Assembly (NCBI RefSeq): GCF_002854065.1
Contig: NZ_CP024147.1
Length of the DNA stretch: 64,000 nt
Source: Escherichia coli
Lineage (GTDB): Bacteria; Pseudomonadota; Gammaproteobacteria; Enterobacterales; Enterobacteriaceae
Direction: 5' to 3' (one strand)
Shown: in pieces, positions 1-64,000 of the stretch
Numbering within the stretch: position 1 is the first letter of the stretch
Layout of the letters: each line of letters starts with the position of its first letter
The notes under the pieces: model-generated
What the model was told of the DNA's origin: nothing
Database searches by the model: none
The model's input: only the letters and a program-made list of their open reading frames with translations
Program-made: the position numbers and the translations under genes

Positions 1-81
1 GTATCCGTTGCTGAATCTGGCATATGTGGGAGTATAAGACGCGCAGCGTCGCATCAGGCATTTTTTTCTGCGCCAACGCAA

Positions 82-108
82 AAAGACCATCCGTCAGGAT
101 GGCCTTTC
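82..108 (-). terminator. rrn operon terminator hairpin downstream of 5S rRNA
   Basis: GC-rich dyad (ccatcc/ggatgg arms) flanked by A-run and T-run just past the 5S 3-prime end on the minus strand. Confidence 0.5.
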
Positions 109-118
109 GCTTTATTTG

Positions 119-238
119 ATGCCTGGCAGTTCCCTACTCTCGCATGGGGAGACCCCACACTACCATCGGCGCTACGGCGTTTCACTTCTGAGTTCGGCAT
201 GGGGTCAGGTGGGACCACCGCGCTACGGCCGCCAGGCA
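119..238 (-). rRNA. rrfG: 5S ribosomal RNA
   Basis: Reverse complement matches the E. coli 5S sequence as I recall it (tgcctggcggc...ctgccaggcat), 120 nt. Confidence 0.95.
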
Positions 239-330
239 AATTCTGTTTTATCAGACCGCTTCTGCGTTCTGATTTAATCTGTATCAGGCTGAAAATCTTC
301 TCTCATCCGCCAAAACAGCTTCGGCGTTGT

Positions 331-3233
<2,903 letters not shown>

Positions 3234-3426
3234 TCACAACCCGAAGATGTTTCTTGCGACTCATCATCGTGTTGCGAAAATTTGAGAGACTCACGAACAA
3301 CTTTCGTTGTTCAGTGTTTCAATTTTCAGCTTGATCCAGATTTTTAAAGAGCAAATATCTCAAACATCACCCGAAGATGAGTTTTGAGATATTAAGGTCG
3401 GCGACTTTCACTCACAAACCAGCAAG

Positions 3427-3502
3427 TGGCGTCCCCTAGGGGATTCGAACCCCTGTTACCGCCGTGAAAGGGCGGTGTCCTGGGCCTCTAGACGAAGGGG
3501 AC
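3427..3502 (-). tRNA. gltW: tRNA-Glu in the 16S-23S spacer
   Basis: Reverse complement gtccccttcgtctagaggcccaggacaccgccctttcacggcggtaacaggggttcgaatcccctaggggacgcca; position in spacer of the clpB-proximal rrn operon. Confidence 0.95.
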
Positions 3503-3587
3503 GTATCAGTCTGCTTCGCAAGACGCCTTGCTTTTCACTTTCTATCAGACAATCTGTGTGAGCACTGCAAAGAACGCTTCTTTAAGG

Positions 3588-5129
<1,542 letters not shown>

Positions 5130-5253
5130 AAAAGTTTGATGCTCAAAGAATTAAACTTCGTAATGAATTACGTGTTCACTCTTGAGACTTGGTATTCATT
5201 TTTCGTCTTGCGACGTTAAGAATCCGTATCTTCGAGTGCCCACACAGATTGTC

Positions 5254-5273
5254 TGATAAATTGTTAAAGAGCA
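5254..5273 (-). promoter_or_regulatory. rrn leader boxA antitermination element
   Basis: Reverse complement tgctctttaacaatttatca in the leader between P2 and the 16S 5-prime end. Confidence 0.7.
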
Positions 5274-5310
5274 GTGCCGCTTCGCTTTTTCTCAGCGGCG
5301 CGGGGTATGC

Positions 5311-5338
5311 ATAATACGCTTTCCCGCCACAGAGTCAA
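5311..5338 (-). promoter_or_regulatory. rrn P2 promoter
   Basis: Reverse complement gives -35 TTGACT and -10 TATTAT with 16-bp spacer. Confidence 0.7.
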
Positions 5339-5429
5339 GCATTTATTTTTGCTTTCTCTACCGGAATTCTCAGGAGAACCCCGCTGACCCGGCGGCGTGT
5401 TTGCCGTTGTTCCGTGTCAGTGGTGGCGC

Positions 5430-5480
5430 ATTATAGGGAGTTATTCCGGCCTGACAAGCGAAAAATATAAAAACTTTATC
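5430..5480 (-). promoter_or_regulatory. rrn P1 promoter with GC-rich discriminator and AT-rich UP element
   Basis: Reverse complement TTGTCAggccggaataactcccTATAATgcgccaccactg; A/T-rich block immediately upstream. Confidence 0.8.
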
Positions 5481-5541
5481 GTTCGCTCACTTTTCAGGCA
5501 AAACATCTTAAATATAGTCTTTTCCGTCTAACTTATAGACA

Positions 5542-5567
5542 AAAACGAGCCCCGAAGGGCTCGTTTT
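5542..5567 (-). terminator. clpB intrinsic terminator
   Basis: Hairpin aacgagccc-gaa-gggctcgtt followed by T-run on the minus-strand transcript, directly after clpB stop. Confidence 0.6.
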
Positions 5568-5572
5568 ATCAT

Positions 5573-8146
5573 TTACTGGACGGCGACAATCCGGTCTTCA
5601 TTAACTTCCAGGCGAATCACTTTACCCGGAACCAATTCACCAGACAGTATTTGCTGTGCCAACGGGTTTTCGATCTGCTGCTGGATAGCACGTTTCAAAG
5701 GACGTGCACCATAGACTGGATCGTAACCGTTCTCGCTCAGCAGTTTCAGCGCCTCGTCAGAAATGTGGATTTCATAACCACGTTCTTCCAGACGTTTGTA
5801 CAGACGTTTCAACTGAATCTGCGCAATCGAGGCAATGTGCTGTTCGCCCAGCGGATGGAAGACCACCACTTCATCGATACGGTTAATGAACTCCGGACGG
5901 AAGTTATGGCTTACCACACCGAGCACCAGTTCTTTCATATGCGCATAATCCAGTTCACCGAAGCGTTCCTGAATCAAATCGGAACCGAGGTTAGAGGTCA
6001 TAATGACAACCGTATTACGGAAGTCGACCGTTCTCCCCTGCCCGTCAGTCAGACGCCCATCATCCAGTACCTGCAACAGAATGTTGAAGACATCCGGATG
6101 CGCTTTTTCCACTTCATCCAGCAGGATAACGGAATACGGACGACGACGCACAGCTTCGGTCAGGTAGCCACCTTCTTCATAACCAACATATCCCGGAGGC
6201 GCACCAACCAGACGAGACACCGAGTGTTTCTCCATAAACTCGGACATATCGATACGGACCATCGCCTCGTCGCTATCAAACATAAAGTTCGCCAGCGCCT
6301 TACAAAGCTCAGTTTTCCCCACACCAGTTGGGCCGAGGAACAGGAATGAACCAATCGGGCGATTTGGATCCGCCAGCCCCGCACGGCTACGACGAATAGC
6401 GTTAGATACCGCATCAACCGCTTCGTTCTGACCAATAACGCGATGGTGCAGTTCTTGCTCCATACGCAGCAGTTTTTCGCGCTCGCTTTCCATCATGCGA
6501 GAAACCGGAATCCCCGTCCAACGCGCCAGCACTTCAGCAATTTCGGCGTCGGTCACTTTATTACGCAACAGACGCATAGTTTTGCCTTCGAGCTGCGTTG
6601 CGGCTTCCAGTTGCTTTTCCAGCTCCGGGATTTTGCCGTATTGCAGTTCAGACATCCGCGCCAGGTCACCCACACGGCGAGCCTGTTCAATAGCGATTTT
6701 CGCCTGTTCCAGTTCCGCTTTAATGGTCTGCGTACCAGAAAGCGATGCTTTCTCTGCTTTCCACTCTTCTTCTAACTCGGAGTACTGACGTTCTTTGTCG
6801 CTCAGTTCTTCGTTGAGCATATCCAGACGTTTTTTACTGGCTTCATCAGACTCTTTCATTAACGCCTGTTGTTCCAGTTTGAGCTGGATGATACGGCGAT
6901 CGAGTCGGTCGAGTTCTTCTGGTTTTGAGTCAATCTGCATACGAATGCTGGATGCTGCTTCATCGATCAGGTCGATGGCTTTATCCGGCAGCTGACGGTC
7001 AGCAATGTAGCGATGAGACAACGTCGCCGCTGCAACAATTGCCGGGTCAGTAATTTGCACATGGTGGTGCAATTCGTAACGTTCTTTCAGGCCACGTAGA
7101 ATCGCAATGGTATCTTCAACAGAAGGCTCGGCAACAAACACTTTCTGGAAACGACGTTCCAGCGCAGCATCTTTTTCGATGTACTGGCGATATTCGTCAA
7201 GCGTCGTGGCACCTACGCAGTGCAATTCACCACGCGCCAGCGCCGGTTTCAGCATGTTTCCGGCGTCCATTGCGCCATCGGCTTTACCCGCGCCGACCAT
7301 GGTATGTAATTCGTCGATAAACAGGATGACGTTGCCTTCCTGTTTGGCAAGATCGTTAAGCACGCCTTTTAAACGTTCTTCAAACTCACCGCGATATTTC
7401 GCCCCAGCCACCAGCGCGCCCATATCCAGCGCCAGTACGCGGCGGCCTTTCAACCCTTCCGGCACTTCGCCGTTGATAATACGCTGCGCCAGACCTTCAA
7501 CGATGGCAGTTTTACCGACGCCGGGTTCACCAATCAGTACCGGATTATTTTTAGTACGACGTTGCAGCACCTGAATGGTACGGCGAATTTCTTCATCACG
7601 ACCAATCACCGGATCGAGTTTGCCCTGTTCGGCTCGTTCGGTAAGGTCGATGGTATATTTTTTCAAAGCCTGACGTTGGTCTTCAGCACCTTGATCGTTC
7701 ACGCTTTCACCTCCACGCATTTGTTCAATCGCTTGAGTAATGTTGGCGGTGGTCGCCCCTGCTGCTTTCAGGATGTCGGCCAGCGTGCCGCGAGACTCAA
7801 GTGCCGCCAGAACGAACAGTTCTGACGAGATAAAGTTATCACCACGTTTTTGCGCCAGCTTGTCGCAAAGATTAAGAACGCGCACCAGATCCTGTGATGG
7901 CTGGACATCACCACCAGTACCTTCAACCTGCGGTAAACGATTTAATGCCTGATTGATATCTGTGCGCAACTGGCCAGCATTTATGCCAGCTGATGTTAAC
8001 AAAGGACTAACCGAACCCCCTTCCTGATTCAGCAGGGCGCTCATTAAATGAAGTGGTTCGATGAATTGGTTGTCGTGCCCGAGTGCAAGTGATTGGGCAT
8101 CGGCAAGAGCAAGCTGGAATTTATTAGTAAGACGATCCAGACGCAT
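5573..8146 (-). CDS. clpB: ClpB disaggregase (AAA+ chaperone, Hsp100)
   Basis: ORF track 861 aa; N-terminus from [18 protein letters not shown] onward, two Walker A motifs ([16 protein letters not shown]); start moved to the fifth in-frame Met (857 aa). Confidence 0.95.
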
Positions 8147-8184
8147 AACTCCTCCCATAACGGATCAAAGTTGCTACTGGAGAT

Positions 8185-8214
8185 TAAATGAGGTCATCCC
8201 TCAATTATTCAAGG
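8185..8214 (-). promoter_or_regulatory. sigma32 heat-shock promoter of clpB
   Basis: Reverse complement contains CCTTGAA ... CCTCATTTA, resembling the sigma32 consensus CTTGAAA / CCCCATnT. Confidence 0.55.
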
Positions 8215-8275
8215 TTATTGACCAGATTAATGTGAAAAGAAAATCACACGTACCGGATCGTCTTGATTCTTTAGG

Positions 8276-9007
8276 TTATATCAGCCAAATGAAACTTGCC
8301 ATACGCCCGGTGGTCTTGTCGCGACGATAAGAGAAGAAAGTCTCATTTTCCGTATATGTACAACGGTCGCCGCCGAAAATTTGTTCAACACCAACGCTCC
8401 CCAGACGCTGCCGGGCAAGCAGATAAATATCCGCCAGATACTTATCACCATGCTGAATGAAAGCTGTACTCGCTTTGGCGTCTGCTGCCATAAACGCCTC
8501 GCGAACCTCCGCCCCCACTTCGAACGCGCGTGGACCAATTGCCGGCCCTAACCAGGCGAGAATATTTTCCGGATTATCAGCAAAACAGGAAACTGTCTCT
8601 TCCAGCACGCCTGCGCGCAGTCCACGCCAGCCAGCATGAGCGGCGGCGACTTCCGTTCCCGCTCGATTGCAAAACAGCACAGGGAGGCAGTCGGCAGTCA
8701 TCACTGCGCAAACCGTGCCAGGCGTATTGCTATAAGAGGCATCTGCTCGTTTTGAGGCATAAGGTTCGCCAGTAAGCTTAAGCACATCTTTGCCGTGTAC
8801 CTGCTCAAGCCAGACCGGTTTAGAAGGCAAATTGCCCGCAGCAAAAAGTCGCTTGCGATTCTCCTCAACGTGATCCGGGTTATCGCCACAATGGGCACCG
8901 AGGTTGAGCGAGTCATACGGGGGCAAGCTCACGCCGCCGATACGAGTAGAGCTACAAGCCGCAACACCTTTTGGCAGCGGCCACTGCGGGACAATCAGCT
9001 TACTCAT
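8276..9007 (-). CDS. yfiH: YfiH/PgeF family purine nucleoside phosphorylase / peptidoglycan editing factor
   Basis: 243-aa ORF with K-12-like sequence; 4-nt overlap with rluD. Confidence 0.9.
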   Translation of the reverse strand: MSKLIVPQWPLPKGVAACSSTRIGGVSLPPYDSLNLGAHCGDNPDHVEENRKRLFAAGNLPSKPVWLEQVHGKDVLKLTGEPYASKRADASYSNTPGTVCAVMTADCLPVLFCNRAGTEVAAAHAGWRGLRAGVLEETVSCFADNPENILAWLGPAIGPRAFEVGAEVREAFMAADAKASTAFIQHGDKYLADIYLLARQRLGSVGVEQIFGGDRCTYTENETFFSYRRDKTTGRMASFIWLI

Positions 9008-9984
9008 AACCAGTCCACTTCATCCTTATGTTCTTCGAAATCGGCACGCATCGCCTCAATCAGCTCCACCATATCTTGTGGAATAGGCGCATGCCATTCC
9101 ATTTCGATGCCGGAGATCGGGTGATAAAGACGCAGCATGGTTGCATGAAGCGCCTGGCGGTCAAACTTACGCAGCGTGGAGATAAACGCTTCCGAAGCAC
9201 CTTTTGGCGGACGCGGACGGCCACCATAAACCGGATCGCCCACCAGCGGATGAGTGATATGGGCCATATGCACGCGGATCTGGTGCGTACGTCCAGTTTC
9301 CAGACGCAACCGCAGACGCGTGTGCACACGGAAGTGTTCCATGATGCGATAGTGAGTCACCGCTGGTTTGCCCATCGGATGCACCGCCATGTGAGTACGT
9401 TTGGTCGGGTGGCGACTGATTGGCTCATCCACCGTACCGCCAGCGGTCATATGACCAATCGCCACCGCTTCGTACTCACGAGTAATTTCACGCCTTTGCA
9501 AAGATTCGACTAAACGCGTCTGAGCCGGAACGGTTTTTGCCACAACCATCAGGCCAGTGGTGTCTTTATCCAGACGATGGACGATGCCCGCACGCGGTAC
9601 ATCGGCAATAGGCGGATAATAATGAAGCAACGCATTCAGTACCGTGCCATCCGGGTTACCCGCGCCAGGATGAACCACCAGGTCGCGCGGTTTATTAATG
9701 ACGATGATGTCTTCATCTTCATAGACGATATCCAGCGGGATATCCTGCGGTTCAAAACGCGCTTCTTCTTCAATCTCTGCGTTGATGGCAACCTGCTCGC
9801 CACCCAATACTTTTTCTTTCGGCTTATCACAAAGTTTGCCGTTAACCAGCACGCGCTGGTCGAGGATCCATTCTTTTATTCGCGAACGTGAATAATCCGG
9901 GAACATTTCGGCCAAAGCCTGATCTAAGCGTTGACCGAGTTGGTTTTCGGACACCGTTGCAGTGAGCTGTACTCGTTGTGCCAT
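9004..9984 (-). CDS. rluD: 23S rRNA pseudouridine synthase RluD
   Basis: 326-aa ORF, S4 domain N-terminus and pseudouridine synthase motif HRLDKDTTGLMVVAK. Confidence 0.95.
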   Translation of the reverse strand: MAQRVQLTATVSENQLGQRLDQALAEMFPDYSRSRIKEWILDQRVLVNGKLCDKPKEKVLGGEQVAINAEIEEEARFEPQDIPLDIVYEDEDIIVINKPRDLVVHPGAGNPDGTVLNALLHYYPPIADVPRAGIVHRLDKDTTGLMVVAKTVPAQTRLVESLQRREITREYEAVAIGHMTAGGTVDEPISRHPTKRTHMAVHPMGKPAVTHYRIMEHFRVHTRLRLRLETGRTHQIRVHMAHITHPLVGDPVYGGRPRPPKGASEAFISTLRKFDRQALHATMLRLYHPISGIEMEWHAPIPQDMVELIEAMRADFEEHKDEVDWL

Positions 9985-10118
9985 ATATACTGCTTCTTCG
10001 TTTATCGTTGGGGTTTTACGGCTTTGCCGTTTAATATAGTGTGCTATTGTAGCTGGTCTTAACCGGGAGCAGGAACAGAGAATCTCCCGTATTACATTTT
10101 GAGGAAAGTCAAAACGTC

Positions 10119-10856
10119 ATGACGCGCATGAAATATCTGGTGGCAGCCGCCACACTAAGCCTGTTTTTGGCGGGTTGCTCGGGGTCAAAGGAAGAAGTAC
10201 CTGATAATCCGCCAAATGAAATTTACGCGACTGCACAACAAAAGCTGCAGGACGGTAACTGGAGACAGGCAATAACGCAACTGGAAGCGTTAGATAATCG
10301 CTATCCGTTTGGTCCGTATTCGCAGCAGGTGCAGCTGGATCTCATCTATGCCTACTATAAAAACGCCGATTTGCCGTTAGCGCAGGCTGCCATCGATCGT
10401 TTTATTCGCCTTAACCCGACCCATCCGAATATCGATTATGTCATGTACATGCGTGGCCTGACCAATATGGCGCTGGATGACAGTGCGCTGCAAGGGTTCT
10501 TTGGCGTTGACCGTAGCGATCGCGATCCTCAACATGCACGAGCTGCGTTTAGTGACTTTTCCAAACTGGTGCGCGGCTATCCAAACAGTCAGTACACCAC
10601 CGATGCCACCAAACGTCTGGTATTCCTGAAAGATCGTCTGGCGAAATATGAATACTCCGTGGCCGAGTACTATACAGAACGTGGCGCATGGGTTGCCGTC
10701 GTTAACCGCGTAGAAGGCATGTTGCGCGACTACCCGGATACCCAGGCTACGCGTGATGCGCTGCCGCTGATGGAAAATGCATACCGTCAGATGCAGATGA
10801 ATGCGCAAGCTGAAAAAGTAGCGAAAATCATCGCCGCAAACAGCAGCAATACATAA
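10119..10856 (+). CDS. bamD: Outer membrane protein assembly factor BamD (lipoprotein, TPR)
   Basis: 245-aa ORF with lipobox LAGC; matches BamD/YfiO. Confidence 0.95.
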
Positions 10857-10873
10857 CAGAAACCTGAAACACA

Positions 10874-10903
10874 AAACGGCAGCCCTTGAGCTGCCGTTTT
10901 TTT
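10874..10903 (+). terminator. bamD intrinsic terminator
   Basis: cggcagc-ccttga-gctgccg hairpin followed by T7 run. Confidence 0.65.
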
Positions 10904-11072
10904 ATTCTGTTAGTTGTGAAACTGAAGCGATTTAGTCACTATCGATCTCATCAAATATGGCTCGCTTTGAGATATTCCTCAAGTAAAAAAACACCTCTTC
11001 CTGCGATTTCTCACAAAAAAGATTCGTTGACAAAAAGTGACAAAATTATGAGATTTCCATCACACATTTTGA

Positions 11073-11468
<396 letters not shown>

Positions 11469-11491
11469 TCCTTTATATTGAGTGTATCGCC

Positions 11492-11515
11492 AACGCGCCT
11501 TCGGGCGCGTTTTTT
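11492..11515 (+). terminator. raiA intrinsic terminator
   Basis: cgcgcc-ttcg-ggcgcg hairpin followed by T-run. Confidence 0.65.
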
Positions 11516-11571
11516 GTTGACAGCGTGAAAACAGTACGGGTACTGTACTAAAGTCACTTAAGGAAACAAAC

Positions 11572-11619
11572 ATGAAACACACACCGTTTTTCTTCGCATT
11601 CTTTTTTACCTTCCCCTGA
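11572..11619 (+). CDS. pheL: pheA leader peptide (Phe-rich attenuation peptide)
   Basis: atgaaacacacaccgtttttcttcgcattcttttttaccttcccctga encodes MKHTPFFFAFFFTFP; too short for the ORF track. Confidence 0.85.
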   Translation: MKHTPFFFAFFFTFP

Positions 11620-11665
11620 ATGGGAGGCGTTTCGTCGTGTGAAACAGAATGCGAAGACGAACAAT

Positions 11666-11697
11666 AAGGCCTCCCAAATCGGGGGGCCTTTTTTATT
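11666..11697 (+). terminator. pheA attenuator terminator
   Basis: aaggcctccc-aaatc-ggggggcctt hairpin followed by T6, between pheL and pheA. Confidence 0.8.
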
Positions 11698-11717
11698 GAT
11701 AACAAAAAGGCAACACT

Positions 11718-12878
11718 ATGACATCGGAAAACCCGTTACTGGCGCTGCGAGAGAAAATCAGCGCGCTGGATGAAAAATTATTAGCATTACTCGCAGAGCG
11801 GCGCGAACTGGCCGTCGAGGTGGGAAAAGCCAAACTGCTCTCGCATCGCCCGGTACGTGATATTGATCGTGAACGCGATTTACTGGAAAGATTAATTACG
11901 CTCGGTAAAGCGCACCATCTGGACGCCCATTACATTACTCGCCTGTTCCAGCTCATCATTGAAGATTCCGTATTAACTCAGCAGGCTTTGCTCCAGCAAC
12001 ATCTCAATAAAATTAATCCGCACTCAGCACGCATCGCTTTTCTCGGCCCCAAAGGTTCTTATTCCCATCTTGCGGCGCGCCAGTATGCTGCCCGTCACTT
12101 TGAGCAATTCATTGAAAGTGGCTGCGCCAAATTTGCCGATATTTTTAATCAGGTGGAAACCGGCCAGGCCGACTATGCCGTCGTACCGATTGAAAATACC
12201 AGCTCCGGTGCCATAAACGACGTTTACGATCTGCTGCAACATACCAGCTTGTCGATTGTTGGCGAGATGACGTTAACTATCGACCATTGTTTGTTAGTCT
12301 CCGGCACGACTGATTTATCCACCATCAATACGGTCTACAGCCATCCGCAGCCATTCCAGCAATGCAGCAAATTCCTTAATCGTTATCCGCACTGGAAGAT
12401 TGAATATACCGAAAGTACGTCTGCGGCAATGGAAAAGGTTGCACAGGCAAAATCACCGCATGTTGCTGCGTTGGGAAGCGAAGCTGGCGGCACTTTGTAC
12501 GGTTTGCAGGTACTGGAGCGGATTGAAGCGAATCAGCGACAAAACTTCACCCGATTTGTGGTGTTGGCGCGTAAAGCCATTAACGTGTCTGATCAGGTTC
12601 CGGCGAAAACGACGTTGTTAATGGCGACCGGGCAACAAGCCGGTGCGCTGGTTGAAGCGTTGCTGGTACTGCGCAACCACAATCTGATTATGACCCGTCT
12701 GGAATCACGCCCGATTCACGGTAATCCATGGGAAGAGATGTTTTATCTGGATATTCAGGCCAATCTTGAATCAGCGGAAATGCAAAAAGCATTGAAAGAG
12801 TTAGGGGAAATCACCCGTTCAATGAAGGTATTGGGCTGTTACCCAAGTGAGAACGTAGTGCCTGTTGATCCAACCTGA
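11718..12878 (+). CDS. pheA: Bifunctional chorismate mutase / prephenate dehydratase
   Basis: 386-aa [42 protein letters not shown]... Confidence 0.95.
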
Positions 12879-12885
12879 TGAAAAG

Positions 12886-12913
12886 GTGCCGGATGATGTG
12901 AATCATCCGGCAC
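12886..12913. terminator. Hairpin between convergent pheA and tyrA
   Basis: gtgccggatgat-gtgaa-tcatccggcac dyad in the 42-bp gap between the two stop codons. Confidence 0.55.
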
Positions 12914-12920
12914 TGGATTA

Positions 12921-14042
12921 TTACTGGCGATTGTCATTCGCCTGACGCAATAACACGCGGCTTTCACTCTGAAAACGCTGTGCGTAATCGCCGAACCAGT
13001 GCTCCACCTTGCGGAAACTGTCAATAAACGCCTGCTTATCGCCCTGCTCCAGCAACTCAATCGCCTCGCCGAAACGCTTATAGTAACGTTTGATTAACGC
13101 CAGATTACGCTCTGACGACATAATGATGTCGGCATAAAGCTGCGGATCCTGAGCAAACAGTCGCCCGACCATCGCCAGCTCAAGGCGGTAAATCGGCGAA
13201 GAGAGCGCCAGAAGTTGCTCAAGCTGAACATTTTCTTCTGCCAGGTGCAGCCCGTAAGCAAAAGTAGCAAAGTGGCGCAGAGCCTGAATAAACGCCATAT
13301 TCTGATCGTGCTCGACAGCGCTAATACGATGCAACCGAGCGCCCCAGACCTGAATTTGCTCCAGAAACCATTGGTATGCTTCCGGCTTACGTCCATCACA
13401 CCAGACCACAACTTGCTTTGCCAGGCTACCGCTGTCCGGGCCGAACATCGGGTGCAACCCCAGTACCGGGCCATCGTGCGCCGCCAGCATGGCCTGTAAC
13501 GGTCCATTTTTCACTGATGCCAGATCAACCAGAATACAATCTTTCGGTAAAGGCGGTAATTTGCCGATAACTTGCTCAGTAACGTGGATTGGCACACTAA
13601 CAATCACCATTCCGGCATCGGCAACAATATCAGCCGCTCGATCCCAGTCATGTTGCTCCAGAATCCGCACCTGATAACCCGAGAGTGTCAGCATCTTCTC
13701 GAACAGACGTCCCATCTGACCGCCGCCGCCAACGATAACTACCGGGCGTAACGCAGGACAAAGCGTTTTAAATCCTTTGTCGTTTTCACTGGAGTAAGAT
13801 TCACGCATCACCCGACGCAAAACATCCTCAATCAGATCTGGCGGTACACCCAGAGCTTCCGCCTCTGCACGACGCGAGGCCAACATAGATGCCTCTCGCT
13901 CCGGAACATAAATAGGCAGTCCAAAGCGGCTTTTCACCTCTCCCACTTCAGCAACCAGTTCCAGACGCTTCGCTAATAAATTCAGCAGCGCTTTATCGAC
14001 TTCATCAATTTGATCGCGTAATGCGGTCAATTCAGCAACCAT
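12921..14042 (-). CDS. tyrA: Bifunctional chorismate mutase / prephenate dehydrogenase
   Basis: 373-aa [40 protein letters not shown]... Confidence 0.95.
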
Positions 14043-14052
14043 AATAAACCTC

Positions 14053-15123
14053 TTAAGCCACGCGAGCCGTCAGCTGCCCGTTCAGATCCTGATGAATTTC
14101 ACGCAGCAAGGCATCGGTCATTTCCCAGCTAATGCAGGCATCGGTTACGGATACACCGTATTTCATTTCACTGCGCGGTTGCTCGGAAGACTGATTGCCC
14201 TCGTGGATATTACTTTCGATCATCAGACCAATAATTGAGCGATTGCCATCTTTGATTTGAGCAACCACGGATTCTGCCACCGCAGGCTGACGGCGATAAT
14301 CTTTATTGGAATTACCGTGGCTGCAATCTACCATCAGAGACGGGCGCAGTCCCGCCTGTTCCATCTCTTTTTCACATTGCGCAACATCCGCAGGGCTATA
14401 GTTCGGCGCTTTACCACCGCGCAGGATGACATGCCCGTCCGGATTCCCCTGAGTTTGTAGCAACGCAACCTGCCCTGCCTGGTTAATGCCAACAAAACGG
14501 TGCGGCTGGGCGGCGGCGCGCATAGCGTTAATTGCTGTTGCCAGACTGCCGTCGGTGCCGTTTTTAAAACCAACCGGCATGGAAAGCCCGGAGGCCATTT
14601 CACGGTGAGTTTGCGATTCCGTTGTACGAGCACCAATTGCTGACCAGCTAAACAGATCGCCCAGGTATTGCGGGCTATTCGGATCTAACGCTTCCGTCGC
14701 CAGTGGCAGTCCCATATTCACCAGCTCAAGCAGCAATTTACGCGCGATCTGCAGACCGGCTTCTACATCAAAAGAGCCATCCATATGGGGATCGTTAATT
14801 AACCCTTTCCAGCCGACAGTGGTACGGGGTTTTTCAAAATAGACGCGCATTACCAGATAGAGGCTATCGCTGACCTCTGCGGCAAGGGCTTTAAATCGAC
14901 GAGCATATTCCAGAGCAGTTTCCGGATCATGAATGGAACAAGGACCACATACTACCAGCAGACGAGGATCGCGCCCGGCGATAATATCTGAAATGGTTTT
15001 ACGCGAGTCAGCAATCTGGGCTTCTTGTTGCAGGCTTAATGGAAAAGCGGCCTTCAGTTGTGCCGGAGTCATTAAAACCTGTTCGTCGGTAATATGTACG
15101 TTATTCAGCGCGTCTTTTTGCAT
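14053..15123 (-). CDS. aroF: Tyr-sensitive DAHP synthase
   Basis: ORF track 379 aa; start moved to [30 protein letters not shown] (356 aa). Confidence 0.93.
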
Positions 15124-15217
15124 GATGGCGATCCTGTTTATGCTCGTTTGCGATAGTTGATCCTCAGTGAGGATGACGTAACGATAACACATAAAGTAAA
15201 GTTTTCAATCCATATTT

Positions 15218-15235
15218 CGTACATTTTTCTTTACA
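15218..15235 (-). promoter_or_regulatory. TyrR box upstream of aroF
   Basis: cgtacatttttctttaca fits the TGTAAA-N6-TTTACA TyrR consensus pattern. Confidence 0.55.
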
Positions 15236-15269
15236 TAATCAATTTATTCGCGCTTTCAACCCTTGATTC

Positions 15270-15287
15270 TGTATAGATAAATTTACA
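15270..15287 (-). promoter_or_regulatory. TyrR box upstream of aroF
   Basis: tgtatagataaatttaca fits the TGTAAA-N6-TTTACA pattern. Confidence 0.55.
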
Positions 15288-15332
15288 CCACCTTTGAAAA
15301 CAATCCGCTATGCTTTGAAAAAGGAGAAAGAA

Positions 15333-15698
15333 ATGATGAAAAAGTTTATCGCCCCCTTGTTGGCTTTACTGGTTAGCGGATGCCAGATTGATCCTTATAC
15401 TCACGCGCCAACCTTGACCAGCACCGACTGGTATGATGTTGGTATGGAAGATGCGATATCGGGCAGCGCCATAAAAGATGACGATGCATTTAGCGATTCA
15501 CAGGCGGATCGCGGTCTATACCTTAAAGGATATGCCGAAGGACAAAAGAAAACTTGCCAGACCGATTTTACTTATGCCCGAGGACTTTCCGGTAAAAGCT
15601 TTCCTGCCAGCTGCAACAATGTTGAAAATGCCAGCCAACTGCATGAAGTATGGCAAAAAGGGGCTGATGAAAATGCCAGCACAATACGATTAAATTAA
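15333..15698 (+). CDS. yfiL: Small lipoprotein YfiL
   Basis: Start moved to MMKKFIAPLLALLVSGC (lipobox) preceded by AAGGAG; ORF track start is an upstream TTG. Confidence 0.8.
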   Translation: MMKKFIAPLLALLVSGCQIDPYTHAPTLTSTDWYDVGMEDAISGSAIKDDDAFSDSQADRGLYLKGYAEGQKKTCQTDFTYARGLSGKSFPASCNNVENASQLHEVWQKGADENASTIRLN

Positions 15699-15847
15699 TT
15701 AAAATCCCACAAATAAATTAAACATAAGATTTTACTCATTATGTTTTATTTCTCACAATGATGACGACCGCATGAAATAATGATATTTTAATGAGCATTC
15801 TGAAAAAATATCGATGCATTTCGAGCGAAGATGGTGGGGATCCCTGA

Positions 15848-16366
15848 ATGCGTTTTTCTCACCGACTGTTCTTACTTCTGATTCTCCTGCTGACGGGAGC
15901 ACCAATACTCGCTCAGGAGCCTTCTGACGTTGCGAAAAACGTGCGTATGATGGTTTCCGGTATTGTCAGTTACACCCGCTGGCCTGCGCTATCAGGGCCA
16001 CCAAAGTTATGTATCTTTTCATCTTCACGTTTTAGTACCGCCCTACAAGAGAATGCCGCGACATCTTTGCCTTATCTGCCTGTCATCATTCACACTCAAC
16101 AAGAGGCGATGATTTCAGGCTGCAATGGTTTTTATTTTGGCAACGAGTCACCGACATTCCAGATGGAATTAACCGAACAATATCCGTCAAAGGCGTTATT
16201 ATTAATTGCCGAACAAAATACCGAGTGCATTATTGGTAGCGCCTTTTGTCTGATCATCCACAATAATGACGTCAGATTTGCCGTAAACCTGGATGCCTTA
16301 TCGCGTAGCGGTGTAAAGGTCAACCCGGATGTCTTGATGCTCGCACGGAAGAAAAATGATGGATAA
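15848..16366 (+). CDS. yfiR: Periplasmic repressor of the DgcN diguanylate cyclase
   Basis: 172-aa ORF with signal peptide; first gene of the yfiR-dgcN-yfiB cluster. Confidence 0.9.
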
Positions 16367-17582
16367 CGATAATTCTCTTAATAAGCGCCCCACGTTTAAA
16401 AGAGCATTACGCAACATCAGTATGACCAGCATATTTATCACTATGATGCTGATCTGGTTGCTGCTTTCCGTGACCTCGGTGCTGACCCTGAAACAGTACG
16501 CGCAAAAAAACCTGGCACTGACAGCAGCAACAATGACTTACAGTCTGGAAGCAGCTGTCGTTTTTGCCGATGGCCCTGCAGCAACTGAAACACTGGCAGC
16601 GCTGGGCCAGCAAGGGCAATTTTCAACTGCAGAAGTACGTGATAAGCAGCAAAATATTCTGGCATCCTGGCATTACACCCGTAAGGATCCAGGCGATACT
16701 TTCAGCAATTTCATAAGCCACTGGCTCTTCCCTGCCCCCATCATTCAGCCGATTCGTCACAATGGCGAAACCATTGGCGAAGTACGCTTAACCGCTCGCG
16801 ACAGTTCAATCAGCCATTTTATCTGGTTTTCGCTCGCCGTACTGACCGGTTGTATTCTGCTGGCATCAGGAATCGCAATTACCCTCACCCGCCATTTGCA
16901 CAATGGCCTGGTGGAAGCACTGAAAAATATCACCGATGTCGTACATGATGTGCGTTCCAACCGCAATTTTTCCCGACGAGTTTCGGAAGAACGTATCGCT
17001 GAGTTTCACCGCTTCGCTCTCGACTTCAACAGTCTGCTGGATGAAATGGAAGAGTGGCAGCTTCGTTTACAGGCCAAAAATGCGCAGCTTCTGCGTACCG
17101 CGCTACATGACCCATTAACCGGGCTGGCTAACCGCGCAGCGTTTCGTAGCGGCATCAATACGTTGATGAACAATTCCGATGCCCGAAAAACGTCGGCGTT
17201 ACTATTTCTTGATGGCGATAATTTCAAATATATCAATGATACCTGGGGTCATGCGACGGGCGATAGAGTCTTGATTGAAATCGCAAAACGGTTAGCTGAA
17301 TTTGGCGGGCTGCGACATAAAGCATACCGCCTGGGCGGCGATGAATTCGCTATGGTGCTCTATGATGTACAGTCGGAATCTGAAGTGCAGCAGATATGCT
17401 CAGCACTGACACAAATCTTTAATCTCCCGTTTGATCTTCATAATGGCCATCAGACCACCATGACATTAAGCATTGGTTACGCGATGACCATTGAGCACGC
17501 CTCTGCGGAAAAATTACAAGAGCTTGCCGATCACAATATGTATCAGGCCAAACACCAGCGTGCCGAAAAGCTGGTGAGATAA
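16356..17582 (+). CDS. dgcN: Membrane diguanylate cyclase (GGDEF domain)
   Basis: 408-aa ORF with TM segments, HAMP-like region and RLGGDEF motif; 11-nt overlap with yfiR. Confidence 0.9.
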
Positions 17583-17597
17583 CAAGGATATATCGAT

Positions 17598-18080
17598 ATG
17601 ATAAAGCACCTGGTAGCACCCCTGATTTTCACCTCACTAATACTGACTGGCTGCCAGTCCCCTCAGGGAAAGTTTACTCCTGAGCAAGTCGCCGCTATGC
17701 AATCTTATGGATTTACTGAATCCGCCGGCGACTGGTCGCTGGGCTTATCAGATGCCATTCTGTTCGCAAAAAATGACTACAAATTGCTCCCGGAAAGCCA
17801 GCAACAGATCCAAACCATGGCAGCCAAATTGGCCTCGACAGGGCTAACACATGCCCGTATGGATGGACACACCGATAACTATGGTGAAGACAGTTACAAC
17901 GAAGGCTTATCATTGAAACGGGCGAATGTCGTGGCCGATGCATGGGCTATGGGTGGACAAATTCCACGCGGCAATCTCACCACACAGGGTTTAGGAAAAA
18001 AATATCCCATAGCCAGTAACAAGACCGCCCAGGGCCGCGCCGAGAACCGCCGCGTCGCAGTGGTGATTACTACCCCTTAA
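17598..18080 (+). CDS. yfiB: OmpA-family outer-membrane lipoprotein YfiB
   Basis: 160-aa ORF, lipobox LTGC, OmpA-like C-terminal domain. Confidence 0.9.
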   Translation: MIKHLVAPLIFTSLILTGCQSPQGKFTPEQVAAMQSYGFTESAGDWSLGLSDAILFAKNDYKLLPESQQQIQTMAAKLASTGLTHARMDGHTDNYGEDSYNEGLSLKRANVVADAWAMGGQIPRGNLTTQGLGKKYPIASNKTAQGRAENRRVAVVITTP

Positions 18081-18095
18081 AACACGAGCAAACAG

Positions 18096-18131
18096 ATAAA
18101 AAAAGGGCCAGCCAATTGGCCAGCCCTTCTT
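18096..18131. terminator. GC-rich dyad between convergent yfiB and rplS
   Basis: aaaaaaagggccagccaattggccagcccttctt; imperfect palindrome flanked by A-run and T-rich run. Confidence 0.45.
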
Positions 18132-18156
18132 AACAGGATGTCGCTTAAGCGAAATC

Positions 18157-18507
<351 letters not shown>

Positions 18508-18545
18508 TTAATCTCTTATCCTGGGTAAACTGATATCTCGGGGGC

Positions 18546-19313
18546 TTACGCCATCCCATCATGTTTATGTTGCTGTTGTGCGTGTTCCGTTTTGAACTCC
18601 GCCAGCAACCTTGCTTGCTCTTCAGTCAGAGCCAGGTTTTCCAGAAGTTCAGGTCTTCTAAGCCAGGTACGGCCCAGCGACTGTTTCAAACGCCAGCGAC
18701 GTATCTCGGCATGGTTGCCCGACAGTAACACTGGCGGAACTTCCATCCCTTCTAACACCTCAGGCCGCGTATAGTGCGGGCAATCCAGCAATCCTTCAGC
18801 AAAGGAATCTTCCGTTGCCGAGGCTTCATGTCCCAGTACTCCCGGAATAAACCGGGAAACGGAGTCAATCAGCGTCATTGCTGGTAACTCACCACCACTG
18901 AGAACGTAATCGCCGATTGACCATTCTTCGTCAATTTCGGTTTGGATCACGCGCTCATCTATACCTTCGTAGCGACCGCACACCAGAATCAATTTTTGAT
19001 TCGTTGCCAGTTCGCTGACGCCCGCTTGATCAAGCTTGCGTCCCTGTGGTGACAGATAAATCACCTTTGCGCCTTCACCCGCCGCGGCTTTTGCTGCATG
19101 AATGGCGTCCCGTAAGGGTTGCACCATCATTAACATCCCCGGTCCGCCGCCGTAAGGACGATCGTCCACGGTACGGTGCCGGTCATGCGTGAAGTCGCGA
19201 GGACTCCAGCTCTGGATGCTCAGCAGGCCATTTTTAACTGCCCGGCCAGTTACCCCGTAATCGGTAATTGCGCGGAACATTTCAGGAAACAGGCTAATTA
19301 TGCCAATCCACAT
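18546..19313 (-). CDS. trmD: tRNA (guanine37-N1)-methyltransferase
   Basis: 255-aa [32 protein letters not shown]... Confidence 0.95.
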
Positions 19314-19343
19314 AGCGCCGTCTTTTACCGTTTATCCGGTGGT

Positions 19344-19892
19344 TTAAAAACCAGGATCCCAATCTACTTCGATTGAACGAGTAGTGAGATCGACTTTCTT
19401 GATAACCTGCCCATCGAGGAACGGTACGAGACGTTCCTTGATACCAAACGCATCTTTCAGGTTTGCCTTAATGACGAGAACGTCATTAGATCCGGTTTCC
19501 ATCATATCGACGACTTTACCGAGATCGTAGCCTTCAGTGGTTACTACCTGGCAGCCCATCAGGTCTTTCCAGTAGTAGTCACCCTCTTCAAGCTGAGGCA
19601 GCTGCGATGAATCCACGACAATTTCACAATTCGTCAGCAGGTTCGCCGCATCACGATCGTCAACGCCTTTCAGCTTGATGATCATGTCCTGATTGTGGTG
19701 CTTCCAGCTTTCCAGCTGGACTTGCTGCCACTGACCCGCCTTCTGGATAAACCAGGGCTGATAGTCAAAAATGCTTTCGGCGTCTTCGGTGGAAGAAAAC
19801 ACTCTGAGCCACCCACGAATACCGTAAGACGAACCCATTTTTCCCAAAACGATGGGATCAACAGGTGCTTGCGCGGTGAGTTGTTTGCTCAT
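19344..19892 (-). CDS. rimM: Ribosome maturation factor RimM
   Basis: Start moved to [21 protein letters not shown]... (182 aa). Confidence 0.9.
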
Positions 19893-19910
19893 CATGACCA
19901 CCGTGACAGA

Positions 19911-20237
<327 letters not shown>

Positions 20238-20295
20238 TTACTGATTTCTGGAGAAAATGCAATCAGCAGTTAATAACTCTGTCGCATAAGGTCAT

Positions 20296-21657
20296 TTAGC
20301 GACCAGGAAATCCCGGCGGCATCATCCCCTTCATGCTTCTCATCATCTTCGCCATTCCGCCCTTCTTCATTTTCTTCATCATGCGCTGCATGTCGTCGAA
20401 CTGTTTCAGAAGACGGTTAACGTCCTGCACCTGCATACCGCAACCGGCAGCAATACGGCGTTTACGCGAACCTTTGATGATTTCTGGCTTAGCGCGCTCT
20501 TTCATCGTCATCGAGTTGATGATGGCTTCCATACGCACCAGCACTTTATCGTCCATCTGTGACTTGACGTTATCCGGGATCTGCCCCATGCCCGGCAGTT
20601 TGCCCATCAGGCTGGCCATGCCGCCCATATTTTTCATCTGGCGCAGTTGCTCAAGGAAGTCGTTGAGATCGAAGCCGTCACCTTTTTTCAGCTTGCTGGC
20701 TAATTTCTCTGCCTGCGCGCGGTCAACTTTGCTTTCGATATCTTCGATCAGCGACAGTACGTCGCCCATGCCGAGAATACGCGACGCGATGCGGTCCGGA
20801 TGGAACGGCTCCAGCGCCTCAGTTTTCTCGCCAACACCGAGGAACTTGATCGGTTTGCCAGTGATGTGACGAATAGAGAGCGCCGCACCGCCGCGGGCAT
20901 CGCCGTCCACTTTGGTCAACACTACGCCGGTAAGCGGTAACGCTTCATTGAATGCTTTTGCCGTATTGGCCGCATCCTGACCGGTCATGGCGTCAACCAC
21001 AAACAGGGTTTCAACCGGGTTAATCGACGCATGGACTTGTTTGATCTCGTCCATCATCGCTTCGTCAACGTGCAGACGACCAGCGGTATCCACCAGCAGC
21101 ACGTCGTAGAATTTCAGTTTGGCTTCTTTCAGCGCCGCGTTAACGATATCTACCGGCTTCTGACCAACATCAGAAGGGAAGAAATCAACGCCCACCTGCT
21201 CAGCCAGCGTCTCAAGCTGTTTGATTGCCGCCGGGCGATAGACGTCGGCAGAAACCACCAGCACTTTCTTCTTGTGCTTCTCGCGCAGGAACTTACCGAG
21301 TTTACCAACGCTGGTTGTTTTACCGGCACCTTGCAGGCCCGCCATCAGTACGACCGCAGGCGGTTGCGCAGCCAGGTTCAGGGTCTGGTTCTCTTCGCCC
21401 ATCGCCGCAACCAGTTCGTTACGGACGATTTTGACGAACTCCTGCCCCGGCGTCAGGCTCTTATTAACTTCATGACCAACCGCTTTCTCTTTTACGCGAT
21501 TGATAAACTCACGCACTACCGGCAGAGCGACGTCCGCCTCCAGCAGCGCCATGCGCACTTCGCGCAGCGTATCTTTTACGTTGTCTTCAGTGAGGCGTCC
21601 ACGGCCACTGATATTGCGCAGCGTGCGCGACAAACGATCGGTTAAATTATCAAACAT
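20296..21657 (-). CDS. ffh: Signal recognition particle protein Ffh
   Basis: 453-aa ORF, GTPase motifs (GLQGAGKTT, DTAGR) and Met-rich C-terminal M domain. Confidence 0.95.
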   Translation of the reverse strand: MFDNLTDRLSRTLRNISGRGRLTEDNVKDTLREVRMALLEADVALPVVREFINRVKEKAVGHEVNKSLTPGQEFVKIVRNELVAAMGEENQTLNLAAQPPAVVLMAGLQGAGKTTSVGKLGKFLREKHKKKVLVVSADVYRPAAIKQLETLAEQVGVDFFPSDVGQKPVDIVNAALKEAKLKFYDVLLVDTAGRLHVDEAMMDEIKQVHASINPVETLFVVDAMTGQDAANTAKAFNEALPLTGVVLTKVDGDARGGAALSIRHITGKPIKFLGVGEKTEALEPFHPDRIASRILGMGDVLSLIEDIESKVDRAQAEKLASKLKKGDGFDLNDFLEQLRQMKNMGGMASLMGKLPGMGQIPDNVKSQMDDKVLVRMEAIINSMTMKERAKPEIIKGSRKRRIAAGCGMQVQDVNRLLKQFDDMQRMMKKMKKGGMAKMMRSMKGMMPPGFPGR

Positions 21658-21823
21658 TGTCTCTCGCCTGGGGTGGAAACGGTTGGCCGCAATCGCGACA
21701 CATCATCAGTATTTTGCCGCAGTATAACATGAAGGCGTCTTTGTTGTTATGCAACGGTTGGAGCAGCGTTCACCTGACGCTATACTGCTTCTCTTTCTTA
21801 TTGCTCAAACTGTCGACATTACT

Positions 21824-22615
21824 ATGCCCGTTTTTGCTCTGCTCGCGCTTGTCGCCTACTCCGTCAGTCTTGCGCTGATTGTTCCCGGTCTGCTGCAAAA
21901 AAACGGCGGCTGGCGGCGCATGGCTATTATTTCTGCGGTCATTGCGCTGGTCTGCCACGCAATCGCTCTGGAAGCCCGCATCCTGCCCGACGGTGATAGC
22001 GGACAAAACCTCAGCCTGCTGAACGTTGGTTCATTGGTCAGTTTGATGATCTGTACGGTAATGACCATTGTGGCTTCTCGCAATCGTGGCTGGTTGCTGC
22101 TACCCATTGTCTATGCCTTTGCGCTTATCAACCTGGCGCTGGCGACCTTCATGCCCAATGAATACATCACCCATCTGGAAGCTACGCCTGGGATGCTGGT
22201 GCACATTGGCTTATCGCTCTTTTCCTATGCCACGCTAATTATCGCCGCCCTGTACGCGCTGCAACTGGCGTGGATTGATTACCAACTGAAGAACAAGAAG
22301 CTGGCGTTTAACCAGGAAATGCCGCCATTGATGAGTATCGAGCGTAAAATGTTCCACATCACGCAGATTGGCGTGGTGCTGCTAACGCTCACGCTTTGCA
22401 CTGGCCTGTTCTACATGCACAACTTATTTAGCATGGAAAATATCGACAAGGCTGTGCTCTCTATCGTGGCGTGGTTTGTCTATATTGTGCTGCTGTGGGG
22501 ACATTATCATGAAGGATGGCGTGGACGCCGCGTCGTCTGGTTTAACGTTGCGGGTGCAGTCATTCTGACACTGGCCTACTTCGGCAGCCGAATTGTCCAG
22601 CAGTTAATCAGCTAA
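21824..22615 (+). CDS. ypjD: Inner membrane protein YpjD (cytochrome c assembly-like family)
   Basis: Start moved to MPVFALLALVAYSVSLALIVPGLL...; polytopic membrane protein. Confidence 0.85.
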   Translation: MPVFALLALVAYSVSLALIVPGLLQKNGGWRRMAIISAVIALVCHAIALEARILPDGDSGQNLSLLNVGSLVSLMICTVMTIVASRNRGWLLLPIVYAFALINLALATFMPNEYITHLEATPGMLVHIGLSLFSYATLIIAALYALQLAWIDYQLKNKKLAFNQEMPPLMSIERKMFHITQIGVVLLTLTLCTGLFYMHNLFSMENIDKAVLSIVAWFVYIVLLWGHYHEGWRGRRVVWFNVAGAVILTLAYFGSRIVQQLIS

Positions 22616-22635
22616 ACCCAGAAAAGGAGTTTCCC

Positions 22636-23922
22636 CTGGAACACATTTCTACTACTACGTTGATCATTATTCTGATCATCATGGTGGTCATTTCAGCCTA
22701 TTTTTCCGGGTCCGAAACCGGAATGATGACCCTGAACCGCTATCGTCTGCGACATATGGCGAAACAGGGTAATCGCTCGGCCAAACGCGTCGAAAAATTG
22801 CTGCGTAAGCCAGACCGCCTGATAAGCCTGGTGTTAATCGGCAATAACCTGGTCAATATTCTTGCCTCCGCGCTCGGCACTATTGTTGGGATGCGTTTGT
22901 ACGGCGATGCGGGCGTGGCAATTGCGACTGGTGTGCTGACCTTTGTGGTGCTGGTTTTTGCCGAGGTGTTGCCGAAAACTATCGCTGCGCTATACCCGGA
23001 AAAAGTCGCTTATCCGAGTAGTATTCTGTTAGCACCGCTGCAAATTTTGATGATGCCGCTGGTCTGGTTGCTGAACGCTATCACCCGCATGTTAATGCGC
23101 ATGATGGGCATCAAAACCGATATCGTGGTCAGCGGCTCTTTGAGCAAAGAAGAGTTGCGCACTATCGTGCATGAATCGCGCTCACAAATTTCCCGTCGCA
23201 ATCAGGATATGCTGCTGTCGGTGCTCGATCTGGAAAAAATGACCGTTGATGACATCATGGTGCCGCGCAGTGAAATTATCGGTATTGATATCAACGATGA
23301 CTGGAAATCGATTCTGCGCCAACTCTCCCACTCACCTCACGGGCGCATCGTGCTCTACCGTGATTCGCTGGACGACGCCATCAGTATGCTGCGAGTACGT
23401 GAAGCCTGGCGGTTGATGTCGGAGAAAAAAGAGTTCACCAAAGAAACCATGCTGCGCGCCGCGGACGAGATCTATTTTGTGCCGGAAGGTACGCCGCTCA
23501 GCACGCAGTTGGTAAAGTTTCAGCGCAACAAAAAGAAAGTCGGCCTGGTCGTCAACGAGTATGGAGACATTCAGGGGCTGGTGACGGTTGAAGATATTCT
23601 GGAAGAGATTGTCGGCGATTTCACTACATCGATGTCGCCAACACTTGCCGAAGAGGTCACGCCGCAAAACGACGGTTCGGTGATTATCGATGGCACCGCC
23701 AACGTGCGGGAAATCAACAAAGCCTTTAACTGGCATCTACCGGAAGATGATGCCCGCACGGTTAATGGCGTCATTCTTGAGGCACTGGAAGAGATCCCTG
23801 TCGCAGGCACCCGCGTGCGTATTGGCGAGTACGATATAGATATTCTCGACGTACAGGACAATATGATTAAGCAGGTAAAAGTTTTTCCTGTGAAACCGCT
23901 GCGCGAGAGTGTGGCGGAGTAA
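22636..23922 (+). CDS. yfjD: CorC/TlyC-family membrane protein with CBS domains
   Basis: Open frame reads (CTG)EHISTTTLIIILIIMVVISAYFSGSETG...; AAAAGGAG lies 6 nt before the CTG; first in-frame ATG is 45 nt further on (22681), and the ORF-track start at 22660 is itself a TTG. Confidence 0.75.
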   Translation: MEHISTTTLIIILIIMVVISAYFSGSETGMMTLNRYRLRHMAKQGNRSAKRVEKLLRKPDRLISLVLIGNNLVNILASALGTIVGMRLYGDAGVAIATGVLTFVVLVFAEVLPKTIAALYPEKVAYPSSILLAPLQILMMPLVWLLNAITRMLMRMMGIKTDIVVSGSLSKEELRTIVHESRSQISRRNQDMLLSVLDLEKMTVDDIMVPRSEIIGIDINDDWKSILRQLSHSPHGRIVLYRDSLDDAISMLRVREAWRLMSEKKEFTKETMLRAADEIYFVPEGTPLSTQLVKFQRNKKKVGLVVNEYGDIQGLVTVEDILEEIVGDFTTSMSPTLAEEVTPQNDGSVIIDGTANVREINKAFNWHLPEDDARTVNGVILEALEEIPVAGTRVRIGEYDIDILDVQDNMIKQVKVFPVKPLRESVAE

Positions 23923-23928
23923 CGAAAA

Positions 23929-23954
23929 CGGCCCTGCATTCGCATGCAGGGCCG
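23929..23954 (-). terminator. grpE intrinsic terminator
   Basis: ggccctgcat-tcg-catgcagggcc hairpin; T-run follows on the minus-strand transcript. Confidence 0.6.
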
Positions 23955-23976
23955 TGAATTATTACGAAAACAGAAA

Positions 23977-24603
<627 letters not shown>

Positions 24604-24615
24604 CTAACTTCGCTT

Positions 24616-24646
24616 ATTATGGGGATCAGTTTCAGGGTTTCAAGGG
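24616..24646 (-). promoter_or_regulatory. sigma32 heat-shock promoter of grpE
   Basis: Reverse complement reads CCCTTGAAA-N13-CCCCATAAT, a close match to the sigma32 consensus. Confidence 0.65.
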
Positions 24647-24692
24647 AAGCACTCACATTGTCATCAATCTTCGCAACAAGGACCTCGGAAAA

Positions 24693-25571
24693 ATGAATAA
24701 TCATTTCAAGTGTATTGGCATTGTGGGACACCCACGGCACCCTACTGCACTGACAACACATGAAATGCTCTACCGCTGGCTGTGCACAAAAGGTTACGAG
24801 GTCATCGTTGAGCAACAAATCGCTCACGAACTGCAACTGAAGAATGTGAAAACTGGCACGCTCGCGGAGATTGGGCAACTGGCTGATCTCGCGGTAGTCG
24901 TTGGTGGCGACGGTAATATGCTGGGCGCGGCGCGCACGCTCGCCCGTTACGATATTAAAGTTATTGGAATCAACCGTGGCAACCTGGGTTTCCTGACTGA
25001 CCTTGACCCCGATAACGCCCAGCAACAATTAGCCGATGTGCTGGAAGGTCACTACATCAGCGAGAAACGTTTTTTGCTGGAAGCGCAAGTCTGTCAGCAA
25101 GATTGCCAAAAGCGCATCAGCACCGCGATAAATGAAGTGGTACTTCATCCAGGCAAAGTGGCGCATATGATAGAGTTCGAAGTGTATATCGACGAGATCT
25201 TTGCGTTTTCTCAGCGATCTGATGGGCTAATTATTTCGACGCCAACAGGCTCCACCGCCTATTCCCTCTCTGCGGGCGGTCCTATTCTGACCCCCTCTCT
25301 GGATGCGATTACCCTGGTGCCCATGTTCCCGCATACGTTGTCAGCACGACCACTGGTCATAAACAACAGCAGCACGATCCGTCTGCGTTTTTCGCATCGC
25401 CGTAACGACCTGGAAATCAGTTGCGACAGCCAGATAGCACTGCCGATTCAGGAAGGTGAAGATGTCCTGATTCGTCGCTGTGATTACCATCTGAATCTGA
25501 TTCATCCGAAAGATTACAGTTATTTCAATACATTAAGCACCAAGCTCGGCTGGTCAAAAAAATTATTCTAA
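24693..25571 (+). CDS. nadK: NAD kinase
   Basis: 292-aa [33 protein letters not shown]..., GGDG motif ([14 protein letters not shown]). Confidence 0.95.
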
Positions 25572-25588
25572 TTTTACGCCAGCCTCTT

Positions 25589-25608
25589 TACTGTATATAA
25601 AACCAGTT
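25589..25608 (+). promoter_or_regulatory. LexA (SOS) box upstream of recN
   Basis: tactgtatataaaaccagtt; CTGT-N8-ACAG core. Confidence 0.75.
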
Positions 25609-25610
25609 TA

Positions 25611-25630
25611 TACTGTACACAATAACAGTA
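25611..25630 (+). promoter_or_regulatory. LexA (SOS) box upstream of recN
   Basis: tactgtacacaataacagta; CTGT-N8-ACAG core, tandem to the first box. Confidence 0.75.
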
Positions 25631-25656
25631 ATGGTTTTTCATACAGGAAAACGACT

Positions 25657-27318
25657 ATGTTGGCACAACTGACCATCAGCAACTTTGCTATCGTTCGTGA
25701 GCTTGAGATTGATTTTCATAGCGGCATGACCGTAATAACTGGCGAAACCGGTGCGGGTAAATCTATTGCAATAGATGCCCTCGGTCTTTGTCTCGGTGGT
25801 CGCGCTGAAGCCGACATGGTGCGTACCGGCGCTGCTCGCGCTGACCTGTGCGCCCGTTTTTCTCTGAAAGATACGCCAGCGGCCCTGCGCTGGCTGGAAG
25901 AAAACCAGCTTGAAGACGGGCATGAATGTTTGCTTCGTCGCGTAATCAGCAGCGATGGTCGCTCTCGTGGTTTCATCAACGGTACAGCTGTTCCTCTGTC
26001 ACAACTGCGCGAACTGGGTCAGTTGCTCATTCAGATCCATGGTCAGCACGCTCATCAGTTACTCACCAAACCCGAGCACCAAAAATTCCTGCTTGATGGC
26101 TACGCTAATGAAACCTCTCTGCTCCAGGAAATGACCGCACGTTATCAGTTGTGGCACCAAAGCTGCCGTGACCTCGCGCATCATCAACAGTTAAGTCAGG
26201 AACGCGCTGCCCGTGCGGAACTGCTGCAATACCAATTAAAAGAACTTAACGAATTTAATCCGCAGCCCGGAGAGTTTGAGCAAATCGACGAAGAGTACAA
26301 ACGTCTGGCGAACAGCGGTCAATTGCTGACCACCAGCCAGAATGCATTGGCATTAATGGCCGACGGTGAAGACGCAAACCTGCAAAGTCAGCTTTACACG
26401 GCTAAACAACTGGTGAGCGAATTGATTGGCATGGACAGCAAACTGTCCGGCGTACTTGATATGCTGGAAGAAGCTACCATCCAGATTGTTGAAGCCAGCG
26501 ACGAACTGCGCCACTACTGCGATCGTCTGGATCTCGATCCCAACCGACTGTTTGAACTTGAACAGCGCATCTCAAAACAGATTTCGCTGGCACGTAAACA
26601 TCACGTCAGCCCTGAGACATTGCCACAGTATTACCAGTCGCTACTGGAAGAACAGCAGCAACTGGACGATCAGGCCGACTCACAAGAAACGCTCGCGCTG
26701 GCGGTAACGAAACATCATCAGCAGGCACTGGAAACGGCGCGCGCATTACACCAGCAACGCCAGCATTATGCAGAAGAACTTGAACAGCTGATCACCGACA
26801 GCATGCATGCGCTCTCAATGCCGCATGGGCAGTTTACGATTGATGTCAAATTTGACGAGCATCACCTGGGCGCTGACGGCGCCGATCGTATTGAGTTTCG
26901 GGTAACCACCAACCCAGGTCAGCCAATGCAGCCTATTGCCAAAGTCGCATCCGGTGGTGAATTGTCCCGCATCGCATTGGCAATTCAGGTCATCACGGCG
27001 CGTAAAATGGAAACCCCGGCACTGATTTTTGATGAAGTGGATGTAGGGATTAGCGGTCCAACAGCGGCAGTTGTCGGCAAACTGCTGCGTCAACTCGGCG
27101 AATCAACTCAGGTGATGTGTGTTACCCACCTGCCACAAGTCGCGGGATGTGGTCATCAACACTATTTTGTCAGCAAAGAAACCGATGGTGCGATGACAGA
27201 AACGCATATGCAATCTCTGGATAAAAAAGCGCGGTTACAAGAGCTGGCGCGCCTGCTTGGTGGCAGTGAAGTCACACGTAACACACTGGCGAATGCGAAA
27301 GAACTGCTTGCGGCGTAA
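25657..27318 (+). CDS. recN: DNA repair protein RecN (SMC-like ATPase)
   Basis: 553-aa ORF, Walker A GETGAGKS, coiled-coil middle. Confidence 0.95.
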
Positions 27319-27466
27319 ACTTTTTTCCTGCTTCACGGTCAGAGTAAACAGCAAAACGCCGTAAGACCGGAAAGCAAAAGGTTTTAAAGTGATGAAAGGT
27401 CTATTATCATCGGCATATTACAGATGAGCCACGTACTGCTCGGGCCCGAAAAGGAATCAAATCACT

Positions 27467-27808
27467 ATGCGCTGTAAAACGCTGACTGCTGCAGCAGCAG
27501 TACTATTGATGTTGACCGCAGGCTGTTCCACTCTGGAGCGAGTGGTTTACCGTCCTGACATCAACCAGGGGAACTATCTGACCGCTAACGACGTATCCAA
27601 AATACGTGTTGGCATGACGCAACAACAAGTTGCGTACGCATTGGGTACACCGCTGATGTCCGATCCATTTGGTACGAATACCTGGTTCTATGTCTTCCGC
27701 CAGCAACCAGGTCATGAAGGTGTAACGCAGCAAACGCTGACGCTAACCTTTAACAGTAGCGGTGTGTTGACCAATATTGATAACAAACCTGCGCTGAGTG
27801 GTAACTAA
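27467..27808 (+). CDS. bamE: Outer membrane protein assembly factor BamE (lipoprotein)
   Basis: 113-aa ORF, lipobox LTAGC. Confidence 0.93.
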
Positions 27809-27834
27809 TAATAAAGTTGCTCTCAAAGACGTTA

Positions 27835-27862
27835 AAAAAGGTGCTCAATGAGCACCTTTTTT
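27835..27862. terminator. Bidirectional terminator between bamE and ratB
   Basis: aaaaaaggtgctc-aatg-agcacctttttt: perfect hairpin with A-run and T-run on either side. Confidence 0.7.
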
Positions 27863-27869
27863 CTGTCCG

Positions 27870-28160
27870 TTATTTATTCGCTGATTTTTCTGCTCGTTGC
27901 CTGCGAAGCTCTTTCGGATCGGCAATGAGAGGGCGATAAATCTCCACCCGATCACCATCATGCACACTATCGCTTAGTTTTGCCGGACGGCTGTAAATGC
28001 CGACTTTGTTTTTAGTTAAATCGATATCGGTCCGCAATTCCAGCAAGCCACTGGCGCGAATAGCTTCTTCAACCGTCGCGCCCTCCTGCAGCGTCACGCG
28101 CTGCAGGTACTGCTTCTCAGGTAGCGCATAAGCCACCTCAACGGCAATTTTACCTGGCAC
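27870..28160 (-). CDS. ratB: RatB (YfjF; RnfH/ubiquitin-like fold)
   Basis: Conserved region begins at a GTG codon ([19 protein letters not shown]...), giving 96 aa; the ORF-track N-terminal extension overlaps ratA. Confidence 0.75.
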
Positions 28161-28626
28161 TGTAAACCTCTTTCGCACGAACCGTAAAAGCCTGGACCAT
28201 ATTAGACGCCAGCTCTTTAAACACGCGACCAAAGGCGAGCTCAATCAACTTATTGGTAAACTCAAAGTCGAGATGAAACTCGATACGACACGCCTCCTGG
28301 CTCAGCGGCGTAAACTTCCATCCACCAATCAATTTCTTGAACGGCCCATCCACCAGATTCATAAGAATACTTTGGTTACTGGTCAACTGGTTGCGGGTAG
28401 TAAACGTTTTGCTGATCCCAGCCTTAGAGACATCTACCGCCGCAGTCATCTGCCCAGGAGTGGACTCCAGAATCCGACTTCCGGTACAACCCGGCAAAAA
28501 CTGAGGATAAGACTGAACGTCATTCACTAACTGATACATTTGCTCCGCGCTGTAGGGTACCAGTGCGGTCCGGCTAATCTGAGGCATAACAATTTCCATC
28601 AACAAAAATCCAACAAATAATATCAT
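28150..28626 (-). CDS. ratA: Ribosome-association toxin RatA (SRPBCC / polyketide-cyclase-like fold)
   Basis: 158-aa ORF; true start may be the internal [16 protein letters not shown]. Confidence 0.85.
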
Positions 28627-28757
28627 TTATCCTGCTGTAAAAAAAACGCTATCCCGGCGCTGGGTAACATCGGGTTCATGCTAAGATAGAGCCTTGTCCC
28701 CCGCAGGATTGATATGGGGTGTTTTCGATTTCAGATTACCGATGATTCACGACGCTT

Positions 28758-29240
28758 ATGACGAAGAAAAAAGCACATAAACCTGGTTCAGCGACCATCG
28801 CGCTTAACAAGCGCGCCCGTCACGAATACTTTATCGAAGAAGAGTTCGAAGCGGGACTTGCCCTGCAAGGCTGGGAAGTTAAATCCCTGCGCGCAGGAAA
28901 AGCCAATATCAGCGACAGCTACGTCCTTCTGCGTGACGGAGAGGCATTTCTGTTTGGCGCTAACATCACGCCAATGGCCGTGGCCTCCACGCATGTGGTG
29001 TGCGATCCTACCCGTACCCGCAAGTTACTTCTCAACCAGCGCGAACTGGACTCATTGTACGGTCGCGTCAATCGAGAAGGCTATACCGTAGTGGCGCTCT
29101 CCCTGTACTGGAAAAATGCCTGGTGCAAAGTGAAAATCGGCGTCGCCAAAGGTAAGAAACAGCACGATAAACGTTCAGATATCAAAGAGCGCGAATGGCA
29201 GGTGGATAAAGCGCGTATCATGAAAAATGCCCACCGTTAA
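28758..29240 (+). CDS. smpB: SsrA-binding protein SmpB
   Basis: 160-aa [54 protein letters not shown]... Confidence 0.95.
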
Positions 29241-29454
29241 ACCTGCACTCCAATTATTGACCAGTTCCTCACCGCGCCTCCCTCTCCGGCGGCGCGAATG
29301 AACATCTTATTGGTTATCACATCCGACACAAATGTTGCCATTCCATTGCTTAATCGAATAAAAATCAGGCTACATGGGTGCTAAATCTTTAACGATAACG
29401 CCATTGAGGCTGGTCATGGCGCTCATAAATCTGGTATACTTACCTTTACACATT

Positions 29455-29817
29455 GGGGCTGATTCTGGATTCGACGGGATTTGCGAAACCCAAGGTGCAT
29501 GCCGAGGGGCGGTTGGCCTCGTAAAAAGCCGCAAAAAATAGTCGCAAACGACGAAAACTACGCTTTAGCAGCTTAATAACCTGCTTAGAGCCCTCTCTCC
29601 CTAGCCTCCGCTCTTAGGACGGGGATCAAGAGAGGTCAAACCCAAAAGAGATCGCGTGGAAGCCCTGCCTGGGGTTGAAGCGTTAAAACTTAATCAGGCT
29701 AGTTTGTTAGTGGCGTGTCCGTCCGCAGCTGGCAAGCGAATGTAAAGACTGACTAAGCATGTAGTACCGAGGATGTAGGAATTTCGGACGCGGGTTCAAC
29801 TCCCGCCAGCTCCACCA
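29455..29817 (+). ncRNA. ssrA: tmRNA (transfer-messenger RNA)
   Basis: ggggctgattctggattcgacggg ... gcgggttcaactcccgccagctccacca; internal tag reading frame gcaaacgacgaaaactacgctttagcagcttaa (ANDENYALAA-stop). Confidence 0.95.
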
Positions 29818-30020
29818 AAATTCTCCATCGGTGATTACCAGAGTCATCCGATGAAGTCCTAAGAGCCCGCACGGCGCAAGCCCTGCGGGCTTTTTTGTGC
29901 CCTGAATTTGTCCCGCGAAGTCCGAAGAGAACTAATTAAATCCGAACCTTTTAGGCCCATTGATAGGCCCAACGAAAAGCTCTATTGTTTTCGTTGGGCC
30001 TAAACGCATGGAGACTCCCC

Positions 30021-31262
30021 ATGGCAAGAAAAACCAAGCCGTTAACCGATACGGAAATCAAAGCCGCCAAACCTAAAGATGCCGATTACCAGCTGTATGA
30101 TGGTGACGGGCTTACTCTGCTAATCAAGTCCAGCGGTAGTAAGCTCTGGCAGTTCCGTTACTATCGACCTCTGACCAAGCAGCGAACCAAGCAGAGCTTC
30201 GGAGCCTATCCAGCCGTCTCCCTTTCTGATGCGCGTAAACTCAGAGCTGAATCTCGAGCTTTGTTGGCGAAAGACATTGATCCTCAGGAACATCAGAAAG
30301 AACAGGTGAGAAATTCTCAAGAGGCCAAAACCAACACTTTCCGGTTAGTTGCCGAGCGTTGGTGGAATGTGAAGAAAGCCAGCGTAACAGAGGACTATGC
30401 CGACGATATCTGGCGCTCGCTTGAGAGGGATGTTCTCCCGGCAATCGGTGATATCAGTGTCACTGAGATTAAGGCTCATACTTTGGTTAAAGCAGTTCAT
30501 CCGGTTCAGGCCAGAGGTGCATTAGAGACAGTCCGCCGCCTTTGTCAGCGTATTAACGAAGTCATGATTTATGCGCAGAACACAGGCCTGATTGATGCGG
30601 TTCCCAGCGTAAACATCGGGAAAGCATTCGAGAAACCGCAAAAGAAAAACATGCCAAGCATCCACCCAGGTCAACTTCCACAGCTAATGCAGACTATGCG
30701 TACGGCAAGTATCAGCCTGTCCACACGATGCCTGTTCATGTGGCAGCTTCTCACCATCACCCGCCCTGCCGAAGCTGCTGAGGCTCGATGGGATGAGATC
30801 GATTTCGATGCTAGCGAATGGAAAATTCCAGCTGCTCGAATGAAGATGAATCGGGAGCATACGGTTCCATTATCTGATGGAGCTCTCGCTATTCTGGAAA
30901 TAATGAAGTCTCTCAGCGGTGGTCGAGAATTTATCTTTCCCAGTCGCATTAAGCCTACCCAGCCGATGAACAGCCAGACAGTAAATGCAGCCCTTAAGCG
31001 TGCTGGTTTAGGAGGCGTACTCGTTTCACACGGCTTACGTTCTATTGCCAGTACGGCACTCAATGAGGAAGGATTTCCGCCTGATGTTATTGAGGCTGCA
31101 CTTGCTCATGTAGATAAGAATGAGGTACGTCGCGCTTACAATCGAAGTGACTATCTTGAGCAACGACGACCGATGATGCAGTGGTGGGCTGATTTTGTTA
31201 AAGCAGCAGATAGCGGCAGTATCGTGAATAGTGGGGTTAGGGGAATACGTCTTGTAGGATGA
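30021..31262 (+). CDS. intA: P4-type tyrosine integrase (prophage remnant at the ssrA attachment site)
   Basis: Start moved to MARKTKPLTDTEIKAAKPKDADYQLYDGDGLTL... (413 aa); C-terminal catalytic region includes HGLRS and a tyrosine near the end. Confidence 0.9.
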   Translation: MARKTKPLTDTEIKAAKPKDADYQLYDGDGLTLLIKSSGSKLWQFRYYRPLTKQRTKQSFGAYPAVSLSDARKLRAESRALLAKDIDPQEHQKEQVRNSQEAKTNTFRLVAERWWNVKKASVTEDYADDIWRSLERDVLPAIGDISVTEIKAHTLVKAVHPVQARGALETVRRLCQRINEVMIYAQNTGLIDAVPSVNIGKAFEKPQKKNMPSIHPGQLPQLMQTMRTASISLSTRCLFMWQLLTITRPAEAAEARWDEIDFDASEWKIPAARMKMNREHTVPLSDGALAILEIMKSLSGGREFIFPSRIKPTQPMNSQTVNAALKRAGLGGVLVSHGLRSIASTALNEEGFPPDVIEAALAHVDKNEVRRAYNRSDYLEQRRPMMQWWADFVKAADSGSIVNSGVRGIRLVG

Positions 31263-31536
31263 ATCCTTTATCAGCACCCATTATGGGTGCTGATAACTCA
31301 CCTATAGGTAATACGGAATTTTACCCTTTGGTTTTCTTTTTTCTAGTAACCGTATTATCGAAAGCCAATTTGATACTCTCAATATTTCTTGACCAGTTTT
31401 TTATAATGGTATCTGCCAATGCATCAGGGCTCATTGTTGATATCCGATATTTTTTACTTTGATTATTAATTTCAAAATTTGGGTGATGCTGCCAACTTAC
31501 TGATTTAGTGTATGATGGTGTTTTTGAGGTGCTCCA

Positions 31537-31812
31537 GTGGCTTCTGTTTCTATCAGCTGTCCCTCCTGTTCAGCTACTGACGGGGTGGTGCGTAACGGCA
31601 AAAGCACTGCCGGACATCAGCGCTATCTCTGCTCTCACTGCCGTAAAACATGGCAACTGCAGTTCACTTACACCGCTTCTCAACCCGGTACGCACCAGAA
31701 AATCATTGATATGGCCATGAATGGCGTTGGATGCCGGGCAACCGCCCGCATTATGGGCGTTGGCCTCAACACGATTTTCCGCCATTTAAAAAACTCAGGC
31801 CGCAGTCGGTAA
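31537..31812 (+). CDS. insA: IS1 InsA (transposition inhibitor; N-terminal part of the InsAB' transposase)
   Basis: 91-aa [68 protein letters not shown]...; the -1 frameshift site A6C (ttaaaaaactc) lies near 31788-31794. Confidence 0.9.
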
Positions 31813-32234
31813 CCTCGCGCATACAGCCGGGCAGTGACGTCATCGTCTGCGCGGAAATGGACGAACAGTGGGGATACGTCGGGGCTAAATCGCGCCAGCG
31901 CTGGCTGTTTTACGCGTATGACAGGCTCCGGAAGACGGTTGTTGCGCACGTATTCGGTGAACGCACTATGGCGACGCTGGGGCGTCTTATGAGCCTGCTG
32001 TCACCCTTTGACGTGGTGATATGGATGACGGATGGCTGGCCGCTGTATGAATCCCGCCTGAAGGGAAAGCTGCACGTAATCAGCAAGCGATATACGCAGC
32101 GAATTGAGCGGCATAACCTGAATCTGAGGCAGCACCTGGCACGGCTGGGACGGAAGTCGCTGTCGTTCTCAAAATCGGTGGAGCTGCATGACAAAGTCAT
32201 CGGGCATTATCTGAACATAAAACACTATCAATAA
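31731..32234 (+). CDS. insB: IS1 InsB reading frame (expressed as InsAB' by -1 frameshift)
   Basis: 167-aa ORF overlapping the insA 3-prime end in the -1 frame. Confidence 0.9.
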
Positions 32235-32249
32235 GTTGGAGTCATTACC

Positions 32250-33713
32250 GAAAAAGGTTACTGGTTTCACGCTTATCAACCCGAAGATCTTTGTACCATC
32301 CACAATCCAATGGGAGATTTGCAGGATTTTATCGCATTGGTTAAAGATGCTAAAAAATTTGGTATCGATATCATTCCTGATTATACCTTTAACTTTATGG
32401 GAATCGGGGGTAGTAGTAAAAATGACCTGGATTATCCCTCTGCTGATATACGAGCGAAGATCAGTAAAGATATAGAAGGTGGTATCCCTGGCTATTGGCA
32501 AGGTCAGGTTTTGATTCCATTTATTATCGATCCAGTAACAAAAGAACGTAAACAAATCCATCCAGAAGATATACATCTCACTGCAAAAGACTTCGAAGCT
32601 AGTAAAGATAATATTTCTAAGGATGAATGGGAAAACCTCCATGCATTAAAAGAAAAGCGTTTAAACGGAATGCCTAAAACAACCCCAAAAAGTGACCAGG
32701 TTATTATGCTGCAAAATCAATACGTTCGTGAAATGCGAAAATATGGCGTACGAGGTTTACGTTATGATGCGGCAAAACACTCAAAACATGAACAAATAGA
32801 AAGATCAATAACCCCACCGCTTAAAAATTATAATGAGCGATTACACAATACTAACTTATTTAACCCAAAATATCATGAAAAAGTCGTTATGAATTACATG
32901 GAATATCTGGTAACTTGCCAGTTGGATGAACAACAAATGTCATCGCTACTTTATGAAAGAGATGATTTAAGCGCCATTGATTTTTCATTGCTCATGAAGA
33001 CGATAAAAGCCTTTTCATTTGGTGGCGATCTCCAAACCCTTGCATCAAAACCGGGTTCCACAATCTCAAGCATCCCATCAGAAAGACGGATATTGATTAA
33101 CATTAACCACGATTTTCCTAACAATGGCAATCTTTTCAATGACTTTCTATTTAACCATCAACAAGATGAACAATTAGCAATGGCATATATGGCCGCTCTC
33201 CCGTTCAGCAGGCCTTTAGTTTACTGGGATGGCCAAGTATTAAAATCAACGACTGAAATTAAAAATGATGATGGGTCGACGCGTGTCGGCGGTGAGGCGT
33301 GGCTTAATAAAGGTTGCTCTACCTATCAGCAGCTCTACAATGAATTCCACGCATTATATATAGATAAAGCAGGAATATGGAGCGCATTTGAGGGTGTATT
33401 TGCAACTAAAAACGTTCTGGCCTTTAGTCGTGGGGATTCTGTGAATATTAATCACTCTCCTCATGACGGACTAGTTATAATAAATAAAGGAAACGAAGAA
33501 GTTGAAGGTACCTGGCCTAACAAATTGCAACCTGGAAAATATAAAAACATGGGGAGTAATAGCGTTAACATTATTATTAATAATACCCGAAAATTTATCC
33601 CCCCTGGTAAAGTATTTACGCTTAGAGGCGGAACTCTAAATATCAATATTCCTGGGCGTAGCGCTCTTCTTTTAGGGAAAACAGGAGAACTGCCGAACTA
33701 TCTCTATTTGTAA
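32250..33713 (+). pseudogene. 5-prime-truncated glycoside hydrolase family 13 (alpha-amylase-like) gene, cut by IS1
   Basis: Frame is open from the IS1 boundary; GH13-like conserved blocks GDLQDFIALVKDAKKFGIDIIPD, GLRYDAAKH and ININHD are present but the N-terminal part of the barrel is missing; no Shine-Dalgarno before the first ATG (32310). Confidence 0.6.
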
Positions 33714-33725
33714 TTTAATGTTATA

Positions 33726-33749
33726 TCTGCCCCGCTAAAACGGGGCAGA
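33726..33749 (+). terminator. Perfect dyad after the GH13 fragment
   Basis: atctgccccg-ctaaaa-cggggcagat, 10-bp perfect arms; no strong T-run follows. Confidence 0.4.
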
Positions 33750-34006
33750 TAATATGTTTAGTTTACTGACGGTCATTTTGCAGTGAAGCCATTTACTGTT
33801 TTTTATCGACCAGATAATCTGTTCTCTGATGGTAATTCCCCCCTAACCTGTTGCTTTAGTTATTCATTTCCTGTCTCACTTTGCCTTAATACCCTACGTT
33901 AAATGTTACTAATTTGTTGTTTTTGATCACAATAAGTAAACAATATGTCGCTTTTGTGCGCATTTTTCAGAAATGTAGATATTTTTAGATTATGGCTACG
34001 AAATGA

Positions 34007-35026
<1,020 letters not shown>

Positions 35027-35045
35027 GCGCAAAGGAATTGAGCGG

Positions 35046-36314
35046 ATGTATGATTTTGTGATTATTGGCGGCGGCATCATCGGCATGTCGACCGCCATGC
35101 AACTGATTGATGTCTACCCGGACGCCCGCATTGCGTTGCTGGAAAAAGAGTCCGGCCCGGCCTGTCACCAGACGGGCCACAACAGCGGCGTGATCCATGC
35201 CGGGGTTTATTACACGCCCGGCAGTCTGAAGGCGCAGTTTTGCCTGGCGGGAAACCGCGCCACCAAAGCCTTTTGCGATCAAAACGGCATTCGCTACGAC
35301 AACTGCGGCAAGATGCTGGTCGCCACGTCTGAACTCGAAATGGAACGGATGCGCGCCTTATGGGAACGCACGGCGGCGAACGGCATCGAGCGCGAGTGGT
35401 TAAACGCCGATGAACTGCGCGAGCGCGAACCGAATATCACCGGGCTTGGCGGTATTTTTGTGCCGTCCAGCGGCATTGTCAGCTACCGCGAAGTCACGGC
35501 GGCGATGGCAAAAATCTTCCAGGCCAGAGGCGGCGAGATTATCTATAACGCCGAAGTCAGCGCCCTCAGTGAGCATAAAAACGGCGTGGTGATACGTACC
35601 CGTCAGGGCGGTGAATATGAAGCATCGACGCTGATTAGCTGCTCCGGGCTGATGGCTGACCGGCTGGTGAAAATGCTCGGCCTCGAACCGGGCTTTATTA
35701 TCTGCCCGTTCCGTGGCGAGTATTTCCGCCTGGCGCCGGAGCATAACCAGATTGTTAACCATCTGATTTACCCCATTCCCGATCCGGCAATGCCGTTTTT
35801 GGGCGTTCATCTCACCCGCATGATCGACGGTAGCGTCACCGTTGGGCCAAACGCAGTGCTGGCGTTCAAACGCGAAGGCTATCGCAAGCGCGACTTCTCA
35901 TTTAGCGACACGCTGGAGATTTTAGGCTCGTCGGGGATTCGCCGGGTGCTGCAAAACCATCTACGCTCAGGACTGGGCGAGATGAAAAACTCGCTGTGCA
36001 AAAGCGGCTATCTGCGGCTGGTGCAAAAGTATTGTCCCCGGCTTTCGTTAAGCGATCTCCAGCCCTGGCCCGCCGGTGTGCGGGCGCAGGCGGTATCGCC
36101 GGACGGCAAGCTGATTGACGATTTTCTGTTTGTCACCACCCCGCGCACGATCCACACCTGCAATGCGCCCTCCCCGGCAGCGACATCAGCAATTCCTATT
36201 GGTGCGCATATTGTCAGCAAGGTACAAACGCTGTTGGCAAGCCAGAGTAACCCCGGACGCACGCTGCGAGCGGCACGTAGTGTGGATGCCTTACACGCCG
36301 CATTTAATCAATAA
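35046..36314 (+). CDS. lhgO: L-2-hydroxyglutarate oxidase/dehydrogenase (FAD)
   Basis: Start moved to MYDFVIIGGGIIGMSTAMQL (FAD-binding GxGxxG), 422 aa. Confidence 0.9.
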   Translation: MYDFVIIGGGIIGMSTAMQLIDVYPDARIALLEKESGPACHQTGHNSGVIHAGVYYTPGSLKAQFCLAGNRATKAFCDQNGIRYDNCGKMLVATSELEMERMRALWERTAANGIEREWLNADELREREPNITGLGGIFVPSSGIVSYREVTAAMAKIFQARGGEIIYNAEVSALSEHKNGVVIRTRQGGEYEASTLISCSGLMADRLVKMLGLEPGFIICPFRGEYFRLAPEHNQIVNHLIYPIPDPAMPFLGVHLTRMIDGSVTVGPNAVLAFKREGYRKRDFSFSDTLEILGSSGIRRVLQNHLRSGLGEMKNSLCKSGYLRLVQKYCPRLSLSDLQPWPAGVRAQAVSPDGKLIDDFLFVTTPRTIHTCNAPSPAATSAIPIGAHIVSKVQTLLASQSNPGRTLRAARSVDALHAAFNQ

Positions 36315-36336
36315 CCTTTGAAAACAGGATGTAGCG

Positions 36337-37785
36337 ATGAAACTGAACGACAGTAACTTATTCCGCCAGCAGGCGTTGATTAACGGGGAATGGCTGGACG
36401 CCAACAATGGTGAAGTCATCGACGTCACCAATCCGACGAACGGCGACAAGCTGGGTAGCGTGCCGAAAATGGGCGCTGATGAAACCCGCGCCGCTATCGA
36501 CGCCGCCAACCGCGCCCTGCCCGCCTGGCATGCGCTCACCGCCAAAGAACGCGCCAACATTCTGCGCAACTGGTTCAATTTGATGATGGAGCATCAGGAC
36601 GATTTAGCGCGCCTGATGACCCTCGAACAGGGCAAACCACTGGCTGAAGCGAAAGGTGAAATCAGCTACGCCGCCTCCTTTATTGAGTGGTTTGCCGAAG
36701 AAGGCAAACGCATTTATGGCGACACCATTCCCGGTCATCAGGCCGATAAACGCCTGATTGTTATCAAGCAGCCGATTGGCGTCACCGCGGCTATCACGCC
36801 GTGGAACTTCCCGGCGGCGATGATTACCCGTAAAGCCGGCCCGGCGCTGGCGGCTGGCTGCACGATGGTGCTGAAGCCCGCCAGTCAGACGCCGTTCTCT
36901 GCGTTGGCGCTGGCAGAGCTGGCGATCCGCGCGGGCATTCCGGCTGGCGTGTTTAACGTGGTCACCGGTTCGGCGGGCGCGGTGGGTAATGAACTGACCA
37001 GCAACCCGCTGGTACGCAAACTGTCGTTTACCGGCTCGACCGAAATTGGCCGCCAGTTAATGGAACAGTGCGCGAAAGACATCAAAAAAGTGTCGCTGGA
37101 GCTGGGCGGCAACGCGCCGTTTATCGTCTTTGACGATGCCGATCTCGATAAAGCCGTGGAAGGCGCACTGGCCTCGAAATTCCGCAACGCCGGGCAAACC
37201 TGCGTCTGCGCCAACCGTTTATACGTGCAGGACGGCGTGTATGACCGCTTTGCCGAAAAATTGCAGCAGGCGGTGAGCAAACTGCACATCGGTGACGGGC
37301 TGGAGAAAGGCGTCACTATCGGGCCGCTGATTGATGAAAAAGCAGTAGCAAAAGTAGAAGAGCATATTGCCGATGCGCTGGAGAAAGGCGCACGCGTGGT
37401 TTGCGGTGGTAAAGCACACGAACGCGGCGGTAACTTCTTCCAGCCGACCATTCTGGTGGACGTTCCAGCCAACGCCAAAGTGTCGAAAGAAGAGACGTTC
37501 GGCCCCCTCGCCCCGCTGTTCCGTTTTAAAGATGAAGCCGATGTGATCGCGCAAGCCAATGACACCGAGTTTGGTCTTGCCGCCTATTTCTACGCCCGTG
37601 ATTTAAGCCGCGTCTTCCGCGTGGGCGAAGCGCTGGAGTACGGCATCGTCGGCATCAATACCGGGATTATTTCCAATGAAGTGGCCCCGTTCGGCGGCAT
37701 TAAAGCCTCGGGGCTGGGTCGTGAAGGTTCGAAGTATGGCATCGAAGATTACTTAGAAATCAAATATATGTGCATCGGTCTTTAA
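36337..37785 (+). CDS. gabD: Succinate-semialdehyde dehydrogenase (NADP+)
   Basis: 482-aa aldehyde dehydrogenase family ORF; operon context. Confidence 0.95.
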   Translation: MKLNDSNLFRQQALINGEWLDANNGEVIDVTNPTNGDKLGSVPKMGADETRAAIDAANRALPAWHALTAKERANILRNWFNLMMEHQDDLARLMTLEQGKPLAEAKGEISYAASFIEWFAEEGKRIYGDTIPGHQADKRLIVIKQPIGVTAAITPWNFPAAMITRKAGPALAAGCTMVLKPASQTPFSALALAELAIRAGIPAGVFNVVTGSAGAVGNELTSNPLVRKLSFTGSTEIGRQLMEQCAKDIKKVSLELGGNAPFIVFDDADLDKAVEGALASKFRNAGQTCVCANRLYVQDGVYDRFAEKLQQAVSKLHIGDGLEKGVTIGPLIDEKAVAKVEEHIADALEKGARVVCGGKAHERGGNFFQPTILVDVPANAKVSKEETFGPLAPLFRFKDEADVIAQANDTEFGLAAYFYARDLSRVFRVGEALEYGIVGINTGIISNEVAPFGGIKASGLGREGSKYGIEDYLEIKYMCIGL

Positions 37786-37798
37786 CTGGAGAATGCGA

Positions 37799-39079
37799 AT
37801 GAGCAGCAATAAAGAGTTAATGCAGCGCCGCAGTCAGGCGATTCCCCGTGGCGTTGGGCAAATTCACCCCATTTTCGCTGATCGCGCGGAAAACTGCCGG
37901 GTGTGGGACGTTGAAGGCCGTGAGTATCTTGATTTCGCGGGCGGCATTGCGGTGCTCAATACCGGGCACCTGCATCCGAAAGTGGTTGCGGCAGTGGAAG
38001 CGCAGTTGAAAAAACTGTCGCACACCTGCTTCCAGGTGCTGGCCTACGAGCCGTATCTGGAGCTGTGCGAGATTATGAATCAGAAGGTGCCAGGCGATTT
38101 CGCCAAGAAAACGCTGCTGGTTACGACCGGTTCCGAAGCGGTGGAAAACGCGGTGAAAATCGCCCGCGCCGCCACCAAACGTAGCGGCACCATCGCTTTT
38201 AGCGGCGCGTATCACGGGCGCACGCATTACACGCTGGCGCTGACCGGCAAGGTGAATCCGTACTCTGCGGGCATGGGCCTGATGCCAGGGCACGTTTATC
38301 GCGCGCTTTATCCTTGCCCACTGCACGGCATCAGTGAAGATGATGCTATCGCCAGTATCCACCGAATTTTTAAAAATGATGCGGCGCCGGAAGATATTGC
38401 CGCCATCGTGATTGAGCCGGTTCAGGGCGAAGGCGGTTTCTACGCCGCTACGCCAGCTTTTATGCAGCGTTTACGCGCGCTGTGTGACGAGCACGGGATC
38501 ATGCTGATTGCCGATGAAGTGCAGAGCGGCGCGGGGCGTACCGGCACGCTGTTTGCGATGGAGCAAATGGGCGTGGCACCAGATCTCACCACCTTTGCGA
38601 AATCGATCGCAGGCGGTTTCCCGCTGGCGGGCGTCACCGGGCGCGCCGAAGTGATGGATGCCGTCGCACCGGGCGGGCTGGGCGGCACCTATGCCGGTAA
38701 CCCGATTGCCTGCGTGGCGGCGCTGGAAGTGTTGAAGGTGTTCGAGCAGGAAAATCTGCTGCAAAAAGCTAACGTTCTGGGGCAGAAGTTGAAAGACGGA
38801 TTGTTGGCGATCGCCGAAAAACACACTGAGATCGGCGACGTACGCGGCCTGGGGGCGATGATCGCCATCGAGCTGTTTGAAGATGGCGATCACAACAAGC
38901 CGGACGCCAAACTCACCGCCGAGATCGTGGCGCGCGCCCGCGATAAAGGTCTGATTCTTCTCTCGTGCGGCCCGTATTACAACGTGCTGCGCATCCTTGT
39001 ACCGCTCACCATTGAAGATGCTCAGATTCGTCAGGGTCTGGAGATCATCAGCCAGTGTTTTGCTGAGGCGAAGCAGTAG
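37799..39079 (+). CDS. gabT: 4-aminobutyrate aminotransferase (PLP)
   Basis: Start moved to MSSNKELMQRRSQAIPRGVGQ (426 aa); GGAG lies 8 nt upstream. Confidence 0.93.
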   Translation: MSSNKELMQRRSQAIPRGVGQIHPIFADRAENCRVWDVEGREYLDFAGGIAVLNTGHLHPKVVAAVEAQLKKLSHTCFQVLAYEPYLELCEIMNQKVPGDFAKKTLLVTTGSEAVENAVKIARAATKRSGTIAFSGAYHGRTHYTLALTGKVNPYSAGMGLMPGHVYRALYPCPLHGISEDDAIASIHRIFKNDAAPEDIAAIVIEPVQGEGGFYAATPAFMQRLRALCDEHGIMLIADEVQSGAGRTGTLFAMEQMGVAPDLTTFAKSIAGGFPLAGVTGRAEVMDAVAPGGLGGTYAGNPIACVAALEVLKVFEQENLLQKANVLGQKLKDGLLAIAEKHTEIGDVRGLGAMIAIELFEDGDHNKPDAKLTAEIVARARDKGLILLSCGPYYNVLRILVPLTIEDAQIRQGLEIISQCFAEAKQ

Positions 39080-39084
39080 CACCG

Positions 39085-39352
39085 CCCCCATGCCGGAGGC
39101 GACGCTGCGCGTCTTGTCCGGCCTACGAGAGTGTAGGTCGGATAAGGCGTTTACGCCGCATCCGACAATCGGCGCACCCTGCCGGAGGCGATGCTTACGC
39201 GTCTTGTCCGGCCTACGGAAATGTAGATCGGATAAGGCGTTTACGCCGCATCCGACATTCGGCGCATCCATGCCGGAGGCGACGCTGCGCGTCTTGTCCG
39301 GCCTACGAGAGTGTAGGTCGGATAAGGCGTTTACGCCGCATCCTACAATCTG
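39085..39352. repeat. Three tandem REP/BIME units (about 90-bp period)
   Basis: gccggaggcgacgctgcgcgtcttgtccggcctac...taggtcggataaggcgtttacgccgcatccgaca occurs three times with small differences. Confidence 0.85.
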
Positions 39353-39496
39353 TACGTGAACAGGAAGAAATCTATGTTGGCCGGGTAAGGCGGAGCCGCT
39401 CTCCGGCAAAAAGAATCAATAACAATTATACGCGTGACCCGACGCGGGAAATGTCGGGGCGCTCTCCCAAGTGACACACTTTCGAGAGGATTCAGG

Positions 39497-40897
39497 ATGG
39501 GGCAATCATCGCAACCACATGAGTTAGGCGGCGGGCTGAAGTCACGCCATGTCACCATGTTGTCTATTGCCGGTGTTATCGGCGCAAGTCTGTTTGTCGG
39601 TTCCAGCGTCGCCATCGCCGAAGCGGGCCCGGCGGTATTACTGGCCTATCTGTTCGCCGGGCTACTGGTGGTTATGATTATGCGGATGTTGGCGGAAATG
39701 GCGGTTGCCACGCCCGATACCGGTTCGTTTTCCACCTATGCCGATAAAGCTATTGGTCGTTGGGCGGGTTATACCATCGGCTGGTTGTACTGGTGGTTTT
39801 GGGTACTGGTTATCCCGCTGGAAGCCAACATCGCCGCCATGATCCTGCACTCGTGGGTTCCAGGCATTCCCATCTGGTTATTTTCCCTCGTCATTACCCT
39901 CGCCTTAACTGGCAGTAATTTATTAAGCGTTAAAAACTACGGCGAATTTGAGTTCTGGCTGGCGCTGTGCAAAGTCATCGCTATCCTGGCCTTTATTTTC
40001 CTTGGTGCAGTCGCAATTAGCGGTTTTTACCCGTATGCCGACGTGAGCGGTATTTCAAGATTGTGGGATAGCGGCGGCTTTATGCCCAACGGCTTCGGCG
40101 CGGTATTAAGCGCGATGTTGATCACCATGTTCTCGTTTATGGGCGCAGAAATTGTCACCATTGCCGCCGCGGAATCCGACACGCCGGAAAAACATATTGT
40201 CCGCGCCACCAACTCGGTTATCTGGCGTATTTCTATCTTCTATTTATGCTCTATTTTTGTCGTCGTGGCGTTAATACCGTGGAATATGCCGGGGCTGAAA
40301 GCCGTTGGTTCTTATCGCTCGGTTCTGGAATTGCTCAATATTCCCCATGCGAAATTAATCATGGACTGCGTGATATTACTTTCCGTAACCAGTTGCCTGA
40401 ACTCGGCGCTGTATACCGCTTCCAGGATGCTCTACTCCTTAAGCCGTCGCGGTGATGCGCCCGCGGTAATGGGTAAAATCAACCGCAGTAAAACCCCGTA
40501 CGTGGCGGTGTTACTCTCCACCGGCGCGGCATTTTTAACGGTGGTGGTGAACTATTACGCACCTGCGAAAGTGTTTAAATTCCTGATAGACAGCTCCGGC
40601 GCTATCGCCCTGCTGGTTTATCTGGTAATTGCCGTTTCACAGTTGCGGATGCGTAAAATCTTGCTCGCGGAAGGAAGCGAAATCCGCCTGCGGATGTGGC
40701 TTTATCCCTGGCTCACCTGGCTGGTGATTGGCTTTATTACCTTTGTGTTGGTGGTCATGCTATTCCGCCCGGCGCAACAGTTAGAAGTGATTTCCACCGG
40801 CTTATTAGCAATAGGGATAATCTGTACCGTGCCGATTATGGCGCGCTGGAAAAAACTGGTATTGTGGCAAAAAACACCCGTTCATAATACGCGCTGA
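39497..40897 (+). CDS. gabP: GABA permease (APC family)
   Basis: Start moved to MGQSSQPHELGGGLKSRHVTMLSIAGVIGASLFVGSS (466 aa). Confidence 0.9.
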   Translation: MGQSSQPHELGGGLKSRHVTMLSIAGVIGASLFVGSSVAIAEAGPAVLLAYLFAGLLVVMIMRMLAEMAVATPDTGSFSTYADKAIGRWAGYTIGWLYWWFWVLVIPLEANIAAMILHSWVPGIPIWLFSLVITLALTGSNLLSVKNYGEFEFWLALCKVIAILAFIFLGAVAISGFYPYADVSGISRLWDSGGFMPNGFGAVLSAMLITMFSFMGAEIVTIAAAESDTPEKHIVRATNSVIWRISIFYLCSIFVVVALIPWNMPGLKAVGSYRSVLELLNIPHAKLIMDCVILLSVTSCLNSALYTASRMLYSLSRRGDAPAVMGKINRSKTPYVAVLLSTGAAFLTVVVNYYAPAKVFKFLIDSSGAIALLVYLVIAVSQLRMRKILLAEGSEIRLRMWLYPWLTWLVIGFITFVLVVMLFRPAQQLEVISTGLLAIGIICTVPIMARWKKLVLWQKTPVHNTR

Positions 40898-40917
40898 TAA
40901 TGATCAGGAGTCACACC

Positions 40918-41580
40918 ATGACCATTACGTCTCTGGATGGCTATCGCTGGCTGAAGAACGATATTATTCGCGGTAATTTTCAACCGGATGAAAAATTACG
41001 AATGAGTTTGCTGACATCGCGTTATGCACTTGGCGTTGGGCCGTTACGGGAAGCTCTTTCGCAACTGGTGGCGGAACGGCTGGTCACGGTGGTGAATCAA
41101 AAAGGGTATCGGGTGGCGTCTATGTCAGAGCAGGAGCTGCTCGATATTTTCGATGCCCGCGCCAATATGGAAGCGATGTTAGTGAGTCTGGCGATTGCCC
41201 GCGGTGGCGATGAGTGGGAGGCAGACGTTCTCGCAAAAGCGCATCTGTTGAGTAAGCTTGAGGCCCGTGACGCCAGCGAGAAAATGCTTGATGAGTGGGA
41301 TCTGCGTCATCAGGCGTTTCATACGGCAATTGTGGCGGGCTGTGGTTCTCACTATTTGCTGCAAATGCGTGAACGGTTGTTTGATCTGGCGGCGCGCTAT
41401 CGATTTATCTGGCTGCGACAAACAGTGCTTTCGGTGGAAATGCTGGAGGATAAACACGATCAGCACCAGACCCTGACTGCGGCGGTACTGGCGCGAGATA
41501 CCGCGCGCGCCAGTGAGTTAATGCGCCAGCATTTACTGACGCCAATTCCCATTATCCAGCAGGCGATGGCTGGCAATTAA
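40918..41580 (+). CDS. csiR: GntR/FadR-family transcriptional repressor CsiR
   Basis: Start moved to MTITSLDGYRWLKNDIIRGNF (220 aa); wHTH N-terminus. Confidence 0.85.
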   Translation: MTITSLDGYRWLKNDIIRGNFQPDEKLRMSLLTSRYALGVGPLREALSQLVAERLVTVVNQKGYRVASMSEQELLDIFDARANMEAMLVSLAIARGGDEWEADVLAKAHLLSKLEARDASEKMLDEWDLRHQAFHTAIVAGCGSHYLLQMRERLFDLAARYRFIWLRQTVLSVEMLEDKHDQHQTLTAAVLARDTARASELMRQHLLTPIPIIQQAMAGN

Positions 41581-42030
41581 CTACTCTTCAGGAATACGCA
41601 ACACTTGCCCCGGGTAAATTTTATCCGGGCTTTTTAGCATCGGTTTATTCGCTTCGAAGATTTTATTGTACAGATTGGCGTTACCGTAGACCTGTTTGGA
41701 AATGGCACTCAGAGTGTCGCCAGACTTAACGGTATAAAACTGGCTGGCAGTGGCTGGTGTCGCCGTTTTCACCTGATCATCAACACTGGCAATGCCGGAA
41801 ATATTCCCCACCGCAACAAGGATTTTCTCTTTCGCCTCCTGACTCAGGCCGTCACCAGTGACCGTCGCTTTGCCATCGGCAATTTGAATGTTCACTTTAT
41901 CGGCATCCGGTATACCGGTTTTGTTCAGATGCTCCTGCACCTTCTTCGCCTGATCGTCTTTATCGTGCTGACCTGTAACCGCGTCCCAGAGTTTTTCTCC
42001 GGCATCTTTCACAAAATTGAACAGACCCAT
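41581..42030 (-). CDS. ygaU: K+-binding protein Kbp/YgaU (BON + LysM domains)
   Basis: Start moved to [20 protein letters not shown] (149 aa); C-terminal LysM ([34 protein letters not shown]). Confidence 0.85.
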
Positions 42031-42113
42031 AGCTACCTCATTCGTTAACGGAAACACTCAGAAAGTGTAGCAGAGGAACGCGGCGCGTTAACGCCGCGGG
42101 GATGAGCACAGGT

Positions 42114-42272
42114 TTAATCGCGGGTTTGCACCCAGAACGCGTGAATCAAACCGGGGATATACCCAAGCAGTGTCAGCAGAATATTAATAATGAACGCCCA
42201 ACCGAACCCTTTACCGAGCAGCACGCTGAGCGGCGGCAGAATGATGGTGATGACGATTCTCCAGAAACCCAT
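42114..42272 (-). CDS. yqaE: Small membrane protein YqaE (Pmp3/UPF0057 family), 52 aa
   Basis: Reverse complement encodes MGFWRIVITIILPPLSVLLGKGFGWAFIINILLTLLGYIPGLIHAFWVQTRD-stop; below the ORF-track length cutoff. Confidence 0.8.
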   Translation of the reverse strand: MGFWRIVITIILPPLSVLLGKGFGWAFIINILLTLLGYIPGLIHAFWVQTRD

Positions 42273-42454
42273 ATGTACTCCCTATAAGAAAATTACTCAT
42301 TGTTTAAAAAGAGATTTTATCTCTTAAGCGTAGTAATTTTAGCGGAGCCTGCCAGTTTCAGCTTACGCTTTTACTCTCATTTACGCTGCTGAGGCTGGTA
42401 TATGTTGCATTTTTAGTTTAGAGTTTACTTAATTTAGAAAATACTTAAATAAAT

Positions 42455-42754
42455 ATGACTGAACTCGCGCAATTACAGGCCAGTGCCGAACAGGCAGCGG
42501 CCTTATTGAAAGCAATGAGCCACCCTAAACGGTTGCTGATTCTGTGCATGCTTAGCGGTTCCCCCGGCACCAGCGCGGGAGAGCTGACGCGCATTACCGG
42601 ACTGAGCGCCTCTGCGACATCACAGCATCTCGCTCGTATGCGGGACGAAGGACTTATCAACAGCCAACGGGATGCCCAACGCATTCTATATTCCATTAAA
42701 AATGAGGCGGTAAATGCCATTATCGCCACCCTGAAAAATGTCTATTGTCCGTAA
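42455..42754 (+). CDS. ygaV: ArsR/SmtB-family transcriptional regulator
   Basis: 99-aa ORF with HTH; forms a pair with ygaP. Confidence 0.9.
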   Translation: MTELAQLQASAEQAAALLKAMSHPKRLLILCMLSGSPGTSAGELTRITGLSASATSQHLARMRDEGLINSQRDAQRILYSIKNEAVNAIIATLKNVYCP

Positions 42755-42763
42755 GGAGTCACT

Positions 42764-43282
42764 ATGGCTTTGACAACCATTTCGCCGCATGATGCACAAG
42801 AATTAATCGCACGCGGCGCAAAGTTAATCGATATTCGTGACGCTGATGAATATCTTCGTGAACATATTCCTGAAGCAGATCTGGCTCCATTATCCGTGCT
42901 GGAACAGTCAGGTCTCCCGGCTAAATTACATCGCGAGCAAATTATATTCCACTGCCAGGCAGGTAAACGCACCAGTAATAACGCCGATAAATTAGCAGCG
43001 ATTGCCGCCCCCGCAGAAATCTTTTTACTCGAAGATGGGATTGATGGCTGGAAAAAAGCAGGATTGCCAGTAGCGGTAAATAAATCTCAACCCTTGCCGT
43101 TAATGCGCCAGGTGCAGATCGCTGCGGGTGGTTTAATATTAATCGGCGTTATACTGGGTTATACCGTAAATAGCGGTTTCTTCTTATTAAGCGGCTTTGT
43201 TGGTGCCGGGTTACTGTTTGCAGGAATTAGCGGTTTTTGTGGGATGGCAAGGTTGTTAGATAAGATGCCGTGGAACCAATGA
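42764..43282 (+). CDS. ygaP: Membrane-anchored rhodanese (thiosulfate sulfurtransferase)
   Basis: 172-aa ORF, rhodanese active-site Cys (FHCQAGKR) and C-terminal TM segments. Confidence 0.9.
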
Positions 43283-43334
43283 GCTTGAGAAGCGACGCCG
43301 GACGCGCCATAGCAGTGACATCCGGCCTCAGTAA

Positions 43335-43739
43335 TTAGATCAGGAAATCGTCGAGAGATTTACCTTCTGCCAGCGCCTGAGCGATTGGCTTCGGTGTACG
43401 GCCCTGACCGGTCCAGGTTTTAGTTTCACCGTTAACATCGGTGAATTTATATTTCGCCGGACGCGGCTGGCGTTTTTTACCAGCGCGTGGTGCAGCAGCA
43501 GAGCTATTACCCAATAACTCTTCCGGGTTAATTCCGTCAGCCTTCATCAGCTCCAGCCAGGTGCTAATTTTTTCCTGACGCTCAGCCAGTTCACGCTGCT
43601 GCTGTTCTTCTTCTTCACGTCTTTCTTTAGTGACAACCCTGAATTTTTCGAGCATTTCTTCAAGAACGTCAATGGAGAATTCGCGAGCCATCGCACGGAG
43701 GGTGCGAATGTTATTTAAACTTTGTAACATTACGGACAT
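43335..43739 (-). CDS. stpA: H-NS paralogue StpA (nucleoid protein / RNA chaperone)
   Basis: 134-aa [39 protein letters not shown]... Confidence 0.95.
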
Positions 43740-44406
43740 AATAAAGAAAACCTTTTAACGCCAAAACAAAAAAGTATTTCGTCGCGTAGTGTAAGCGATC
43801 ACTTATTATATTTCCACAAAATTTAATCTATTTACAGTCCTGCGCGAGATTATTTCAGCTGTTATTTTCTGAAACTCTCAGAATAATTTCAAGATTATAT
43901 ATTAGCCATTTTGATGAGTAATTTAGGTTATTGGTGAACAGAGTGGCGCTCTCTGCTCGCTAATTCCGCAAGCCTGACAAAACCGAAGTGAATAAAAATG
44001 CAATATAAAAGAATAAAAGAAAACACCCCTCACTGGTGCTTTCTGCTGTTAATGTACATTTTCTGGCATAAAAAATGCTGTAAATGACCCGGTCACGACA
44101 TACACCGAATTCTCTACGCTTATAGCGTTACCTCACCCCCAAACTTTCATTAGTGAAATTAAAGACAAGGCCATATCTAATTGATTTAATTGAAAATAAA
44201 TCATATCGGCATGTAAAAATCCACAATGTACAAAAAACGAGCCGTTACGGAATATTTTATCTACAAAAACTGACTAAATAAAAATTTTTCACTAATTGAT
44301 TAGTCATAGCCAGCGATATACGCTATGCGAAAATGCAGATGGCAATGAGATCCACTGCTTTCATCTCCATTAACATCCCATTACGCCTTTATTAAGGAGC
44401 ATTAGC

Positions 44407-44856
44407 ATGTTCTCACCGCAGTCACGCTTGCGTCATGCAGTTGCAGATACGTTCGCGATGGTTGTTTACTGTTCTGTCGTGAACATGTGTATTGAAGTTT
44501 TCCTCTCCGGAATGAGCTTCGAACAGTCTTTTTATTCCAGATTGGTAGCGATTCCGGTGAACATCTTAATTGCATGGCCATACGGTATGTACCGCGATCT
44601 GTTTATGCGCGCGGCACGCAAAGTTAGCCCGTCGGGCTGGATAAAAAATCTGGCGGATATCCTGGCTTATGTGACGTTCCAGTCACCGGTGTATGTGGCG
44701 ATCTTGTTAGTGGTGGGCGCAGACTGGCATCAGATTATGGCGGCGGTCAGTTCAAACATCGTTGTTTCGATGTTGATGGGGGCGGTTTATGGCTACTTCC
44801 TCGATTATTGCCGCCGACTGTTTAAAGTCAGCCGTTACCAGCAGGTAAAAGCCTGA
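44407..44856 (+). CDS. alaE: L-alanine exporter AlaE
   Basis: 149-aa membrane [34 protein letters not shown]... Confidence 0.9.
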
Positions 44857-44865
44857 CTCTTCTTT

Positions 44866-44888
44866 TCGCGACTGGCATCGCCAGTCGC
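44866..44888 (+). terminator. Hairpin after alaE
   Basis: gcgactggc-atc-gccagtcgc dyad followed by a weak T-rich stretch. Confidence 0.45.
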
Positions 44889-44892
44889 GTCT

Positions 44893-45237
44893 TTAACTGG
44901 CTTCGCCAAATAAACCATTCAAATAACGTTCAAGCGCAACACGCGAACTAAAGCCATGCGGGATACCGTAATGCTCGTGTCGCTCGCCTGCTAAATAGAG
45001 CGGAAATTGCTGGTAATGATCGCAAGTTTTAATATCGGAAGCGGGTTCAGCCAGTGTCGAACTGCGTTCTTTTAATGTTGGATGAATTACCAGAGCGGTA
45101 CGTCCCATTCGCGCTTCGCGATTAACATAGACATAATTTTCCCCACGGCGGTAACCATACGCTTTCTGGGTTACCACATCGACAGTAAAACCGACTTTTT
45201 CAAGTACGCGCGCCACCTCGTCTGGTCGTAAATACAT
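44893..45237 (-). CDS. ygaC: Uncharacterised protein YgaC
   Basis: 114-aa [50 protein letters not shown]... Confidence 0.85.
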
Positions 45238-45388
45238 ATTTGATCCTCGTTATTATCAACCGCGGGCCTACCTTACCTGATTGCGCATTCACAACGCTTT
45301 CAGAAAAGTCCATAAAGCCGCGATGAACCTCAGTTAAGAAAATTATGGTCTACACTGAAAATTACATCGAATTCTAATGGGGGATCAT

Positions 45389-45718
45389 ATGTTTAACCGA
45401 CCGAACCGCAACGACGTTGATGATGGCGTGCAGGATATCCAGAATGATGTCAATCAATTAGCTGACAGCCTCGAATCTGTATTGAAGTCCTGGGGCAGCA
45501 ACGCCAAAGGGGAAGCTGAAGCCGCACGCAGTAAAGCTCAGGCTTTGCTGAAAGAAACCAGGGCGCGAATGCATGGTCGTACTCGCGTTCAGCAAGCCGC
45601 ACGCGATGCCGTTGGCTGCGCGGATTCTTTTGTTCGTGAAAGACCCTGGTGTAGCGTGGGAACTGCTGCTGCGGTAGGTATTTTTATCGGTGCGTTGTTG
45701 AGCATGCGTAAATCGTAG
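45389..45718 (+). CDS. ygaM: ElaB/YqjD-family ribosome-associated membrane-anchored protein YgaM
   Basis: Start set to MFNRPNRNDVDDGVQDIQNDV; an in-frame ATG 12 nt upstream (45377) is an alternative; C-terminal TM anchor. Confidence 0.8.
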   Translation: MFNRPNRNDVDDGVQDIQNDVNQLADSLESVLKSWGSNAKGEAEAARSKAQALLKETRARMHGRTRVQQAARDAVGCADSFVRERPWCSVGTAAAVGIFIGALLSMRKS

Positions 45719-45867
45719 TGAGACGATGACAAGCAGTAGTCTGACTTCTGAAAAGTACTCAGTGCGTCAACGCCTTGTCCGCCTACAGGCCTGAAAAACA
45801 TAGCGCATCAGGGGATTTTGCCCTGGTCACCAGTCTTATAGGACCCCGAAGCCTGGCTTCGGAGTTA

Positions 45868-47202
45868 TTAATTTAAAGCACTGCGCAATTGCTGTGCTAC
45901 CTGTCGCGCCATACTTTCGCTAACGATATTCGTAAACGAGAGCAATAATCCTCCGTCCTCGCTTGAGCGGATACGCCAGTCGCTAAGTGCCTGTACGGCA
46001 AGACCAGCAGCATTGGCTTTATGCACGAATGTCACGTCATTACCTGCTAGTTTGATCACCATCTGGATACCGCCTTTTTGCGGCACAACCTGAAATCCCT
46101 GCTGCGTAAGTGCCTGCTCAATCCACTGCCGTCGCTGGGCATAATGCTGGCGCATTTTCTTCAGATGCCGCCAGAAATGCCCCTCACGGATGAAATCTGC
46201 CAGTGTGTTCTGCCACAGTACGGGTACAGCACATGGTTCCAGTGACGCCTGCTGCCGGAATTGCGAAATCTGCTCCACCGGCACCACCAGCCACGCACAG
46301 CGCAATGCAGGAAATAGCGCTTTGCTGAATGTTCCGGCATAAATCACCCGCTGCGGCGCGTCGAGACTTTTTAGTGCCGGTAACGGCTTACCGTGATAGC
46401 GAAACTCACTGTCGTAATCATCTTCAATAATCCATGCCTGACTACGCTCTGCCCATTCCAGTATCTGATACCTACGCGCTAAAGAGAGTGCCACACCCAG
46501 CGGGCTTTGGTGTGCCGGAGTAATCAGGGCAAAACGCGCATCAGGATAATTTTGTATTCCGCTTGTGACATCCAGTCCGTTGTCATCAACCGGCACAGGT
46601 AAAATTTCCAGACCGTGGCGAGTGACAATCGGGCGAATCAGCGGAAAGCCGGGATCTTCCATCCACATCCCGTCTCCCGGTTGCGCCAGAGCGTGCAGAA
46701 TTAAAGCCATTGAGGCCGCATAACCGTGAGTGATAAAGACCTGCTCTGGCTGACAATCAATCCCACGTGAAACGCGTAAATAATCAACAATAGCCTCGCG
46801 CAAGGCCGCCTCGCCGCAGACATCACCTAATGCCAAATCAAAACGCGTCTGGGTACGCAGACGGCGGCCCATCACCCGCGCCCACAATTCACGCGGAAAA
46901 AGATCAAGTGCAGGTAGCCCCATCTGAAAAGGCAGCGGCTGCTGACTTTCACCAGCAAAAGCCACGACATCCACAGCAGACTGTTGCGGATGTATCTGCT
47001 CACTGACAAAGGTACCCGCCTGTCCCCGCCTGACCAGCCATCCCTGCGCCACCAGCTCAGCATAAGCATTTTCGACAGTGGATCGAGAGACACCCAGCTC
47101 CTGCGACCAGGTACGGCTCGAGGGTAGCCTTGCGCCAGGTTTCAGTTCTCCTTGCTCGATAGCCGTTTTTAACTGACGGGCGATATCCTGATAACGTGGC
47201 AT
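45868..47202 (-). CDS. MocR/GabR-type regulator (GntR wHTH fused to a fold-type I aminotransferase-like PLP domain)
   Basis: 444-aa ORF; N-terminal MPRYQDIARQLKTAIEQGELKPGARLPSSRTWSQELGVSRSTVENAYAELVAQGWL (GntR HTH) and a putative PLP lysine in YAGTFSKALFPALR. Confidence 0.85.
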   Translation of the reverse strand: MPRYQDIARQLKTAIEQGELKPGARLPSSRTWSQELGVSRSTVENAYAELVAQGWLVRRGQAGTFVSEQIHPQQSAVDVVAFAGESQQPLPFQMGLPALDLFPRELWARVMGRRLRTQTRFDLALGDVCGEAALREAIVDYLRVSRGIDCQPEQVFITHGYAASMALILHALAQPGDGMWMEDPGFPLIRPIVTRHGLEILPVPVDDNGLDVTSGIQNYPDARFALITPAHQSPLGVALSLARRYQILEWAERSQAWIIEDDYDSEFRYHGKPLPALKSLDAPQRVIYAGTFSKALFPALRCAWLVVPVEQISQFRQQASLEPCAVPVLWQNTLADFIREGHFWRHLKKMRQHYAQRRQWIEQALTQQGFQVVPQKGGIQMVIKLAGNDVTFVHKANAAGLAVQALSDWRIRSSEDGGLLLSFTNIVSESMARQVAQQLRSALN

Positions 47203-47289
47203 ATGGTCTGCTTTTTTAGGTAATTTATGGCTCTCTTTAGCAGTCCATTATAGTGCTACATTGCGGGCGTTAATAAGAGGAGAAACTGT

Positions 47290-47721
47290 ATGACTACATT
47301 ACGTCAGCCTTACTACGAACTTAGCCCGGCAGTGTATAACGCACTGGTGCAGGCCAAAACGGCACTGGAAAATAGCACGCTGGATACCACGTTGATGGAG
47401 TTAATTTATTTGCGCGTCTCGCAAATCAACGGCTGCGCATTTTGTCTGGAGATGCACAGCAAAGCATTGCGCAAATCCGGTGTGCCACAACACAAACTGG
47501 ACGCCCTGGCAGGCTGGCGCGTAAGCCATCATTTTGATGAACGCGAGCGAGCGGCGCTGGCATGGGCGGAATCAGTGACCGATATTGCCAGAACCCATGC
47601 GGAAGACGAGGTTTATCAGCCTTTGCTTGAGCATTTCAGCGCAGCAGAAATCAGCGATTTAACGTTTGCCATCGGGCTGATGAATTGTTTTAACCGTCTG
47701 GCCGTTTCCATGCGGATGTAA
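47290..47721 (+). CDS. Carboxymuconolactone decarboxylase / AhpD-like family protein
   Basis: 143-aa ORF with NGCAFCLEMH (CxxC...H) signature; strong AAGAGGAG Shine-Dalgarno; divergent from the MocR gene. Confidence 0.8.
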   Translation: MTTLRQPYYELSPAVYNALVQAKTALENSTLDTTLMELIYLRVSQINGCAFCLEMHSKALRKSGVPQHKLDALAGWRVSHHFDERERAALAWAESVTDIARTHAEDEVYQPLLEHFSAAEISDLTFAIGLMNCFNRLAVSMRM

Positions 47722-47728
47722 TTTGCTG

Positions 47729-47757
47729 TTGCCGGGTATGCGCCCGGCAAAAAAACA
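47729..47757. terminator. GC-rich hairpin after the AhpD-like gene (atypical terminator)
   Basis: ttgccggg-tatgcg-cccggcaa followed by an A-run rather than a T-run on the plus strand. Confidence 0.35.
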
Positions 47758-47929
47758 CAAAATCCCCTACCCCGTTGAGCCATTCACCGGTGGCGTAATC
47801 AATCTAAAATTCCCATATCTTGTGTGGTTGAATCTTTTTTCAACTACATCTAGTATCTCTGTATCAACAGAGAGACAACCCGACGCGTATCATCGCGCCG
47901 TATCTTCATTTTAAACGGAAATACGAATC

Positions 47930-48175
47930 ATGCGCATTACTATTTACACTCGTAACGATTGCGTTCAGTGCCACGCCACCAAACGGGCGATGGAAAACCA
48001 GGGCTTTGATTTTGAAATGATTAATGTCGATCGCGTTCCTGAAGCGGCAGAAGCGTTGCGTGCTCAGGGCTTTCGTCAGTTGCCGGTAGTGATTGCTGGC
48101 GATCTTAGCTGGTCTGGTTTCCGTCCGGACATGATTAACCGTCTGCATCCAGCGCCACACGCGGCCAGTGCATGA
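47930..48175 (+). CDS. nrdH: Glutaredoxin-like protein NrdH
   Basis: 81-aa [25 protein letters not shown]... (CVQC redox motif). Confidence 0.92.
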
Positions 48176-48582
48176 GCCAGCTCGTCTACTTCTCCAGCAG
48201 CTCCGAAAACACGCAGCGTTTTATCGAACGTTTAGGTCTGCCCGCGGTGCGCATCCCGCTCAATGAGCGGGAACGGATTCAGGTAGACGAGCCTTACATC
48301 CTGATCGTGCCCTCTTACGGCGGCGGCGGTACGGCTGGCGCGGTGCCACGACAGGTAATTCGCTTTTTAAACGACGAGCACAACCGGGCGTTGCTTCGCG
48401 GCGTTATTGCTTCGGGTAATCGCAACTTTGGTGAGGCGTATGGCCGCGCTGGAGATGTGATTGCCCGGAAATGCGGCGTGCCGTGGCTGTACCGCTTTGA
48501 ACTCATGGGTACGCAAAGCGATATCGAAAACGTTCGTAAAGGAGTAACCGAATTTTGGCAACGACAACCGCAGAATGCCTGA
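48172..48582 (+). CDS. nrdI: Flavodoxin-like protein NrdI
   Basis: 136-aa ORF; 4-nt overlap with nrdH. Confidence 0.92.
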
Positions 48583-50699
48583 CGCAGGAAACGATGGATT
48601 ACCACGCGCTGAATGCGATGCTTAACCTCTACGATAGCGCAGGTCGCATTCAGTTCGATAAAGACCGCCAGGCCGTTGACGCCTTTATTGCGACGCATGT
48701 GCGTCCGAACAGTGTGACCTTCAGTAGCCAGCAGCAGCGCCTGAACTGGCTGGTCAACGAAGGTTACTATGATGAAAGCGTTCTTAATCGCTACCCTCGC
48801 GACTTTGTCATTACGCTGTTTGCCCACGCACACACCAGCGGTTTTCGTTTCCAGACATTCCTCGGGGCATGGAAGTTTTACACCAGCTATACGTTGAAGA
48901 CATTCGACGGTAAACGTTATCTGGAAGATTTTGCCGATCGAGTCACGATGGTGGCGCTGACGCTGGCACAAGGCGATGAAACACTGGCGACGCAGCTCAC
49001 TGATGAGATGCTGTCAGGACGCTTTCAGCCAGCCACGCCGACATTCCTCAACTGCGGTAAGCAGCAGCGCGGCGAACTGGTTTCCTGTTTTCTGCTGCGT
49101 ATTGAAGACAATATGGAGTCGATTGGCCGGGCGGTAAATTCCGCACTACAACTGTCGAAACGCGGCGGCGGCGTGGCATTTTTGCTGTCGAATCTGCGAG
49201 AAGCGGGCGCGCCAATTAAACGTATTGAAAATCAATCTTCTGGCGTAATTCTGGTGATGAAAATGCTGGAAGACGCATTTTCCTATGCCAACCAACTCGG
49301 CGCTCGTCAGGGGGCTGGTGCAGTCTATTTACATGCTCATCATCCCGATATTCTGCGTTTTCTCGACACGAAACGGGAAAATGCCGACGAAAAAATCCGC
49401 ATTAAAACACTGTCGCTGGGCGTGGTGATCCCGGATATCACTTTCCATCTGGCAAAAGAGAATGCGCAGATGGCGCTGTTTTCGCCTTATGACGTAGAGC
49501 GAGTTTATGGCAAGCCGTTTGCCGATGTGGCCATCAGCCAACACTATGACGAACTGGTTGCCGATGAACGCATTCGCAAAAAATACCTCAACGCCCGTGA
49601 TTTCTTCCAGCGACTGGCAGAAATCCAGTTTGAGTCTGGCTATCCGTACATCATGTATGAAGACACGGTAAACCGTGCTAACCCTATCGCCGGGCGCATA
49701 AATATGAGTAATCTCTGCTCAGAAATTTTGCAGGTTAACAGCGCCTCAGAGTATGACGAGAATCTCGACTATACCCGCACAGGCCATGATATTTCCTGCA
49801 ATTTAGGTTCGTTGAATATTGCGCACACCATGGATTCCCCCGATTTTGCCCGCACGGTAGAGACTGCCGTGCGCGGTTTAACGGCAGTATCAGATATGAG
49901 TCATATCCGCAGCGTGCCGTCCATCGAAGCCGGAAATGCCGCCTCGCACGCCATCGGACTGGGGCAGATGAATTTACACGGCTATCTGGCGCGAGAAGGC
50001 ATCGCTTATGGTTCGCCGGAAGCACTGGATTTCACCAATCTCTATTTCTATGCCATCACCTGGCACGCACTGCGTACCTCGATGTTGCTGGCGCGCGAAC
50101 GCGGTCAAACCTTCGCCGGGTTCAAACAGTCACGCTATGCCAGTGGTGAATATTTTAGCCAATATCTGCAAGGGAACTGGCAGCCGAAAACGGCGAAAGT
50201 TGGCGAACTGTTTACCCGTAGCGGTATTACGTTACCTACCCGTGAGATGTGGGCGCAGCTGCGCGATGACGTGATGCGCTACGGCATTTACAACCAGAAT
50301 CTTCAGGCGGTGCCGCCAACCGGTTCTATCTCTTATATCAACCATGCTACGTCGAGTATTCATCCGATTGTGGCGAAAGTAGAGATACGCAAAGAGGGCA
50401 AAACAGGACGCGTTTACTACCCTGCCCCGTTTATGACTAACGAGAATCTGGCGCTGTATCAGGACGCTTACGAAATTGGCGCAGAAAAGATCATCGACAC
50501 CTACGCGGAAGCGACTCGCCATGTCGATCAGGGGCTGTCGCTGACGCTGTTTTTCCCCGATACCGCCACCACTCGCGATATCAACAAAGCGCAGATTTAC
50601 GCCTGGCGCAAAGGTATCAAAACGCTCTATTACATCCGGCTGCGTCAGATGGCGCTGGAAGGCACTGAAATTGAAGGCTGCGTCTCCTGTGCACTTTAA
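48555..50699 (+). CDS. nrdE: Class Ib ribonucleotide reductase alpha subunit
   Basis: 714-aa ORF; conserved RNR catalytic region including the NLCSEI segment. Confidence 0.95.
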
Positions 50700-51668
<969 letters not shown>

Positions 51669-51927
51669 GGGTGTTATTTTCAAAAATATCACTACCCGCG
51701 ACAGGGAAATAATTCCCGCCAAATAGCTTTTTATCACGCAAATATTTTGTGGTGATCTACACTGATACTCTGTTGCATTATTCGCCTGAAACCACAATAT
51801 TCAGGCGTTTTTTCGCTATCTTTGACAAAAAATATCAACTTTTCTCGATTTGCTCTCAGCCCTTATATCACGGGAAATTCCGGCGATTTGCTCGCATCAA
51901 TATTCATGCCACATTTGCCATCAGGGG

Positions 51928-51955
51928 TTGCCTCAGATTCTCAGTATGTTAGGGT
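51928..51955 (+). promoter_or_regulatory. proU osmoregulated promoter
   Basis: TTGCCT-N16-TAGGGT upstream of proV, as recalled for the K-12 proU promoter; the AT-rich start of proV corresponds to the known H-NS-bound downstream regulatory element. Confidence 0.6.
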
Positions 51956-52023
51956 AGAAAAAAGTGACTATTTCCATTGGGTAATATATCAACATAAACA
52001 AATAACAGGAATCTTTCTATTGC

Positions 52024-53226
52024 ATGGCAATTAAATTAGAAATTAAAAATCTTTATAAAATATTTGGTGAGCATCCACAGCGAGCGTTCAAATATATCGA
52101 ACAAGGACTTTCAAAAGAACAAATTCTGGAAAAAACTGGGCTATCGCTTGGCGTAAAAGACGCCAGTCTGGCCATTGAAGAAGGCGAGATATTTGTCATC
52201 ATGGGATTATCCGGCTCGGGTAAATCCACAATGGTACGCCTTCTCAATCGCCTGATTGAACCCACCCGCGGGCAAGTACTGATTGATGGTGTGGATATTG
52301 CCAAAATATCCGACGCCGAACTCCGTGAGGTGCGCAGAAAAAAGATTGCGATGGTCTTCCAGTCCTTTGCCTTAATGCCGCATATGACCGTGCTGGACAA
52401 TACTGCGTTTGGTATGGAATTGGCCGGAATTAATGCCGAAGAACGCCGGGAAAAAGCCATTGATGCACTGCGTCAGGTCGGGCTGGAAAATTATGCCCAC
52501 AGCTACCCGGATGAACTCTCTGGCGGGATGCGTCAACGTGTGGGATTAGCCCGCGCGTTAGCGATTAATCCGGATATTTTATTAATGGATGAAGCCTTCT
52601 CGGCGCTCGATCCATTAATTCGCACCGAGATGCAGGATGAGCTGGTAAAATTACAGGCGAAACATCAGCGCACCATTGTCTTTATTTCCCACGATCTCGA
52701 TGAAGCCATGCGTATTGGCGACCGAATTGCCATTATGCAAAATGGTGAAGTGGTACAGGTCGGCACACCGGATGAAATTCTCAATAATCCGGCGAATGAT
52801 TATGTCCGTACCTTCTTCCGTGGCGTTGATATTAGTCAGGTATTCAGTGCGAAAGATATTGCCCGCCGGACACCGAATGGCTTAATTCGTAAAACCCCTG
52901 GCTTCGGCCCACGTTCGGCACTGAAATTATTGCAGGATGAAGATCGCGAATATGGCTACGTTATCGAACGCGGTAATAAGTTTGTCGGCGCAGTCTCCAT
53001 CGATTCGCTTAAAACCGCGTTAACGCAGCAGCAAGGTCTTGATGCGGCGCTGATTGATGCGCCGTTAGCAGTCGATGCACAAACGCCTCTTAGCGAGTTG
53101 CTCTCTCATGTCGGACAGGCACCCTGTGCGGTGCCCGTGGTCGACGAGGACCAACAGTATGTCGGCATCATTTCGAAAGGAATGCTGCTGCGCGCTTTAG
53201 ATCGTGAGGGGGTAAATAATGGCTGA
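52024..53226 (+). CDS. proV: Glycine betaine/proline ABC transporter, ATPase subunit (with CBS domains)
   Basis: 400-aa ORF; Walker [13 protein letters not shown] signature LSGGMRQR. Confidence 0.95.
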
Positions 53227-54283
53227 TCAAAATAATCCGTGGGATGCCACGCCAGCGGCGGACAGTGCCGCGCAATCCGCAGACGCCTGGGGTACACCGA
53301 CGACTGCACCGACTGACGGCGGTGGCGCTGACTGGCTGACCAGTACGCCTGCGCCAAACGTCGAGCATTTTAATATTCTCGATCCGTTCCATAAAACGCT
53401 GATCCCGCTCGACAGTTGGGTCACTGAAGGGATCGACTGGGTCGTTACCCATTTCCGTCCCGTCTTCCAGGGCGTGCGCGTTCCGGTTGATTATATCCTC
53501 AACGGTTTCCAGCAATTGCTGCTGGGTATGCCCGCGCCGGTGGCGATTATCGTTTTCGCTCTCATCGCCTGGCAGATTTCCGGGGTCGGAATGGGCGTGG
53601 CGACGCTGGTTTCGCTGATTGCCATCGGCGCAATCGGTGCCTGGTCGCAGGCAATGGTTACTCTGGCGCTGGTGTTAACCGCCCTGCTGTTCTGTATCGT
53701 CATCGGTTTGCCGTTGGGGATCTGGCTGGCGAGAAGTCCGCGAGCGGCGAAAATTATTCGTCCACTGCTTGATGCCATGCAGACCACGCCAGCGTTTGTT
53801 TATCTGGTGCCAATCGTCATGCTATTTGGTATCGGTAACGTGCCGGGCGTGGTGGTGACGATCATCTTTGCTCTGCCGCCGATTATCCGTCTGACCATTC
53901 TGGGGATTAACCAGGTTCCGGCGGATCTGATTGAAGCCTCGCGCTCATTCGGTGCCAGCCCGCGCCAGATGCTGTTCAAAGTTCAGTTACCGCTGGCGAT
54001 GCCGACCATTATGGCGGGCGTTAACCAGACGCTGATGCTGGCCCTTTCTATGGTGGTCATCGCCTCGATGATTGCCGTCGGCGGGCTGGGTCAGATGGTA
54101 CTTCGCGGTATCGGTCGTCTGGATATGGGGCTTGCCACCGTTGGCGGCGTCGGGATTGTGATCCTCGCCATTATCCTCGATCGTCTGACGCAGGCCGTTG
54201 GGCGCGACTCACGCAGTCGCGGCAACCGTCGCTGGTACACCACTGGCCCTGTCGGTCTGCTGACCCGCCCATTCATTAAGTAA
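53219..54283 (+). CDS. proW: Glycine betaine/proline ABC transporter, permease
   Basis: 354-aa membrane ORF; 8-nt overlap with proV. Confidence 0.95.
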
Positions 54284-54339
54284 CTCTGCACTTGCCCGGT
54301 GACGCCGGGCATATCACCCTGCCAAAAAAAGGAATAACA

Positions 54340-55332
54340 ATGCGACATAGCGTACTTTTTGCGACAGCGTTTGCCACGCTTATCTCTACACAAACTTTTG
54401 CTGCCGATCTGCCGGGCAAAGGCATTACTGTTAATCCAGTTCAAAGCACCATCACCGAAGAAACCTTCCAGACACTGCTGGTCAGTCGTGCGCTGGAGAA
54501 ATTAGGTTATACCGTCAATAAACCCAGCGAAGTGGATTACAACGTTGGCTACACCTCGCTTGCTTCCGGCGATGCAACCTTCACCGCCGTGAACTGGACG
54601 CCACTGCATGACAACATGTACGAAGCTGCCGGTGGCGATAAGAAATTTTATCGTGAAGGGGTATTTGTTAACGGCGCGGCACAGGGTTACCTGATCGATA
54701 AGAAAACCGCCGACCAGTACAAAATCACCAACATCGCACAACTAAAAGATCCGAAGATCGCCAAACTGTTCGATACCAACGGCGACGGTAAAGCGGATTT
54801 GACTGGCTGTAACCCTGGCTGGGGCTGCGAAGGTGCGATCAACCACCAGCTTGCCGCGTATGAACTGACCAATACCGTGACGCATAATCAGGGGAACTAC
54901 GCGGCGATGATGGCTGACACCATCAGTCGTTACAAAGAGGGCAAACCGGTGTTTTACTACACCTGGACGCCGTACTGGGTGAGTAATGAGCTGAAGCCAG
55001 GGAAAGATGTGGTCTGGTTGCAGGTGCCGTTCTCTGCACTGCCGGGCGATAAAAATGCCGATACCAAACTGCCGAATGGCGCGAATTACGGCTTCCCGGT
55101 CAGCACCATGCATATCGTTGCCAATAAAGCCTGGGCCGAGAAAAACCCGGCAGCAGCGAAACTGTTTGCCATTATGCAGTTGCCAGTGGCAGATATTAAC
55201 GCCCAGAACGCCATTATGCATGACGGCAAAGCCTCAGAAGGCGATATTCAGGGCCACGTTGATGGCTGGATCAAAGCCCACCAGCAACAGTTCGATGGCT
55301 GGGTGAATGAGGCGTTGGCAGCGCAGAAGTAA
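54340..55332 (+). CDS. proX: Glycine betaine/proline ABC transporter, periplasmic binding protein
   Basis: Start moved to [21 protein letters not shown] (signal peptide), 330 aa. Confidence 0.93.
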
Positions 55333-55340
55333 TTTTTATT

Positions 55341-55425
<85 letters not shown>

Positions 55426-55523
55426 CCACACCGCACATTTCAACAATCTATCTTTCATCCCATATTCATCAACATCCGCTATTATTGATTTCCAGCTTAA
55501 TCATCACCTGATGAACAAAAATA

Positions 55524-56708
55524 ATGACTAAACCTAATCATGAGCTTAGCCCGGCGCTGATCGTGCTGATGTCTATCGCCACCGGTCTGGCGGTAGCCAG
55601 TAACTATTACGCCCAGCCATTGCTCGACACCATCGCGCGTAACTTTTCCCTTTCCGCCAGTTCGGCAGGCTTTATTGTTACCGCCGCGCAGTTGGGCTAT
55701 GCCGCAGGTCTACTGTTTCTTGTTCCCCTCGGTGATATGTTTGAACGCCGCCGCCTGATTGTCTCGATGACCTTACTGGCAGCGGGCGGTATGTTAATCA
55801 CTGCCAGCAGTCAGTCACTGGCGATGATGATCCTCGGTACGGCATTAACCGGTTTATTCTCAGTCGTGGCACAAATTCTGGTTCCGCTGGCAGCGACGCT
55901 GGCTTCACCGGATAAACGCGGCAAAGTGGTTGGCACCATTATGAGCGGTCTGCTGTTGGGGATATTGCTGGCACGAACCGTTGCCGGGTTACTGGCAAAC
56001 CTCGGCGGCTGGCGCACCGTCTTTTGGGTTGCCTCGGTGTTAATGGCTCTGATGGCGCTGGCATTATGGCGTGGTCTGCCACAAATGAAATCAGAAACCC
56101 ACCTCAACTACCCACAGTTGTTGGGTTCCGTTTTCAGCATGTTTATCAACGATAAGATCCTGCGCACCCGCGCGTTGCTGGGCTGCCTGACCTTTGCCAA
56201 CTTCAGCATTCTCTGGACCTCAATGGCCTTTTTGCTTGCCGCCCCACCTTTTAACTACAGCGATGGTGTCATTGGTCTGTTTGGGCTTGCGGGAGCTGCC
56301 GGAGCGTTGGGCGCTCGTCCGGCGGGCGGTTTTGCCGACAAGGGCAAATCGCACCACACAACAACTTTCGGTCTGCTTCTGCTGTTACTTTCATGGCTGG
56401 CAATCTGGTTTGGTCACACTTCCGTACTGGCGCTGATTATCGGCATCCTGGTGCTGGACCTCACCGTGCAGGGCGTGCATATCACTAACCAGACGGTAAT
56501 TTATCGAATACATCCTGATGCGCGTAATCGCCTGACCGCAGGTTACATGACCAGCTACTTTATTGGCGGTGCCGCCGGATCGCTAATTTCAGCCTCAGCC
56601 TGGCAACATGGCGGTTGGGCTGGCGTTTGTCTGGCTGGCGCGACGATTGCCCTGGTTAACTTACTGGTCTGGTGGCGAGGTTTTCATCGTCAGGAAGCCG
56701 CAAATTAA
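55524..56708 (+). CDS. ygaY: MFS transporter YgaY (intact reading frame)
   Basis: 394-aa uninterrupted ORF with about 12 hydrophobic segments. Confidence 0.85.
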   Translation: MTKPNHELSPALIVLMSIATGLAVASNYYAQPLLDTIARNFSLSASSAGFIVTAAQLGYAAGLLFLVPLGDMFERRRLIVSMTLLAAGGMLITASSQSLAMMILGTALTGLFSVVAQILVPLAATLASPDKRGKVVGTIMSGLLLGILLARTVAGLLANLGGWRTVFWVASVLMALMALALWRGLPQMKSETHLNYPQLLGSVFSMFINDKILRTRALLGCLTFANFSILWTSMAFLLAAPPFNYSDGVIGLFGLAGAAGALGARPAGGFADKGKSHHTTTFGLLLLLLSWLAIWFGHTSVLALIIGILVLDLTVQGVHITNQTVIYRIHPDARNRLTAGYMTSYFIGGAAGSLISASAWQHGGWAGVCLAGATIALVNLLVWWRGFHRQEAAN

Positions 56709-56831
56709 GCAATCAGCAACCGTTTTCGTGGCTTTACACTTATAAGGGTGTTAAGAAGCCCATCAGTCTGATAAGGTTAAGATATTCATTCAGTCTATTT
56801 ATAATATTAACAATCGTTAAGCGTACACTCT

Positions 56832-57569
56832 ATGGAAAGCCCTACTCCACAGCCTGCTCCTGGTTCGGCGACCTTCATGGAAGGATGCAAAGACAGTTTA
56901 CCGATTGTTATTAGTTATATTCCGGTGGCCTTTGCGTTCGGTCTGAATGCGACCCGTCTGGGATTCTCTCCTCTCGAAAGCGTTTTTTTCTCCTGCATCA
57001 TTTATGCAGGCGCGAGCCAGTTCGTCATTACCGCGATGCTGGCAGCAGGGAGTAGTTTGTGGGTTGCTGCACTGACCGTCATGGCAATGGATGTTCGCCA
57101 TGTTTTGTATGGCCCGTCACTGCGTAGCCGTATTATTCAGCGTCTGCAAAAATCGAAAACCGCCCTATGGGCGTTTGGCCTGACGGATGAGGTTTTTGCC
57201 GCCGCCACCGCAAAACTGGTACGCAATAATCGCCGCTGGAGCGAGAACTGGATGATCGGCATTGCCTTCAGTTCATGGTCATCGTGGGTCTTTGGTACGG
57301 TAATAGGGGCATTCTCCGGCAGCGGCTTGCTGCAAGGTTATCCCGCCGTTGAAGCAGCATTAGGTTTTATGCTTCCGGCACTCTTTATGAGTTTCCTGCT
57401 CGCCTCTTTCCAGCGCAAACAATCTCTTTGCGTTACCGCAGCGTTAGTTGGTGCCCTTGCAGGCGTAACGCTATTTTCTATTCCCGTCGCCATTCTGGCA
57501 GGCATTGTCTGTGGCTGCCTCACTGCGTTAATCCAGGCATTCTGGCAAGGAGCGCCCGATGAGCTATGA
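56832..57569 (+). CDS. ygaZ: AzlC-family branched-chain amino acid (L-valine) exporter, large subunit
   Basis: 245-aa membrane ORF. Confidence 0.9.
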
Positions 57570-57894
57570 GGTTCTGCTGCTTGGGTTACTGGTTGGCGCG
57601 GCGAATTATTGCTTCCGCTATTTGCCGCTGCGCCTGCGTGTGGGTAATGCCCGCCCAACCAAACGTGGCGCGGTAGGTATTTTGCTCGACACCATTGGCA
57701 TCGCCTCGATATGCGCTCTGCTGGTTGTCTCTACCGCACCAGAAGTGATGCACGATACACGCCGTTTCGTGCCCACGCTGGTCGGCTTCGCGGTACTGGG
57801 TGCCAGTTTCTATAAAACACGCAGCATTATCATCCCAACACTGCTTAGTGCGCTGGCCTATGGGCTCGCCTGGAAAGTGATGGCGATTATATAA
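57559..57894 (+). CDS. ygaH: AzlD-family exporter small subunit
   Basis: 111-aa membrane ORF; 11-nt overlap with ygaZ. Confidence 0.9.
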
Positions 57895-57984
57895 CCCACA
57901 AGAATCATTTTTCTAAAACAATACATTTACTTTATTTGTCACTGTCGTTACTATATCGGCTGAAATTAATGAGGTCATACCCAA

Positions 57985-58515
57985 ATGGATAGTTCGTTTA
58001 CGCCCATTGAACAAATGCTAAAATTTCGCGCCAGCCGCCACGAAGATTTTCCTTATCAGGAGATCCTTCTGACTCGTCTTTGCATGCACATGCAAAGCAA
58101 GCTGCTGGAGAACCGCAATAAAATGCTGAAGGCTCAGGGGATTAACGAGACGTTGTTTATGGCGTTGATTACGCTGGAGTCTCAGGAAAACCACAGTATT
58201 CAGCCTTCTGAATTAAGTTGTGCTCTTGGATCATCCCGTACCAACGCGACGCGTATTGCCGATGAACTGGAAAAACGCGGTTGGATCGAACGTCGTGAAA
58301 GCGATAACGATCGCCGCTGCCTGCATCTGCAATTAACGGAAAAAGGTCACGAGTTTTTGCGCGAGGTTTTACCACCGCAGCATAACTGCCTGCATCAACT
58401 CTGGTCCGCGCTCAGCACAACAGAAAAAGATCAGCTCGAGCAAATCACCCGCAAATTGCTCTCCCGTCTCGACCAGATGGAACAAGACGGTGTGGTTCTC
58501 GAAGCGATGAGCTAA
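57985..58515 (+). CDS. mprA: MarR-family repressor MprA (EmrR)
   Basis: 176-aa [52 protein letters not shown]... Confidence 0.93.
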
Positions 58516-58572
58516 CGCGTCATCTCGCTCAAAAATCCAGATTTATAAAAGAAAAAATGACTGGCCAGCATC

Positions 58573-58603
58573 GCAACATGCTGGCCTTTTTGGCAAGCAG
58601 GTC
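58573..58603 (+). terminator. Intercistronic hairpin between mprA and emrA (possible attenuator)
   Basis: ggccagcat-cgcaac-atgctggcc followed by tttttgg. Confidence 0.6.
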
Positions 58604-58641
58604 GGCTCAGCCGATGAGTTAAGAAGATCGTGGAGAACAAT

Positions 58642-59814
58642 ATGAGCGCAAATGCGGAGACTCAAACCCCGCAGCAACCGGTAAAGAAGAGCGGCAAACG
58701 TAAGCGTCTGCTCCTCCTTCTCACCTTGCTCTTTATAATTATTGCCGTAGCGATAGGGATTTATTGGTTTTTGGTACTGCGTCATTTCGAAGAAACCGAT
58801 GACGCATACGTGGCAGGGAATCAGATTCAAATTATGTCTCAGGTGTCTGGCAGCGTGACGAAAGTCTGGGCCGATAACACCGATTTTGTAAAAGAAGGCG
58901 ACGTGCTGGTCACTCTCGACCCGACAGATGCTCGCCAGGCGTTTGAAAAAGCCAAAACTGCACTGGCTTCCAGCGTTCGCCAAACCCACCAGCTGATGAT
59001 TAACAGCAAACAGTTGCAGGCGAATATTGAGGTGCAAAAAATCGCCCTCGCGAAAGCACAAAGCGACTACAACCGCCGTGTGCCGCTGGGCAATGCCAAC
59101 CTGATTGGTCGCGAAGAGCTGCAACACGCCCGCGACGCCGTTACCAGTGCCCAGGCGCAACTGGACGTCGCGATTCAACAATACAATGCCAATCAGGCGA
59201 TGATTCTGGGGACTAAACTGGAAGATCAGCCTGCCGTGCAACAGGCTGCCACCGAAGTACGTAACGCCTGGCTGGCGCTGGAGCGTACTCGTATTGTCAG
59301 TCCGATGACCGGTTATGTCTCCCGCCGCGCGGTACAGCCTGGGGCGCAAATTAGCCCAACGACGCCGCTCATGGCGGTCGTTCCAGCCACCAATATGTGG
59401 GTGGATGCCAACTTTAAAGAGACGCAGATTGCCAATATGCGTATCGGTCAGCCGGTCACTATCACCACCGATATTTACGGCGATGATGTGAAATACACCG
59501 GTAAAGTGGTTGGTCTGGATATGGGCACAGGTAGCGCGTTCTCACTGCTTCCGGCGCAAAATGCGACCGGTAACTGGATCAAAGTTGTTCAGCGTCTGCC
59601 TGTGCGTATCGAACTGGACCAGAAACAGCTGGAGCAATACCCGCTGCGTATCGGTTTATCCACGCTGGTGAGCGTCAATACCACTAACCGTGACGGTCAG
59701 GTACTGGCAAATAAAGTACGTTCCACTCCGGTAGCGGTAAGCACCGCGCGTGAAATCAGCCTGGCACCTGTCAATAAACTGATCGACGATATCGTAAAAG
59801 CTAACGCTGGCTAA
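58642..59814 (+). CDS. emrA: Multidrug efflux membrane fusion protein EmrA
   Basis: Start moved to MSANAETQTPQQPVKKSGKRKRLLLLLTLLFIIIAVAIG (390 aa). Confidence 0.93.
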   Translation: MSANAETQTPQQPVKKSGKRKRLLLLLTLLFIIIAVAIGIYWFLVLRHFEETDDAYVAGNQIQIMSQVSGSVTKVWADNTDFVKEGDVLVTLDPTDARQAFEKAKTALASSVRQTHQLMINSKQLQANIEVQKIALAKAQSDYNRRVPLGNANLIGREELQHARDAVTSAQAQLDVAIQQYNANQAMILGTKLEDQPAVQQAATEVRNAWLALERTRIVSPMTGYVSRRAVQPGAQISPTTPLMAVVPATNMWVDANFKETQIANMRIGQPVTITTDIYGDDVKYTGKVVGLDMGTGSAFSLLPAQNATGNWIKVVQRLPVRIELDQKQLEQYPLRIGLSTLVSVNTTNRDGQVLANKVRSTPVAVSTAREISLAPVNKLIDDIVKANAG

Positions 59815-59830
59815 TCCAGAGGTGCGTGTG

Positions 59831-61369
59831 ATGCAACAGCAAAAACCGCTGGAAGGCGCGCAACTGGTCATTATGACGATTGCGCTGTCACTAGCGACAT
59901 TCATGCAGGTGCTGGACTCCACCATTGCTAACGTGGCGATCCCCACTATCGCCGGGAATCTGGGCTCATCGCTCAGCCAGGGAACGTGGGTAATCACTTC
60001 TTTCGGGGTGGCGAATGCCATCTCGATCCCGCTTACCGGCTGGCTGGCAAAGCGCGTCGGGGAAGTGAAACTGTTCCTCTGGTCCACCATCGCCTTTGCT
60101 ATTGCGTCGTGGGCGTGTGGTGTCTCCAGCAGCCTAAATATGCTGATCTTCTTCCGCGTGATTCAGGGGATTGTCGCCGGGCCGTTGATCCCGCTTTCGC
60201 AAAGTCTATTGCTGAATAACTACCCGCCAGCCAAACGCTCAATCGCGCTGGCGTTGTGGTCGATGACGGTGATTGTCGCGCCAATTTGCGGCCCGATCCT
60301 CGGCGGCTATATCAGTGATAATTATCACTGGGGCTGGATATTCTTCATCAACGTGCCGATTGGCGTGGCGGTGGTGTTGATGACATTGCAGACGCTGCGC
60401 GGACGCGAAACCCGCACCGAACGGCGGCGGATTGATGCCGTGGGGCTGGCACTGCTGGTTATTGGTATCGGCAGCCTGCAGATTATGCTCGACCGCGGTA
60501 AAGAGCTGGACTGGTTTTCATCACAGGAAATTATCATCCTTACCGTGGTGGCGGTGGTGGCTATCTGCTTCCTGATTGTCTGGGAGCTGACCGACGATAA
60601 CCCGATAGTCGATCTGTCGTTGTTTAAGTCGCGCAACTTCACCATCGGCTGCTTGTGTATCAGCCTCGCGTATATGCTCTACTTCGGCGCTATTGTTCTG
60701 CTGCCGCAGTTGTTGCAGGAGGTCTACGGTTACACGGCAACGTGGGCAGGTCTGGCCTCTGCGCCGGTAGGGATTATTCCGGTGATCCTGTCGCCGATTA
60801 TCGGCCGCTTCGCGCATAAACTGGATATGCGGCGGCTGGTAACCTTCAGCTTTATTATGTATGCCGTCTGCTTCTACTGGCGTGCCTATACCTTTGAACC
60901 GGGCATGGATTTTGGCGCGTCGGCCTGGCCGCAGTTTATCCAGGGCTTCGCTGTGGCCTGCTTCTTTATGCCGCTGACCACCATTACGCTGTCTGGTTTG
61001 CCACCGGAACGACTGGCGGCGGCATCGAGTCTCTCCAACTTTACGCGTACGCTGGCGGGGTCTATCGGCACGTCGATAACCACAACCATGTGGACCAACC
61101 GCGAGTCGATGCACCATGCGCAGTTAACCGAGTCGGTAAACCCGTTCAACCCGAATGCCCAGGCGATGTACAGTCAACTGGAAGGGCTTGGGATGACGCA
61201 ACAGCAGGCCTCCGGCTGGATTGCCCAGCAGATCACTAACCAGGGGCTGATTATTTCCGCCAATGAGATCTTCTGGATGTCAGCCGGGATATTCCTCGTC
61301 CTGCTGGGGCTGGTGTGGTTTGCTAAACCGCCATTTGGCGCAGGTGGCGGCGGAGGCGGTGCGCACTAA
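59831..61369 (+). CDS. emrB: Multidrug efflux MFS transporter EmrB
   Basis: Start moved to MQQQKPLEGAQLVIMTIALSLATFMQV (512 aa); 14-TM MFS. Confidence 0.93.
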   Translation: MQQQKPLEGAQLVIMTIALSLATFMQVLDSTIANVAIPTIAGNLGSSLSQGTWVITSFGVANAISIPLTGWLAKRVGEVKLFLWSTIAFAIASWACGVSSSLNMLIFFRVIQGIVAGPLIPLSQSLLLNNYPPAKRSIALALWSMTVIVAPICGPILGGYISDNYHWGWIFFINVPIGVAVVLMTLQTLRGRETRTERRRIDAVGLALLVIGIGSLQIMLDRGKELDWFSSQEIIILTVVAVVAICFLIVWELTDDNPIVDLSLFKSRNFTIGCLCISLAYMLYFGAIVLLPQLLQEVYGYTATWAGLASAPVGIIPVILSPIIGRFAHKLDMRRLVTFSFIMYAVCFYWRAYTFEPGMDFGASAWPQFIQGFAVACFFMPLTTITLSGLPPERLAAASSLSNFTRTLAGSIGTSITTTMWTNRESMHHAQLTESVNPFNPNAQAMYSQLEGLGMTQQQASGWIAQQITNQGLIISANEIFWMSAGIFLVLLGLVWFAKPPFGAGGGGGGAH

Positions 61370-61377
61370 GGTTGTCA

Positions 61378-61404
61378 AAGGGAGCTTCGGCTCCCTTTTT
61401 ATTT
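61378..61404 (+). terminator. emrB intrinsic terminator
   Basis: gggagc-ttcg-gctccc followed by tttttattt. Confidence 0.75.
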
Positions 61405-61626
61405 GCTCATTGTGCAAACGGTTGTTTTATCCACTCATTCGGTGTATCTTTTCGCCGCCCCAAACTCTTCCATTCACTATTAACCGGTTCTGAGCATTCG
61501 CTCAGGTTGTTAATTCTCTTTTTCCTTCGCCCTCGCTTTCGCGGGTGATACTCACATTTTCCGTTTAACCCCATAACTCGCACCCTCGCGGGCGTACGTT
61601 TATTACACACAAAATAATGGATTATT

Positions 61627-62334
61627 ATGAATACCCAACTTAAATACGGGAGAACCTGGCATTATCCTTTCTCCCCCGGCACCACCAGCGATGACCGCAT
61701 TAACGCCGATTACTGGCAGGATTTACAGGCCATCGCGCAACTGGTGCATACAGAAAAACTCGACGGCGAAAATAACTGCCTTAACCGCTACGGTGTGTTT
61801 GCCCGTTCCCATGCCGCGCCTACGCAGTCGGCATGGACCTATAAAATTCGCCAGCGTTGGCAACTGCTGAAAAACGATCTCGGCGACCTGGAGTTGTTTG
61901 GCGAAAATCTCTACGCCGTTCATTCCATTGAATACCGCGCGCTGGAACAGGACTTTTACCTGTTTGCCGTTCGCTGCCAGGATATGTGGCTGAGCTGGGA
62001 AGAGGTGCAGTTTTACGCCGCCCTGTTTGATTTCCCCTGCGTTCCCGAAATCTCCGGCCCGCAGCCGGGGAATGATGAAAAAAGCTGGCAACGTGATTTT
62101 CTGGCACTGACCAATGCGCGCGGCGCGTTCGATCCCTGGGATACACAAACCGGGCAACCCTGTACTCTGGAAGGCATTGTCAGCCGGAATCGTGATGCGT
62201 TTTCCGTCGCTGACTTTTCGCATAACGTCTTCAAGTATGTGCGCAAAAATCATGTCAAAACCACTGTGCACTGGAAACGACACTGGCAACGGGCGCGGAT
62301 GGCCCATGAGTTCGCTTATGGAGAACAGTCATGA
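61627..62334 (+). CDS. Putative ATP-dependent polynucleotide ligase (minimal covalent nucleotidyltransferase)
   Basis: 235-aa ORF with candidate nucleotidyltransferase motifs: [35 protein letters not shown]; ATG start; 4-nt ATGA overlap with the next gene. Confidence 0.7.
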
Positions 62335-63443
62335 TTTGGCAGCTTACCGACGATAAACGCTGGTCGACACTACGCCAGCGTTTCAGTTGGGTTGAGGAGA
62401 TGCATCACACGCCACAAGACCCGGAGCATCATGGTGAAGGTGACGTCGGCGTGCATACCGAAATGGTGCTTAACGCCCTTGTTACTCAGCCAGAATTCCA
62501 GCAACTCCCCGCTCAACAGCAGGAAGTTTTATGGGCGGCGGCGTTATTACATGATGTTGAAAAGCGCAGCACTACCGTGCAGGAAAACGGACGTATTCAG
62601 TCGCCGGGCCATGCTCGTCGGGGCGAACTGACGGCCCGGCTGATTTTGTGGCGCGATATCCCAACGCCGTTCGTGCTGCGCGAGCAAATCGTTGCGCTGG
62701 TGCGTCTGCATGGGTTACCGCTATGGTTACTGGAACGTCCGGAACCGGAGCGTTTGTTGCTCACGGCTGCAATGCGCATCGACACGCGTCTGCTCACTTT
62801 GCTTGCTCGTGCCGATCTGCTTGGTCGCCAAAGCCCGGATCAGCAATCAATGCTGGAACGCATCGATCTGTTCGAGCTGTTTTGCCAGGAGCAACAGTGT
62901 TGGGGAAAAGTGCGCTCGTTCGTGTCTGATTCCGCACGCTGGCATTACCTGACCCATGAGCAAAGTTCTCCTGATTTTGTTCCCTGGGAGGCTGAACCTT
63001 TTGAGGGCATTTTGCTGTGTGGCTTACCGGGTATGGGCAAAGATCGCTATATCAATGAACAGTGCCAGGGAATGGACGTTATCAGCCTTGATGATATGCG
63101 GCGGCGAATCAATGCCAATCCGGACGACAAAACCGCCACCGGGCGTATTGTGCAACAGGCAAAAGAAGAGGCACGCGTTTTTTTACGCCAGAAAAAGCCG
63201 TTCATCTGGAATGCAACGAACTTTACCCGCCAGCTTCGTAGCCAGCTCATCAGCCTGTTTACGGCTTACGGCGCACGAGTAAAAATAGTTTATCTTGAAG
63301 TGCCATGGGCGCAATGGAAGCAGCAAAATGCCAGACGCGAGTATGCAGTTCCTGAAGCGGTCGTGATGCGGATGGCCTCAAGGCTGGAAGTTCCTCAACC
63401 TGATGAAGCACATAGCGTGGAGTATCGGGTGATTGAAAGGTAA
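62331..63443 (+). CDS. Putative HD-domain phosphoesterase fused to a 5-prime-OH polynucleotide-kinase-like P-loop domain
   Basis: 370-aa ORF: N-terminal HD signature ([10 protein letters not shown] ... LLHDVEK ... D), C-terminal P-loop GLPGMGKD followed by ISLDDMRRR and TRQLR, resembling polynucleotide kinase catalytic motifs. Confidence 0.7.
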
Positions 63444-63448
63444 AAAAA

Positions 63449-63473
63449 CCGGGCGGTGGTGTCACCTGCCCGG
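63449..63473. terminator. Bidirectional terminator between the HD-kinase gene and luxS
   Basis: ccgggcggtg-gtgt-cacctgcccgg with A7 upstream and T-rich downstream. Confidence 0.65.
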
Positions 63474-63491
63474 CTTCTTTTGTTCCACTGA

Positions 63492-64000
63492 CTAAATGTG
63501 CAGTTCCTGCAACTTCTCTTTCGGCAGCGCCAGTTCTTCGTTGCTGTTGATGCGCACGTCACGTTCCAGAATGCTACGCGCAATATCCTGCGCTTCCTGC
63601 AACGAGTGCATCTGGTAAGTGCCACACTGGTAGACGTTCAGTTCCGGGATCTGATTCTGATCCTGCACTTTCAGCACGTCTTCCATTGCCGCTTTCCAGG
63701 CATCAGCAACACGCTGCTCATCTGGCGTACCAATCAGACTCATATAAAAACCGGTGCGGCAGCCCATTGGCGAGATATCGATAATCTCTACACCATTACC
63801 GTTAAGATGGTTACGCATAAAACCAGCAAACAGGTGCTCCAGGGTATGGATCCCTCTTTCTGGCATCACTTCTTTGTTCGGCACGCAGAAGCGCAGATCG
63901 AACACGGTGATTGCGTCGCCATGCGGGGTGTTCATTGTTTTCGCCACCCGAACTGCAGGCGCTTCCATCCGGGTATGATCGACTGTGAAGCTATCTAACA
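63492..64000 (-). CDS. luxS: S-ribosylhomocysteine lyase LuxS (partial; N-terminus beyond the window end)
   Basis: Translation ...[59 protein letters not shown]... to ...EKLQELHI-stop; start codon would lie just past position 64000. Confidence 0.9.

Follow-up and report, generated by a model that had tools for sequence, protein, structure and literature searches.

The gene yfjD (b4461) of Escherichia coli is very probably translated from a CTG codon at position 22636 of the window, giving a protein of 428 amino acids that begins with formyl-methionine. This is a rediscovery: the CTG start of yfjD is an annotated and experimentally supported fact, and both its confirmation and its annotation are older than a decade. 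The window is a stretch of 64,000 nucleotides from E. coli (RefSeq assembly GCF_002854065.1, contig NZ_CP024147.1). A 301-nt query around the site matched 5,425 of 5,426 complete E. coli genomes and was 100% identical to an O157:H7 record. The region carries, in this order, ffh (-), ypjD (+), yfjD (+) and grpE (-). The features of the region are collected in Table 1.

Table 1. Features of the ypjD-yfjD region, in coordinates of the window.
Feature	Position	Strand	Basis
ypjD CDS, cytochrome c assembly family inner-membrane protein	21824..22615	+	RefSeq annotation of the 100%-identical O157:H7 record
Shine-Dalgarno sequence AAAAGGAG	22622..22629	+	sequence; anti-Shine-Dalgarno duplex; AAGGA core conserved in 80 species
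Pyrimidine-rich 6-nt spacer TTTCCC between Shine-Dalgarno sequence and start codon	22630..22635	+	sequence
CTG, very probable initiation codon of yfjD, presumably read as fMet	22636..22638	+	RefSeq CDS starts; PMC3531124; comparison of 80 sequences
yfjD CDS, 428 aa plus stop, predicted CNNM/CorB-type HlyC/CorC family transporter	22636..23922	+	Pfam; PDB relatives; RefSeq coordinates
yfjD codons 2-8 (EHISTTT), short N-terminal tail before TM1	22639..22659	+	codon conservation
TTG codon 9, formerly annotated start and start of the mechanical open reading frame; very probably an internal Leu codon	22660..22662	+	
First in-frame ATG, codon 16, inside TM1	22681..22683	+	chosen by gene callers that disallow CTG
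GC-rich hairpin of 12 pairs, ACGGCCCTGCAT GCGA ATGCAGGGCCGT	23928..23955	-	terminator-like site in pattern scan

The start site and its annotation

An earlier note on this DNA had placed the start of yfjD at the CTG, without recognizing it as an established fact, and its account of the local sequence stands. A strong Shine-Dalgarno sequence, AAAAGGAG, lies 6 nt 5' of the codon, within the spacing of about 5-9 nt at which such sequences function; the best duplex with the 16S anti-Shine-Dalgarno sequence upstream of the CTG has a free energy of -8.2 kcal/mol, which places it within the strongest 0.9% of the positions sampled in the window. The nearest in-frame stop upstream is TAA at 22606, the frame is open from 22609, and there is no canonical start codon between this stop and the CTG. 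Downstream of the CTG the frame continues with GAA CAC ATT TCT ACT ACT ACG and then TTG (codon 9), followed by ATC ATT ATT CTG ATC ATC and, 45 nt from the CTG, by ATG at 22681 (codon 16). Because the TTG at 22660 is the first ATG, GTG or TTG in the open frame, a mechanical list of open reading frames gives a protein of 420 amino acids. Codons 2 to 8 would be untranslated if the start were this TTG or the ATG. The combination of Shine-Dalgarno sequence and CTG is not a chance pattern.

The literature, the RefSeq annotation and the comparisons described below all support initiation at the CTG. EcoGene 3.0 (Zhou and Rudd, NAR 2013, PMC3531124) treats yfjD in a section entitled 'CTG start codon verification', where the CTG start is given as experimentally confirmed and is credited to Dague and Rudd, unpublished results. 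Expression is reported there to have been lost when the CTG was mutated but not when alternative starts were, mutation of the TTG at codon 9 leaving it unaffected. That the experimental support consists of a database paper citing unpublished results counts against full certainty. In the K-12 MG1655 reference sequence (NC_000913.3), yfjD (YP_026171.3; 2748774-2750060, 1287 nt / 428 aa) has CTG as the first codon of its CDS, as it does in GenBank U00096, and over the stretch compared the K-12 start region reads as that of the window. The CDS starts at the same CTG in four other RefSeq E. coli records, including the most divergent match (92.6% identity). The record in EcoGene, U00096 and NC_000913.3 concerns the same gene and the same codon, with the same conclusion and no difference.

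Our search of the literature on the yfjD start codon returned only the EcoGene paper, a study of the MazF regulon and a CNNM structure preprint. No initiation-profiling table listing yfjD was found in that search, and the supplements of the TRAINSPOTTER N-terminomics study, consulted for N-terminal peptides, hold no YfjD entry. The remark in the earlier note that CTG initiation is rare in E. coli is correct.

Conservation of the start site

If the CTG is the start, then the codon that occupies its position in related bacteria should be able to initiate translation, and coding constraint should begin immediately 3' of it. We took the locus from one genome each of 79 further Enterobacteriaceae species, which together with the window gives 80 sequences. 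The codon homologous to the CTG is CTG in 37, TTG in 30 and GTG in 13, so that in more than half of the sequences precisely this position holds a canonical start codon. An AAGGA-type Shine-Dalgarno sequence precedes the start codon in all 80, and upstream of the start nothing but this AAGGA core forms a conserved block. In codons 2 to 8 the first and second positions are 99-100% conserved and the third position 77%; an amino-acid change within these codons is found in only five of the 80 sequences. Judged by this pattern, codons 2 to 8 evolve as coding sequence. An ATT at 22645 was also considered as a start codon and rejected: it lies 15 nt from the Shine-Dalgarno sequence, and codons 2 and 3, which precede it, show the conservation of coding sequence.

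Of the 5,425 E. coli genomes, 4,701 share the same 54 nt from the Shine-Dalgarno sequence to codon 10. Three variant genomes were examined and all keep both the Shine-Dalgarno sequence and the CTG; the differences are synonymous third positions (codons 4 and 7), a substitution between the genes, a 1-nt insertion in the spacer and a 9-nt intergenic duplication. The insertion, a C between Shine-Dalgarno sequence and CTG in the O157:H7 strain Z1830 (L095), extends the spacing to 7 nt and would be tolerable because the spacer is non-coding. The duplication (TAACCCCAG), in strain ChlosBP-23-1 (L002, 1556-1575), lies just 3' of the ypjD stop codon.

The YfjD protein

The domain content of YfjD bears on where its N-terminus can lie. 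The Pfam CNNM domain (DUF21, PF01595) matches residues 11-184 (E 1.3e-53; 181.8 bits, cutoff 28.4), a CBS domain (PF00571) scores 35.8 bits (cutoff 24), the CBS-domain structure 3HF7 is matched by residues 201-330 (E 2e-74), and CorC_HlyC (PF03471) matches residues 344-418 (E 2.3e-19). When YfjD is aligned to the CorB/CorC structures 7M1T/7M1U and 7CFF/7CFG, its residue 10 aligns with their residues 9-11. As the alignment begins at residue 10, a tail of about nine residues before TM1 is the family norm; and since the CNNM match begins at residue 11 and the structures at residue 10, initiation at the codon-16 ATG would cut into TM1, as the earlier note had foreseen. The phylogeny in the CNNM structure paper places E. 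coli yfjD (P37908) alongside Salmonella CorB. Going by family membership, YfjD would be an inner-membrane protein engaged in the transport of Mg2+ (divalent cations).

Distant homologues and truncated database entries

A search for homologous proteins returned only relatives of at least 86% identity and did not extend the phylogenetic range. For a more distant set we took 131 full-length cluster representatives with 34-50% identity and projected their N-termini onto E. coli coordinates. The N-terminus falls most often at residue 1 (42 proteins) and in 86 lies between -3 and +4; it falls at residue 9 in one and at residue 16 in two. A further 13 of the 131 start at Met30/31 and have no TM1.

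The starts inferred for ten more distant loci are TTG (five), GTG (two), ATG (two) and CTG (one), in a sample that is biased, seven of the ten having been selected because their genes looked miscalled. The single CTG belongs to a metagenomic CorB homologue with 44% identity (L086, 505-530), where GGAG is followed after 8 nt by CTG GAA CAT ACA ACT (L-E-H-T-T). There is no ATG, GTG or TTG until the middle of TM1, and the gene call is truncated to Met31; this homologue, too, probably starts at CTG.

Truncation of this kind recurs in public collections. Entries for YfjD/CorB from JGI, Logan and ENA with 413 (P0100, P0102) and 411 (P0121) amino acids begin at Met16, and further proteins in the collections (P0130, P0158, P0185, P0187, P0195, P0212, P0219 and others) begin at Met16 or at Met30/31. 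P0121 is the representative of the 50%-identity cluster nearest to E. coli YfjD. The truncated calls arise where the true CTG, TTG or GTG start was missed. The sources presumably use gene callers that do not allow CTG as a start; the YfjD entries at NCBI have 428 amino acids. We found no report of the truncated JGI, Logan and ENA entries in the literature searched.

Alternative start sites

Two downstream codons compete with the CTG as the sole start. Were the CTG and the Shine-Dalgarno sequence before it a coincidence, translation could begin at the TTG at 22660 and yield a protein of 420 amino acids: TTG is a canonical bacterial start codon, it is the first ATG, GTG or TTG in the open frame, and a protein beginning there would retain the full CNNM domain, which starts at residue 11. 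The duplex with the anti-Shine-Dalgarno sequence is +2.8 kcal/mol at this codon, which thus has no Shine-Dalgarno sequence, as had been noted earlier. In the 80 species codon 9 is CTG in 49, CTC in 11, TTG in only 8, CTA in 7, CTT in 4 and TTA in 1; as a freely synonymous Leu codon it is ruled out as a conserved start. The coding pattern of codons 2 to 8 lies upstream of it, an N-terminus at this position occurs in only one of the 131 distant homologues, and the finding that mutation of the TTG leaves expression unchanged (PMC3531124) contradicts it. A start at the TTG is in our view extremely improbable. The ATG at 22681 is chosen in several automatic gene calls, with a product of 413 amino acids, and in its favor are the superior efficiency of ATG as a start codon, its presence at codon 16 in all 80 Enterobacteriaceae sequences and the public proteins that begin at Met16. 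The neighboring residues of TM1 are, however, equally invariant; in distant relatives the codon-16 position is not Met, and only two of the 131 homologues begin there. The duplex at this ATG is +0.6 kcal/mol, again without a Shine-Dalgarno sequence, the 15 codons upstream are conserved as coding sequence, and a protein starting here would lose the first five positions of CNNM and about a third of TM1. The Met16 entries, for their part, come from the sources that presumably exclude CTG, and not from NCBI. We therefore hold initiation at the ATG to be exceedingly unlikely.

It is also conceivable that the CTG is the main start and that a minor, truncated isoform arises from the TTG or the ATG, for example after cleavage by MazF at ACA sites in codons 2-4 (22641-22645). 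In a study of the MazF regulon (PMC5001579) yfjD is listed as polysome-associated and with a cleavage at an ACA that lies 17 nt away from the start; only the ACA at 22641-22645 agrees with this distance, counted to the superseded TTG at 22660. Judging from its text, the validation by primer extension in that study did not include the yfjD site. With the CTG as start codon, the cleavage site falls inside codons 2-4 and not in the 5' UTR. [quoted passage not shown] The very poor initiation at CUG in reporters leaves room for a minor downstream start beyond the reach of comparative data, but such an isoform would lack part of TM1 and would have no Shine-Dalgarno sequence, and the case for it is inferential throughout. 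We consider dual initiation very unlikely, and return to the CTG as the start of yfjD.

The ypjD-yfjD gene pair

The CTG lies in a compact arrangement with the gene upstream. The stop codon of ypjD (TAA, 22613-22615) is 20 nt before it, and in 74 of the 80 Enterobacteriaceae species the ypjD stop is found 12-30 nt upstream of the yfjD start. A ypjD-like gene (Cytochrom_C_asm, PF01578) is directly upstream of the CorB homologue in seven of 11 distant places, among them L084, L085, L086, L088, L092 and L093; this recurrence indicates that the tightly packed pair of ypjD and yfjD is old. A pattern scan of the intergenic region found no promoter or terminator between the two genes, which is consistent with their co-transcription. 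The start of ypjD presents a second start-site choice in the same operon: the mechanical open reading frame begins at an ATG at 21749 (288 aa), 75 nt before the RefSeq start at 21824 (263 aa; 'MPVFALLAL...').

In six species (L008, L018, L023, L024, L027 and L030, comprising Raoultella, one Citrobacter amalonaticus, an Enterobacter sp. and Intestinirhabdus) ypjD and yfjD are separated by 104-159 nt, against the usual distance of about 18 nt. All six have a CTG start with GGAG, and this rules out coupling to ypjD as a requirement for the use of CTG.

The hairpin downstream of yfjD (Table 1) is a palindrome between the convergent genes yfjD and grpE and could fold on either strand. It is probably a terminator, shared or bidirectional, that marks the 3' end of the unit. 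A regulatory RNA structure at the CTG was also considered. The fold of 22596-22690 has a minimum free energy of -21 kcal/mol (z = -1.84), 10 of 200 shuffled sequences folded as well, and the UCCAG in the 3' end of ypjD with which the CTG is predicted to pair is not conserved in sequence in other genera; the candidate was dropped.

Initiation at CTG and the strength of the Shine-Dalgarno sequence

On CUG the first codon position is mismatched to the initiator tRNA-fMet, and residue 1 is formyl-methionine and not leucine; IF3 discriminates against such non-canonical start codons. The position of the yfjD start, its Shine-Dalgarno sequence and the coding conservation from codon 2 are established here or in the literature. 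Initiation may then proceed as follows: the strong Shine-Dalgarno sequence would position the 30S subunit with the CUG 6 nt downstream, initiator tRNA-fMet would read the CUG with its first-position mismatch, and residue 1 of YfjD would be formyl-methionine. Translational coupling or re-initiation, favored by the nearness of the ypjD stop codon at 20 nt upstream, may add to this, and the start would be expected to be sensitive to IF3. In reporters, initiation at CUG reaches approximately 1-2% of the level of AUG, compared to 10-100% for GUG and UUG (bioRxiv 10.1101/063800). Given this low level, expression of YfjD is likely to be low: the CTG would keep output down and the strong Shine-Dalgarno sequence would offset this in part.

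The distribution of start codons provides further information on this point. None of the 80 sequences has ATG as the yfjD start, and a neighbor-joining gene tree suggests approximately ten changes among CTG, TTG and GTG. The Shine-Dalgarno sequence is GGAG in 32 of the 37 sequences with CTG, whereas in 42 of the 43 with TTG or GTG it is GGA followed by A, C or T. In nine phylogenetically independent pairs of CTG and non-CTG sequences, contrasts that rest on the gene tree, the CTG member has the stronger Shine-Dalgarno sequence in eight (two-sided sign test, p = 0.039). This is suggestive of compensation in yfjD, a weak start codon being matched with a strong Shine-Dalgarno sequence, and is not conclusive. 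Neither the absence of ATG, nor the association of CTG with Shine-Dalgarno strength, nor the CTG start of the 44%-identical relative was found reported in the literature searched.

One reading of these data is that a weak start has been selected in the corB/yfjD lineage, output being held low and tuned jointly by start codon and Shine-Dalgarno sequence. The grounds for it are the approximately ten codon changes that never lead to ATG, the contrasts in eight of nine pairs and the CTG in the 44%-identical relative; we regard it as possible, if doubtful.

There is precedent for a functional weak start in infC, which has an AUU start codon and is autoregulated by IF3. There, too, a weak, non-canonical start is conserved and its use depends on discrimination by IF3; the regulatory loop of infC has been demonstrated, however, and the codon of yfjD is not fixed, alternating among CTG, TTG and GTG between genera. 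A second parallel is hda on the E. coli chromosome, where translation likewise begins at CUG with initiator tRNA and for which automatic annotation first picked another start; hda encodes a regulator of DnaA inactivation, yfjD a membrane transporter. A CTG start was predicted for yghF' in the same EcoGene analysis as for yfjD, from conservation and inspection of the ribosome-binding site, but yghF' is a pseudogene fragment whose CTG start could not be confirmed, whereas that of yfjD was (PMC3531124).

Implications

The start of yfjD is itself of little import beyond correct annotation, and both the reference genome and EcoGene already record it. Gene callers blind to CTG still yield YfjD/CorB proteins in which TM1 is missing in part or altogether; one such protein represents the E. 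coli cluster in a large protein library, where it can mislead the prediction of structures and work on topology. The alternation of CTG, TTG and GTG to the exclusion of ATG, with Shine-Dalgarno sequences of matching strength, would illustrate, in a small and clean case, how start codon and Shine-Dalgarno sequence compensate for each other. If a weak start has indeed been selected in this lineage, then the output of a homologue of Mg2+ transporters may be sensitive to IF3 or to the translation status of the cell.

Follow-up and report, generated by a model that had tools for sequence, protein, structure and literature searches.

The pasTI operon of uropathogenic Escherichia coli CFT073 (Norton & Mulvey 2012; Fino et al. 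2020), orthologous to ratAB, was first described as a toxin–antitoxin system, a reading with which later work disagrees (PMC7424257). PasT/RatA has since been identified as a Coq10 homologue, and the current view of RatA is that of a ubiquinone chaperone of the Coq10 type, not a toxin (PMC11988751, PMC7424257). The toxicity of RatA has been attributed to an artefact of an over-long ratA ORF and ratB deletion is viable (PMC11988751), expression of pasT or pasI is reported not to inhibit growth (PMC7424257), and the literature argues against a type II toxin–antitoxin pair RatA/RatB. RatB itself is present at approximately 50 copies per cell in the proteomics cited by PMC7424257. It belongs to the same Pfam family as RnfH of the Rnf complex (8AHX chain H) and the RnfH-like protein 2HJ1 of H. 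influenzae. Unlike RnfH in the rnf/rsx operon, however, RatB adjoins ratA, bamE and smpB, and an rnf/rsx-encoded Rnf-subunit context is not found for it among these neighbours. The ratAB-type context has been described as the second common context of the RnfH family (Fasnacht et al. preprint), and the lack of rnf/rsx neighbours leaves the membership of RatB in that family by sequence unaffected. A more general point of comparison is provided by overlapping gene pairs on the same strand, for which reviews report that overlaps of −4, −1 and −8 nt are over-represented and coupled, frequently where the two genes encode subunits of one complex, and that coupling efficiency drops with overlap length (PMC6728339, PMC10666635, PMC12548453).

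Here, we examine the ratA/ratB junction in a window of 64,000 nucleotides of E. coli DNA (contig NZ_CP024147.1), which carries, in order, recN, bamE (+), ratB/yfjF and ratA (−), then smpB and ssrA. The features needed below are as follows.

27870..28160, minus strand: ratB/yfjF/pasI coding sequence, 96 codons plus TAA, for an RnfH-family ubiquitin-fold protein (PF03658, NF002490); same extent in RefSeq and K-12
28158..28160, minus strand: probable GTG initiation codon of ratB, conserved among relatives; the ‘original SC (GTG)’ of PMC7424257
28166..28172, minus strand: putative ratB Shine–Dalgarno (SD) sequence AAGAGGT, within the Lys-Glu-Val codons of ratA; gap from GAGGT to GTG 5 nt
28150..28160, minus strand: ratA/ratB overlap of 11 nt, from the ratB GTG to the ratA TAA
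28161..28244, minus strand: probably spurious extension of the ratB ORF, an out-of-frame reading of the ratA 3′ end, with apparently incidental TTG 28244, TTG 28232 and GTG 28178
28150..28587, minus strand: ratA/pasT coding sequence from Met14, 145 codons plus TAA, for a Coq10-like START/polyketide-cyclase fold (PF03364, NF007999, PGAP, PMC11988751)
28588..28626, minus strand: 13 codons by which the ORF track and the K-12 record over-extend ratA; according to PMC11988751 they hold part of the native sigma-70 promoter
27834..27862, no strand assigned: bidirectional intrinsic terminator hairpin between bamE and ratB, A6-GGTGCTC-AAT-GAGCACC-T6, found by RNA folding

The minus-strand sequence across the junction is GCG AAA GAG GTT TAC AGT GCC AGG TAA in the ratA frame and GTG CCA GGT AAA ATT GCC in the ratB frame, with the ratB GTG at 28160..28158, the ratA TAA at 28152..28150 and 11 nt common to both genes. 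An overlap of this length had been proposed in a first-pass annotation, and it agrees with the minus-strand coordinates 28150-28160 as well as with RefSeq PGAP (WP_001117838.1, ‘RnfH family protein’) and K-12 MG1655 (b2618, NP_417108.4), both of which give ratB as 291 nt with an 11-nt ratA overlap. The K-12 gene is thus the same gene, GTG start included, without material difference. The pasI gene of CFT073 was likewise cloned from GTG CCA GGT AAA, named there the ‘original SC (GTG)’ (primer GTGCCAGGTAAAATTGCC; Fino et al. 2020, PMC7424257), and ratB has been described as overlapping the end of ratA (Fasnacht et al. preprint). With RefSeq, K-12 and Fino et al. 2020 all using it already, the GTG start is known, as is the overlap, and our finding re-derives accepted annotation.

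The 901-nt segment around the junction matches several non-K-12 E. coli chromosomes at 100% identity and occurs in 5,425 of 5,426 complete E. coli genomes. Directly upstream of the ratAB promoter region lie smpB and the 5′ part of ssrA (28758-29240 and 29455-29800); the neighbourhood of ssrA is the CP4-57 prophage attachment region in K-12, and a strain matching at 100% has ypjA next. An Rfam scan of 27400-29800 identified ssrA as tmRNA (RF00023, 255.7 bits), and the tmRNA was its only hit apart from sub-threshold matches on the terminator hairpin. That hairpin is strong and common to the convergent genes bamE and ratB, folding at −17.3 kcal/mol (z = −6.2; 0 of 200 shuffles equally stable); it was missed by a promoter/terminator pattern scan and recovered by RNA folding.

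A mechanical ORF call extends ratB to 27870..28244, that is, to 124 aa opening at TTG 28244. The 84 nt (28 codons) that it adds ahead of the GTG lie entirely within ratA, one base out of frame; the peptide quoted for it in the first-pass annotation, like all coordinates given there, is correct. Hence there are two ways to read the gene: as a 96-residue protein that starts in the last codons of ratA, or as a long RatB initiated at TTG 28244 (124 aa) or TTG 28232. For the long form it can be said that the frame is open from 28244 and that a few public records carry such proteins, for example the Klebsiella entry P0024, in which RnfH is over-extended to 120 aa and starts in the ratA overlap frame.

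To compare the two readings at the DNA level, we used 80 loci of other species, 71 of which have a ratA homologue directly upstream, together with the window (81 loci). An in-frame ratB/rnfH start stands at the equivalent position in 77 of the 81 loci (54 GTG, 22 ATG and 1 doubtful TTG at locus L072), and wherever ratA is directly upstream an in-frame rnfH start falls inside its last 20 nt (71/71). In 24 loci no codon between the upstream in-frame stop and the conserved one could serve as a start, and the open frame ahead of the rnfH start is shorter than the 28 codons of E. coli in 40 of 77 loci.

The extension was analysed over the 84-nt stretch in 17 well-aligned Enterobacteriaceae. Third positions of ratA codons account for 75% of the substitutions, and at the amino-acid level the extension frame is 51% identical to E. 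coli, compared with 89% when the stretch is read as RatA and 81% over RatB residues 1–28. The extension frame is interrupted by stop codons in 6 of the 17. The 28 codons therefore appear to evolve as third-position noise of ratA and not as RatB coding sequence, consistent with the first-pass annotation, which had taken them for the out-of-frame 3′ end of ratA and which the substitution pattern and the stops in relatives bear out.

Protein-family evidence places the N-terminus at the same point. RatB belongs to the RnfH family by sequence, scoring above the curated cut-offs of both PF03658 (23.7 bits) and NF002490 (75 bits). The PF03658 (Ub-RnfH) match (E = 7e-35, 119.7 bits) covers the whole model with residues 33-115 of the 124-aa ORF, and the NF002490 match (E = 2.4e-45, 152.9 bits) aligns ORF residues 32-124 with model positions 3-95 of 96. 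Close homologues, mostly 94–98 aa long, align with no more than the final ~77% of the 124-aa ORF. An exhaustive HMMER search over 1.84 billion cluster representatives (50%-identity clusters) returned 3,586 RatB relatives. In the 140 of the best 150 whose alignments reach the N-terminal region, the number of residues ahead of the E. coli GTG position has a median of +2 (interquartile range 0–4). The few longer RnfH N-termini are mutually unrelated, except for one that is evidently the same out-of-frame read-through. The solved homologues 2HJ1 and 8AHX chain H start at or just before the first beta-strand, as does the 96-aa RatB, for which the AF2 model (pLDDT ~90) gives a beta-beta-alpha...beta layout with beta1 at residues 4-12. 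RatB is thus predicted to be a compact ubiquitin-like beta-grasp domain from its N-terminus on. Taken together, the HMM boundaries, the N-termini of homologues and the upstream stops in relatives indicate that a longer N-terminus is not common to the family, so that what the first-pass annotation had named as refuting the GTG start, a longer N-terminus shared by homologues, did not turn up.

Public databases also contain RatA–RnfH fusions (P0001, P0002, P0006 and P0010), which were considered as possible frameshift products and rejected; given that each comes from a single short-contig assembly and that the junction points differ, we treat them as sequencing or assembly errors.

Ribosome-binding signals single out the same codon. 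Nearly all Enterobacterales loci carry GAGGT or GAGGTG 4–5 nt ahead of the rnfH start, and in the window the ratB GTG site is predicted to pair with the anti-SD sequence of 16S rRNA (3′ end) at −6.5 kcal/mol, the best of four in-frame candidates. The two TTG codons that would open a long RatB have no SD (−2.2 kcal/mol for TTG 28244 and −1.9 kcal/mol for TTG 28232). With the extension also absent from the family HMMs and the solved structures, the long form appears effectively refuted by the comparative data, and we regard its existence as extremely improbable.

The fourth candidate, GTG 28176-28178 (−), is in frame six codons upstream of the ratB start and arises from a CGT arginine codon of ratA. 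Initiation there would yield a minor 102-aa proteoform beside the 96-aa form, and the codon is present in the window and at the same position in 5 of the 80 relatives’ loci (L003, L012, L016, L019 and L022). However, it depends on the ratA arginine being encoded by CGT, and it is lost in most relatives, whose codon is CGC, CGG or CGA. Its anti-SD pairing is weak (−3.2 kcal/mol), and a start at this codon would put the real SD within the coding sequence. This GTG is probably incidental, and a second proteoform from it is very unlikely. In a search for direct evidence of the initiation site or N-terminus, neither yfjF nor ratB was named in the supplementary data of TRAINSPOTTER (PMC13245402) or of PMC11005335, a riboproteogenomics study.

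The family boundary, the conserved start and the SD agree on the GTG at 28158-28160 within the last codons of ratA, as had first been proposed from the window alone, and we assign the ratB start to this codon, 28160..28158 in the direction of reading, with very high confidence and would expect its use in vivo. The practical value of the result is small: taking the raw longest ORF makes ratB 28 codons too long and ratA 13, and the curated annotation of ratB is right.

For ratA itself the public annotations differ, with 477 nt in K-12 versus 438 nt in PGAP. The start in the ORF track (ATG 28626, 158 aa) is that of the over-long K-12 version, and PGAP gives 145 aa from ATG 28587. RatA matches PF03364 (E = 1e-38), and its match to NCBIfam NF007999 runs over residues 14-157 of the long ORF. 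In the experiments of Fasnacht et al. 2025, RatA was made from Met14 alone, and the long form was responsible for the reported ‘toxicity’ (PMC11988751). Met14 (28587) as the real ratA start is thus supported by PGAP, the NCBIfam model and published experiments.

Across the 71 loci with ratA upstream the overlap falls into four lengths. The 11-nt overlap occurs in 23 loci, mostly Enterobacteriaceae and mostly with GTG; 8 nt is found in 41 (other Enterobacterales, Alteromonadales, Aeromonas and some Pasteurellaceae), 4 nt (ATGA/GTGA) in 5 (Betaproteobacteria and two Alteromonadales) and 17 nt in 2 (Citrobacter). The length shifts stepwise between clades and the reading phase of the 4-nt class is unlike that of the others, but none of the 71 loci lacks an overlap. 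Nine Pasteurellaceae loci (L052, L054-L056, L060, L061, L064, L065 and L074) have no ratA-like ORF ending near rnfH and use an ATG of their own; the open frame upstream is 1–16 codons in eight of them and long in L065. The pairing with ratA is therefore not universal.

This layout has much in common with that of coupled overlapping pairs of the −4/−1/−8 classes. As in those, the genes are co-directional and the ratB start precedes the ratA stop (all 71 loci overlap, by 4, 8, 11 or 17 nt), and the ribosome-binding site, AAGAGGT at 28172-28166, lies inside the upstream gene. Relatives of the locus have the classical −4 and −8 spacings, whereas the −11 nt of E. coli lies outside the classes that have been measured experimentally. 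Given that the ratB start lies 11 nt before the end of the ratA UAA, ribosomes terminating on ratA would pass it, and the layout favours coupling. We consider a meaningful contribution of translational coupling, which the first-pass annotation called probable, plausible and somewhat probable, judging from gene layout.

One conceivable basis for coupling, a structure that masks the SD until ratA is translated, was considered and rejected. In the minimum-energy fold of the E. coli junction the AGAGGU of the SD is paired with GCCUUU inside ratA, but this stem is no stabler than shuffled sequence (z = +0.76), and no conserved SD-hiding structure was found across 72 loci, in which the mean pairing probability of the SD is 0.51 versus a background of 0.58 and the partners vary. 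A model in which ribosomes unfold the RNA is therefore without support, leaving re-initiation or independent initiation.

In published work RatB is reported to fall strongly in a ratA deletion (log2 fold change −6.75, data not displayed there; Fasnacht et al. preprint), and the −10 box of the native ratAB promoter lies within the annotated ratA ORF (PMC11988751). As proof of coupling the drop is confounded by promoter loss: because of the position of the −10 box, it is uninformative on coupling versus transcription. The deletion is presumably of the Keio collection design, which we take to remove the −10 box.

Independent initiation would mean that RatB starts at GTG 28160 but that free 30S subunits bind an exposed SD, the overlap reflecting genome compaction and no coupling. 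It is consistent with an SD that is reasonably strong and well spaced and is not occluded by any conserved structure, with the nine Pasteurellaceae loci in which rnfH begins at a start of its own, without a ratA ORF just ahead of it, and with an overlap longer than the classes measured for re-initiation. In addition, an AF2 prediction of a GS-linked RatA–RatB fusion (44 paired sequences) gave two confident domains but an interface that is not confident (pTM 0.59), a weak negative that says little on whether the two proteins bind. Against this, the overlap is kept in 71/71 beta- and gammaproteobacterial loci despite changes in length and phase, which suggests selection on the junction itself, and ribosomes terminating 11 nt downstream would physically cover the start site, so that some interplay between ratA and ratB seems unavoidable. 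We regard fully independent initiation as possible but rather unlikely.

The account that we favour instead is that ratA and ratB form a two-gene operon, transcribed to the left across the window up to the hairpin terminator that also serves bamE. The 96-residue RatB would be translated starting at GUG 28160..28158. The GAGG(U) SD, 5–6 nt upstream in the Glu-Val codons of the conserved K-E-V-Y motif at the C-terminus of RatA, would position the ribosome there. Ribosomes ending ratA would cross the ratB start and halt just beyond it, at the UAA 11 nt on, and coupling would most likely occur through SD-aided re-initiation by the terminating ribosome, not through the opening of a structure that masks the SD. 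The upstream extension of 28 codons would not be translated as RatB. As a whole, we judge this explanation highly likely, with the contribution of coupling somewhat probable.

At the ratA/rnfH junction the start signal of one gene is neatly written into the gene before it, as in textbook examples, with an overlap wherever ratA lies upstream, and the conserved overlap is a modest argument for linked expression of RatA and RatB. A stronger reading, which we regard as speculative and doubtful, is that RatB acts together with RatA, the carrier of ubiquinone resembling Coq10, and is obligatorily co-translated with it, so that coupling would set the ratio of the two proteins. It is suggested by the ratB start and SD sitting in the codons of the conserved RatA K-E-V-Y motif and by the retention of the overlap across beta- and gammaproteobacterial ratA loci. 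If true, such co-translation would tie the RnfH fold, known from a subunit of the Rnf complex, to ubiquinone handling.

Follow-up and report, generated by a model that had tools for sequence, protein, structure and literature searches.

Why should an apparently complete phage-type integrase stand directly behind the tmRNA gene ssrA of an Escherichia coli chromosome with hardly any prophage to accompany it? The question is raised by a stretch of 64 kb (here called the window, in which all positions are given unless stated otherwise). An earlier note made from the letters of the sequence had described a prophage reduced to a lone integrase at ssrA, IS1 about 220 bp beyond the integrase stop codon, and then a 5′-truncated GH13 gene running into csiD. 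All of these elements are present, at the positions it gave or within a few bases of them (Table 1). The order is ssrA, an intA-type integrase, 219 bp, a complete IS1 starting at 31482, ygaQ′ (codons 264–750) and glaH (csiD), with a ygaQ–glaH spacer of 336 bp, the same as in K-12.

Table 1. Features of the ssrA–glaH interval in the window
Feature	Position	Strand	Evidence
ssrA (tmRNA gene), intact	29455..29817	+	ARAGORN; Rfam RF00023 full length, 295.8 bits
Island left end (attL arm)	29818..30020	+	Homology to island-free 100416 ends at 29819
intA, intact P4/CP4-57-type tyrosine integrase, 413 aa, orphaned	30021..31262	+	ORF (ATG at 30021), NF007246, Pfam
Perfect 14-nt hairpin between convergent intA and yfjH-like genes	31268..31296		Repeat search
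yfjH-like gene 3′ stub, last 53 codons and stop, 161 bp, cut by IS1	31321..31481	-	MS 115-1 protein match
Complete IS1, 768 bp	31482..32249	+	IRL search, NF033558, flanks
ygaQ′, codons 264–750 of a 750-aa GH13-like protein	32250..33713	+	Comparison with 100416, Pfam
Terminator-like hairpin of ygaQ, then unaltered ygaQ–glaH spacer	33724..33751	+	Terminator scan; colinear with K-12
glaH (csiD), first undisturbed chromosomal gene on the right	34049..35026	+	ORF; annotation of homologous loci

The ssrA sequence is 100% identical to that of strains 100416 and Z503. The 3′ end of the gene had been taken for an integration site with an adjoining P4-type integrase, and both the site and the left arm are indeed those of K-12 CP4-57. 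The last 35–45 bp of ssrA (29773–29783 to 29817) recur at prophage or island boundaries in relatives: the tandem arrays of CUWW06 and MS 115-1 become homologous at 29773 and 29783, and 29773–29810 has its counterpart in attR of the prophage of 100416. The attL arm, identical from 29818 to 30020 to the left end of K-12 CP4-57 over the bases printed, provides the ssrA terminator, which a terminator scan located as a stem at 29878–29892 followed by a T run. A perfect 15-nt inverted repeat at 29964–30002, detected by repeat search, overlaps a promoter-like site found upstream of intA by a promoter scan.

As had been supposed, the integrase is full-length and not a fragment. It matches NCBIfam NF007246 (PRK09692) over residues 1–413 of 413 with 904.2 bits (cut-off 434) and contains the Pfam domains PF13356 Arm-DNA-bind_3 (8–95), PF22022 Phage_int_M (107–198) and PF00589 Phage_integrase (215–378). 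The catalytic signature R248, H337-x-x-R340, H363 and Y373 is present, as read by eye from motif position and not from a structural alignment. The protein is 100% identical to that of CUWW06, identical at 412 of 413 residues to that of MS 115-1 and 94.2% identical to K-12 IntA, while alleles among IS1-bounded ssrA-island remnants show 85–100% identity. A PADLOC search with the integrase gave no match. The hairpin downstream of intA probably acts as a bidirectional terminator.

An excisable island of the CP4-57 type lies between two direct repeats, attL and attR, and carries alpA and cargo genes. The search for a second att core downstream, which the earlier note had proposed, was run over the whole 64-kb window with the 25-nt and 12-nt ssrA 3′ core and the K-12 attR variant as queries; with up to three mismatches no second core was found, whether in the attL or in the K-12 attR/psaA form, leaving 29793–29817 as the sole copy found in the window, with no attR partner. 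One-mismatch 12-mers at 9060–9071 and 34380–34391 (within glaH) were rejected, nothing marking either of them as an att site. The gene alpA, present in MS 115-1 and K-12, is absent from the window, and only the yfjH-like stub lies between the intA stop codon and IS1. The integrase has thus been retained with no prophage to excise, and since its attR partner is absent and the activator AlpA is lost, the orphan IntA is predicted to be unable to excise anything.

How much has been lost can be judged from the comparison with K-12 that had been called for: the absence of tens of kilobases of prophage and flanking genes corresponds to 29,822 bp of MG1655 (2757364–2787185). The missing interval comprises the rest of CP4-57, attR/psaA, ypjA, pinH, ypjB, ypjC, ileY and, of ygaQ, the initial 789 bp. 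Beyond the right end of the island the deletion took about 9.2 kb of chromosome, with the tRNA-Ile gene ileY in it. K-12 CP4-57 and the window share the site at the ssrA 3′ end, a left arm supplying the terminator and a 413-aa integrase, but the window keeps only attL, intA and the 161-bp stub of the next gene; alpA, the cargo (abpAB, rnlAB, ypjF–yfjZ and others) and attR are all gone, and excision should no longer be possible. The gene next to intA differs as well, the yfjH-like allele of the window being common to MS 115-1 and not to K-12. A K-12-like island was accordingly rejected as the direct parent: K-12 homology stops 37 bp before the intA stop codon, and the stub is that of the MS 115-1 allele. 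The intA region is shared with MS 115-1, the DNA being 99.8% identical up to position 31481; beyond it the MS 115-1 sequence runs on, whereas the window passes into IS1. Downstream of intA the MS 115-1 island contains the yfjH-like gene, alpA, yfjI and gp2. Translated from the minus strand, the stub corresponds to the C-terminal end of the MS 115-1 protein of 292 aa.

On the right, the truncated GH13 gene is ygaQ shortened at the N-terminus by 263 residues, to which the first strands of the catalytic barrel belong, and residue 264 corresponds to position 48 of the Pfam Alpha-amylase model (PF00128) in the match of the full protein. The motifs ILHAFN (residue 219) and YIQIPPV (residue 244) went with the deletion of residues 219–250, while GLRYDAAKH, which is region II-like, and the NHD motif survive; a complete GH13 catalytic (beta/alpha)8 domain is not present in ygaQ′. 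The first in-frame ATG, at 32310, opens an ORF of 467 aa. From ygaQ′ to lhgO there is a single difference in 3751 bases from strain 100416, in which ygaQ is intact (750 aa); ygaQ′ is thus native to the lineage, and the deletion happened in situ.

Two near-identical strains show what the locus looks like otherwise. Strain 100416, 100% identical over 24.7 kb, has the layout ssrA–(P2-like prophage)–ypjA–ypjCB–ileY–intact ygaQ–glaH and no intA island. Because this island-free layout differs, the window represents a derived deletion and not an ancestral empty site. CUWW06, a complete genome, has the same intA–IS1–ygaQ′ adjacency with an identical 768-bp IS1 and flanks, the flanks being trimmed further by 109 bp on the left and 51 bp on the right of IS1. 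The 109-bp difference is bounded by two copies of AATTTG and could be the result of replication slippage. The further trimming beside an otherwise identical IS1 matches a pattern of deletion extension described for IS adjacent deletions (PMC11708052). CUWW06 hence differs on both sides of IS1 while a single adjacent-deletion event alters one side only, an observation that goes against the explanation favoured below.

The IS1 copy has an exactly matching left inverted repeat (IRL, 31482–31504), insA at 31537–31812, insB′ extending to 32234 and an A6C −1 frameshift site (AAAAAAC) at 31788, and NF033558 matches both ORFs. CUWW06 carries a 100% identical IS1 at this locus, annotated in RefSeq as an intact transposase gene with programmed frameshift; the identity of the window's IS1 to IS1A copies elsewhere is 99.1–99.2%. 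The IS1 of MS 115-1 was discarded as a candidate for the same element, being only 93% identical and having different junctions. The flanks, CAAAATTTG and GAAAAAGGT, differ, and there is no 9-bp (8–10 bp) target-site duplication, from which it follows that a rearrangement took place after insertion, the element still being an IS1. The left flank is the stub of the island gene and the right flank lies in the middle of ygaQ. Past the left breakpoint the unbroken sequence of MS 115-1 continues ACTCTTCG..., the right breakpoint in unbroken 100416 is preceded by ...CCCGAAGAA, and no microhomology was found between the two. The GC content is 32% in the stub, 38% in ygaQ′ and 51% in the window. Because no target duplication is present and the two breakpoints that IS1 connects are unrelated, we read IS1 as the agent of the loss and not as a mere neighbour.

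Both adjacent deletions mediated by the element and deletions by recombination between two copies have classically been described for IS1. The explanation that we consider best, with a probability of about 0.55 for all its parts together, is that an island at ssrA was lost by transposase-mediated adjacent deletion from IS1, which left the integrase behind as a neutral remainder. A CP4-57-like integrative island with an integrase allele of the MS 115-1 type would once have occupied the ssrA 3′ end, and a copy of IS1 would then have been present in the AT-rich stretch separating the island from glaH. By intramolecular replicative transposition, in a single step or several, its transposase would have produced an adjacent deletion from inside the yfjH-like gene to ygaQ codon 263, taking alpA and all further parts of the island as well as attR, ypjA, ypjCB and ileY. 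The remainder would be attL, still the source of the ssrA terminator, intact intA, the stub, IS1 and a headless ygaQ. As excision would no longer be possible, ssrA would be fixed in its intact form. A pre-deletion ancestor carrying IS1 was not found among 5,426 complete E. coli genomes. In the Lenski long-term evolution lines, deletions of the adjacent and IS–IS types have been followed for IS150 (PMC11708052). These deletions resemble the window in having a complete IS in the midst of a deletion without duplication and nested or extended deletions in close relatives, with no difference in kind, the window being a natural isolate and a single locus.

Comparable deletions are found at this locus across the species. 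With one 200-bp probe per junction, neither the left nor the right junction of the window was present in the 5,426 complete genomes; the full-coverage matches to the right junction (n = 9) were all in two pieces, with IS1 elsewhere in ygaQ. A target duplication was absent from all 9 of the 9 IS1 copies inspected at the locus. As in the window, IS1 sits without duplication between the ssrA-island remainder (or ypjA) and ygaQ or ileY in DX6, MB06173, SW071618, PI24, EC2001, HCP4S3_I4, Z503, MS 115-1 and CUWW06, but the breakpoints are lineage-specific. DX6, MB06173 and SW071618 have one common IS1–ygaQ junction and three different left junctions, a nested series such as one-ended adjacent deletions would be expected to leave. 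The orientation that IS1 shares across the comparison loci was rejected as a sign of one ancestral IS1; it is uninformative, as the similarity search joins pieces on one strand and thereby biases the sample. Part of the integrase has been deleted too in HCP4S3_I4, EC2001 and SW071618, and in some other lineages an IS1-bounded deletion leaves only about 600 bp of island DNA. Since such deletions stop inside the integrase or spare about 600 bp of the island, no particular reason has to be sought for the retention of the integrase; its intactness is best read as a chance endpoint of the deletion, and the variable endpoints in other lineages suggest that intA is a neutral leftover.

The most serious competitor, which we hold to be possible and clearly less probable than adjacent deletion, is that IS1 inserted twice in direct orientation, once in the yfjH-like gene and once in ygaQ, and that RecA-dependent recombination then left one hybrid IS1. 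Exactly what is seen is predicted in this case, namely one IS1 with flanks from separate insertions and no common 9-mer, and recombination between IS copies is listed among the frequent causes of missing duplications (PMC11708052). From the sequence the two routes are inseparable, because a single duplication-free IS1 is the footprint of both. The two sister genomes have at least 40 IS1 matches each (the median is 10), which makes the lineage IS1-rich, and IS1 has inserted at many positions of ygaQ and of the island across E. coli. Yet none of the 5,426 genomes has either single insertion at these positions, and transposase-driven adjacent deletions offer a more economical account of the small two-sided losses of CUWW06 and of the nested series at a fixed right junction than recurring double insertions would.

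It is improbable that the orphan integrase has been kept by selection, be it to serve other elements at ssrA, as a regulator, or as part of a favoured attL remnant. Two strains share the intact ORF without a difference, but these are near-clonal and intactness is thus uninformative on purifying selection. ssrA is a busy integration site, with various P2-like or lambdoid prophages in tandem beside intA in relatives; these tandem prophages, however, encode their own integrases, and the integrase is truncated by IS1 in other lineages with no sign of compensation. The case for a favoured attL remnant draws on K-12, where AlpA-induced excision of CP4-57 costs ssrA one base, with inactivation of tmRNA (PMC10107115), and where we read the attR core without the T concerned; loss of attR and alpA would then be advantageous in preventing such excision. 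Carried further, and somewhat more doubtful still, recurrent IS1-bounded loss of attR and alpA might itself be selected in that it locks the left arm, attL–intA being a stabilised, domesticated end state. If this were true, the locked arm would stop integrase-driven excision, the source in K-12 of the ssrA lesion.

Very little speaks for an assembly artefact in which two IS1 copies were collapsed and the intA and ygaQ′ sides are not adjacent. Both junctions fall exactly at the ends of IS1 and neither recurs in any other complete genome, but CUWW06 has the same adjacency with its own slightly different junctions, and several unrelated complete genomes show equivalent joins. The earlier note had named an ancestral, prophage-free arrangement as what would overturn its account. 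Nothing was seen to favour that reading, in which the integrase would be a resident chromosomal gene, and it is already refuted by the ypjA, ypjCB, ileY and intact ygaQ that lie between ssrA and glaH in island-free 100416, by the cut stub of an island gene and the cut ygaQ of the window, and by the approximately 61% of E. coli genomes that retain at least 80% of ileY–ygaQ.

IS1-driven decay as suggested here is a known phenomenon, real but ordinary and of a recurrent kind, and its significance is slight beyond bookkeeping. The locus offers a clean natural example of IS1 eroding an integrative island and the adjacent chromosome, at the cost of a tRNA-Ile(CAU) gene and of an otherwise intact GH13-like gene. 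Annotation pipelines can be expected to go on labelling the stranded integrase "intA", and a full-length integrase beside a tRNA or tmRNA gene does not amount to a mobile element. With three near-clonal strains in three different layouts, the ssrA–glaH interval ranks with the less stable parts of the E. coli chromosome.

The window is a piece of the E. coli chromosome and from rrnG to luxS is colinear with K-12 MG1655. At the 3′ end of the tmRNA gene ssrA, an IS-mediated deletion has left a prophage remnant and an orphan integrase. The order described in the earlier note, ssrA, a full-length 413-aa integrase, IS1, a truncated GH13 gene and csiD (glaH), proved correct in every particular as judged by ORF, profile matches and coordinates, and its interpretation is supported with the refinements set out here. 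Homology to the backbone of the island-free sister strain 100416 extends up to 29819, and the non-backbone DNA beginning at 29820 matches the K-12 CP4-57 left arm exactly over the bases compared. On the other side, ygaQ′, the truncated ygaQ, is followed by a normal spacer and glaH.

Features of the ssrA-glaH locus and of two inserts absent from K-12 (window coordinates)
Feature	Position	Strand	Basis
ssrA, intact	29455-29817		
ssrA terminator, inside island left arm	29878-29892 + T run		terminator scan
integrase ORF, 413 aa	ATG 30021 - 31262		ORF
perfect 14-nt hairpin past integrase stop	31268-31296		repeat search
yfjH-like gene of island, last 53 codons (stub)	31321-31481	minus	
IS1, complete, 768 bp	31482-32249		
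ygaQ′, codon 264 onward of 750-aa GH13-like gene, abutting IS1 directly	32250-33713		
MocR/PdxR-like PLP-dependent regulator	45868-47202	minus	
AhpD/carboxymuconolactone-decarboxylase-like protein, divergent from the preceding gene	47290-47721		
235-aa protein, Pfam RNA_ligase domain	61627-62334	+	
370-aa protein, weak N-terminal HD match, strong AAA_33 kinase domain	62331-63443	+	

The loss of the prophage and its flanking genes relative to K-12 amounts to 29,822 bp. Compared with the 100416 backbone, about 9.2 kb of non-island DNA disappeared along with the island. E. coli has two tRNA-Ile(CAU) genes, of which ileY has been lost from this locus and ileX lies outside the window. That the arrangement might be the ancestral, prophage-free state is contradicted by 100416, which carries no island and has an intact ygaQ together with ileY, ypjCB and ypjA.

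The 9 nt flanking IS1 differ on the two sides (CAAAATTTG and GAAAAAGGT), and this is therefore not a simple insertion. In MS 115-1, a strain with the same integrase allele, the left flank runs on into the remaining yfjH-like gene, followed by alpA, yfjI and a gp2-family gene, and in 100416 codons 1-263 of ygaQ stand before the right flank, together with ileY, ypjCB, a pinH remnant and ypjA. Comparison of the window with these unbroken references revealed no microhomology between the two breakpoints. The best-supported account, to which we assign a probability of about 0.55, is transposase-mediated adjacent deletion by IS1: a copy residing in AT-rich DNA here (the stub has a GC content of 32% and ygaQ′ one of 38%, compared with 51% for the window) would have generated adjacent deletions, possibly in several steps. 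In E. coli, IS-adjacent deletions that enlarge stepwise and lack duplications have been documented (PMC11708052). The main rival is that two IS1 copies in direct orientation recombined homologously; this would leave the same footprint and appears the less probable course. With at least 40 matches to IS1 in each of the sister genomes CUWW06 and 100416, where the species median is 10, this is an IS1-rich lineage.

In all nine other genomes inspected at ssrA-glaH, IS1 has what remains of the ssrA island (or ypjA) on one side and ileY or ygaQ on the other, with variable breakpoints and without a target duplication around IS1. DX6, MB06173 and SW071618 have a common right junction and three nested left junctions, the pattern expected of one-ended adjacent deletions; SW071618 keeps only about 600 bp of the island, and in HCP4S3_I4 and EC2001 the endpoint falls within the integrase. 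Since endpoints vary across lineages, the intact integrase beside IS1 is one point along a continuum of deletion endpoints. Such a deletion with an orphan integrase is already well known, and it is recurrent at ssrA-glaH itself. The ileY-ygaQ segment is at least 80% retained in 3,336 of 5,426 E. coli genomes.

A comparison over 24.7 kb with 5,426 complete E. coli genomes found only CUWW06 and 100416 to be essentially identical to the window, the remainder showing at most 98.9% identity. The three near-clonal strains nevertheless have three different ssrA-glaH layouts: ssrA-intA-IS1-ygaQ′ in the window, the same intA-IS1-ygaQ′ preceded by a P2-like prophage in CUWW06, and a different P2-like prophage followed by intact backbone without the intA island in 100416. 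From ygaQ′ to lhgO a single base in 3751 separates the window from 100416, and the truncation thus arose within the lineage and was not imported. CUWW06 (L001 4595-5369) has an IS1 and flanks identical to those of the window (31367-32301), with another 109 bp missing on the left (31373-31481) and another 51 bp on the right (32250-32300), so that the scar kept changing. The 109-bp segment sits between two AATTTG copies and its loss could be slippage; for the 51-bp loss, homology is 1 bp only. Both left junctions end in AATTTG right before the IS1 end, which may be due to IS1 target preference, slippage or coincidence.

Among these relatives, several temperate phages of different kinds have used ssrA in tandem: the two P2-like phages, a lambdoid phage in MS 115-1 and a further prophage in DX6. 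All of them carry an integrase of their own, and they lie with ssrA on one side and, on the other, the older intA remnant or the backbone (ypjA in 100416). The 3′ end of ssrA (35-45 bp) recurs at the junction in the three arrays aligned. In CUWW06 and MS 115-1 the recurring stretch starts at 29773 or 29783 and ends at 29817, and in 100416 it is 29773-29810.

Over its full length the integrase fits the IntA family model NF007246 (904 bits, cut-off 434); Pfam recognises its arm-binding, central and catalytic domains, and the signature residues of tyrosine recombinases are present. Its identity to K-12 IntA is 94.2%; it shares 412 of 413 residues with MS 115-1 IntA and is identical in CUWW06. Both attR and alpA have been lost: the second ssrA 3′-end core, suggested earlier as something to seek downstream, was not found anywhere in the 64-kb window by core-sequence search. 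In K-12, CP4-57 excision is induced by AlpA overexpression and leaves a one-base deletion in ssrA which abolishes tmRNA function (PMC10107115); the K-12 attR core, as read here, lacks that T. Judged from the sequence, excision would by now be impossible in the window strain, with ssrA fixed and using a terminator that the island arm supplies. The sole promoter-like site upstream of intA is overlapped by a perfect inverted repeat (29964-30002; 15-nt arms, 9-nt spacer), which may be an operator controlling intA.

YgaQ comprises a ~215-aa N-terminal region without Pfam match and a divergent GH13 domain. ygaQ′ should be inactive because the first strands of the catalytic barrel are missing. In K-12 and numerous other strains a frameshift has made this AT-rich gene a pseudogene; in 100416 (L010 2397-4649) and HCP4S3_I4 (L011 3272-5524) it is an intact 750-aa ORF. 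Among 60 records sampled across the species, others had it 5′-truncated at several recurrent positions or lacked it.

Further differences from K-12 include 2.1 kb inserted between emrB and luxS (61371-63486), with two overlapping plus-strand genes. PADLOC matched neither product and the RNA_ligase protein has no NCBIfam name; the AAA_33 protein has faint similarity to the Pnkp kinase domain, and by their domains the two together resemble an RNA-repair module that combines end-healing with a ligase. Another 2.1-kb insert lies between ygaM and nrdH (45721-47814). At 20282-20295 the window lacks ~126 bp that K-12 has between rpsP and ffh (K-12 2746308-2746433), probably a REP-type element present in K-12 only. 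Three matches to Rfam naRNA4, which is REP/BIME-derived, occur at 39136-39303 and 55342-55419, the gabT-gabP spacer having one extra tandem copy compared with K-12.

What the first reader, a model, noticed from the sequence alone, without database searches (positions are those of the whole stretch)
31473..32258. IS1 lacks a target-site duplication, pointing to an IS1-mediated deletion
The 9 bp on the left of IS1 (caaaatttg) and on the right (gaaaaaggt) are different, whereas simple IS1 insertion makes 8-9-bp direct repeats. The right end abuts the middle of a GH13 gene and the left end abuts prophage-remnant sequence. This fits an IS1 insertion followed by an adjacent deletion (or recombination between two IS1 copies) that removed the intervening DNA.
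Basis: seen in the sequence. Interest (0 to 1): 0.4.

Follow-up and report, generated by a model that had tools for sequence, protein, structure and literature searches.

The report
IS1 marks a stepwise 26-kb deletion
An intact IS1 insertion sequence sits where about 26 kb of E. coli DNA has been lost (most of a prophage-like island next to the tmRNA gene, an adhesin gene, a tRNA gene and the first third of an amylase-like gene); this is an ordinary, well-documented kind of IS1-driven deletion.

Summary
IS1 is exactly 768 bp (31482-32249) with perfect terminal repeats. Its 9-bp flanks, caaaatttg and gaaaaaggt, are unrelated, and no shift of the boundaries produces a repeat.

- **Left flank:** the last 161 bp of a yfjH-like gene of a CP4-57-type island beside ssrA/intA.
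- **Right flank:** starts at codon 264 of a 750-codon ygaQ-like GH13 gene.
- **Size of the loss:** on a composite reference (island from one assembly, backbone from near-clonal strain 100416) the two points lie 25,770 bp apart. About 16.6 kb is island and about 9.2 kb is backbone (ypjA, ypjCB, ileY, 5' ygaQ).

Three linked loci in the same clone carry the identical IS1 in the same orientation, with nested junctions on both sides:
- an NCTC strain has lost 19.5 kb;
- the window has lost 25.8 kb;
- CUWW06 has lost 109 bp more on the left and 51 bp more on the right.

So probably neither flank is the original insertion site, and the loss was stepwise. The NCTC strain also has a second, simple IS1 insertion with a 9-bp duplication 5.7 kb away. 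One-ended adjacent deletion and IS1-IS1 recombination therefore both remain possible. This is a known phenomenon of low interest.

The parts
29455..29817 (+). ssrA (tmRNA), the attachment site of the island; smpB lies just upstream at 28758-29240
   Evidence: ARAGORN; ORF list; synteny with annotated relatives
30021..31262 (+). intA-type tyrosine integrase (413 aa) of a CP4-57-type island; the only complete island gene left
   Evidence: ORF. 100% identical to the CUWW06 gene annotated intA. The exact protein is found on many contigs, with Pfam Arm-DNA-bind_3, Phage_int_M and Phage_integrase.
31321..31481 (-). Remnant of a yfjH-like gene: its last 52 codons plus stop. The 5' 718 bp of the gene are deleted.
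   Evidence: Collinear with the full 879-bp gene in MS 115-1 (L007 20722-21600) and L010 (11301-12179). The remnant translates to the C-terminus NFEINNQ...KTKG*. No Pfam family.
31473..31481 (.). Left junction 9-mer caaaatttg (deletion endpoint in the island; composite coordinate 4803)
31482..32249 (+). Intact IS1 (IS1B-type), 768 bp. IRL 31482-31504, IRR 32227-32249, insA 31537-31812, insB' frame 31731-32234, A6C frameshift motif 31788-31794.
   Evidence: Pfam Zn_ribbon_InsA, HTH_Tnp_IS1 and DDE_Tnp_IS1. 0 differences from the copies in CUWW06, ET846 and the NCTC strain. PGAP annotates the identical CUWW06 copy as an IS1B family transposase with programmed frameshift.
32250..32258 (.). Right junction 9-mer gaaaaaggt (deletion endpoint in the GH13 gene; composite coordinate 30574)
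   Evidence: The same junction is present in L033, L034 and L036.
32250..33713 (+). 3' 1,464 bp (codons 264-750 plus stop) of a ygaQ-like GH13 gene; the 5' 789 bp are deleted. The longest ORF left is 32310-33713 (467 aa).
   Evidence: Alignments to the intact or full-length gene in 100416, MS 115-1, RM9513 and ZH177. In the intact protein Pfam PF00128 matches residues 264-525 and PF02806 matches 649-738; in the remnant only PF02806 is found.
34049..35026 (+). glaH (csiD), the first undisturbed backbone gene to the right; the 335-bp upstream intergenic region is intact

Best explanation
The IS1 at 31482-32249 marks an IS1-mediated deletion.

**What was there before (inferred).** An ancestor of this E. 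coli clone carried an ~18-kb CP4-57-type island at ssrA, followed by the backbone:
- Island: intA, yfjH-like, alpA, yfjI, yfjJ, a 512-aa protein, a helicase/methylase pair, yfjP-T homologues, antirestriction, RadC-like, CbeA/CbtA.
- Backbone: ypjA, a pin remnant, ypjCB, ileY and the ygaQ-like GH13 gene.

**What happened (inferred).** An IS1 copy in this stretch deleted DNA next to itself, repeatedly and on both sides. The route I favour is intramolecular one-ended ('adjacent deletion') transposition. An IS1 end is joined to a nearby target on the same molecule, the DNA between is lost, IS1 stays complete, and no target duplication is made.

**What is shown.** The window's state (25,770 bp missing) lies between two other states of the same clone: 19,459 bp missing in an NCTC strain, and 109 bp (left) plus 51 bp (right) more missing in CUWW06. 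Also shown are the element, its exact ends, the lack of a duplication, the identity and truncation of both flanks, the size of the gap, and the nesting of junctions in near-identical genomes.

**What is inferred.** The order of the steps, and that IS1 transposase rather than homologous recombination made each junction.
For: 1. **Exact ends, unrelated flanks.** IS1 ends are exact and the flanks are unrelated.
2. **Flanks map to distant points.** They are 7.4 kb apart in MS 115-1, ~29.8 kb in K-12 and 25,770 bp on the composite reference.
3. **Nested junctions in three linked loci.** Apart from the IS1 junction differences, these loci differ from the window by 0-3 mismatches/gaps over the aligned 1.4-11.3 kb flanking stretches. 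All carry a 100% identical IS1 in the same orientation. Composite coordinates, left | right:
   - NCTC strain: 10104 | 29564
   - window: 4803 | 30574
   - CUWW06: 4694 | 30625

4. **Intermediate half-junctions in draft contigs.** Contigs sharing the window's exact integrase or GlaH protein add left junctions at 10104 and 5106 and a right junction at 24262, inside ypjA. The right-side contigs differ from the window by 4-5 positions in ~11.3 kb. Of the left-side contigs with these junctions, only one of the three at 10104 (L014) includes core flank; it differs at 4 positions in 9.4 kb.
5. **Small steps fit short-range events.** The 51-bp and 109-bp steps with exact retention of the IS1 ends are easy for short-range intramolecular transposition. 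Insertion plus recombination would need a second IS1 only 51-109 bp away.
6. **IS1-like target sites.** Three of the four left-junction 9-mers (caaaatttg, gccaatttg, ctgattttg) and one of the four right-junction 9-mers (cacaatcca) have G/C ends and an A/T-rich core, in 33-42% GC DNA. My recollection is that this is the IS1 target preference; the preference itself was not checked here.
7. **An independent parallel.** DX6 and MB06173, in another lineage, share one IS1/GH13 junction but differ by ~2.1 kb on the left.
8. **An IS1-rich clone.** At least 38-40 IS1 matches per chromosome in CUWW06 and 100416.
9. **Published precedent.** Deletions of 11-66 kb with one end fixed at an IS1 terminus and the other variable are documented in clinical E. 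coli (PMC10569738). Missing duplications are conventionally attributed to adjacent deletion or IS-IS recombination (PMC11708052).
Against: - The final sequence cannot distinguish one-ended transposition from a second IS1 insertion followed by IS1 x IS1 recombination.
- The NCTC strain (and a second sample) really does hold two identical, directly oriented IS1 copies 5.7 kb apart in this island. One of them is a simple insertion with a 9-bp duplication, so the recombination route is available in this clone.
- The 109-bp difference between the window and CUWW06 on the left is bounded by a 6-bp repeat (aatttg). That would also fit replication slippage without transposase.
- Apart from the three linked loci, left and right junctions come from separate draft contigs and cannot be paired.
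- The order of events is inferred from nesting, not from a phylogeny.
- The window-type left junction itself was not seen in any other assembly.
Confidence: 0.85

Rival explanations
1. Two-step route through a two-IS1 intermediate. A second IS1 inserted nearby in direct orientation, as a simple insertion with a duplication. RecA-dependent recombination between the two identical copies then removed the DNA between them, leaving one IS1 with one flank from each parent copy.
For: The NCTC strain (L022/L037) and Logan sample SRR2000279 carry exactly such a pair. IS1 #1 has the duplication gattttaac inside the yfjH-like gene, and IS1 #2 lies 5.7 kb to the right. Both are 100% identical and in the same orientation. 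Many IS1 copies (38-40 or more) are available as partners.
Against: No genome or contig shows a simple insertion, or the reciprocal half-junction, at either of the window's junction positions. This was tested in 5,426 complete genomes and by an exact look-up of the predicted truncated ORF. Recombination between the observed pair would put the left junction at composite 5219, not 4803. The 51-bp and 109-bp steps would need insertions almost touching the resident IS1. All copies are identical, so no chimeric IS1 could reveal a crossover.
Confidence: 0.3
2. The deletion was not made by IS1. Either DNA was lost by another process and IS1 later inserted at the scar, or IS1 was captured at a break during the deletion (the TSD-less 'IS at the centre of a rearrangement' proposed in PMC11708052).
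For: PMC11708052 reports IS movements associated with large rearrangements and without duplications. The left 109-bp window-to-CUWW06 difference has 6-bp microhomology typical of slippage.
Against: A later simple insertion at a scar would still make a 9-bp duplication, and none is present. In all three linked states both deletion ends coincide exactly with IS1 termini. That is expected if IS1 ends make the junctions and improbable otherwise. The right 51-bp step has at most 1 bp of microhomology.
Confidence: 0.05
3. Either this is a simple insertion whose duplication decayed or whose boundary was miscalled, or the join is an assembly artefact across a collapsed IS1 repeat.
For: The source of the window and its sequencing technology are unknown. 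The window-type left junction was not found in any other assembly.
Against: The boundaries are exact and no shifted repeat exists. The flanks are collinear with loci 7-30 kb apart in every relative examined. The complete chromosome record of CUWW06 shows the same architecture, only 160 bp shorter. The window-type right junction occurs in three other assemblies.
Confidence: 0.03

Closest known systems
IS1-promoted adjacent (one-ended, intramolecular) deletions. Sources: Reif & Saedler 1975 in the gal region, from my own knowledge; Turlan & Chandler 1995 (EMBO J 14:5410), cited in PMC12428005 but not readable here; clinical examples in PMC10569738.
   Same: A complete IS1 is retained, the deletion starts exactly at an IS1 terminus, there is no target duplication, the distal endpoints vary and fall in coding sequence, and the sizes run from tens of bp to tens of kb. 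PMC10569738 reports 11-66 kb deletions flush with IRR or IRL in isolates holding 12-24 IS1 copies.
   Different: Here the events are natural and historical, not selected in the laboratory. They appear on both sides of one IS1, and several successive stages survive in different isolates of one clone. Transposase dependence is not shown.
Deletion by homologous recombination between two directly repeated IS copies, the other standard cause of missing duplications (PMC11708052)
   Same: The end product is a single IS with one flank from each parent. A real two-copy state exists in a clone-mate.
   Different: The positions of the two copies seen do not match the window's junctions, and no matching half-duplications were found.
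CP4-57 cryptic prophage/island at ssrA of E. coli K-12 and the adjacent ypjA-ypjCB-ileY-ygaQ-glaH backbone
   Same: Same attachment site. Same gene order: intA, a divergently oriented gene, alpA, yfjI, yfjJ..., yfjP-T homologues, antirestriction, RadC-like, and a type IV toxin-antitoxin pair. Then ypjA, pin remnant, ypjCB, ileY, ygaQ, glaH.
   Different: The integrase is a different allele: about 94% nucleotide identity to K-12 over the ssrA-intA stretch (105 differences in 1,775 bp) and 89% over the 3' part of intA. The cargo differs too: a helicase/N6_N4 methylase pair where K-12 has abpAB and rnlAB. In the window only intA and 161 bp of the next gene survive.
IS150-associated deletions in the Lenski long-term lines (PMC11708052)
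   Same: IS copies without duplications sit next to deletions of 14 bp to 49 kb, classed as adjacent deletions.
   Different: A different IS family (IS3) and a laboratory population.

Membership tests
IS1 (IS1 family insertion sequence) | 768-bp element bounded by ~23-bp imperfect inverted repeats GGTGATGCTGCCAACTTACTGAT / GGTAATGACTCCAACTTATTGAT | tested here: met
   Exact matches at 31482-31504 (+) and 32227-32249 (-), giving 768 bp; none expected by chance.
IS1 (IS1 family insertion sequence) | insA and insB' reading frames joined by a -1 frameshift at an A6C motif; InsA zinc-ribbon/HTH domains and an IS1 DDE domain | tested here: met
   ORFs 31537-31812 and 31731-32234. TTAAAAAAC at 31786-31794. 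PF03811 (3e-21), PF12759 (1.7e-30), PF03400 (2.3e-78).
IS1 (IS1 family insertion sequence) | 8-9-bp direct duplication of the target at a simple insertion | tested here: not met
   caaaatttg versus gaaaaaggt, with no shifted repeat. This is a feature of the insertion event, not of the element. It is met by three other IS1 copies at the same locus.
IS-mediated adjacent deletion | Complete IS retained, with the deletion starting exactly at an IS terminus and no duplication | tested here: met
IS-mediated adjacent deletion | The two flanks are non-adjacent in related genomes that lack the event | tested here: met
   7,388 bp apart in MS 115-1, ~29.8 kb in K-12, 25,770 bp on the composite of the same island and the clone's backbone.
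IS-mediated adjacent deletion | Families of deletions that share the IS but have variable, nested distal endpoints | tested here: met
   Left endpoints 10104 > 5106 > 4803 > 4694. Right endpoints 24262 < 29564 < 30574 < 30625. All with an identical IS1 in the same orientation. The three linked loci are strictly nested. A second such family is DX6/MB06173.
IS-mediated adjacent deletion | Dependence on the IS transposase and independence from RecA | not testable with these tools
   Needs genetics in an NCTC-type strain.
Deletion by IS1 x IS1 homologous recombination | An ancestor or relative with two directly oriented IS1 copies at the two junction positions, each with its own duplication | tested here: inconclusive
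   A two-copy state exists in the NCTC strain and SRR2000279, but at composite 5219 and 10104|29564, not at 4803 or 30574. No simple insertion or half-junction at the window's sites in 5,426 genomes or by exact ORF look-up.
GH13 (alpha-amylase family) for the right-hand gene | Match to the alpha-amylase catalytic domain (PF00128) above Pfam's threshold | tested here: met
   The intact 750-aa homologue from strain 100416 scores 23.6 bits against a cut-off of 22 (residues 264-525), plus PF02806 at 30.2 bits. This is a marginal pass. The window's 467-aa remnant matches PF02806 only.
CP4-57-type integrative island at ssrA | Tyrosine integrase immediately 3' of ssrA, followed by alpA/yfjI/yfjJ-type genes, in synteny with K-12 CP4-57 | tested here: met
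   The window keeps ssrA and intA. The rest of the island is seen on contigs with the identical integrase and in K-12. Strain 100416 lacks the whole ~18.2-kb element cleanly at the ssrA core repeat.

The most novel reading that the evidence does not exclude
The ssrA-to-ygaQ interval may be a preferred IS1 sink where loss is favoured, not just tolerated.

- About twenty different IS1 placements occur in the A/T-rich GH13 gene.
- One exact phosphodiester (before gaaaaaggt) has been used independently in two lineages and in both orientations.
- At least three lineages (the window's clone, DX6/MB06173, ET846) have independently reduced the ssrA island to an integrase stub joined by IS1 to a truncated GH13 gene.

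This convergence could reflect selection for losing something in the interval (the ypjA adhesin, the CbtA toxin, island excision functions, ileY). It could also reflect a structural feature that steers IS1 ends to this DNA.
Probability: 0.12. Interest if true: 0.4.

Novelty: already known. Interest (0 to 1): 0.15.

Why it matters
It matters little beyond annotation. It explains why this strain has an orphan integrase beside ssrA, no ileY, no ypjA and a headless amylase-like pseudogene. It also shows that the orphan integrase stub can no longer excise, because alpA and the right attachment site are gone. The surviving series of stages in one clone is a tidy natural illustration of IS1 eroding accessory and neighbouring backbone DNA in both directions. 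It is also a reminder that neither flank of a TSD-less IS need be its original insertion site.

Tried and rejected
- **CUWW06 as the source genome.** I first took CUWW06 as an exact match. Local inspection showed its IS1 junctions differ on both sides, by 109 bp and 51 bp.
- **Low-complexity filter hiding junctions.** I suspected BLAST's filter hid junction matches. The single-piece 300-bp self-hit of ET846 showed that contiguous junctions are reported, so the negative results stand.
- **MS 115-1's IS1 as progenitor.** Rejected: it is only 93% identical, with 52 differences.
- **ET846's inverted IS1 derived from the window's copy.** It sits at the identical nucleotide, but neither homologous recombination nor intramolecular inversion can exchange which IS end is attached to a given flank. 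It must be an independent event (reasoning from the Shapiro model).
- **Half-duplication searches.** Synthetic queries for a simple insertion at the left site, for the reciprocal left half of an insertion at gaaaaaggt, and for the predicted truncated ORF all found nothing.
- **A complete genome with the distal island.** Sought at high identity and not found, so I walked along a draft contig instead.
- **Public-collection scans.** Few E. coli of this clone are expected there, and the exact-protein index had already supplied relatives.
- **Turlan & Chandler 1995.** Could not be read.
Full report
**1. The observation**

The sequence holds a complete IS1 at 31482-32249. It is 768 bp, with the canonical left and right terminal repeats at 31482-31504 and 32227-32249, each unique in the window. 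It has insA (31537-31812), the insB' frame (31731-32234) and the A6C frameshift motif (31788-31794). Pfam matches are to the InsA zinc ribbon, the IS1 HTH domain and the IS1 DDE domain.

They agree at 4 of 9 positions. No repeat appears if the boundaries are shifted: the longest shared k-mer near the ends is 5 bp. Three other IS1 copies at this same locus have perfect 9-bp duplications: RM9513, ZH177 and IS1 #1 of an NCTC strain. The absence here is therefore meaningful.

**2. What the flanks are**

Upstream lie smpB, ssrA (29455-29817) and a 413-aa intA-type integrase (30021-31262). Between the integrase and IS1, bases 31321-31481 are the last 52 codons of a 292-aa yfjH-like gene on the minus strand. 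That gene is complete in MS 115-1 and on contigs carrying the identical integrase.

The right flank starts at codon 264 of a ygaQ-like gene. This gene is an intact 750 codons in strain 100416. Its product marginally passes Pfam's alpha-amylase catalytic-domain threshold (23.6 bits against a cut-off of 22, residues 264-525) and also matches Alpha-amylase_C. glaH, lhgO and gabDTP follow undisturbed.

**3. What is missing**

- In MS 115-1 the two breakpoints are 7,388 bp apart.
- In K-12 the homologous points are about 29.8 kb apart.
- The full island with the window's exact integrase allele was read from a draft contig. Its gene order is intA, yfjH-like, alpA, yfjI, yfjJ, a 512-aa protein, a ResIII/YagJ helicase, an N6_N4 methylase, yfjP-T homologues, DUF905, antirestriction, RadC-like, DUF987 and CbeA/CbtA, followed by ypjA.
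- I joined that island to the backbone of strain 100416. Strain 100416 differs from the window by 0-1 positions in the aligned shared flanks and matches at 99.9-100% over 46 kb of flanking core genome. It lacks the island cleanly at the ssrA core repeat.
- On this composite the window lacks 25,770 bp. About 16.6 kb is island, including its right attachment site. About 9.2 kb is backbone: ypjA, the pin remnant, ypjCB, ileY and 789 bp of the GH13 gene. No tRNA gene is left in 27000-36000.

**4. A series of stages in one clone**

Three linked loci carry an IS1 that is 100% identical to the window's and in the same orientation. Apart from the IS1 junction differences, they differ from the window by 0-3 mismatches or gaps over the aligned 1.4-11.3 kb flanking stretches. 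Their junctions are strictly nested on the composite:

| Locus | Left junction | Right junction | Lost |
|---|---|---|---|
| NCTC strain GCA_900449015.1 | 10104 (cccgtaatt) | 29564 (tatagaact) | 19,459 bp; GH13 gene still full length |
| Window | 4803 | 30574 | 25,770 bp |
| CUWW06 | 4694 | 30625 | 25,930 bp |

Draft contigs sharing the window's exact integrase or GlaH protein end in the same IS1 at left positions 10104, 5106 and 4694. Others begin with it at right positions 24262 (inside ypjA) and 29564. The window-type right junction recurs in three other assemblies or samples.

The simplest reading is that one IS1 has eaten outwards in both directions in steps. If so, neither present flank is its original insertion site.

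**5. Mechanism**

Two IS1-dependent routes give this end state.

*Route A: intramolecular one-ended transposition (adjacent deletion).* I favour this route for four reasons:
- The IS1 termini are exactly preserved at every stage.
- Two steps are only 51 and 109 bp.
- Three of the four left-junction 9-mers have G/C ends and an A/T-rich core in 33-42% GC DNA. The right-junction 9-mers fit this pattern less well.
- The same behaviour is documented experimentally and in clinical isolates (PMC10569738; the general statement is in PMC11708052).

*Route B: a second insertion followed by IS1 x IS1 recombination.* This route is not excluded.
- The NCTC strain and a second sample hold exactly such a pair. 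The new copy is a simple insertion (duplication gattttaac) 5.7 kb from the resident copy.
- Against it for the window's own junctions: no matching simple insertion or half-junction exists in 5,426 complete genomes or in the exact-protein index.
- These negative results are weak, because the clone is sparsely sampled.

The 109-bp left step to CUWW06 is bounded by a 6-bp repeat (aatttg). It could be slippage.

A non-IS1 deletion with later IS1 insertion is unlikely, because that insertion would itself leave a duplication. A misassembly is unlikely given the complete chromosome record of CUWW06 and the independent right-junction contigs.

**6. Comparison and verdict**

This is a member of a long-known class: IS1-promoted deletions, and TSD-less IS copies produced by adjacent deletion or IS-IS recombination. 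The element passes every structural test for IS1. The only defining feature not met, the duplication, is a property of simple insertion events and is explained by the deletion.

The refinement is that the loss was multi-step and two-sided, and removed chromosomal backbone as well as island DNA. The finding is not novel, and interest is low.

**7. Side observations**

- The GH13 gene is a frequent IS1 target, with roughly twenty distinct placements near this point.
- ET846, from another lineage, has an identical IS1 in the opposite orientation abutting the very same nucleotide. This must be an independent event.
- DX6/MB06173 and ET846 have independently reached the same overall architecture: integrase stub, IS1, truncated GH13 gene.

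Convergence driven by selection or by a true hot spot is the most novel reading that the evidence leaves open. I give it about 0.12 probability.

Noticed in passing
L004 (E. coli ET846) 8256-9023, against window 32250: An IS1 100% identical to the window's lies in the opposite orientation, with its IRL abutting exactly the same GH13 nucleotide (...CATCACC|gaaaaaggt). The lineage is different (37 differences in 1,413 bp of the gene), and the junction is unique among 5,426 genomes. Because a flank stays attached to the same IS end through recombination or inversion, this must be an independent hit on the same target.
   Followed up: partly
window 32250-33713 and homologous ygaQ-like genes in relatives: The A/T-rich GH13 gene (33-42% GC) carries roughly twenty different IS1 placements within ~0.65 kb of this point across E. 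coli. Some are simple insertions with perfect 9-bp duplications (RM9513 aaaaagccg, ZH177 atacgagcg). The gene looks like an IS1 sink.
   Followed up: partly
L005 (DX6) 6410-7177 and L006 (MB06173) 8563-9330: A second, independent nested pair at the same locus. Both have IS1|tcatgggtt 466 bp further upstream in the GH13 gene and a different integrase allele. DX6 has lost a further ~2.1 kb on the left, including a 1,740-bp gene.
   Followed up: partly
window 31367-31372 and 31476-31481; L001 7468-7473: The 109 bp that CUWW06 lacks on the left relative to the window are bounded by a 6-bp direct repeat, aatttg. Three of the four left junctions in the clone end in tttg. This is either an IS1 target preference or microhomology-mediated slippage.
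   Followed up: no
L008 (strain 100416) and L001/L011 (CUWW06), upstream of window 29820: Two near-clonal relatives carry a ~33-kb P2-like prophage integrated at ssrA that the window lacks. Strain 100416 also lacks the whole ~18.2-kb CP4-57-type island cleanly at a 38-bp ssrA core repeat. Three different mobile-element states of the ssrA site therefore exist within one clone.
   Followed up: partly
window 27000-36000: ileY (tRNA-Ile, CAU anticodon), which lies ~560 bp upstream of the GH13 gene in relatives, is gone. Only the tmRNA gene is detected in this interval. Whether ileX remains elsewhere in the genome was not checked.
   Followed up: no
L031 7878-12571 (the island on the contig with the identical integrase): The lost part of the island includes an 856-aa ResIII/YagJ helicase and a 708-aa N6_N4 methyltransferase, in the position where K-12 CP4-57 has abpAB and rnlAB. 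This may be a defence-type cargo module; it was not analysed.
   Followed up: no
L015 14205-14257: Another contig with the same integrase allele ends in an inverted IS1 inside the yfjI-yfjJ region, a further independent IS1 hit in this island.
   Followed up: no

Follow-up and report, generated by a model that had tools for sequence, protein, structure and literature searches.

An IS1 element between an ssrA-linked island and a truncated ygaQ gene in Escherichia coli: the probable joint of a chromosomal deletion

Results

The ygaQ locus

We have analysed the surroundings of an α-amylase-like reading frame in Escherichia coli, within a window of 64 kb (the whole stretch of DNA under study). The features that make up the locus, in order along the sequence, are as follows:

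29455–29817, + strand: ssrA (tmRNA), the attachment locus of the island that begins with intA (ARAGORN; Rfam RF00023, 295.8 bits)
30021–31262, + strand: intA, an intact gene for a CP4-57-type tyrosine integrase of 413 amino acids (Pfam Phage_integrase, Arm-DNA-bind_3 and Phage_int_M)
31321–31481, − strand: 3′ stub (last 52 codons and the stop) of a gene of the ssrA island encoding 292 amino acids, cut by the left end of IS1
31482–32249, + strand: complete IS1 of 768 bp (exact inverted repeat matches; Pfam domains)
31482–31504, + strand: left inverted repeat (IRL) of IS1, 23 bp, GGTGATGCTGCCAACTTACTGAT, exact
31537–31812, + strand: insA (PF03811 and PF12759, i.e., Zn_ribbon_InsA and HTH_Tnp_IS1, on 31537–31809)
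about 31788–31794, + strand: A6C frameshift site; TTTAAAAAAC is readable at about 31785–31794
31731–32231, + strand: transposase domain (PF03400, DDE_Tnp_IS1, 2.3e-78) in the insB′ frame, which runs to the TAA at 32232–32234
32227–32249, − strand: right inverted repeat (IRR) of IS1, 23 bp, GGTAATGACTCCAACTTATTGAT, exact
32235–32249, + strand: five codons encoded by IS1 (15 nt; VGVIT), by which the ygaQ frame is prolonged upstream as far as the insB stop (direct reading and translation)
32250–33713, + strand: 3′ remnant of ygaQ, codons 264–750 and the stop of a 750-codon GH13-like gene (100% identity to the allele of strain 100416; Pfam)
32310–32312, + strand: first in-frame ATG, which is Met284 in the full-length protein; no Shine-Dalgarno sequence precedes it
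33724–33751, + strand: terminator-like hairpin, directly 3′ of the ygaQ stop
34049–35026, + strand: glaH (csiD), the first intact gene downstream, which keeps its own upstream region

Each of the IS1 terminal repeats has one exact match in the window, with none expected by chance, and the copy of IS1 is active-looking. A target-site duplication of 8–9 bp is absent: the 9-mers that flank the element differ (left, CAAAATTTG; right, GAAAAAGGT). Such absence is expected for the product of a deletion or a recombination, and it is no argument against the identity of the element as IS1.

The integrase gene is annotated as intA in E. coli relatives, and its exact protein was found in public collections. 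The left flank of IS1, 220 bp past intA, is not ygaQ but the stub of an unrelated island gene, whose translation (NFEINNQSKKYRISTMSPDALADTIIKNWSRNIESIKLAFDNTVTRKKKTKG, followed by the stop) matches the C-terminus of WP_001373541.1 from strain I4, where the gene follows intA. In other E. coli, ypjA, a pin remnant, ypjCB and the tRNA gene ileY are located between the ssrA-linked element and ygaQ; none of these occurs in the window, and ARAGORN detected no tRNA-Ile gene anywhere in its 64 kb. The two sides of the locus, ssrA-intA and glaH-gab, retain their usual relative orientation.

Extent of the loss in ygaQ

The remnant (1464 nt) equals nt 790–2253 of the intact allele of E. coli 100416 with 100% identity; it includes neither internal stops nor frameshifts, and its 487 native codons are uninterrupted. 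At full length, the gene has 2253 nt (750 codons) and lies between tRNA ileY and glaH (csiD)-lhgO-gabDTP (100416, DETEC-P666, K-12). Identity as well as position make the window copy the ygaQ orthologue, glaH starting 336 nt downstream of it as in the references, but of the full 750-codon frame behind tRNA ileY only codons 264–750 are present. Sequences matching the 1464-nt remnant at 95–100% identity occur in some 4,100 of the 5,426 complete E. coli genomes.

At its joint with IS1, ygaQ is cut precisely at the boundary of codons 263 and 264. A sequence-only reading of this stretch, made before the present analysis, had called the gene truncated, with the missing length to be quantified by alignment with homologues, and had named full-length homologues starting at the same position as the observation that would speak against truncation. 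The homologues start 789 nt upstream of the joint, and 263 of the 750 residues (35%) are gone, or 283 if translation began at the ATG at 32310. The deleted codons are real coding sequence, since two intact alleles that are ~4% divergent both retain the 750-codon ORF and show between them a dN/dS of 0.135 over codons 1–263 (0.066 over codons 264–750). The G+C content of ygaQ is 38%; the window as a whole has 51% and glaH-gabT 57%.

Domain content of the remnant

The remnant has a marginal Pfam match to the α-amylase catalytic domain (PF00128; 24.3 bits at a cut-off of 22, and restricted to profile positions 49–281 of 446) and another to the α-amylase C-terminal all-beta domain (PF02806; 29.5 bits, cut-off 21.2). 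All NCBIfam matches, to periplasmic α-amylase (PRK09505, MalS-type) over ~50 residues, were sub-threshold, and a finer family assignment is therefore not possible. The closest solved relatives of YgaQ are the Bacillus subtilis α-amylase (1BAG, 3DC0, 1UA7) and Ruminococcus bromii Amy16 (9QF9). Three conserved GH13 blocks could be placed in the remnant:

32754–32780, + strand: region II, GLRYDAAKH, with the putative nucleophile Asp436 (aligned to GFRYDAAKH and GLRWDAAKH of solved amylases)
32826–32843, + strand: region III equivalent, NYNERL, with the putative acid/base Glu459 (aligned to YNYGEIL of R. bromii Amy16)
33096–33113, + strand: putative region IV-like block, ININHD (assigned by eye against the GH13 consensus)

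The remnant keeps all three putative catalytic residues (Asp/Glu/Asp), and the two blocks already reported as intact, GLRYDAAKH and ININHD, are indeed there. Region I departs from the family: its His is replaced by Phe in YgaQ, intact alleles included (DYTFNF versus DAVINH).

When searched against the sequences of solved structures, YgaQ residues 217–312 align with residues 6–99 of the B. subtilis α-amylase (3DC0, 1BAG, 1UA7; E 2e-7 to 4e-7) and also with residues 30–126 of R. bromii Amy16. In these alignments, AILHAFNATY of YgaQ corresponds to TILHAWNWSF, GYIQIPPV to YTAIQTSPI, GYWFHAYQP to NWYWLYQP, and IDIIPDYTFNF to VKVIVDAVINH. From general knowledge of GH13, we take the AILHAFNATY block to be strand β1, GYIQIPPV to be β2 and IDIIPDYTFNF to be β3 with region I. 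The alignment places β1-α1-β2 of the barrel at YgaQ 217–263, and the remnant starts at residue 264; the complete (β/α)8 barrel of GH13 is not present in the window copy, from which β1-α1-β2 are absent.

Intact YgaQ resembles the solved GH13 amylases in that it aligns with them from barrel strand β1 through region I, and again in regions II and III, and in combining a Pfam match to the catalytic domain with a C-terminal all-beta domain. It differs in being very distant (E 1e-7 to 1e-8), in the Phe of region I and in an extra N-terminal region of ~214 amino acids that matches no Pfam family; the first 40 residues of the intact protein are not hydrophobic and there is no obvious signal peptide.

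Since β1-α1-β2 fall in the part that was lost, a barrel with two of its eight strands missing would be very unlikely to form an active glycosidase fold. The sequence-only reading had likewise thought a functional glycosidase unlikely, and the alignment with solved structures agrees; its description of the N-terminal part of the barrel as missing was correct but incomplete, as the N-terminal domain of ~214 amino acids is wholly lost from the window copy too.

The reading frame across the joint

The insB stop (TAA, 32232–32234) lies inside the IRR of IS1 and is in frame with the ygaQ remnant, in keeping with the earlier observation that the frame is open back to a stop codon within the terminal repeat. 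Starting at 32235, the frame begins with VGVITEKGYWFHAYQPEDLCTIHNPMGDLQDF and meets no stop before the one at 33711–33713. The prior for the insB phase matching that of the remnant is one in three, and the open stretch into IS1 is a matter of chance, a by-product of a joint located at a codon boundary in phase with insB.

No ATG, GTG or TTG occurs in this frame before the ATG at 32310, from which an ORF extending to 33713 specifies 467 amino acids. That this ATG has no Shine-Dalgarno sequence, as previously stated, is borne out by the predicted pairing of the 20 nt upstream with the anti-Shine-Dalgarno sequence: +0.9 kcal/mol, against a median of −2.3 for the window background and −5.8 to −6.9 for real starts nearby (glaH, insA, intA). 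Two other candidate starts, ATT at 32244 and TTG at 32319, were rejected despite pairing energies of −5 to −6 kcal/mol, as the GGAG that provides them is located 2–3 nt upstream, too close for a Shine-Dalgarno sequence.

Related copies of the scar

With a query across both IS1 joints, no record covering at least 80% was found in 5,426 complete E. coli genomes. The top matches, unrelated IS1 insertions elsewhere in ygaQ in which the search had joined separate pieces, were rejected as instances of the same event. The exact 467-amino acid ORF product is on record. Among the contigs that encode it are one of the NCBI draft assembly GCA_035821435.1 and one from a metagenome (L010), both with exactly the same IS1-ygaQ joint; the former shows no difference from the window in 4.5 kb of comparison, the latter four differing positions in 2.9 kb. 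A joint 51 bp deeper in ygaQ is found in another metagenome contig (L009) and in the complete genome of E. coli CUWW06.

CUWW06 and the window are 100% identical across intA, the whole IS1 at this locus and the downstream DNA, but CUWW06 is without 109 bp at the left joint (window 31373–31481) and 51 bp at the right one (32250–32300). Both left flanks end in AATTTG, a 6-bp repeat present in the window at 31367–31372 and at 31476–31481. The scar thus exists in two nested states. The state in the window has more DNA on both sides and is therefore either older or independently derived; either way, further loss has occurred exactly at both ends of IS1. In CUWW06, the ygaQ fragment is labelled a pseudogene by PGAP ([quoted passage not shown]).

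The joint as the product of a deletion

The feature is, in our estimation, very probably the joint on the right-hand side of a chromosomal deletion mediated by IS1, with ygaQ left behind as a pseudogene. The left flank is unrelated to ygaQ and no target duplication is present, which argues for a deletion joint and not for a simple insertion of IS1; the preserved orientation of ssrA-intA relative to glaH-gab indicates that the change was co-linear, and therefore a deletion. IS1 would now connect the island-gene stub with ygaQ codon 264, whereas in relatives tens of kilobases separate the two. What would have been lost between them is the interior of the island, ypjA, the pin remnant, ypjCB, tRNA ileY and the first 789 nt of ygaQ; besides the island interior and the ygaQ 5′ end, this would amount to about 10 kb of backbone. 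Strain 100416, with a ygaQ of 100% identity, was considered as the undeleted parent and rejected, because the element at its ssrA locus is a P2-like prophage and not the intA island. It provides the backbone content of the missing segment (ypjA to ileY), not the island content.

The deletion could have come about by intramolecular transposition of IS1 (the classical adjacent deletion) or by homologous recombination between two directly oriented copies of IS1, which would yield the same product. It is part of classical IS1 biology that intramolecular replicative transposition generates adjacent deletions, and that nested deletions extend from a fixed IS1 end. The locus shares with IS1-promoted adjacent deletions the retention of a complete IS1, the truncated, unrelated genes on both flanks and the missing target duplication, as well as the nested extra losses from the exact IS1 ends in near-identical genomes; there is no difference in kind, although recombination of IS1 with IS1 gives the same product and the mechanism is here deduced. 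No ancestral intermediate, be it an IS1 at codon 264 with its duplication or a state with two IS1 copies, was found, so that we infer both the mechanism and the order of events.

A RecA-dependent event, in which direct IS1 copies already present in the island gene and in ygaQ recombined with each other, is possible as the alternative to one-step transposition, but we are inclined to doubt it. Either process ends with one IS1 between non-matching flanks, and an intermediate with two copies is plausible given the repeated insertion of IS1 into the AT-rich ygaQ of other strains; yet none is present among the best matches in the 5,426 complete E. coli genomes, and the nested extra losses located precisely at both IS1 ends in CUWW06 fit an adjacent deletion driven by the transposase better.

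A rearrangement, in which recombination between IS1 copies moved the ygaQ 5′ end, ileY and ypjA to another place on the chromosome, outside the window, appears improbable to us. The 64 kb in view are a part of the genome, and E. coli has many copies of IS1 (a median of 11 matching places per genome). The native mutual orientation of the flanks, however, fits a deletion and not a single inversion between IS1 copies. A weaker point against relocation is that CUWW06 is not among the best 12 full-length matches to the segment of ileY and the ygaQ 5′ end, all of which have at least 99.8% identity, and of which 100416, a sister strain of CUWW06, has 100%.

Expression of the remnant

A deletion joint of this kind could still be expressed, and the sequence-only reading had suggested that IS1 might create an outward or hybrid promoter from which a truncated product is made; neither the promoter scan nor the Shine-Dalgarno pairing lends support to this. 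The outward −35 element of IS1 forms a hybrid promoter only with a −10 element at the right distance (PMC8764528). At the joint, TTGGAG (32236–32241) is followed at 16–18 nt by TTACTG, TACTGG or ACTGGT, and by direct reading none of these is a suitably spaced −10. The scan yielded no promoter-like site spanning the joint, and the number of sites in the region (seven) is close to the 6.4 expected from shuffling; a hybrid promoter at the IS1 end was rejected by scan and by eye alike. The joint resembles the activation described for IS1 (PMC8764528) in that the IS1 end adjoins a coding fragment in sense orientation, and differs from it by having neither a suitably spaced −10 nor a ribosome-binding site.

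Transcripts of IS1 would meet no obvious terminator before the joint. The IS1 promoter is weak and autorepressed, though read-out is possible, and the insB′ frame is reached only by rare −1 frameshifting. In addition, an H-NS-repressed spurious promoter has been mapped within ygaQ (PMC7229825), and the published fragment has its counterpart inside the remnant:

about 32838–32987, + strand: stretch corresponding to the H-NS-repressed spurious intragenic promoter fragment “ygaQ 1.1” (primers of PMC7229825 matched by eye), with a few substitutions as compared to K-12

Since no terminator precedes the joint and a published intragenic promoter lies in the remnant, some RNA is likely to be made from it, whereas nothing in the sequence would suggest productive translation. 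The remnant is a promoterless 3′ fragment without a ribosome-binding site, without the N-terminal domain and without the first two barrel strands, for which reasons we class it as a pseudogene.

We consider it highly improbable that the remnant is expressed and functional, be it as a truncated protein from Met284 (transcribed by read-out from IS1 or from a hybrid or an intragenic promoter) or as an InsAB′-YgaQ′ read-through fusion. Its 487 native codons are open, the putative catalytic Asp/Glu/Asp motifs are present, the insB stop is in phase with it, and both the outward −35 of IS1 (PMC8764528) and the spurious promoter within ygaQ (PMC7229825) could in principle serve it. There is, however, no −10 suitably spaced from the end of IS1, the ATG at 32310 is not preceded by a Shine-Dalgarno sequence, and barrel strands β1-β2 are missing; a fusion would require, on top of rare frameshifting into insB′, read-through of TAA-G, an efficient stop. 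The remnant is 100% identical to an intact allele, as would be the case after a recent event no less than under selection, and the sister genome has lost 51 bp more of the fragment, against constraint at its 5′ end. The wider view that the joint is not inert, and that transcription at a low level, from IS1 or from the H-NS-silenced promoters inside ygaQ, together with the in-phase insB stop, yields a truncated GH13/C-domain protein or a rare InsAB′-YgaQ′ fusion with some retained or new activity (e.g., carbohydrate binding), is scarcely credible.

Discussion

A loss of function in ygaQ has its precedent in K-12, where the gene (formerly ygaQ/ygaR) is a pseudogene at the same locus between ileY and glaH/csiD, described in RefSeq as “alpha amylase C-terminal domain-containing protein” with an internal stop. 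The two copies of the same gene are inactivated in different ways: K-12 ygaQ (97.2% nucleotide identity) keeps the full 2253 nt with nonsense codons at positions 111, 346 and 614, whereas in the window the 3′ 1464 nt are uninterrupted and the 5′ 789 nt are deleted. The sole functional or biochemical report on YgaQ concerns a 110-amino acid N-terminal fragment of the K-12 protein, to which, when over-expressed, a 5′-flap ssDNA nuclease activity and mitomycin C resistance are assigned (PMC4725251). The deletion in the window covers the whole region of that fragment.

The literature treats ygaQ as a horizontally acquired, H-NS-silenced, AT-rich gene (PMC7229825). Simple insertions of IS1 have occurred elsewhere in or beside it, at about nt 990–1005 in strains ZH177 and J3 and just upstream of the gene in HCM-26C-1, but the possibility that IS1 merely interrupts an otherwise intact ygaQ in the window, with the 5′ part directly left of the element, is negligible, refuted by the ssrA-island gene stub found there 220 bp from intA and by the absence of the 8–9 bp duplication. 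IS1 prefers AT-rich targets. The occurrence of IS1 at varied positions of ygaQ in several strains fits this preference, along with weak selection on the gene in many lineages.

This kind of event is already known, the gene is already known to decay, and PGAP already flags the equivalent fragment in CUWW06. The remnant is an ordinary IS-mediated pseudogene, of little importance beyond its correct annotation: ORF 32310–33713 should be annotated as a pseudogene remnant and not as an amylase of 467 amino acids, and the entry for the IS1 should state that it marks a deletion joint. In this lineage, the deletion would have removed ileY, the autotransporter gene ypjA and the greater part of an ssrA island; ileY is one tRNA-Ile gene among others, and the genome may have kept a further copy, like ileX in K-12.

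For the biology of E. coli, the locus adds one more case of ygaQ decay, the gene having been inactivated independently in K-12 and in the strains hit by IS1. The two nested scar alleles in near-identical genomes may serve as a fine-scale lineage marker and as a modest illustration, from nature, of erosion that continues at the ends of IS1.

Two states of the IS1 scar at ygaQ

The IS1 that abuts the ygaQ remnant recurs in the complete genome of E. coli CUWW06 (L012 37600-38600), where the flanks and the IS1 itself are 100% identical to those of the window, yet the same scar is shorter on both sides. At the left joint, CUWW06 has 109 bp fewer (window 31373-31481); at the right joint, CUWW06 and the metagenome contig L009 both have 51 bp fewer (window 32250-32300). 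In both versions, the left joint terminates at a 6-bp repeat, AATTTG (31367-72 and 31476-81). One and the same IS1 scar thus occurs in two nested allelic states. Other E. coli have the tRNA-Ile gene ileY ahead of ygaQ; at this locus of the 64-kb window it is missing (material deleted between 31481 and 32250), as are ypjA and ypjCB.

The stop codon of insB (TAA, 32232-32234) lies in the reading frame of the ygaQ remnant; between the transposase frame of IS1 and the 487 native codons of YgaQ stands just one stop. The 51-bp loss leaves this phase unchanged; it is a coincidence, and nothing points to read-through.

Variation at ssrA and ygaQ amongst strains

Very close relatives differ in what occupies the ssrA site. 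In CUWW06, a P2-like prophage of ~33 kb separates ssrA from intA (L012 2825-36160), while the window is devoid of it (29773-29819); strain 100416, which carries an intact ygaQ, has a P2-like prophage at ssrA and lacks the intA island.

The ygaQ locus is a recurrent target of IS1: strains ZH177, J3 and HCM-26C-1 harbour independent IS1 insertions in or beside the gene, at other positions, and the one just upstream of ygaQ in HCM-26C-1 adjoins another integrase island. In K-12 HMS174, ygaQ (L003 5212-7464) has three Trp-to-stop changes, at codons 111, 346 and 614. The 110-amino-acid "YgaQ nuclease" (PMC4725251) is simply the K-12 piece ahead of the first of these stops; it falls before the GH13 barrel, in a part of the protein that matches no family.

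Elsewhere in the window, Rfam identifies REP/BIME-derived elements, of which a tandem pair follows gabT and a third match occurs further downstream:
39136-39303 and 55342-55419, naRNA4, three matches

The GH13 region of YgaQ

In GH13 conserved region I (window 32303-32312; YgaQ residues 303-312), Phe replaces the usual His (DIIPDYTFNF). The same replacement is seen in intact ygaQ alleles, so that intact YgaQ may not be a conventional alpha-amylase.

Follow-up and report, generated by a model that had tools for sequence, protein, structure and literature searches.

Three tandem BIME-2 units between gabT and gabP of Escherichia coli: a rare allele of a familiar element at a known site

The repeat that occupies the gap between gabT and gabP in this Escherichia coli strain is, with a confidence close to certainty, a non-coding BIME-2, composed of three tandem copies of a Z2 REP, a short linker and a Y REP, and followed by a solitary degenerate REP. 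It lies in the glaH(csiD)-lhgO-gabDTP operon; both the type of element and its location are already known, the three-unit allele is a rare one, and the two long open reading frames (ORFs) that run through it are artefacts rather than genes. We further hold it reasonably probable that the BIME-2 array in this untranslated gap acts on the operon, protecting the gabT mRNA and attenuating gabP.

Composition of the array and its family assignment

The array was examined within a stretch of 64,000 nucleotides (hereafter, the window), in which Tandem Repeats Finder detected a single array scoring at least 80, at positions 39083-39350 (period 90, 3.0 copies, 88% matches, score 439). The three units start at 39083, 39173 and 39263, as determined by a repeat search; unit 3 is 97% identical to unit 1, and unit 2 shows an ungapped identity of 77% because it harbors a pair of indels (-1/+1). 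An initial annotation of this DNA had described three near-identical palindromic units of about 90 bp at 39085-39352. The 90-bp tandem triplet is indeed there, though each unit turned out to contain two opposed REP palindromes, and the interval stops just short of a seventh, degenerate REP. The same annotation named gabT and gabP as the flanking genes, and both assignments were borne out by equivalog matches in NCBIfam. The gap between them measures 417 bp, with 12 nt separating the gabT stop codon from the first stem of the array and 150 nt separating the end of the array from the gabP start. The features of the locus are as follows:

37799-39079, plus strand: gabT coding sequence, 4-aminobutyrate aminotransferase (NCBIfam NF005985, 911 bits against a cut-off of 713)
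38471-39409, minus strand: spurious ORF of 312 aa, antisense to the 3' end of gabT and running through the array
38997-39359, plus strand: spurious ORF of 120 aa, starting out of frame inside the 3' end of gabT and running through the array
39080-39091, plus strand: 12-nt spacer CACCGCCCCCAT from the gabT stop to the first REP stem
39092-39126, minus strand: Z2-type REP 1, GTAG foot in minus-strand orientation (...CCGGCCTAC as read on the plus strand); predicted RNA hairpin of -20.3 kcal/mol
39127-39132: S linker GAGAGT, 6 nt, from Z2 REP 1 to Y REP 1
39133-39166, plus strand: Y-type REP 1, GTAG foot in plus-strand orientation, AA/GC internal mismatch (2x2); predicted hairpin of -17.4 kcal/mol
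Directly 5' of Z2 REP 2: 14-nt linker AATCGGCGCACCCT
39181-39216, minus strand: Z2-type REP 2, 36 nt, loop CTTACG
39223-39256, plus strand: Y-type REP 2, foot GTAGAT; predicted hairpin of -15.3 kcal/mol
39272-39306, minus strand: Z2-type REP 3, identical to Z2 REP 1
39313-39346, plus strand: Y-type REP 3; predicted hairpin of -11.8 kcal/mol
39376-39408, plus strand: seventh REP, solitary, degenerate and Y-like, with the foot GTTG in place of GTAG; predicted hairpin of -15.4 kcal/mol (repeat search)
39409-39496, plus strand: gabP leader
39497-40897, plus strand: gabP coding sequence, GABA permease (NCBIfam NF007566, 1060 bits against a cut-off of 871, residues 1-466 of 466)

The six palindromes of the array carry the hallmarks of REPs. 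Each forms a predicted hairpin (34-36 nt, -11.8 to -20.3 kcal/mol), and each carries, 5' of its stem foot, the GTAG tetranucleotide described for these elements (PMC3333891), on the plus strand in the three Y REPs and on the minus strand in the three Z2 REPs. Their stems hold internal mismatches, which in the Y REPs take the form of a 2x2 internal loop with AA opposite GC, the same pair of the Y stem that was mutated in PMC3333891. When the canonical Y-REP pattern was searched for with up to three mismatches, three matches were obtained, all of them in the array, compared with an expectation of 0.00 from shuffled sequences. The array is also wholly intergenic, and a search with it cross-matched E. 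coli genomes at a median of 4 places each, as is characteristic of extragenic, dispersed and multi-copy REPs.

A BIME-2 is defined in PMC3333891 as z2 and y REPs in inverted orientation, separated by a short linker and repeated in tandem, the copies of a locus being well conserved and their number differing among strains, and every sequence-level feature of this definition is present at the gabT-gabP array. The layout, Z2 on the minus strand, 6 nt, and Y on the plus strand, occurs three times over; the short Z2-to-Y linkers read, in order, GAGAGT, GGAAAT and GAGAGT, and the longer Y-to-Z2 linkers measure 14-15 nt. Locus-specific stem variants are common to all units, and the number of units, three here, is 1, 2, 3, 4 or about 16 elsewhere. 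Y REP 3 is distinguished by a G-to-T change (CATCCTAC) that weakens its outer stem.

Rfam holds no REP family as such, and contains instead naRNA4 (RF02564), which is modelled on a Y-linker-Z2 unit of the REP325 array. Two segments of the gabT-gabP array exceeded its gathering score of 59.5 bits, the better one comprising Y REP 1 and Z2 REP 2 (39136-39213, 77.7 bits) and the other Y REP 2 and Z2 REP 3 (39226-39303, 61.9 bits), and both span model positions 1-77 of 77. We based the Z2 identity on this full-length alignment to the Z2 half of naRNA4, as well as on likeness to a canonical Z2 at 55386-55422. Taken with the alternating Y and Z2 elements, the GTAG feet, the short linkers and a tandem copy number that varies among strains, these matches uphold the REP/BIME identity proposed at the outset. 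As to other REPs in the 64-kb window, the canonical Z2 belongs to the only such pair, a Y+Z2 BIME at 55338-55422 with a 14-nt linker, which scores 76.4 bits against naRNA4 and sits just past an ORF ending at 55332.

We next considered the RNA that the gap would encode. The transcript segment 39060-39440 (381 nt) is predicted to fold with -181.5 kcal/mol, compared with -141.6 +/- 5.4 kcal/mol for shuffled sequences (z = -7.5). Among 32 distinct units from 12 genomes the REP stems at this site are almost invariant: variable columns number 8 of 46 in the stems versus 23 of 35 in the loops and linkers (Fisher p = 2e-5). An intrinsic (Rho-independent) terminator was ruled out, as no plus-strand hairpin followed by a T-run occurs within 38900-39600, and a search of the same interval for a sigma-70-like promoter found none.

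The genes and sequences on either side call for a few remarks. Residues 3-428 of the listed gabT product align to positions 1-426 of the NF005985 profile. The ORF list starts gabT at the ATG at 37793 (MRMSSNK...), while this alignment and the PGAP annotation of related genomes, in which gabT is 1281 nt long, point to 37799 and a protein of 426 aa; the stop codon is TAG (39077-39079). The spacer CACCGCCCCCAT is also found in strains TB06051, PE164 and CUWW06, and the seventh REP in all REP-bearing alleles examined. The last ~70 nt of the gabP leader (from ACGCGTG, ~39430, to 39496) are near-invariant in all alleles and species examined, including the non-REP allele described below. A CUCUC...GAGAG pairing in the leader overlaps the Shine-Dalgarno region, with a predicted fold that is not significant (z = -1.7).

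Open reading frames that cross the array

The ORF of 120 aa on the plus strand and that of 312 aa on the minus strand are both present at the places and lengths first reported. The former had been said to contain one peptide three times; two of the copies are in fact exact, and the other has an E-to-K substitution. Both ORFs had been called spurious, and this judgement is confirmed.

Were the 120-aa ORF, or its 312-aa antisense counterpart, to encode a real repeat protein, an open frame with a 21-residue motif repeated three times would be what one expects to see, and the chance that it does so is, in our estimation, next to nil. The frame begins within gabT in another reading frame, and it does not persist among relatives. 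Unit lengths in other strains are 88, 89, 90 or 91 nt, and the LRVLSGLRECRSDKAFTPHPT peptide therefore moves to the CASCPAYESVGRIRRLRRIR frame or ends, as it does in Res13, 100181, PapM-32-1 and EC1515, so that the 120-aa frame is switched or broken in four of the eight REP-bearing strains; the 312-aa ORF is broken up in the same four. The K-12 equivalent of the 120-aa ORF spans 74 aa from stop to stop, the non-REP allele has none, and the entire array is missing from 1304 of 5426 genomes. Even within the present array, unit 2 is out of frame with units 1 and 3 between its two indels. Most or all of the array can be read without a stop in two plus frames (134 and 135 aa, stop to stop) and in one minus frame, a pattern that speaks for composition rather than coding: the array has 0 or 1 stop in three of its six frames, and it is because a GC-rich repeat free of stops in three frames has a 90-nt period divisible by three that long ORFs arise. 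The array of MOD1-EC7003 (95-bp period, 1.49 kb) contains no ORF of at least 100 aa. PGAP annotates no coding sequence in the gabT-gabP gap of strains with 1, 2, 3 or 4 units, NCBIfam has no family for either product, and neither product has an exact match in a collection of 15 billion proteins.

Pfam returned sub-threshold matches only. The translated REP-derived peptide (38997-39356) matched 2_5_RNA_ligase2 with E = 2.2e-5 and 25 bits against a cut-off of 27, which would count in favor of a protein; we attribute this near-threshold match to chance or to low complexity in a REP translation, one possible cause being that read-through translations of REPs are included in that family's alignment. 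The candidate protein-coding gene is refuted by the comparative data, as neither its frame nor its peptide is conserved among relatives. In terms of housekeeping, two large false ORFs are thereby dismissed and the repeat is correctly labelled as a BIME-2.

Copy number and alleles across strains

The initial annotation had recommended comparing the copy number of the unit across strains, and this comparison showed that it does vary, between 1 and 4 in E. coli and up to about 16 in Escherichia sp. MOD1-EC7003. The following alleles were recorded:

REP-bearing allele: 4056 of 5426 complete E. coli genomes
Non-REP allele (unrelated sequence, strongly structured, core multi-copy): 1304 of 5426 (24%)
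One unit, in a 237-bp gap: K-12 and the majority of the REP-bearing genomes that were sampled
Two, three or four units: individual E. coli strains
At least two units, by the gab-type Y-to-Z2 junction: 73 of 5426 E. coli genomes (1.3%)
Two units: E. albertii
One unit: Pseudocitrobacter vendiensis
Z2 alone, its Y lost by deletion: a divergent 'E. coli'
15.7 units: Escherichia sp. MOD1-EC7003

Genomes with at least two units were counted using a junction-specific query, since the BLAST summary joins pieces that reuse a single subject unit. With a tandem-repeat query, genomes with one unit accordingly show ~100% coverage and a mean identity depressed to ~96-97%; because of this, the nearest genomes were missed by whole-array BLAST and were found by a separate search of the flanks.

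The gabT-gabP BIME of K-12 MG1655 and most E. coli occupies the same site and shares with the array of the window the 3' tail, the solitary REP, the gabP leader and the Z2 and Y variants. Unlike the window, with three pairs in a 417-bp gap, K-12 has one pair in a gap of 237 bp, and its S linker and Y foot read GGGGATCCAG, where the window has GAGAGT followed by GTAG.

The nearest genomes were CUWW06 (100.0% identity over 5080 flanking bases) and 100416 (99.9-100.0% over 6001), each of which has a single unit carrying the T of CATCCTAC, as in unit 3 here. Their difference of 180 bp from the window is the expected product of recombination between units 1 and 3, and suggests a recent deletion or expansion by this route. 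With flanks identical and unit number different, the array appears to have changed length very recently, and copy number at this site is very unstable. An alternative for the single units of CUWW06 and 100416 is collapse of the repeat during assembly.

Several individual alleles are of interest in themselves. The MOD1-EC7003 array (1229-2718 of the extracted locus) consists of 95-bp units over 1.49 kb, with ~31 REPs and a short linker of 11 nt instead of 6, which makes it longer than REP325, whose 12 hairpins reportedly place it among the longest in K-12. In MS 69-1 (636-898 of the extracted locus) and MOD1-EC7003 (1229-1260) the last Y is fused to the seventh REP (GGTCGGGTAAGGCGGAGCCGC...); this fusion deletes ~60 bp, indicating that recombination between REPs also removes unique spacer. 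In Pseudocitrobacter, P. faecalis has the non-REP allele and P. vendiensis the one-unit REP allele, with gaps almost identical to those of the E. coli alleles, which suggests either that the gab region was transferred horizontally or that the assemblies are assigned to the wrong taxon.

In the non-REP allele a sequence of 310 bp stands in place of the array (E. coli ws5-3, 1301-1610 of the extracted locus). Its GC-rich palindromic core (CCCCTCGCCCCTCTGGGGAGAGGG...) is multi-copy, occurring at a median of 3 places per genome, and the repeat may resemble the boxC family. It parallels the array in occupying the same gap, in being dispersed and multi-copy, and in its strong predicted RNA structure (z = -7.0); unlike the array, it is of unrelated sequence, has no REP motifs and contains a weak plus-strand hairpin with a T-run. 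As this allele is folded too, both alleles place a structured element between gabT and gabP.

Predicted effect on gab expression and competing readings

The reading that we prefer combines the BIME-2 identity with an effect on expression. On this reading, the array would be non-coding repetitive DNA that grows and shrinks through recombination between its own copies and is probably part of the operon's transcript. The six or seven stable hairpins would then block 3'-to-5' exonucleases and so protect the upstream gabD-gabT message; they would also act as a partial attenuator of transcription into gabP, with Rho as one contributor given that the hairpins lack a following U-tract, and the outcome would be more gabT than gabP mRNA. 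We infer these effects on RNA stability, attenuation and translation by analogy with other REP systems.

One such system is REP325 of K-12, the source of naRNA1-6, in which six Y-Z2 pairs lie between yjdM and yjdN of the yjdMN operon (Harris et al., bioRxiv 2026, 10.64898/2026.03.23.713779). As in REP325, the gab array consists of alternating Y and Z2 REPs in tandem pairs between same-strand genes of one operon, its Y-linker-Z2 segments fit RF02564 end to end above the gathering score, and its hairpins are not followed by a U-tract; by analogy a role as attenuator and stabiliser might be expected. It differs from REP325 in having three pairs instead of six, in its linkers, and in its stem variants, GTCGGAT...ATCCGAC (Y) and GGAGG...TTGTCC (Z2). 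Deletion of REP325 raised expression of the downstream gene ~8-10-fold and lowered that of the upstream gene, in a manner partly sensitive to bicyclomycin; the array protected the upstream message and did not compact the nucleoid, and its attenuation was partly Rho-dependent, only for the full array (10.64898/2026.03.23.713779). The same study reported a median log-transformed upstream/downstream expression ratio of 0.96 for tandem gene pairs separated by REPs versus -0.09 for controls, found REP effects to be context-dependent, with 2-4 hairpins showing no detectable Rho dependence, and observed that the half-lives of REP-terminal genes are not longer genome-wide. The view that REPs at Rho-dependent 3' ends protect against exonucleases was summarised by Dar and Sorek (PMC6061677). 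That article also cites malE-malF and other intercistronic REPs (Newbury 1987; Khemici and Carpousis 2004), which similarly place hairpins between the cistrons of an operon and were proposed to form an exonuclease barrier that gives higher upstream than downstream expression; such a barrier is putative for gab, which is a different operon with a different REP composition.

Expression data from K-12, where the gap holds a single unit, are compatible with this preferred reading. RNA-seq baseMean values are 85.7 for glaH, 276.7 for lhgD, 647.6 for gabD, 794.7 for gabT and 89.6 for gabP, placing gabT ~9-fold above gabP (10.64898/2026.03.23.713779). This drop plausibly fits gabT protection and gabP attenuation; it does not prove their cause, and could also stem from intrinsic instability of the gabP mRNA or from other causes. 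Among the papers searched, none linked gabDTP with REPs, and, as regards published 3'-end data, neither gabT nor gabP appears in the supplements of Adams 2021.

A translational component is conceivable as well. As the first stem begins 12 nt past the gabT stop codon, it may also impede terminating ribosomes; stem-loops within 15 nt of a stop codon are described as triggering tmRNA action (PMC5009743). By analogy, a hairpin so close to the stop would tend to lower GabT synthesis, opposing the stabilisation. The primary source for this tmRNA effect is reportedly Liang, Rudd and Deutscher (Mol Cell 2015).

Two other accounts of the array have to be weighed against an effect on gab expression. The array could be a selfish or neutral repeat in a gap that tolerates insertions, its copy number drifting through RecA-mediated recombination, replication slippage or TnpA-REP with no meaningful consequence for gab expression. 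Much of the comparative evidence is what such drift would produce: the replacement of the array by unrelated sequence in 1304 of 5426 genomes, by which it is dispensable, the different unit numbers among genomes with identical flanks, the range from 1 to ~16 units across Escherichia, and the fusion of terminal REPs by deletion. BIMEs are, moreover, cleaved and recombined in vitro by TnpA-REP (PMC3333891), and the effects reported for REPs are highly variable. Neutrality fits less well with stems that are conserved while loops and linkers vary, although this conservation could equally result from concerted evolution or recognition by the transposase; nor does it readily account for the strong structure of the non-REP allele (z = -7.0), for the upstream-biased expression of REP-separated pairs genome-wide, or for a K-12 gabT/gabP ratio of ~9. 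We regard the neutral account as rather unlikely, though deserving of serious consideration.

More doubtful still, in our judgement, is a role at the level of DNA, whereby the array would be bound and cleaved by gyrase and thus absorb the supercoiling that transcription generates, or would give rise to RNAs of the naRNA4 type with a part, through HU binding, in organising the nucleoid. The BIME-2 architecture and the full-length naRNA4 matches above the gathering score are in keeping with it, as are an HU-naRNA4 Kd of ~32 nM and the cleavage of BIME-2 by gyrase (Espeli and Boccard 1997, as cited in PMC4550694). Against it, neither deletion nor overexpression of REP325 affected nucleoid volume, and neither HU-dependent contacts between REPs nor a stable ternary complex were found (10.64898/2026.03.23.713779), in a study whose authors include one from the original naRNA4 work; the functional claim attached to the naRNA4 family, that of a discrete HU-binding RNA, is disputed.

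Beyond the preferred reading of gabT protection and gabP attenuation lies a more ambitious version, that the number of BIME-2 units sets the GabT:GabP ratio quantitatively and could be selected, which we think unlikely. Escherichia lineages provide a series of alleles at one site (no REP, 1, 2, 3, 4 and ~16 units), and unit number changes even between near-identical genomes; on this version the first hairpin, being close to the gabT stop, would also contribute through translation. If true, such a dial would set the balance between GABA uptake and catabolism. The dependence of attenuation and mRNA protection on REP dose was left open by the recent REP325 work, and with an unusually broad natural span of 0 to ~16 units in one well-studied stress and nitrogen operon, the gabT-gabP gap offers a convenient site at which to test it.

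Follow-up and report, generated by a model that had tools for sequence, protein, structure and literature searches.

The small membrane protein gene yqaE of the Pmp3 family and its antisense open reading frame in an Escherichia coli genome

The stretch of E. coli DNA analysed here (hereafter, the window) has a length of 64 000 nucleotides. Its minus strand carries the gene yqaE, which codes for a small hydrophobic protein of the Pmp3/UPF0057 family, and the plus strand of the same segment contains an open reading frame (ORF) of 61 amino acids. The features of this locus, with their window coordinates and the evidence for each of them, are as follows.

42370–42384, minus strand: CpxR box GTAAAtgagaGTAAA, in the same orientation as yqaE (pattern match, conservation, literature).
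42336–42341, minus strand: probable -10 hexamer TAAAAT of the putative yqaE promoter (cross-genus conservation).
42306–42324, minus strand: conserved block AGAGAUAAAAUCUCUUUUU of the 5' untranslated region (UTR), a hairpin AGAGAU/AUCUCU followed by a U run (cross-genus comparison).
42260–42284, minus strand: predicted region of pairing with the small RNA CyaR, bracketing the start codon (RNAduplex).
42278–42282, minus strand: Shine–Dalgarno (SD) sequence GGGAG, 5 nt (tacat) before the ATG (read from the sequence).
42114–42272, minus strand: coding sequence of yqaE (translation, Pfam, RefSeq, sense dN/dS, AlphaFold2 model).
42225–42227, minus strand: codon 16 of yqaE, AGC (Ser), the site of the substitution G16S in helix 1.
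42102–42287, plus strand: ORF of 61 aa with an ATG start, the antisense shadow of yqaE (no family match, stops in orthologues, dN/dS, codon register).
42079–42098, minus strand: GC-rich hairpin CGCGGCGU-UAAC-GCGCCGCG, 16 nt after the yqaE stop codon (fold).

The reverse complement of 42114–42272 translates exactly into MGFWRIVITIILPPLSVLLGKGFGWAFIINILLTLLGYIPGLIHAFWVQTRD, with an ATG start and 52 codons followed by TAA, as proposed in the initial annotation. The affiliation with the Pmp3/UPF0057 family of small hydrophobic proteins, also proposed there, is borne out by the grand average of hydropathy (GRAVY +1.22), by numerous homologues and by the Pfam profile PF01679 (Pmp3, ‘proteolipid membrane potential modulator’), which YqaE matches strongly, with 68.3 bits (cut-off 22.9; E = 5.7e-19) over profile positions 2–47 of 49. 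A search of protein databases with the 52-aa translation, suggested at the same time as a check, finds relatives in abundance: there are 887 homologues at E ≤ 0.001, and PF01679 is present in all 120 matches listed. Proteins named YqaE or Pmp3 in the database sources come from Escherichia, Citrobacter, Klebsiella, Enterobacter, Lonsdalea and Pseudescherichia. In a scan of NCBIfam, no model matches either YqaE or the plus-strand peptide, a result of little weight beside the Pfam match.

The RefSeq coding sequence ‘yqaE: YqaE/Pmp3 family membrane protein’ of E. coli strain 100416 (locus positions 3615–3773) corresponds exactly to 42114–42272 of the window. The statement that yqaE had been missed by the list of ORFs is correct for the default list, from which the gene is indeed absent, but this is an effect of the length cut-off and not a gap in annotation. 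The gene is not listed because its 52 aa fall below the default threshold of 60 aa, at which the plus-strand ORF alone is shown; with a threshold of 30 aa, both ORFs appear.

Of 5426 complete E. coli genomes, 5417 contain the 1301-nt stretch around yqaE (window positions 41500–42800), and two, one of them strain 100416, have it with 100% identity. According to the RefSeq annotation, the gene order in this identical genome is gabT-gabP-csiR-kbp-yqaE-ygaV-ygaP-stpA-alaE. The yqaE gene of K-12 (b2666; WP_000508177.1, ‘YqaE/Pmp3 family membrane protein’) has the same length, start and synteny as that of the window. The nucleotide identity between the two is 98.7%, the differences being G16S (position 42227, T for C on the plus strand) and one synonymous change, and 51 of the 52 residues of the window protein are identical to WP_000508177.1, the version present in K-12, O157:H7 and ST131. 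The K-12-derived DH5alpha allele has the same sequence as the window over the 185 nt upstream (5' UTR, SD and CpxR box) and over the 90 nt downstream. The minus strand of 42114–42272 is thus an already known E. coli gene, annotated in essentially every genome of the species; nothing biologically new is claimed for it here.

An identity of at least 99% over the whole 1301-nt stretch is found in only 37 of the 5417 genomes, and over its central 411 nt (42050–42460) in 3140. This low number of nearly identical long stretches indicates that the haplotype of the flanking genes (kbp/csiR or ygaV/ygaP) is one of the less common ones.

Selection on the reading frame was analysed with four further E. 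coli alleles (K-12 DH5alpha, O157:H7, ST131 and SW071620) and six loci of other enterobacterial lineages. Differences between yqaE and the six non-E. coli loci fall mostly on third codon positions, with counts for positions 1/2/3 that range from 7/0/27 to 11/1/34. The sense dN/dS is 0.038–0.047 in those comparisons in which dS is unsaturated. No evidence against the gene call was found.

The position of the translation start is well defined. As a further check, it had been suggested to look for an SD sequence before the minus-strand ATG; GGGAG is present at the appropriate place and is kept in orthologues. Its GGAG core is found in all the orthologue loci with a called start that gives 52–54 aa, and the first four codons are kept too. 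An in-frame TAG (42284–42282, minus strand) lies four codons upstream of the ATG, which excludes a longer N-terminus of YqaE.

The hydropathy profile of YqaE has two hydrophobic maxima split by the motif GKG at residues 20–22. The AlphaFold2 model, built on an alignment of 38 sequences, contains two helices, 3–21 and 25–51, with a mean pLDDT of 87.8. YqaE is accordingly predicted to be a 52-residue Pmp3/UPF0057 proteolipid in which a short GKG turn connects two hydrophobic helices, and it has the size and shape typical of this family (about 50–60 aa, two hydrophobic helices and a short loop). The yeast protein Pmp3p and the plant proteins RCI2/Lti6 belong to the same family, PF01679, and share this size and this hydrophobic two-helix architecture.

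The sole relative of YqaE detected by sequence in the PDB is a chain of 58 aa, 7ueb_F/8gwa (‘PscF | Ric1 protein’), aligned over YqaE residues 3–47 with E of about 1e-3 and 22 bits. The match is weak; the two proteins have the motifs ILPP...G(Y/W)IPG in common. The entries 7ueb/8gwa represent a photosynthetic reaction-centre complex, which E. coli does not have. By the example of this relative, Pmp3-like proteins may be able to serve as subunits of large membrane complexes. A Foldseek comparison of the YqaE model with the PDB returned generic helical hairpins alone, none of them with E ≤ 0.001, and did not recover 7ueb_F/8gwa.

Upstream of the gene, the motif GTAAA-N5-GTAAA of the CpxR box is the only perfect match in the 64-kb window, where 0.11 would be expected. 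It is conserved in Citrobacter-, Salmonella- and Pseudescherichia-type loci. The hexamer TAAAAT lies about 30 nt downstream of the box; its positions 1, 2, 4 and 6 are invariant in four genera (TAAAAT, TAGAAT, TAAACT and TAAAAT) and its flanks vary. With a -10 element at 42341–42336, transcription would start near 42329 and the 5' UTR would be about 57 nt long. A strict scan for sigma-70 promoters over 41500–42800 called no promoter, which fits a yqaE promoter that depends on an activator.

A CpxR activator site is annotated at yqaEp and is confirmed by reporter footprints (bioRxiv 10.1101/2025.05.13.653802). Induction of yqaE along with Cpx genes has been described (PMC5105897), and the gene is induced with Cpx and membrane-stress genes on expression of TisB (bioRxiv 10.1101/2024.02.22.581605). 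The CpxR regulon in RegulonDB includes yqaE together with ygaU/kbp (PMC7657598). According to these published data, which the conserved upstream box supports, yqaE has a promoter of its own that is activated by the envelope-stress regulator CpxR.

A second level of control is predicted around the start codon. The region of pairing with CyaR spans the SD sequence (-12 to -6) and codons 2–4 (+4 to +12), and both blocks of pairing are also predicted in yqaE orthologues. For nucleotides 30–56 of K-12 CyaR and positions -40 to +25 of yqaE, RNAduplex gives -21.1 kcal/mol; shuffled sequences give -10.9 ± 3.0 kcal/mol, and two of 1000 are as strong as the observed duplex. When full-length CyaR was used, the duplex was not significant (28 of 500 shuffles as strong), the CyaR terminator being drawn into the pairing; this test was uninformative and was therefore replaced by the seed-restricted one.

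Published data identify yqaE as a target of CyaR (PMC5861431; PMC7213987) and show that a fragment with its ribosome-binding site (RBS) binds Hfq (PMC7145675). According to this literature, the Hfq-dependent CyaR represses yqaE post-transcriptionally; the predicted pairing with the SD and codons 2–4 would block ribosome loading. The CpxR box and the predicted CyaR site both agree with the published regulation of the gene.

The block AGAGAUAAAAUCUCUUUUU of the 5' UTR is nearly invariant between E. coli and the Citrobacter-, Salmonella- and Pseudescherichia-type loci, and the neighbouring UTR bases vary. The fold of the yqaE 5' UTR is no more stable than that of shuffled sequences (z = 0.02), so folding energy gives no reason to regard the conserved block as a structure. 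A possible role is that of an Hfq-binding element or an element of the 5' end. A scan of 40500–44500 against Rfam with a permissive E-value found no known RNA family over yqaE or the plus-strand ORF; it gave one chance-level match to a Listeria small RNA, outside the yqaE locus.

The hairpin downstream of yqaE folds with -24.2 kcal/mol (z = -1.96). It is terminator-like, and in E. coli it has no proper U run. Different GC hairpins are found at the same spot in Citrobacter- and Salmonella-type loci, that of Citrobacter being followed by TTTTCTTT. The hairpin was not called in a terminator scan of 41500–42800, in which the sole terminator-like site on the minus strand lies inside the coding sequence and is at chance level.

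Two observations concern the neighbouring gene kbp. The conserved motif CTACACT (42070–42064, minus strand), located 3' of the hairpin, resembles a -10 element of the sigma-S type that might serve kbp. The mechanical ORF of kbp (41581–42057, minus strand) starts at GTG 42057 and has 158 aa; the RefSeq start is ATG 42030, preceded by GAGG, which gives 149 aa and indicates that the ORF list over-extends the gene.

Conservation of the Pmp3 family reaches from bacteria to yeast and plants, and in the latter two it confers protection against salt (PMC7835403). The same source cites Kwok et al. 2020 for the finding that the NaCl sensitivity of an E. coli yqaE mutant extends to low as well as high concentrations and that its low-NaCl sensitivity is complemented by homologues from eukaryotes. 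The response of yqaE expression to KCl is different (PMC7835403). YqaE, Pmp3p and RCI2 are all stress-induced, with salt-related phenotypes on loss; in contrast to its eukaryotic relatives, YqaE is probably an inner-membrane protein and has CpxR and CyaR as its regulators. By homology with Pmp3p/RCI2, YqaE might modulate the membrane potential or the tolerance to monovalent cations (Na+/K+) from its place in the inner membrane, a role that fits the NaCl sensitivity reported for the mutant.

In E. coli OkiPb01684 (NZ_AP042519.1; locus L006, 2420–2578), IS1A replaces the 3' half of yqaE, and the same event also deletes kbp, csiR and part of gabT; the loss of the 3' half in this strain indicates that yqaE is dispensable. 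After expression of TisB, CFU survival of a yqaE deletion strain did not differ significantly from that of the wild type (bioRxiv 10.1101/2024.02.22.581605). As a matter of nomenclature, the yqaE–IS1 fusion ORF of OkiPb01684 is named ‘YqaE/Pmp3 family membrane protein’ by PGAP.

On the whole, we consider that yqaE is a real gene of the Pmp3 family, controlled by CpxR and CyaR, that its product may have a role in membrane potential or cation tolerance as suggested by homology, and that the plus-strand ORF is its antisense shadow. We estimate the probability of this reading at about 0.95.

The one slightly unusual feature of the window is the rare natural variant G16S. Residue 16 is Gly in all ten compared alleles and orthologues, among them K-12, O157, ST131 and all six other lineages. 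The distribution of the two versions was determined with a 55-mer centred on the SNP, so that megablast cannot seed on the other allele. The 55-mer with S16, as in the window, is present in two of 5426 complete E. coli genomes (strains 100416 and CUWW06), and the K-12 version with G16, which differs at the SNP base alone, in 5410 of them. The helix-1 signature reads ILPPLSV in the window; position 16 is occupied by Gly in 105 of 110 LPP-keeping homologues among the matches listed. The PROSITE UPF0057 pattern for helix 1, around I-L-P-P-L-G-V, presumably has [GA] at the position of residue 16.

One may speculate that G16S alters the packing or action of YqaE in the membrane and that AGAGAUAAAAUCUCUUUUU is an undescribed regulatory module, for example an Hfq-docking hairpin or one that stabilizes the 5' end; we regard this as rather unlikely. 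The rarity of S16 and the conservation of Gly16 could also be taken as signs that the yqaE gene of the window is functionally impaired or decaying. Such an interpretation has in our view quite a low probability, given that the frame, the start, the SD, the promoter box and all the other residues are intact and that the substitution lowers the PF01679 score by just 1.0 bit (from 69.3 to 68.3). Moreover, residue 16 is Ala in the PDB relative 7ueb_F/8gwa and Ser in one unrelated homologue (P0094), so small residues seem to be tolerated at this position. Because of the 1-bit difference in score and of these substitutions in relatives, G16S is likeliest a neutral or mild variant.

It could be asked whether YqaE is a toxin-like membrane peptide kept in check by a small RNA, in the manner of type I toxin–antitoxin systems, and not a protective stress protein. 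Such a peptide would be small, hydrophobic and located in the inner membrane, as YqaE is, with an RBS blocked by a small RNA, and the induction of yqaE with membrane-stress genes on expression of the toxin TisB points in the same direction. However, CyaR acts on many targets and its gene lies elsewhere, the Pmp3 family is protective against salt as far as yeast and plants, and yqaE is a core chromosomal gene under strong purifying selection; in addition, neither a cis-antisense RNA nor a toxin–antitoxin family of Rfam was found at the yqaE locus. The toxin hypothesis is thus very improbable.

The ORF on the opposite strand had been described as an antisense shadow with a charged, low-complexity translation and no recognized homologue. 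All three points stand. The two frames share the same codon register (42102 and 42114 are both divisible by 3), the GRAVY of the plus-strand peptide is -1.37, against +1.22 for YqaE, and the peptide matches no family in Pfam or NCBIfam. When the columns of the yqaE alignment are read in the plus-strand frame, dN/dS rises to 1.08–1.91, and four of the six non-E. coli loci have stop codons. Among the four further E. coli alleles, YqaE is constant (WP_000508177.1) and the antisense peptide varies. The initial annotation had named a minus-strand translation without homologues, together with a conserved plus-strand ORF, as the outcome that would speak against yqaE; both the abundance of YqaE homologues and the lack of conservation of the plus-strand frame go the other way.

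The properties of the shadow follow from those of the gene. The peptide is polar and charged because, with shared codon boundaries, the hydrophobic NTN codons of yqaE become polar or charged NAN codons on the other strand. The frame is open only because yqaE contains no TTA, CTA or TCA codon, and the probability that this happens by chance, calculated from the codon usage of the window, is 0.21. The window contains 38 ORFs of 200 aa or more, and every one of them is accompanied by an in-register antisense open stretch of at least 60 codons. Open antisense shadows are therefore routine in this DNA, and the plus-strand ORF is an ordinary one and not a gene.

That this ORF could be a genuine gene, in place of yqaE or overlapping it in antisense, has practically no chance of being correct: the frame does start with ATG, run for 61 codons and remain open in the examined E. 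coli alleles and in two of the six other lineages, but, within the reach of comparative evidence, it is refuted by the stops in four of six orthologues, the dN/dS of 1.1–1.9, the empty family scans and the equally long shadows of 38 of 38 long ORFs, and its ATG directly adjoins GCGGGG without a spacer and beside a stable hairpin, its composition is that predicted for the antisense of a hydrophobic gene, and RefSeq annotates no gene at its position in the 100%-identical genome.

The main value of the yqaE case, a small gene with an open shadow, is that of a quality check for the ORF scan. With a threshold of 60 aa, genuine small genes disappear from ORF lists, which may show their antisense shadows instead; hydrophobic genes yield shadows that are polar and charged. 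A shadow of the same kind is seen next to yqaE, where the default list contains a minus-strand ORF of 94 aa (42445–42729) that lies wholly over ygaV (42455–42754, plus strand).

Some observations were made on gene calls in the other enterobacterial loci. In the yqaE copy of Salmonella Agona 63.H.87 (L011, 1501–1716), about 20 codons are duplicated in tandem within the gene, with two occurrences of LPPLGVLLGKGFGWAFILNIL, and a TTG internal to the real gene is taken as the start; the duplication is either specific to this strain or an artefact of assembly. The Enterobacter-type YqaE, at L012 (1501–1740) and in numerous database records (for example P0082, 79 aa, 424 contigs), is called 27 residues too long (MAVTRKLAML...MGFWR). 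Their start is probably over-extended, since the conserved start MGFWR lies inside the called ORF.

An ORF of 59 aa (MFKPGDLVQPRMGGPKLKVVEV...), with no precomputed Pfam match, occurs at four of the loci (L007, 209–388; L011, 191–370; L012, 622–801; L010, 1082–1261). In the Citrobacter-, Salmonella- and Enterobacter-type loci it separates stpA from ygaP, and in the Pseudescherichia-type locus its neighbour is alaE. It is absent from the window because the gap between ygaP, which ends at 43282, and stpA, at 43335, is only 52 nt long.
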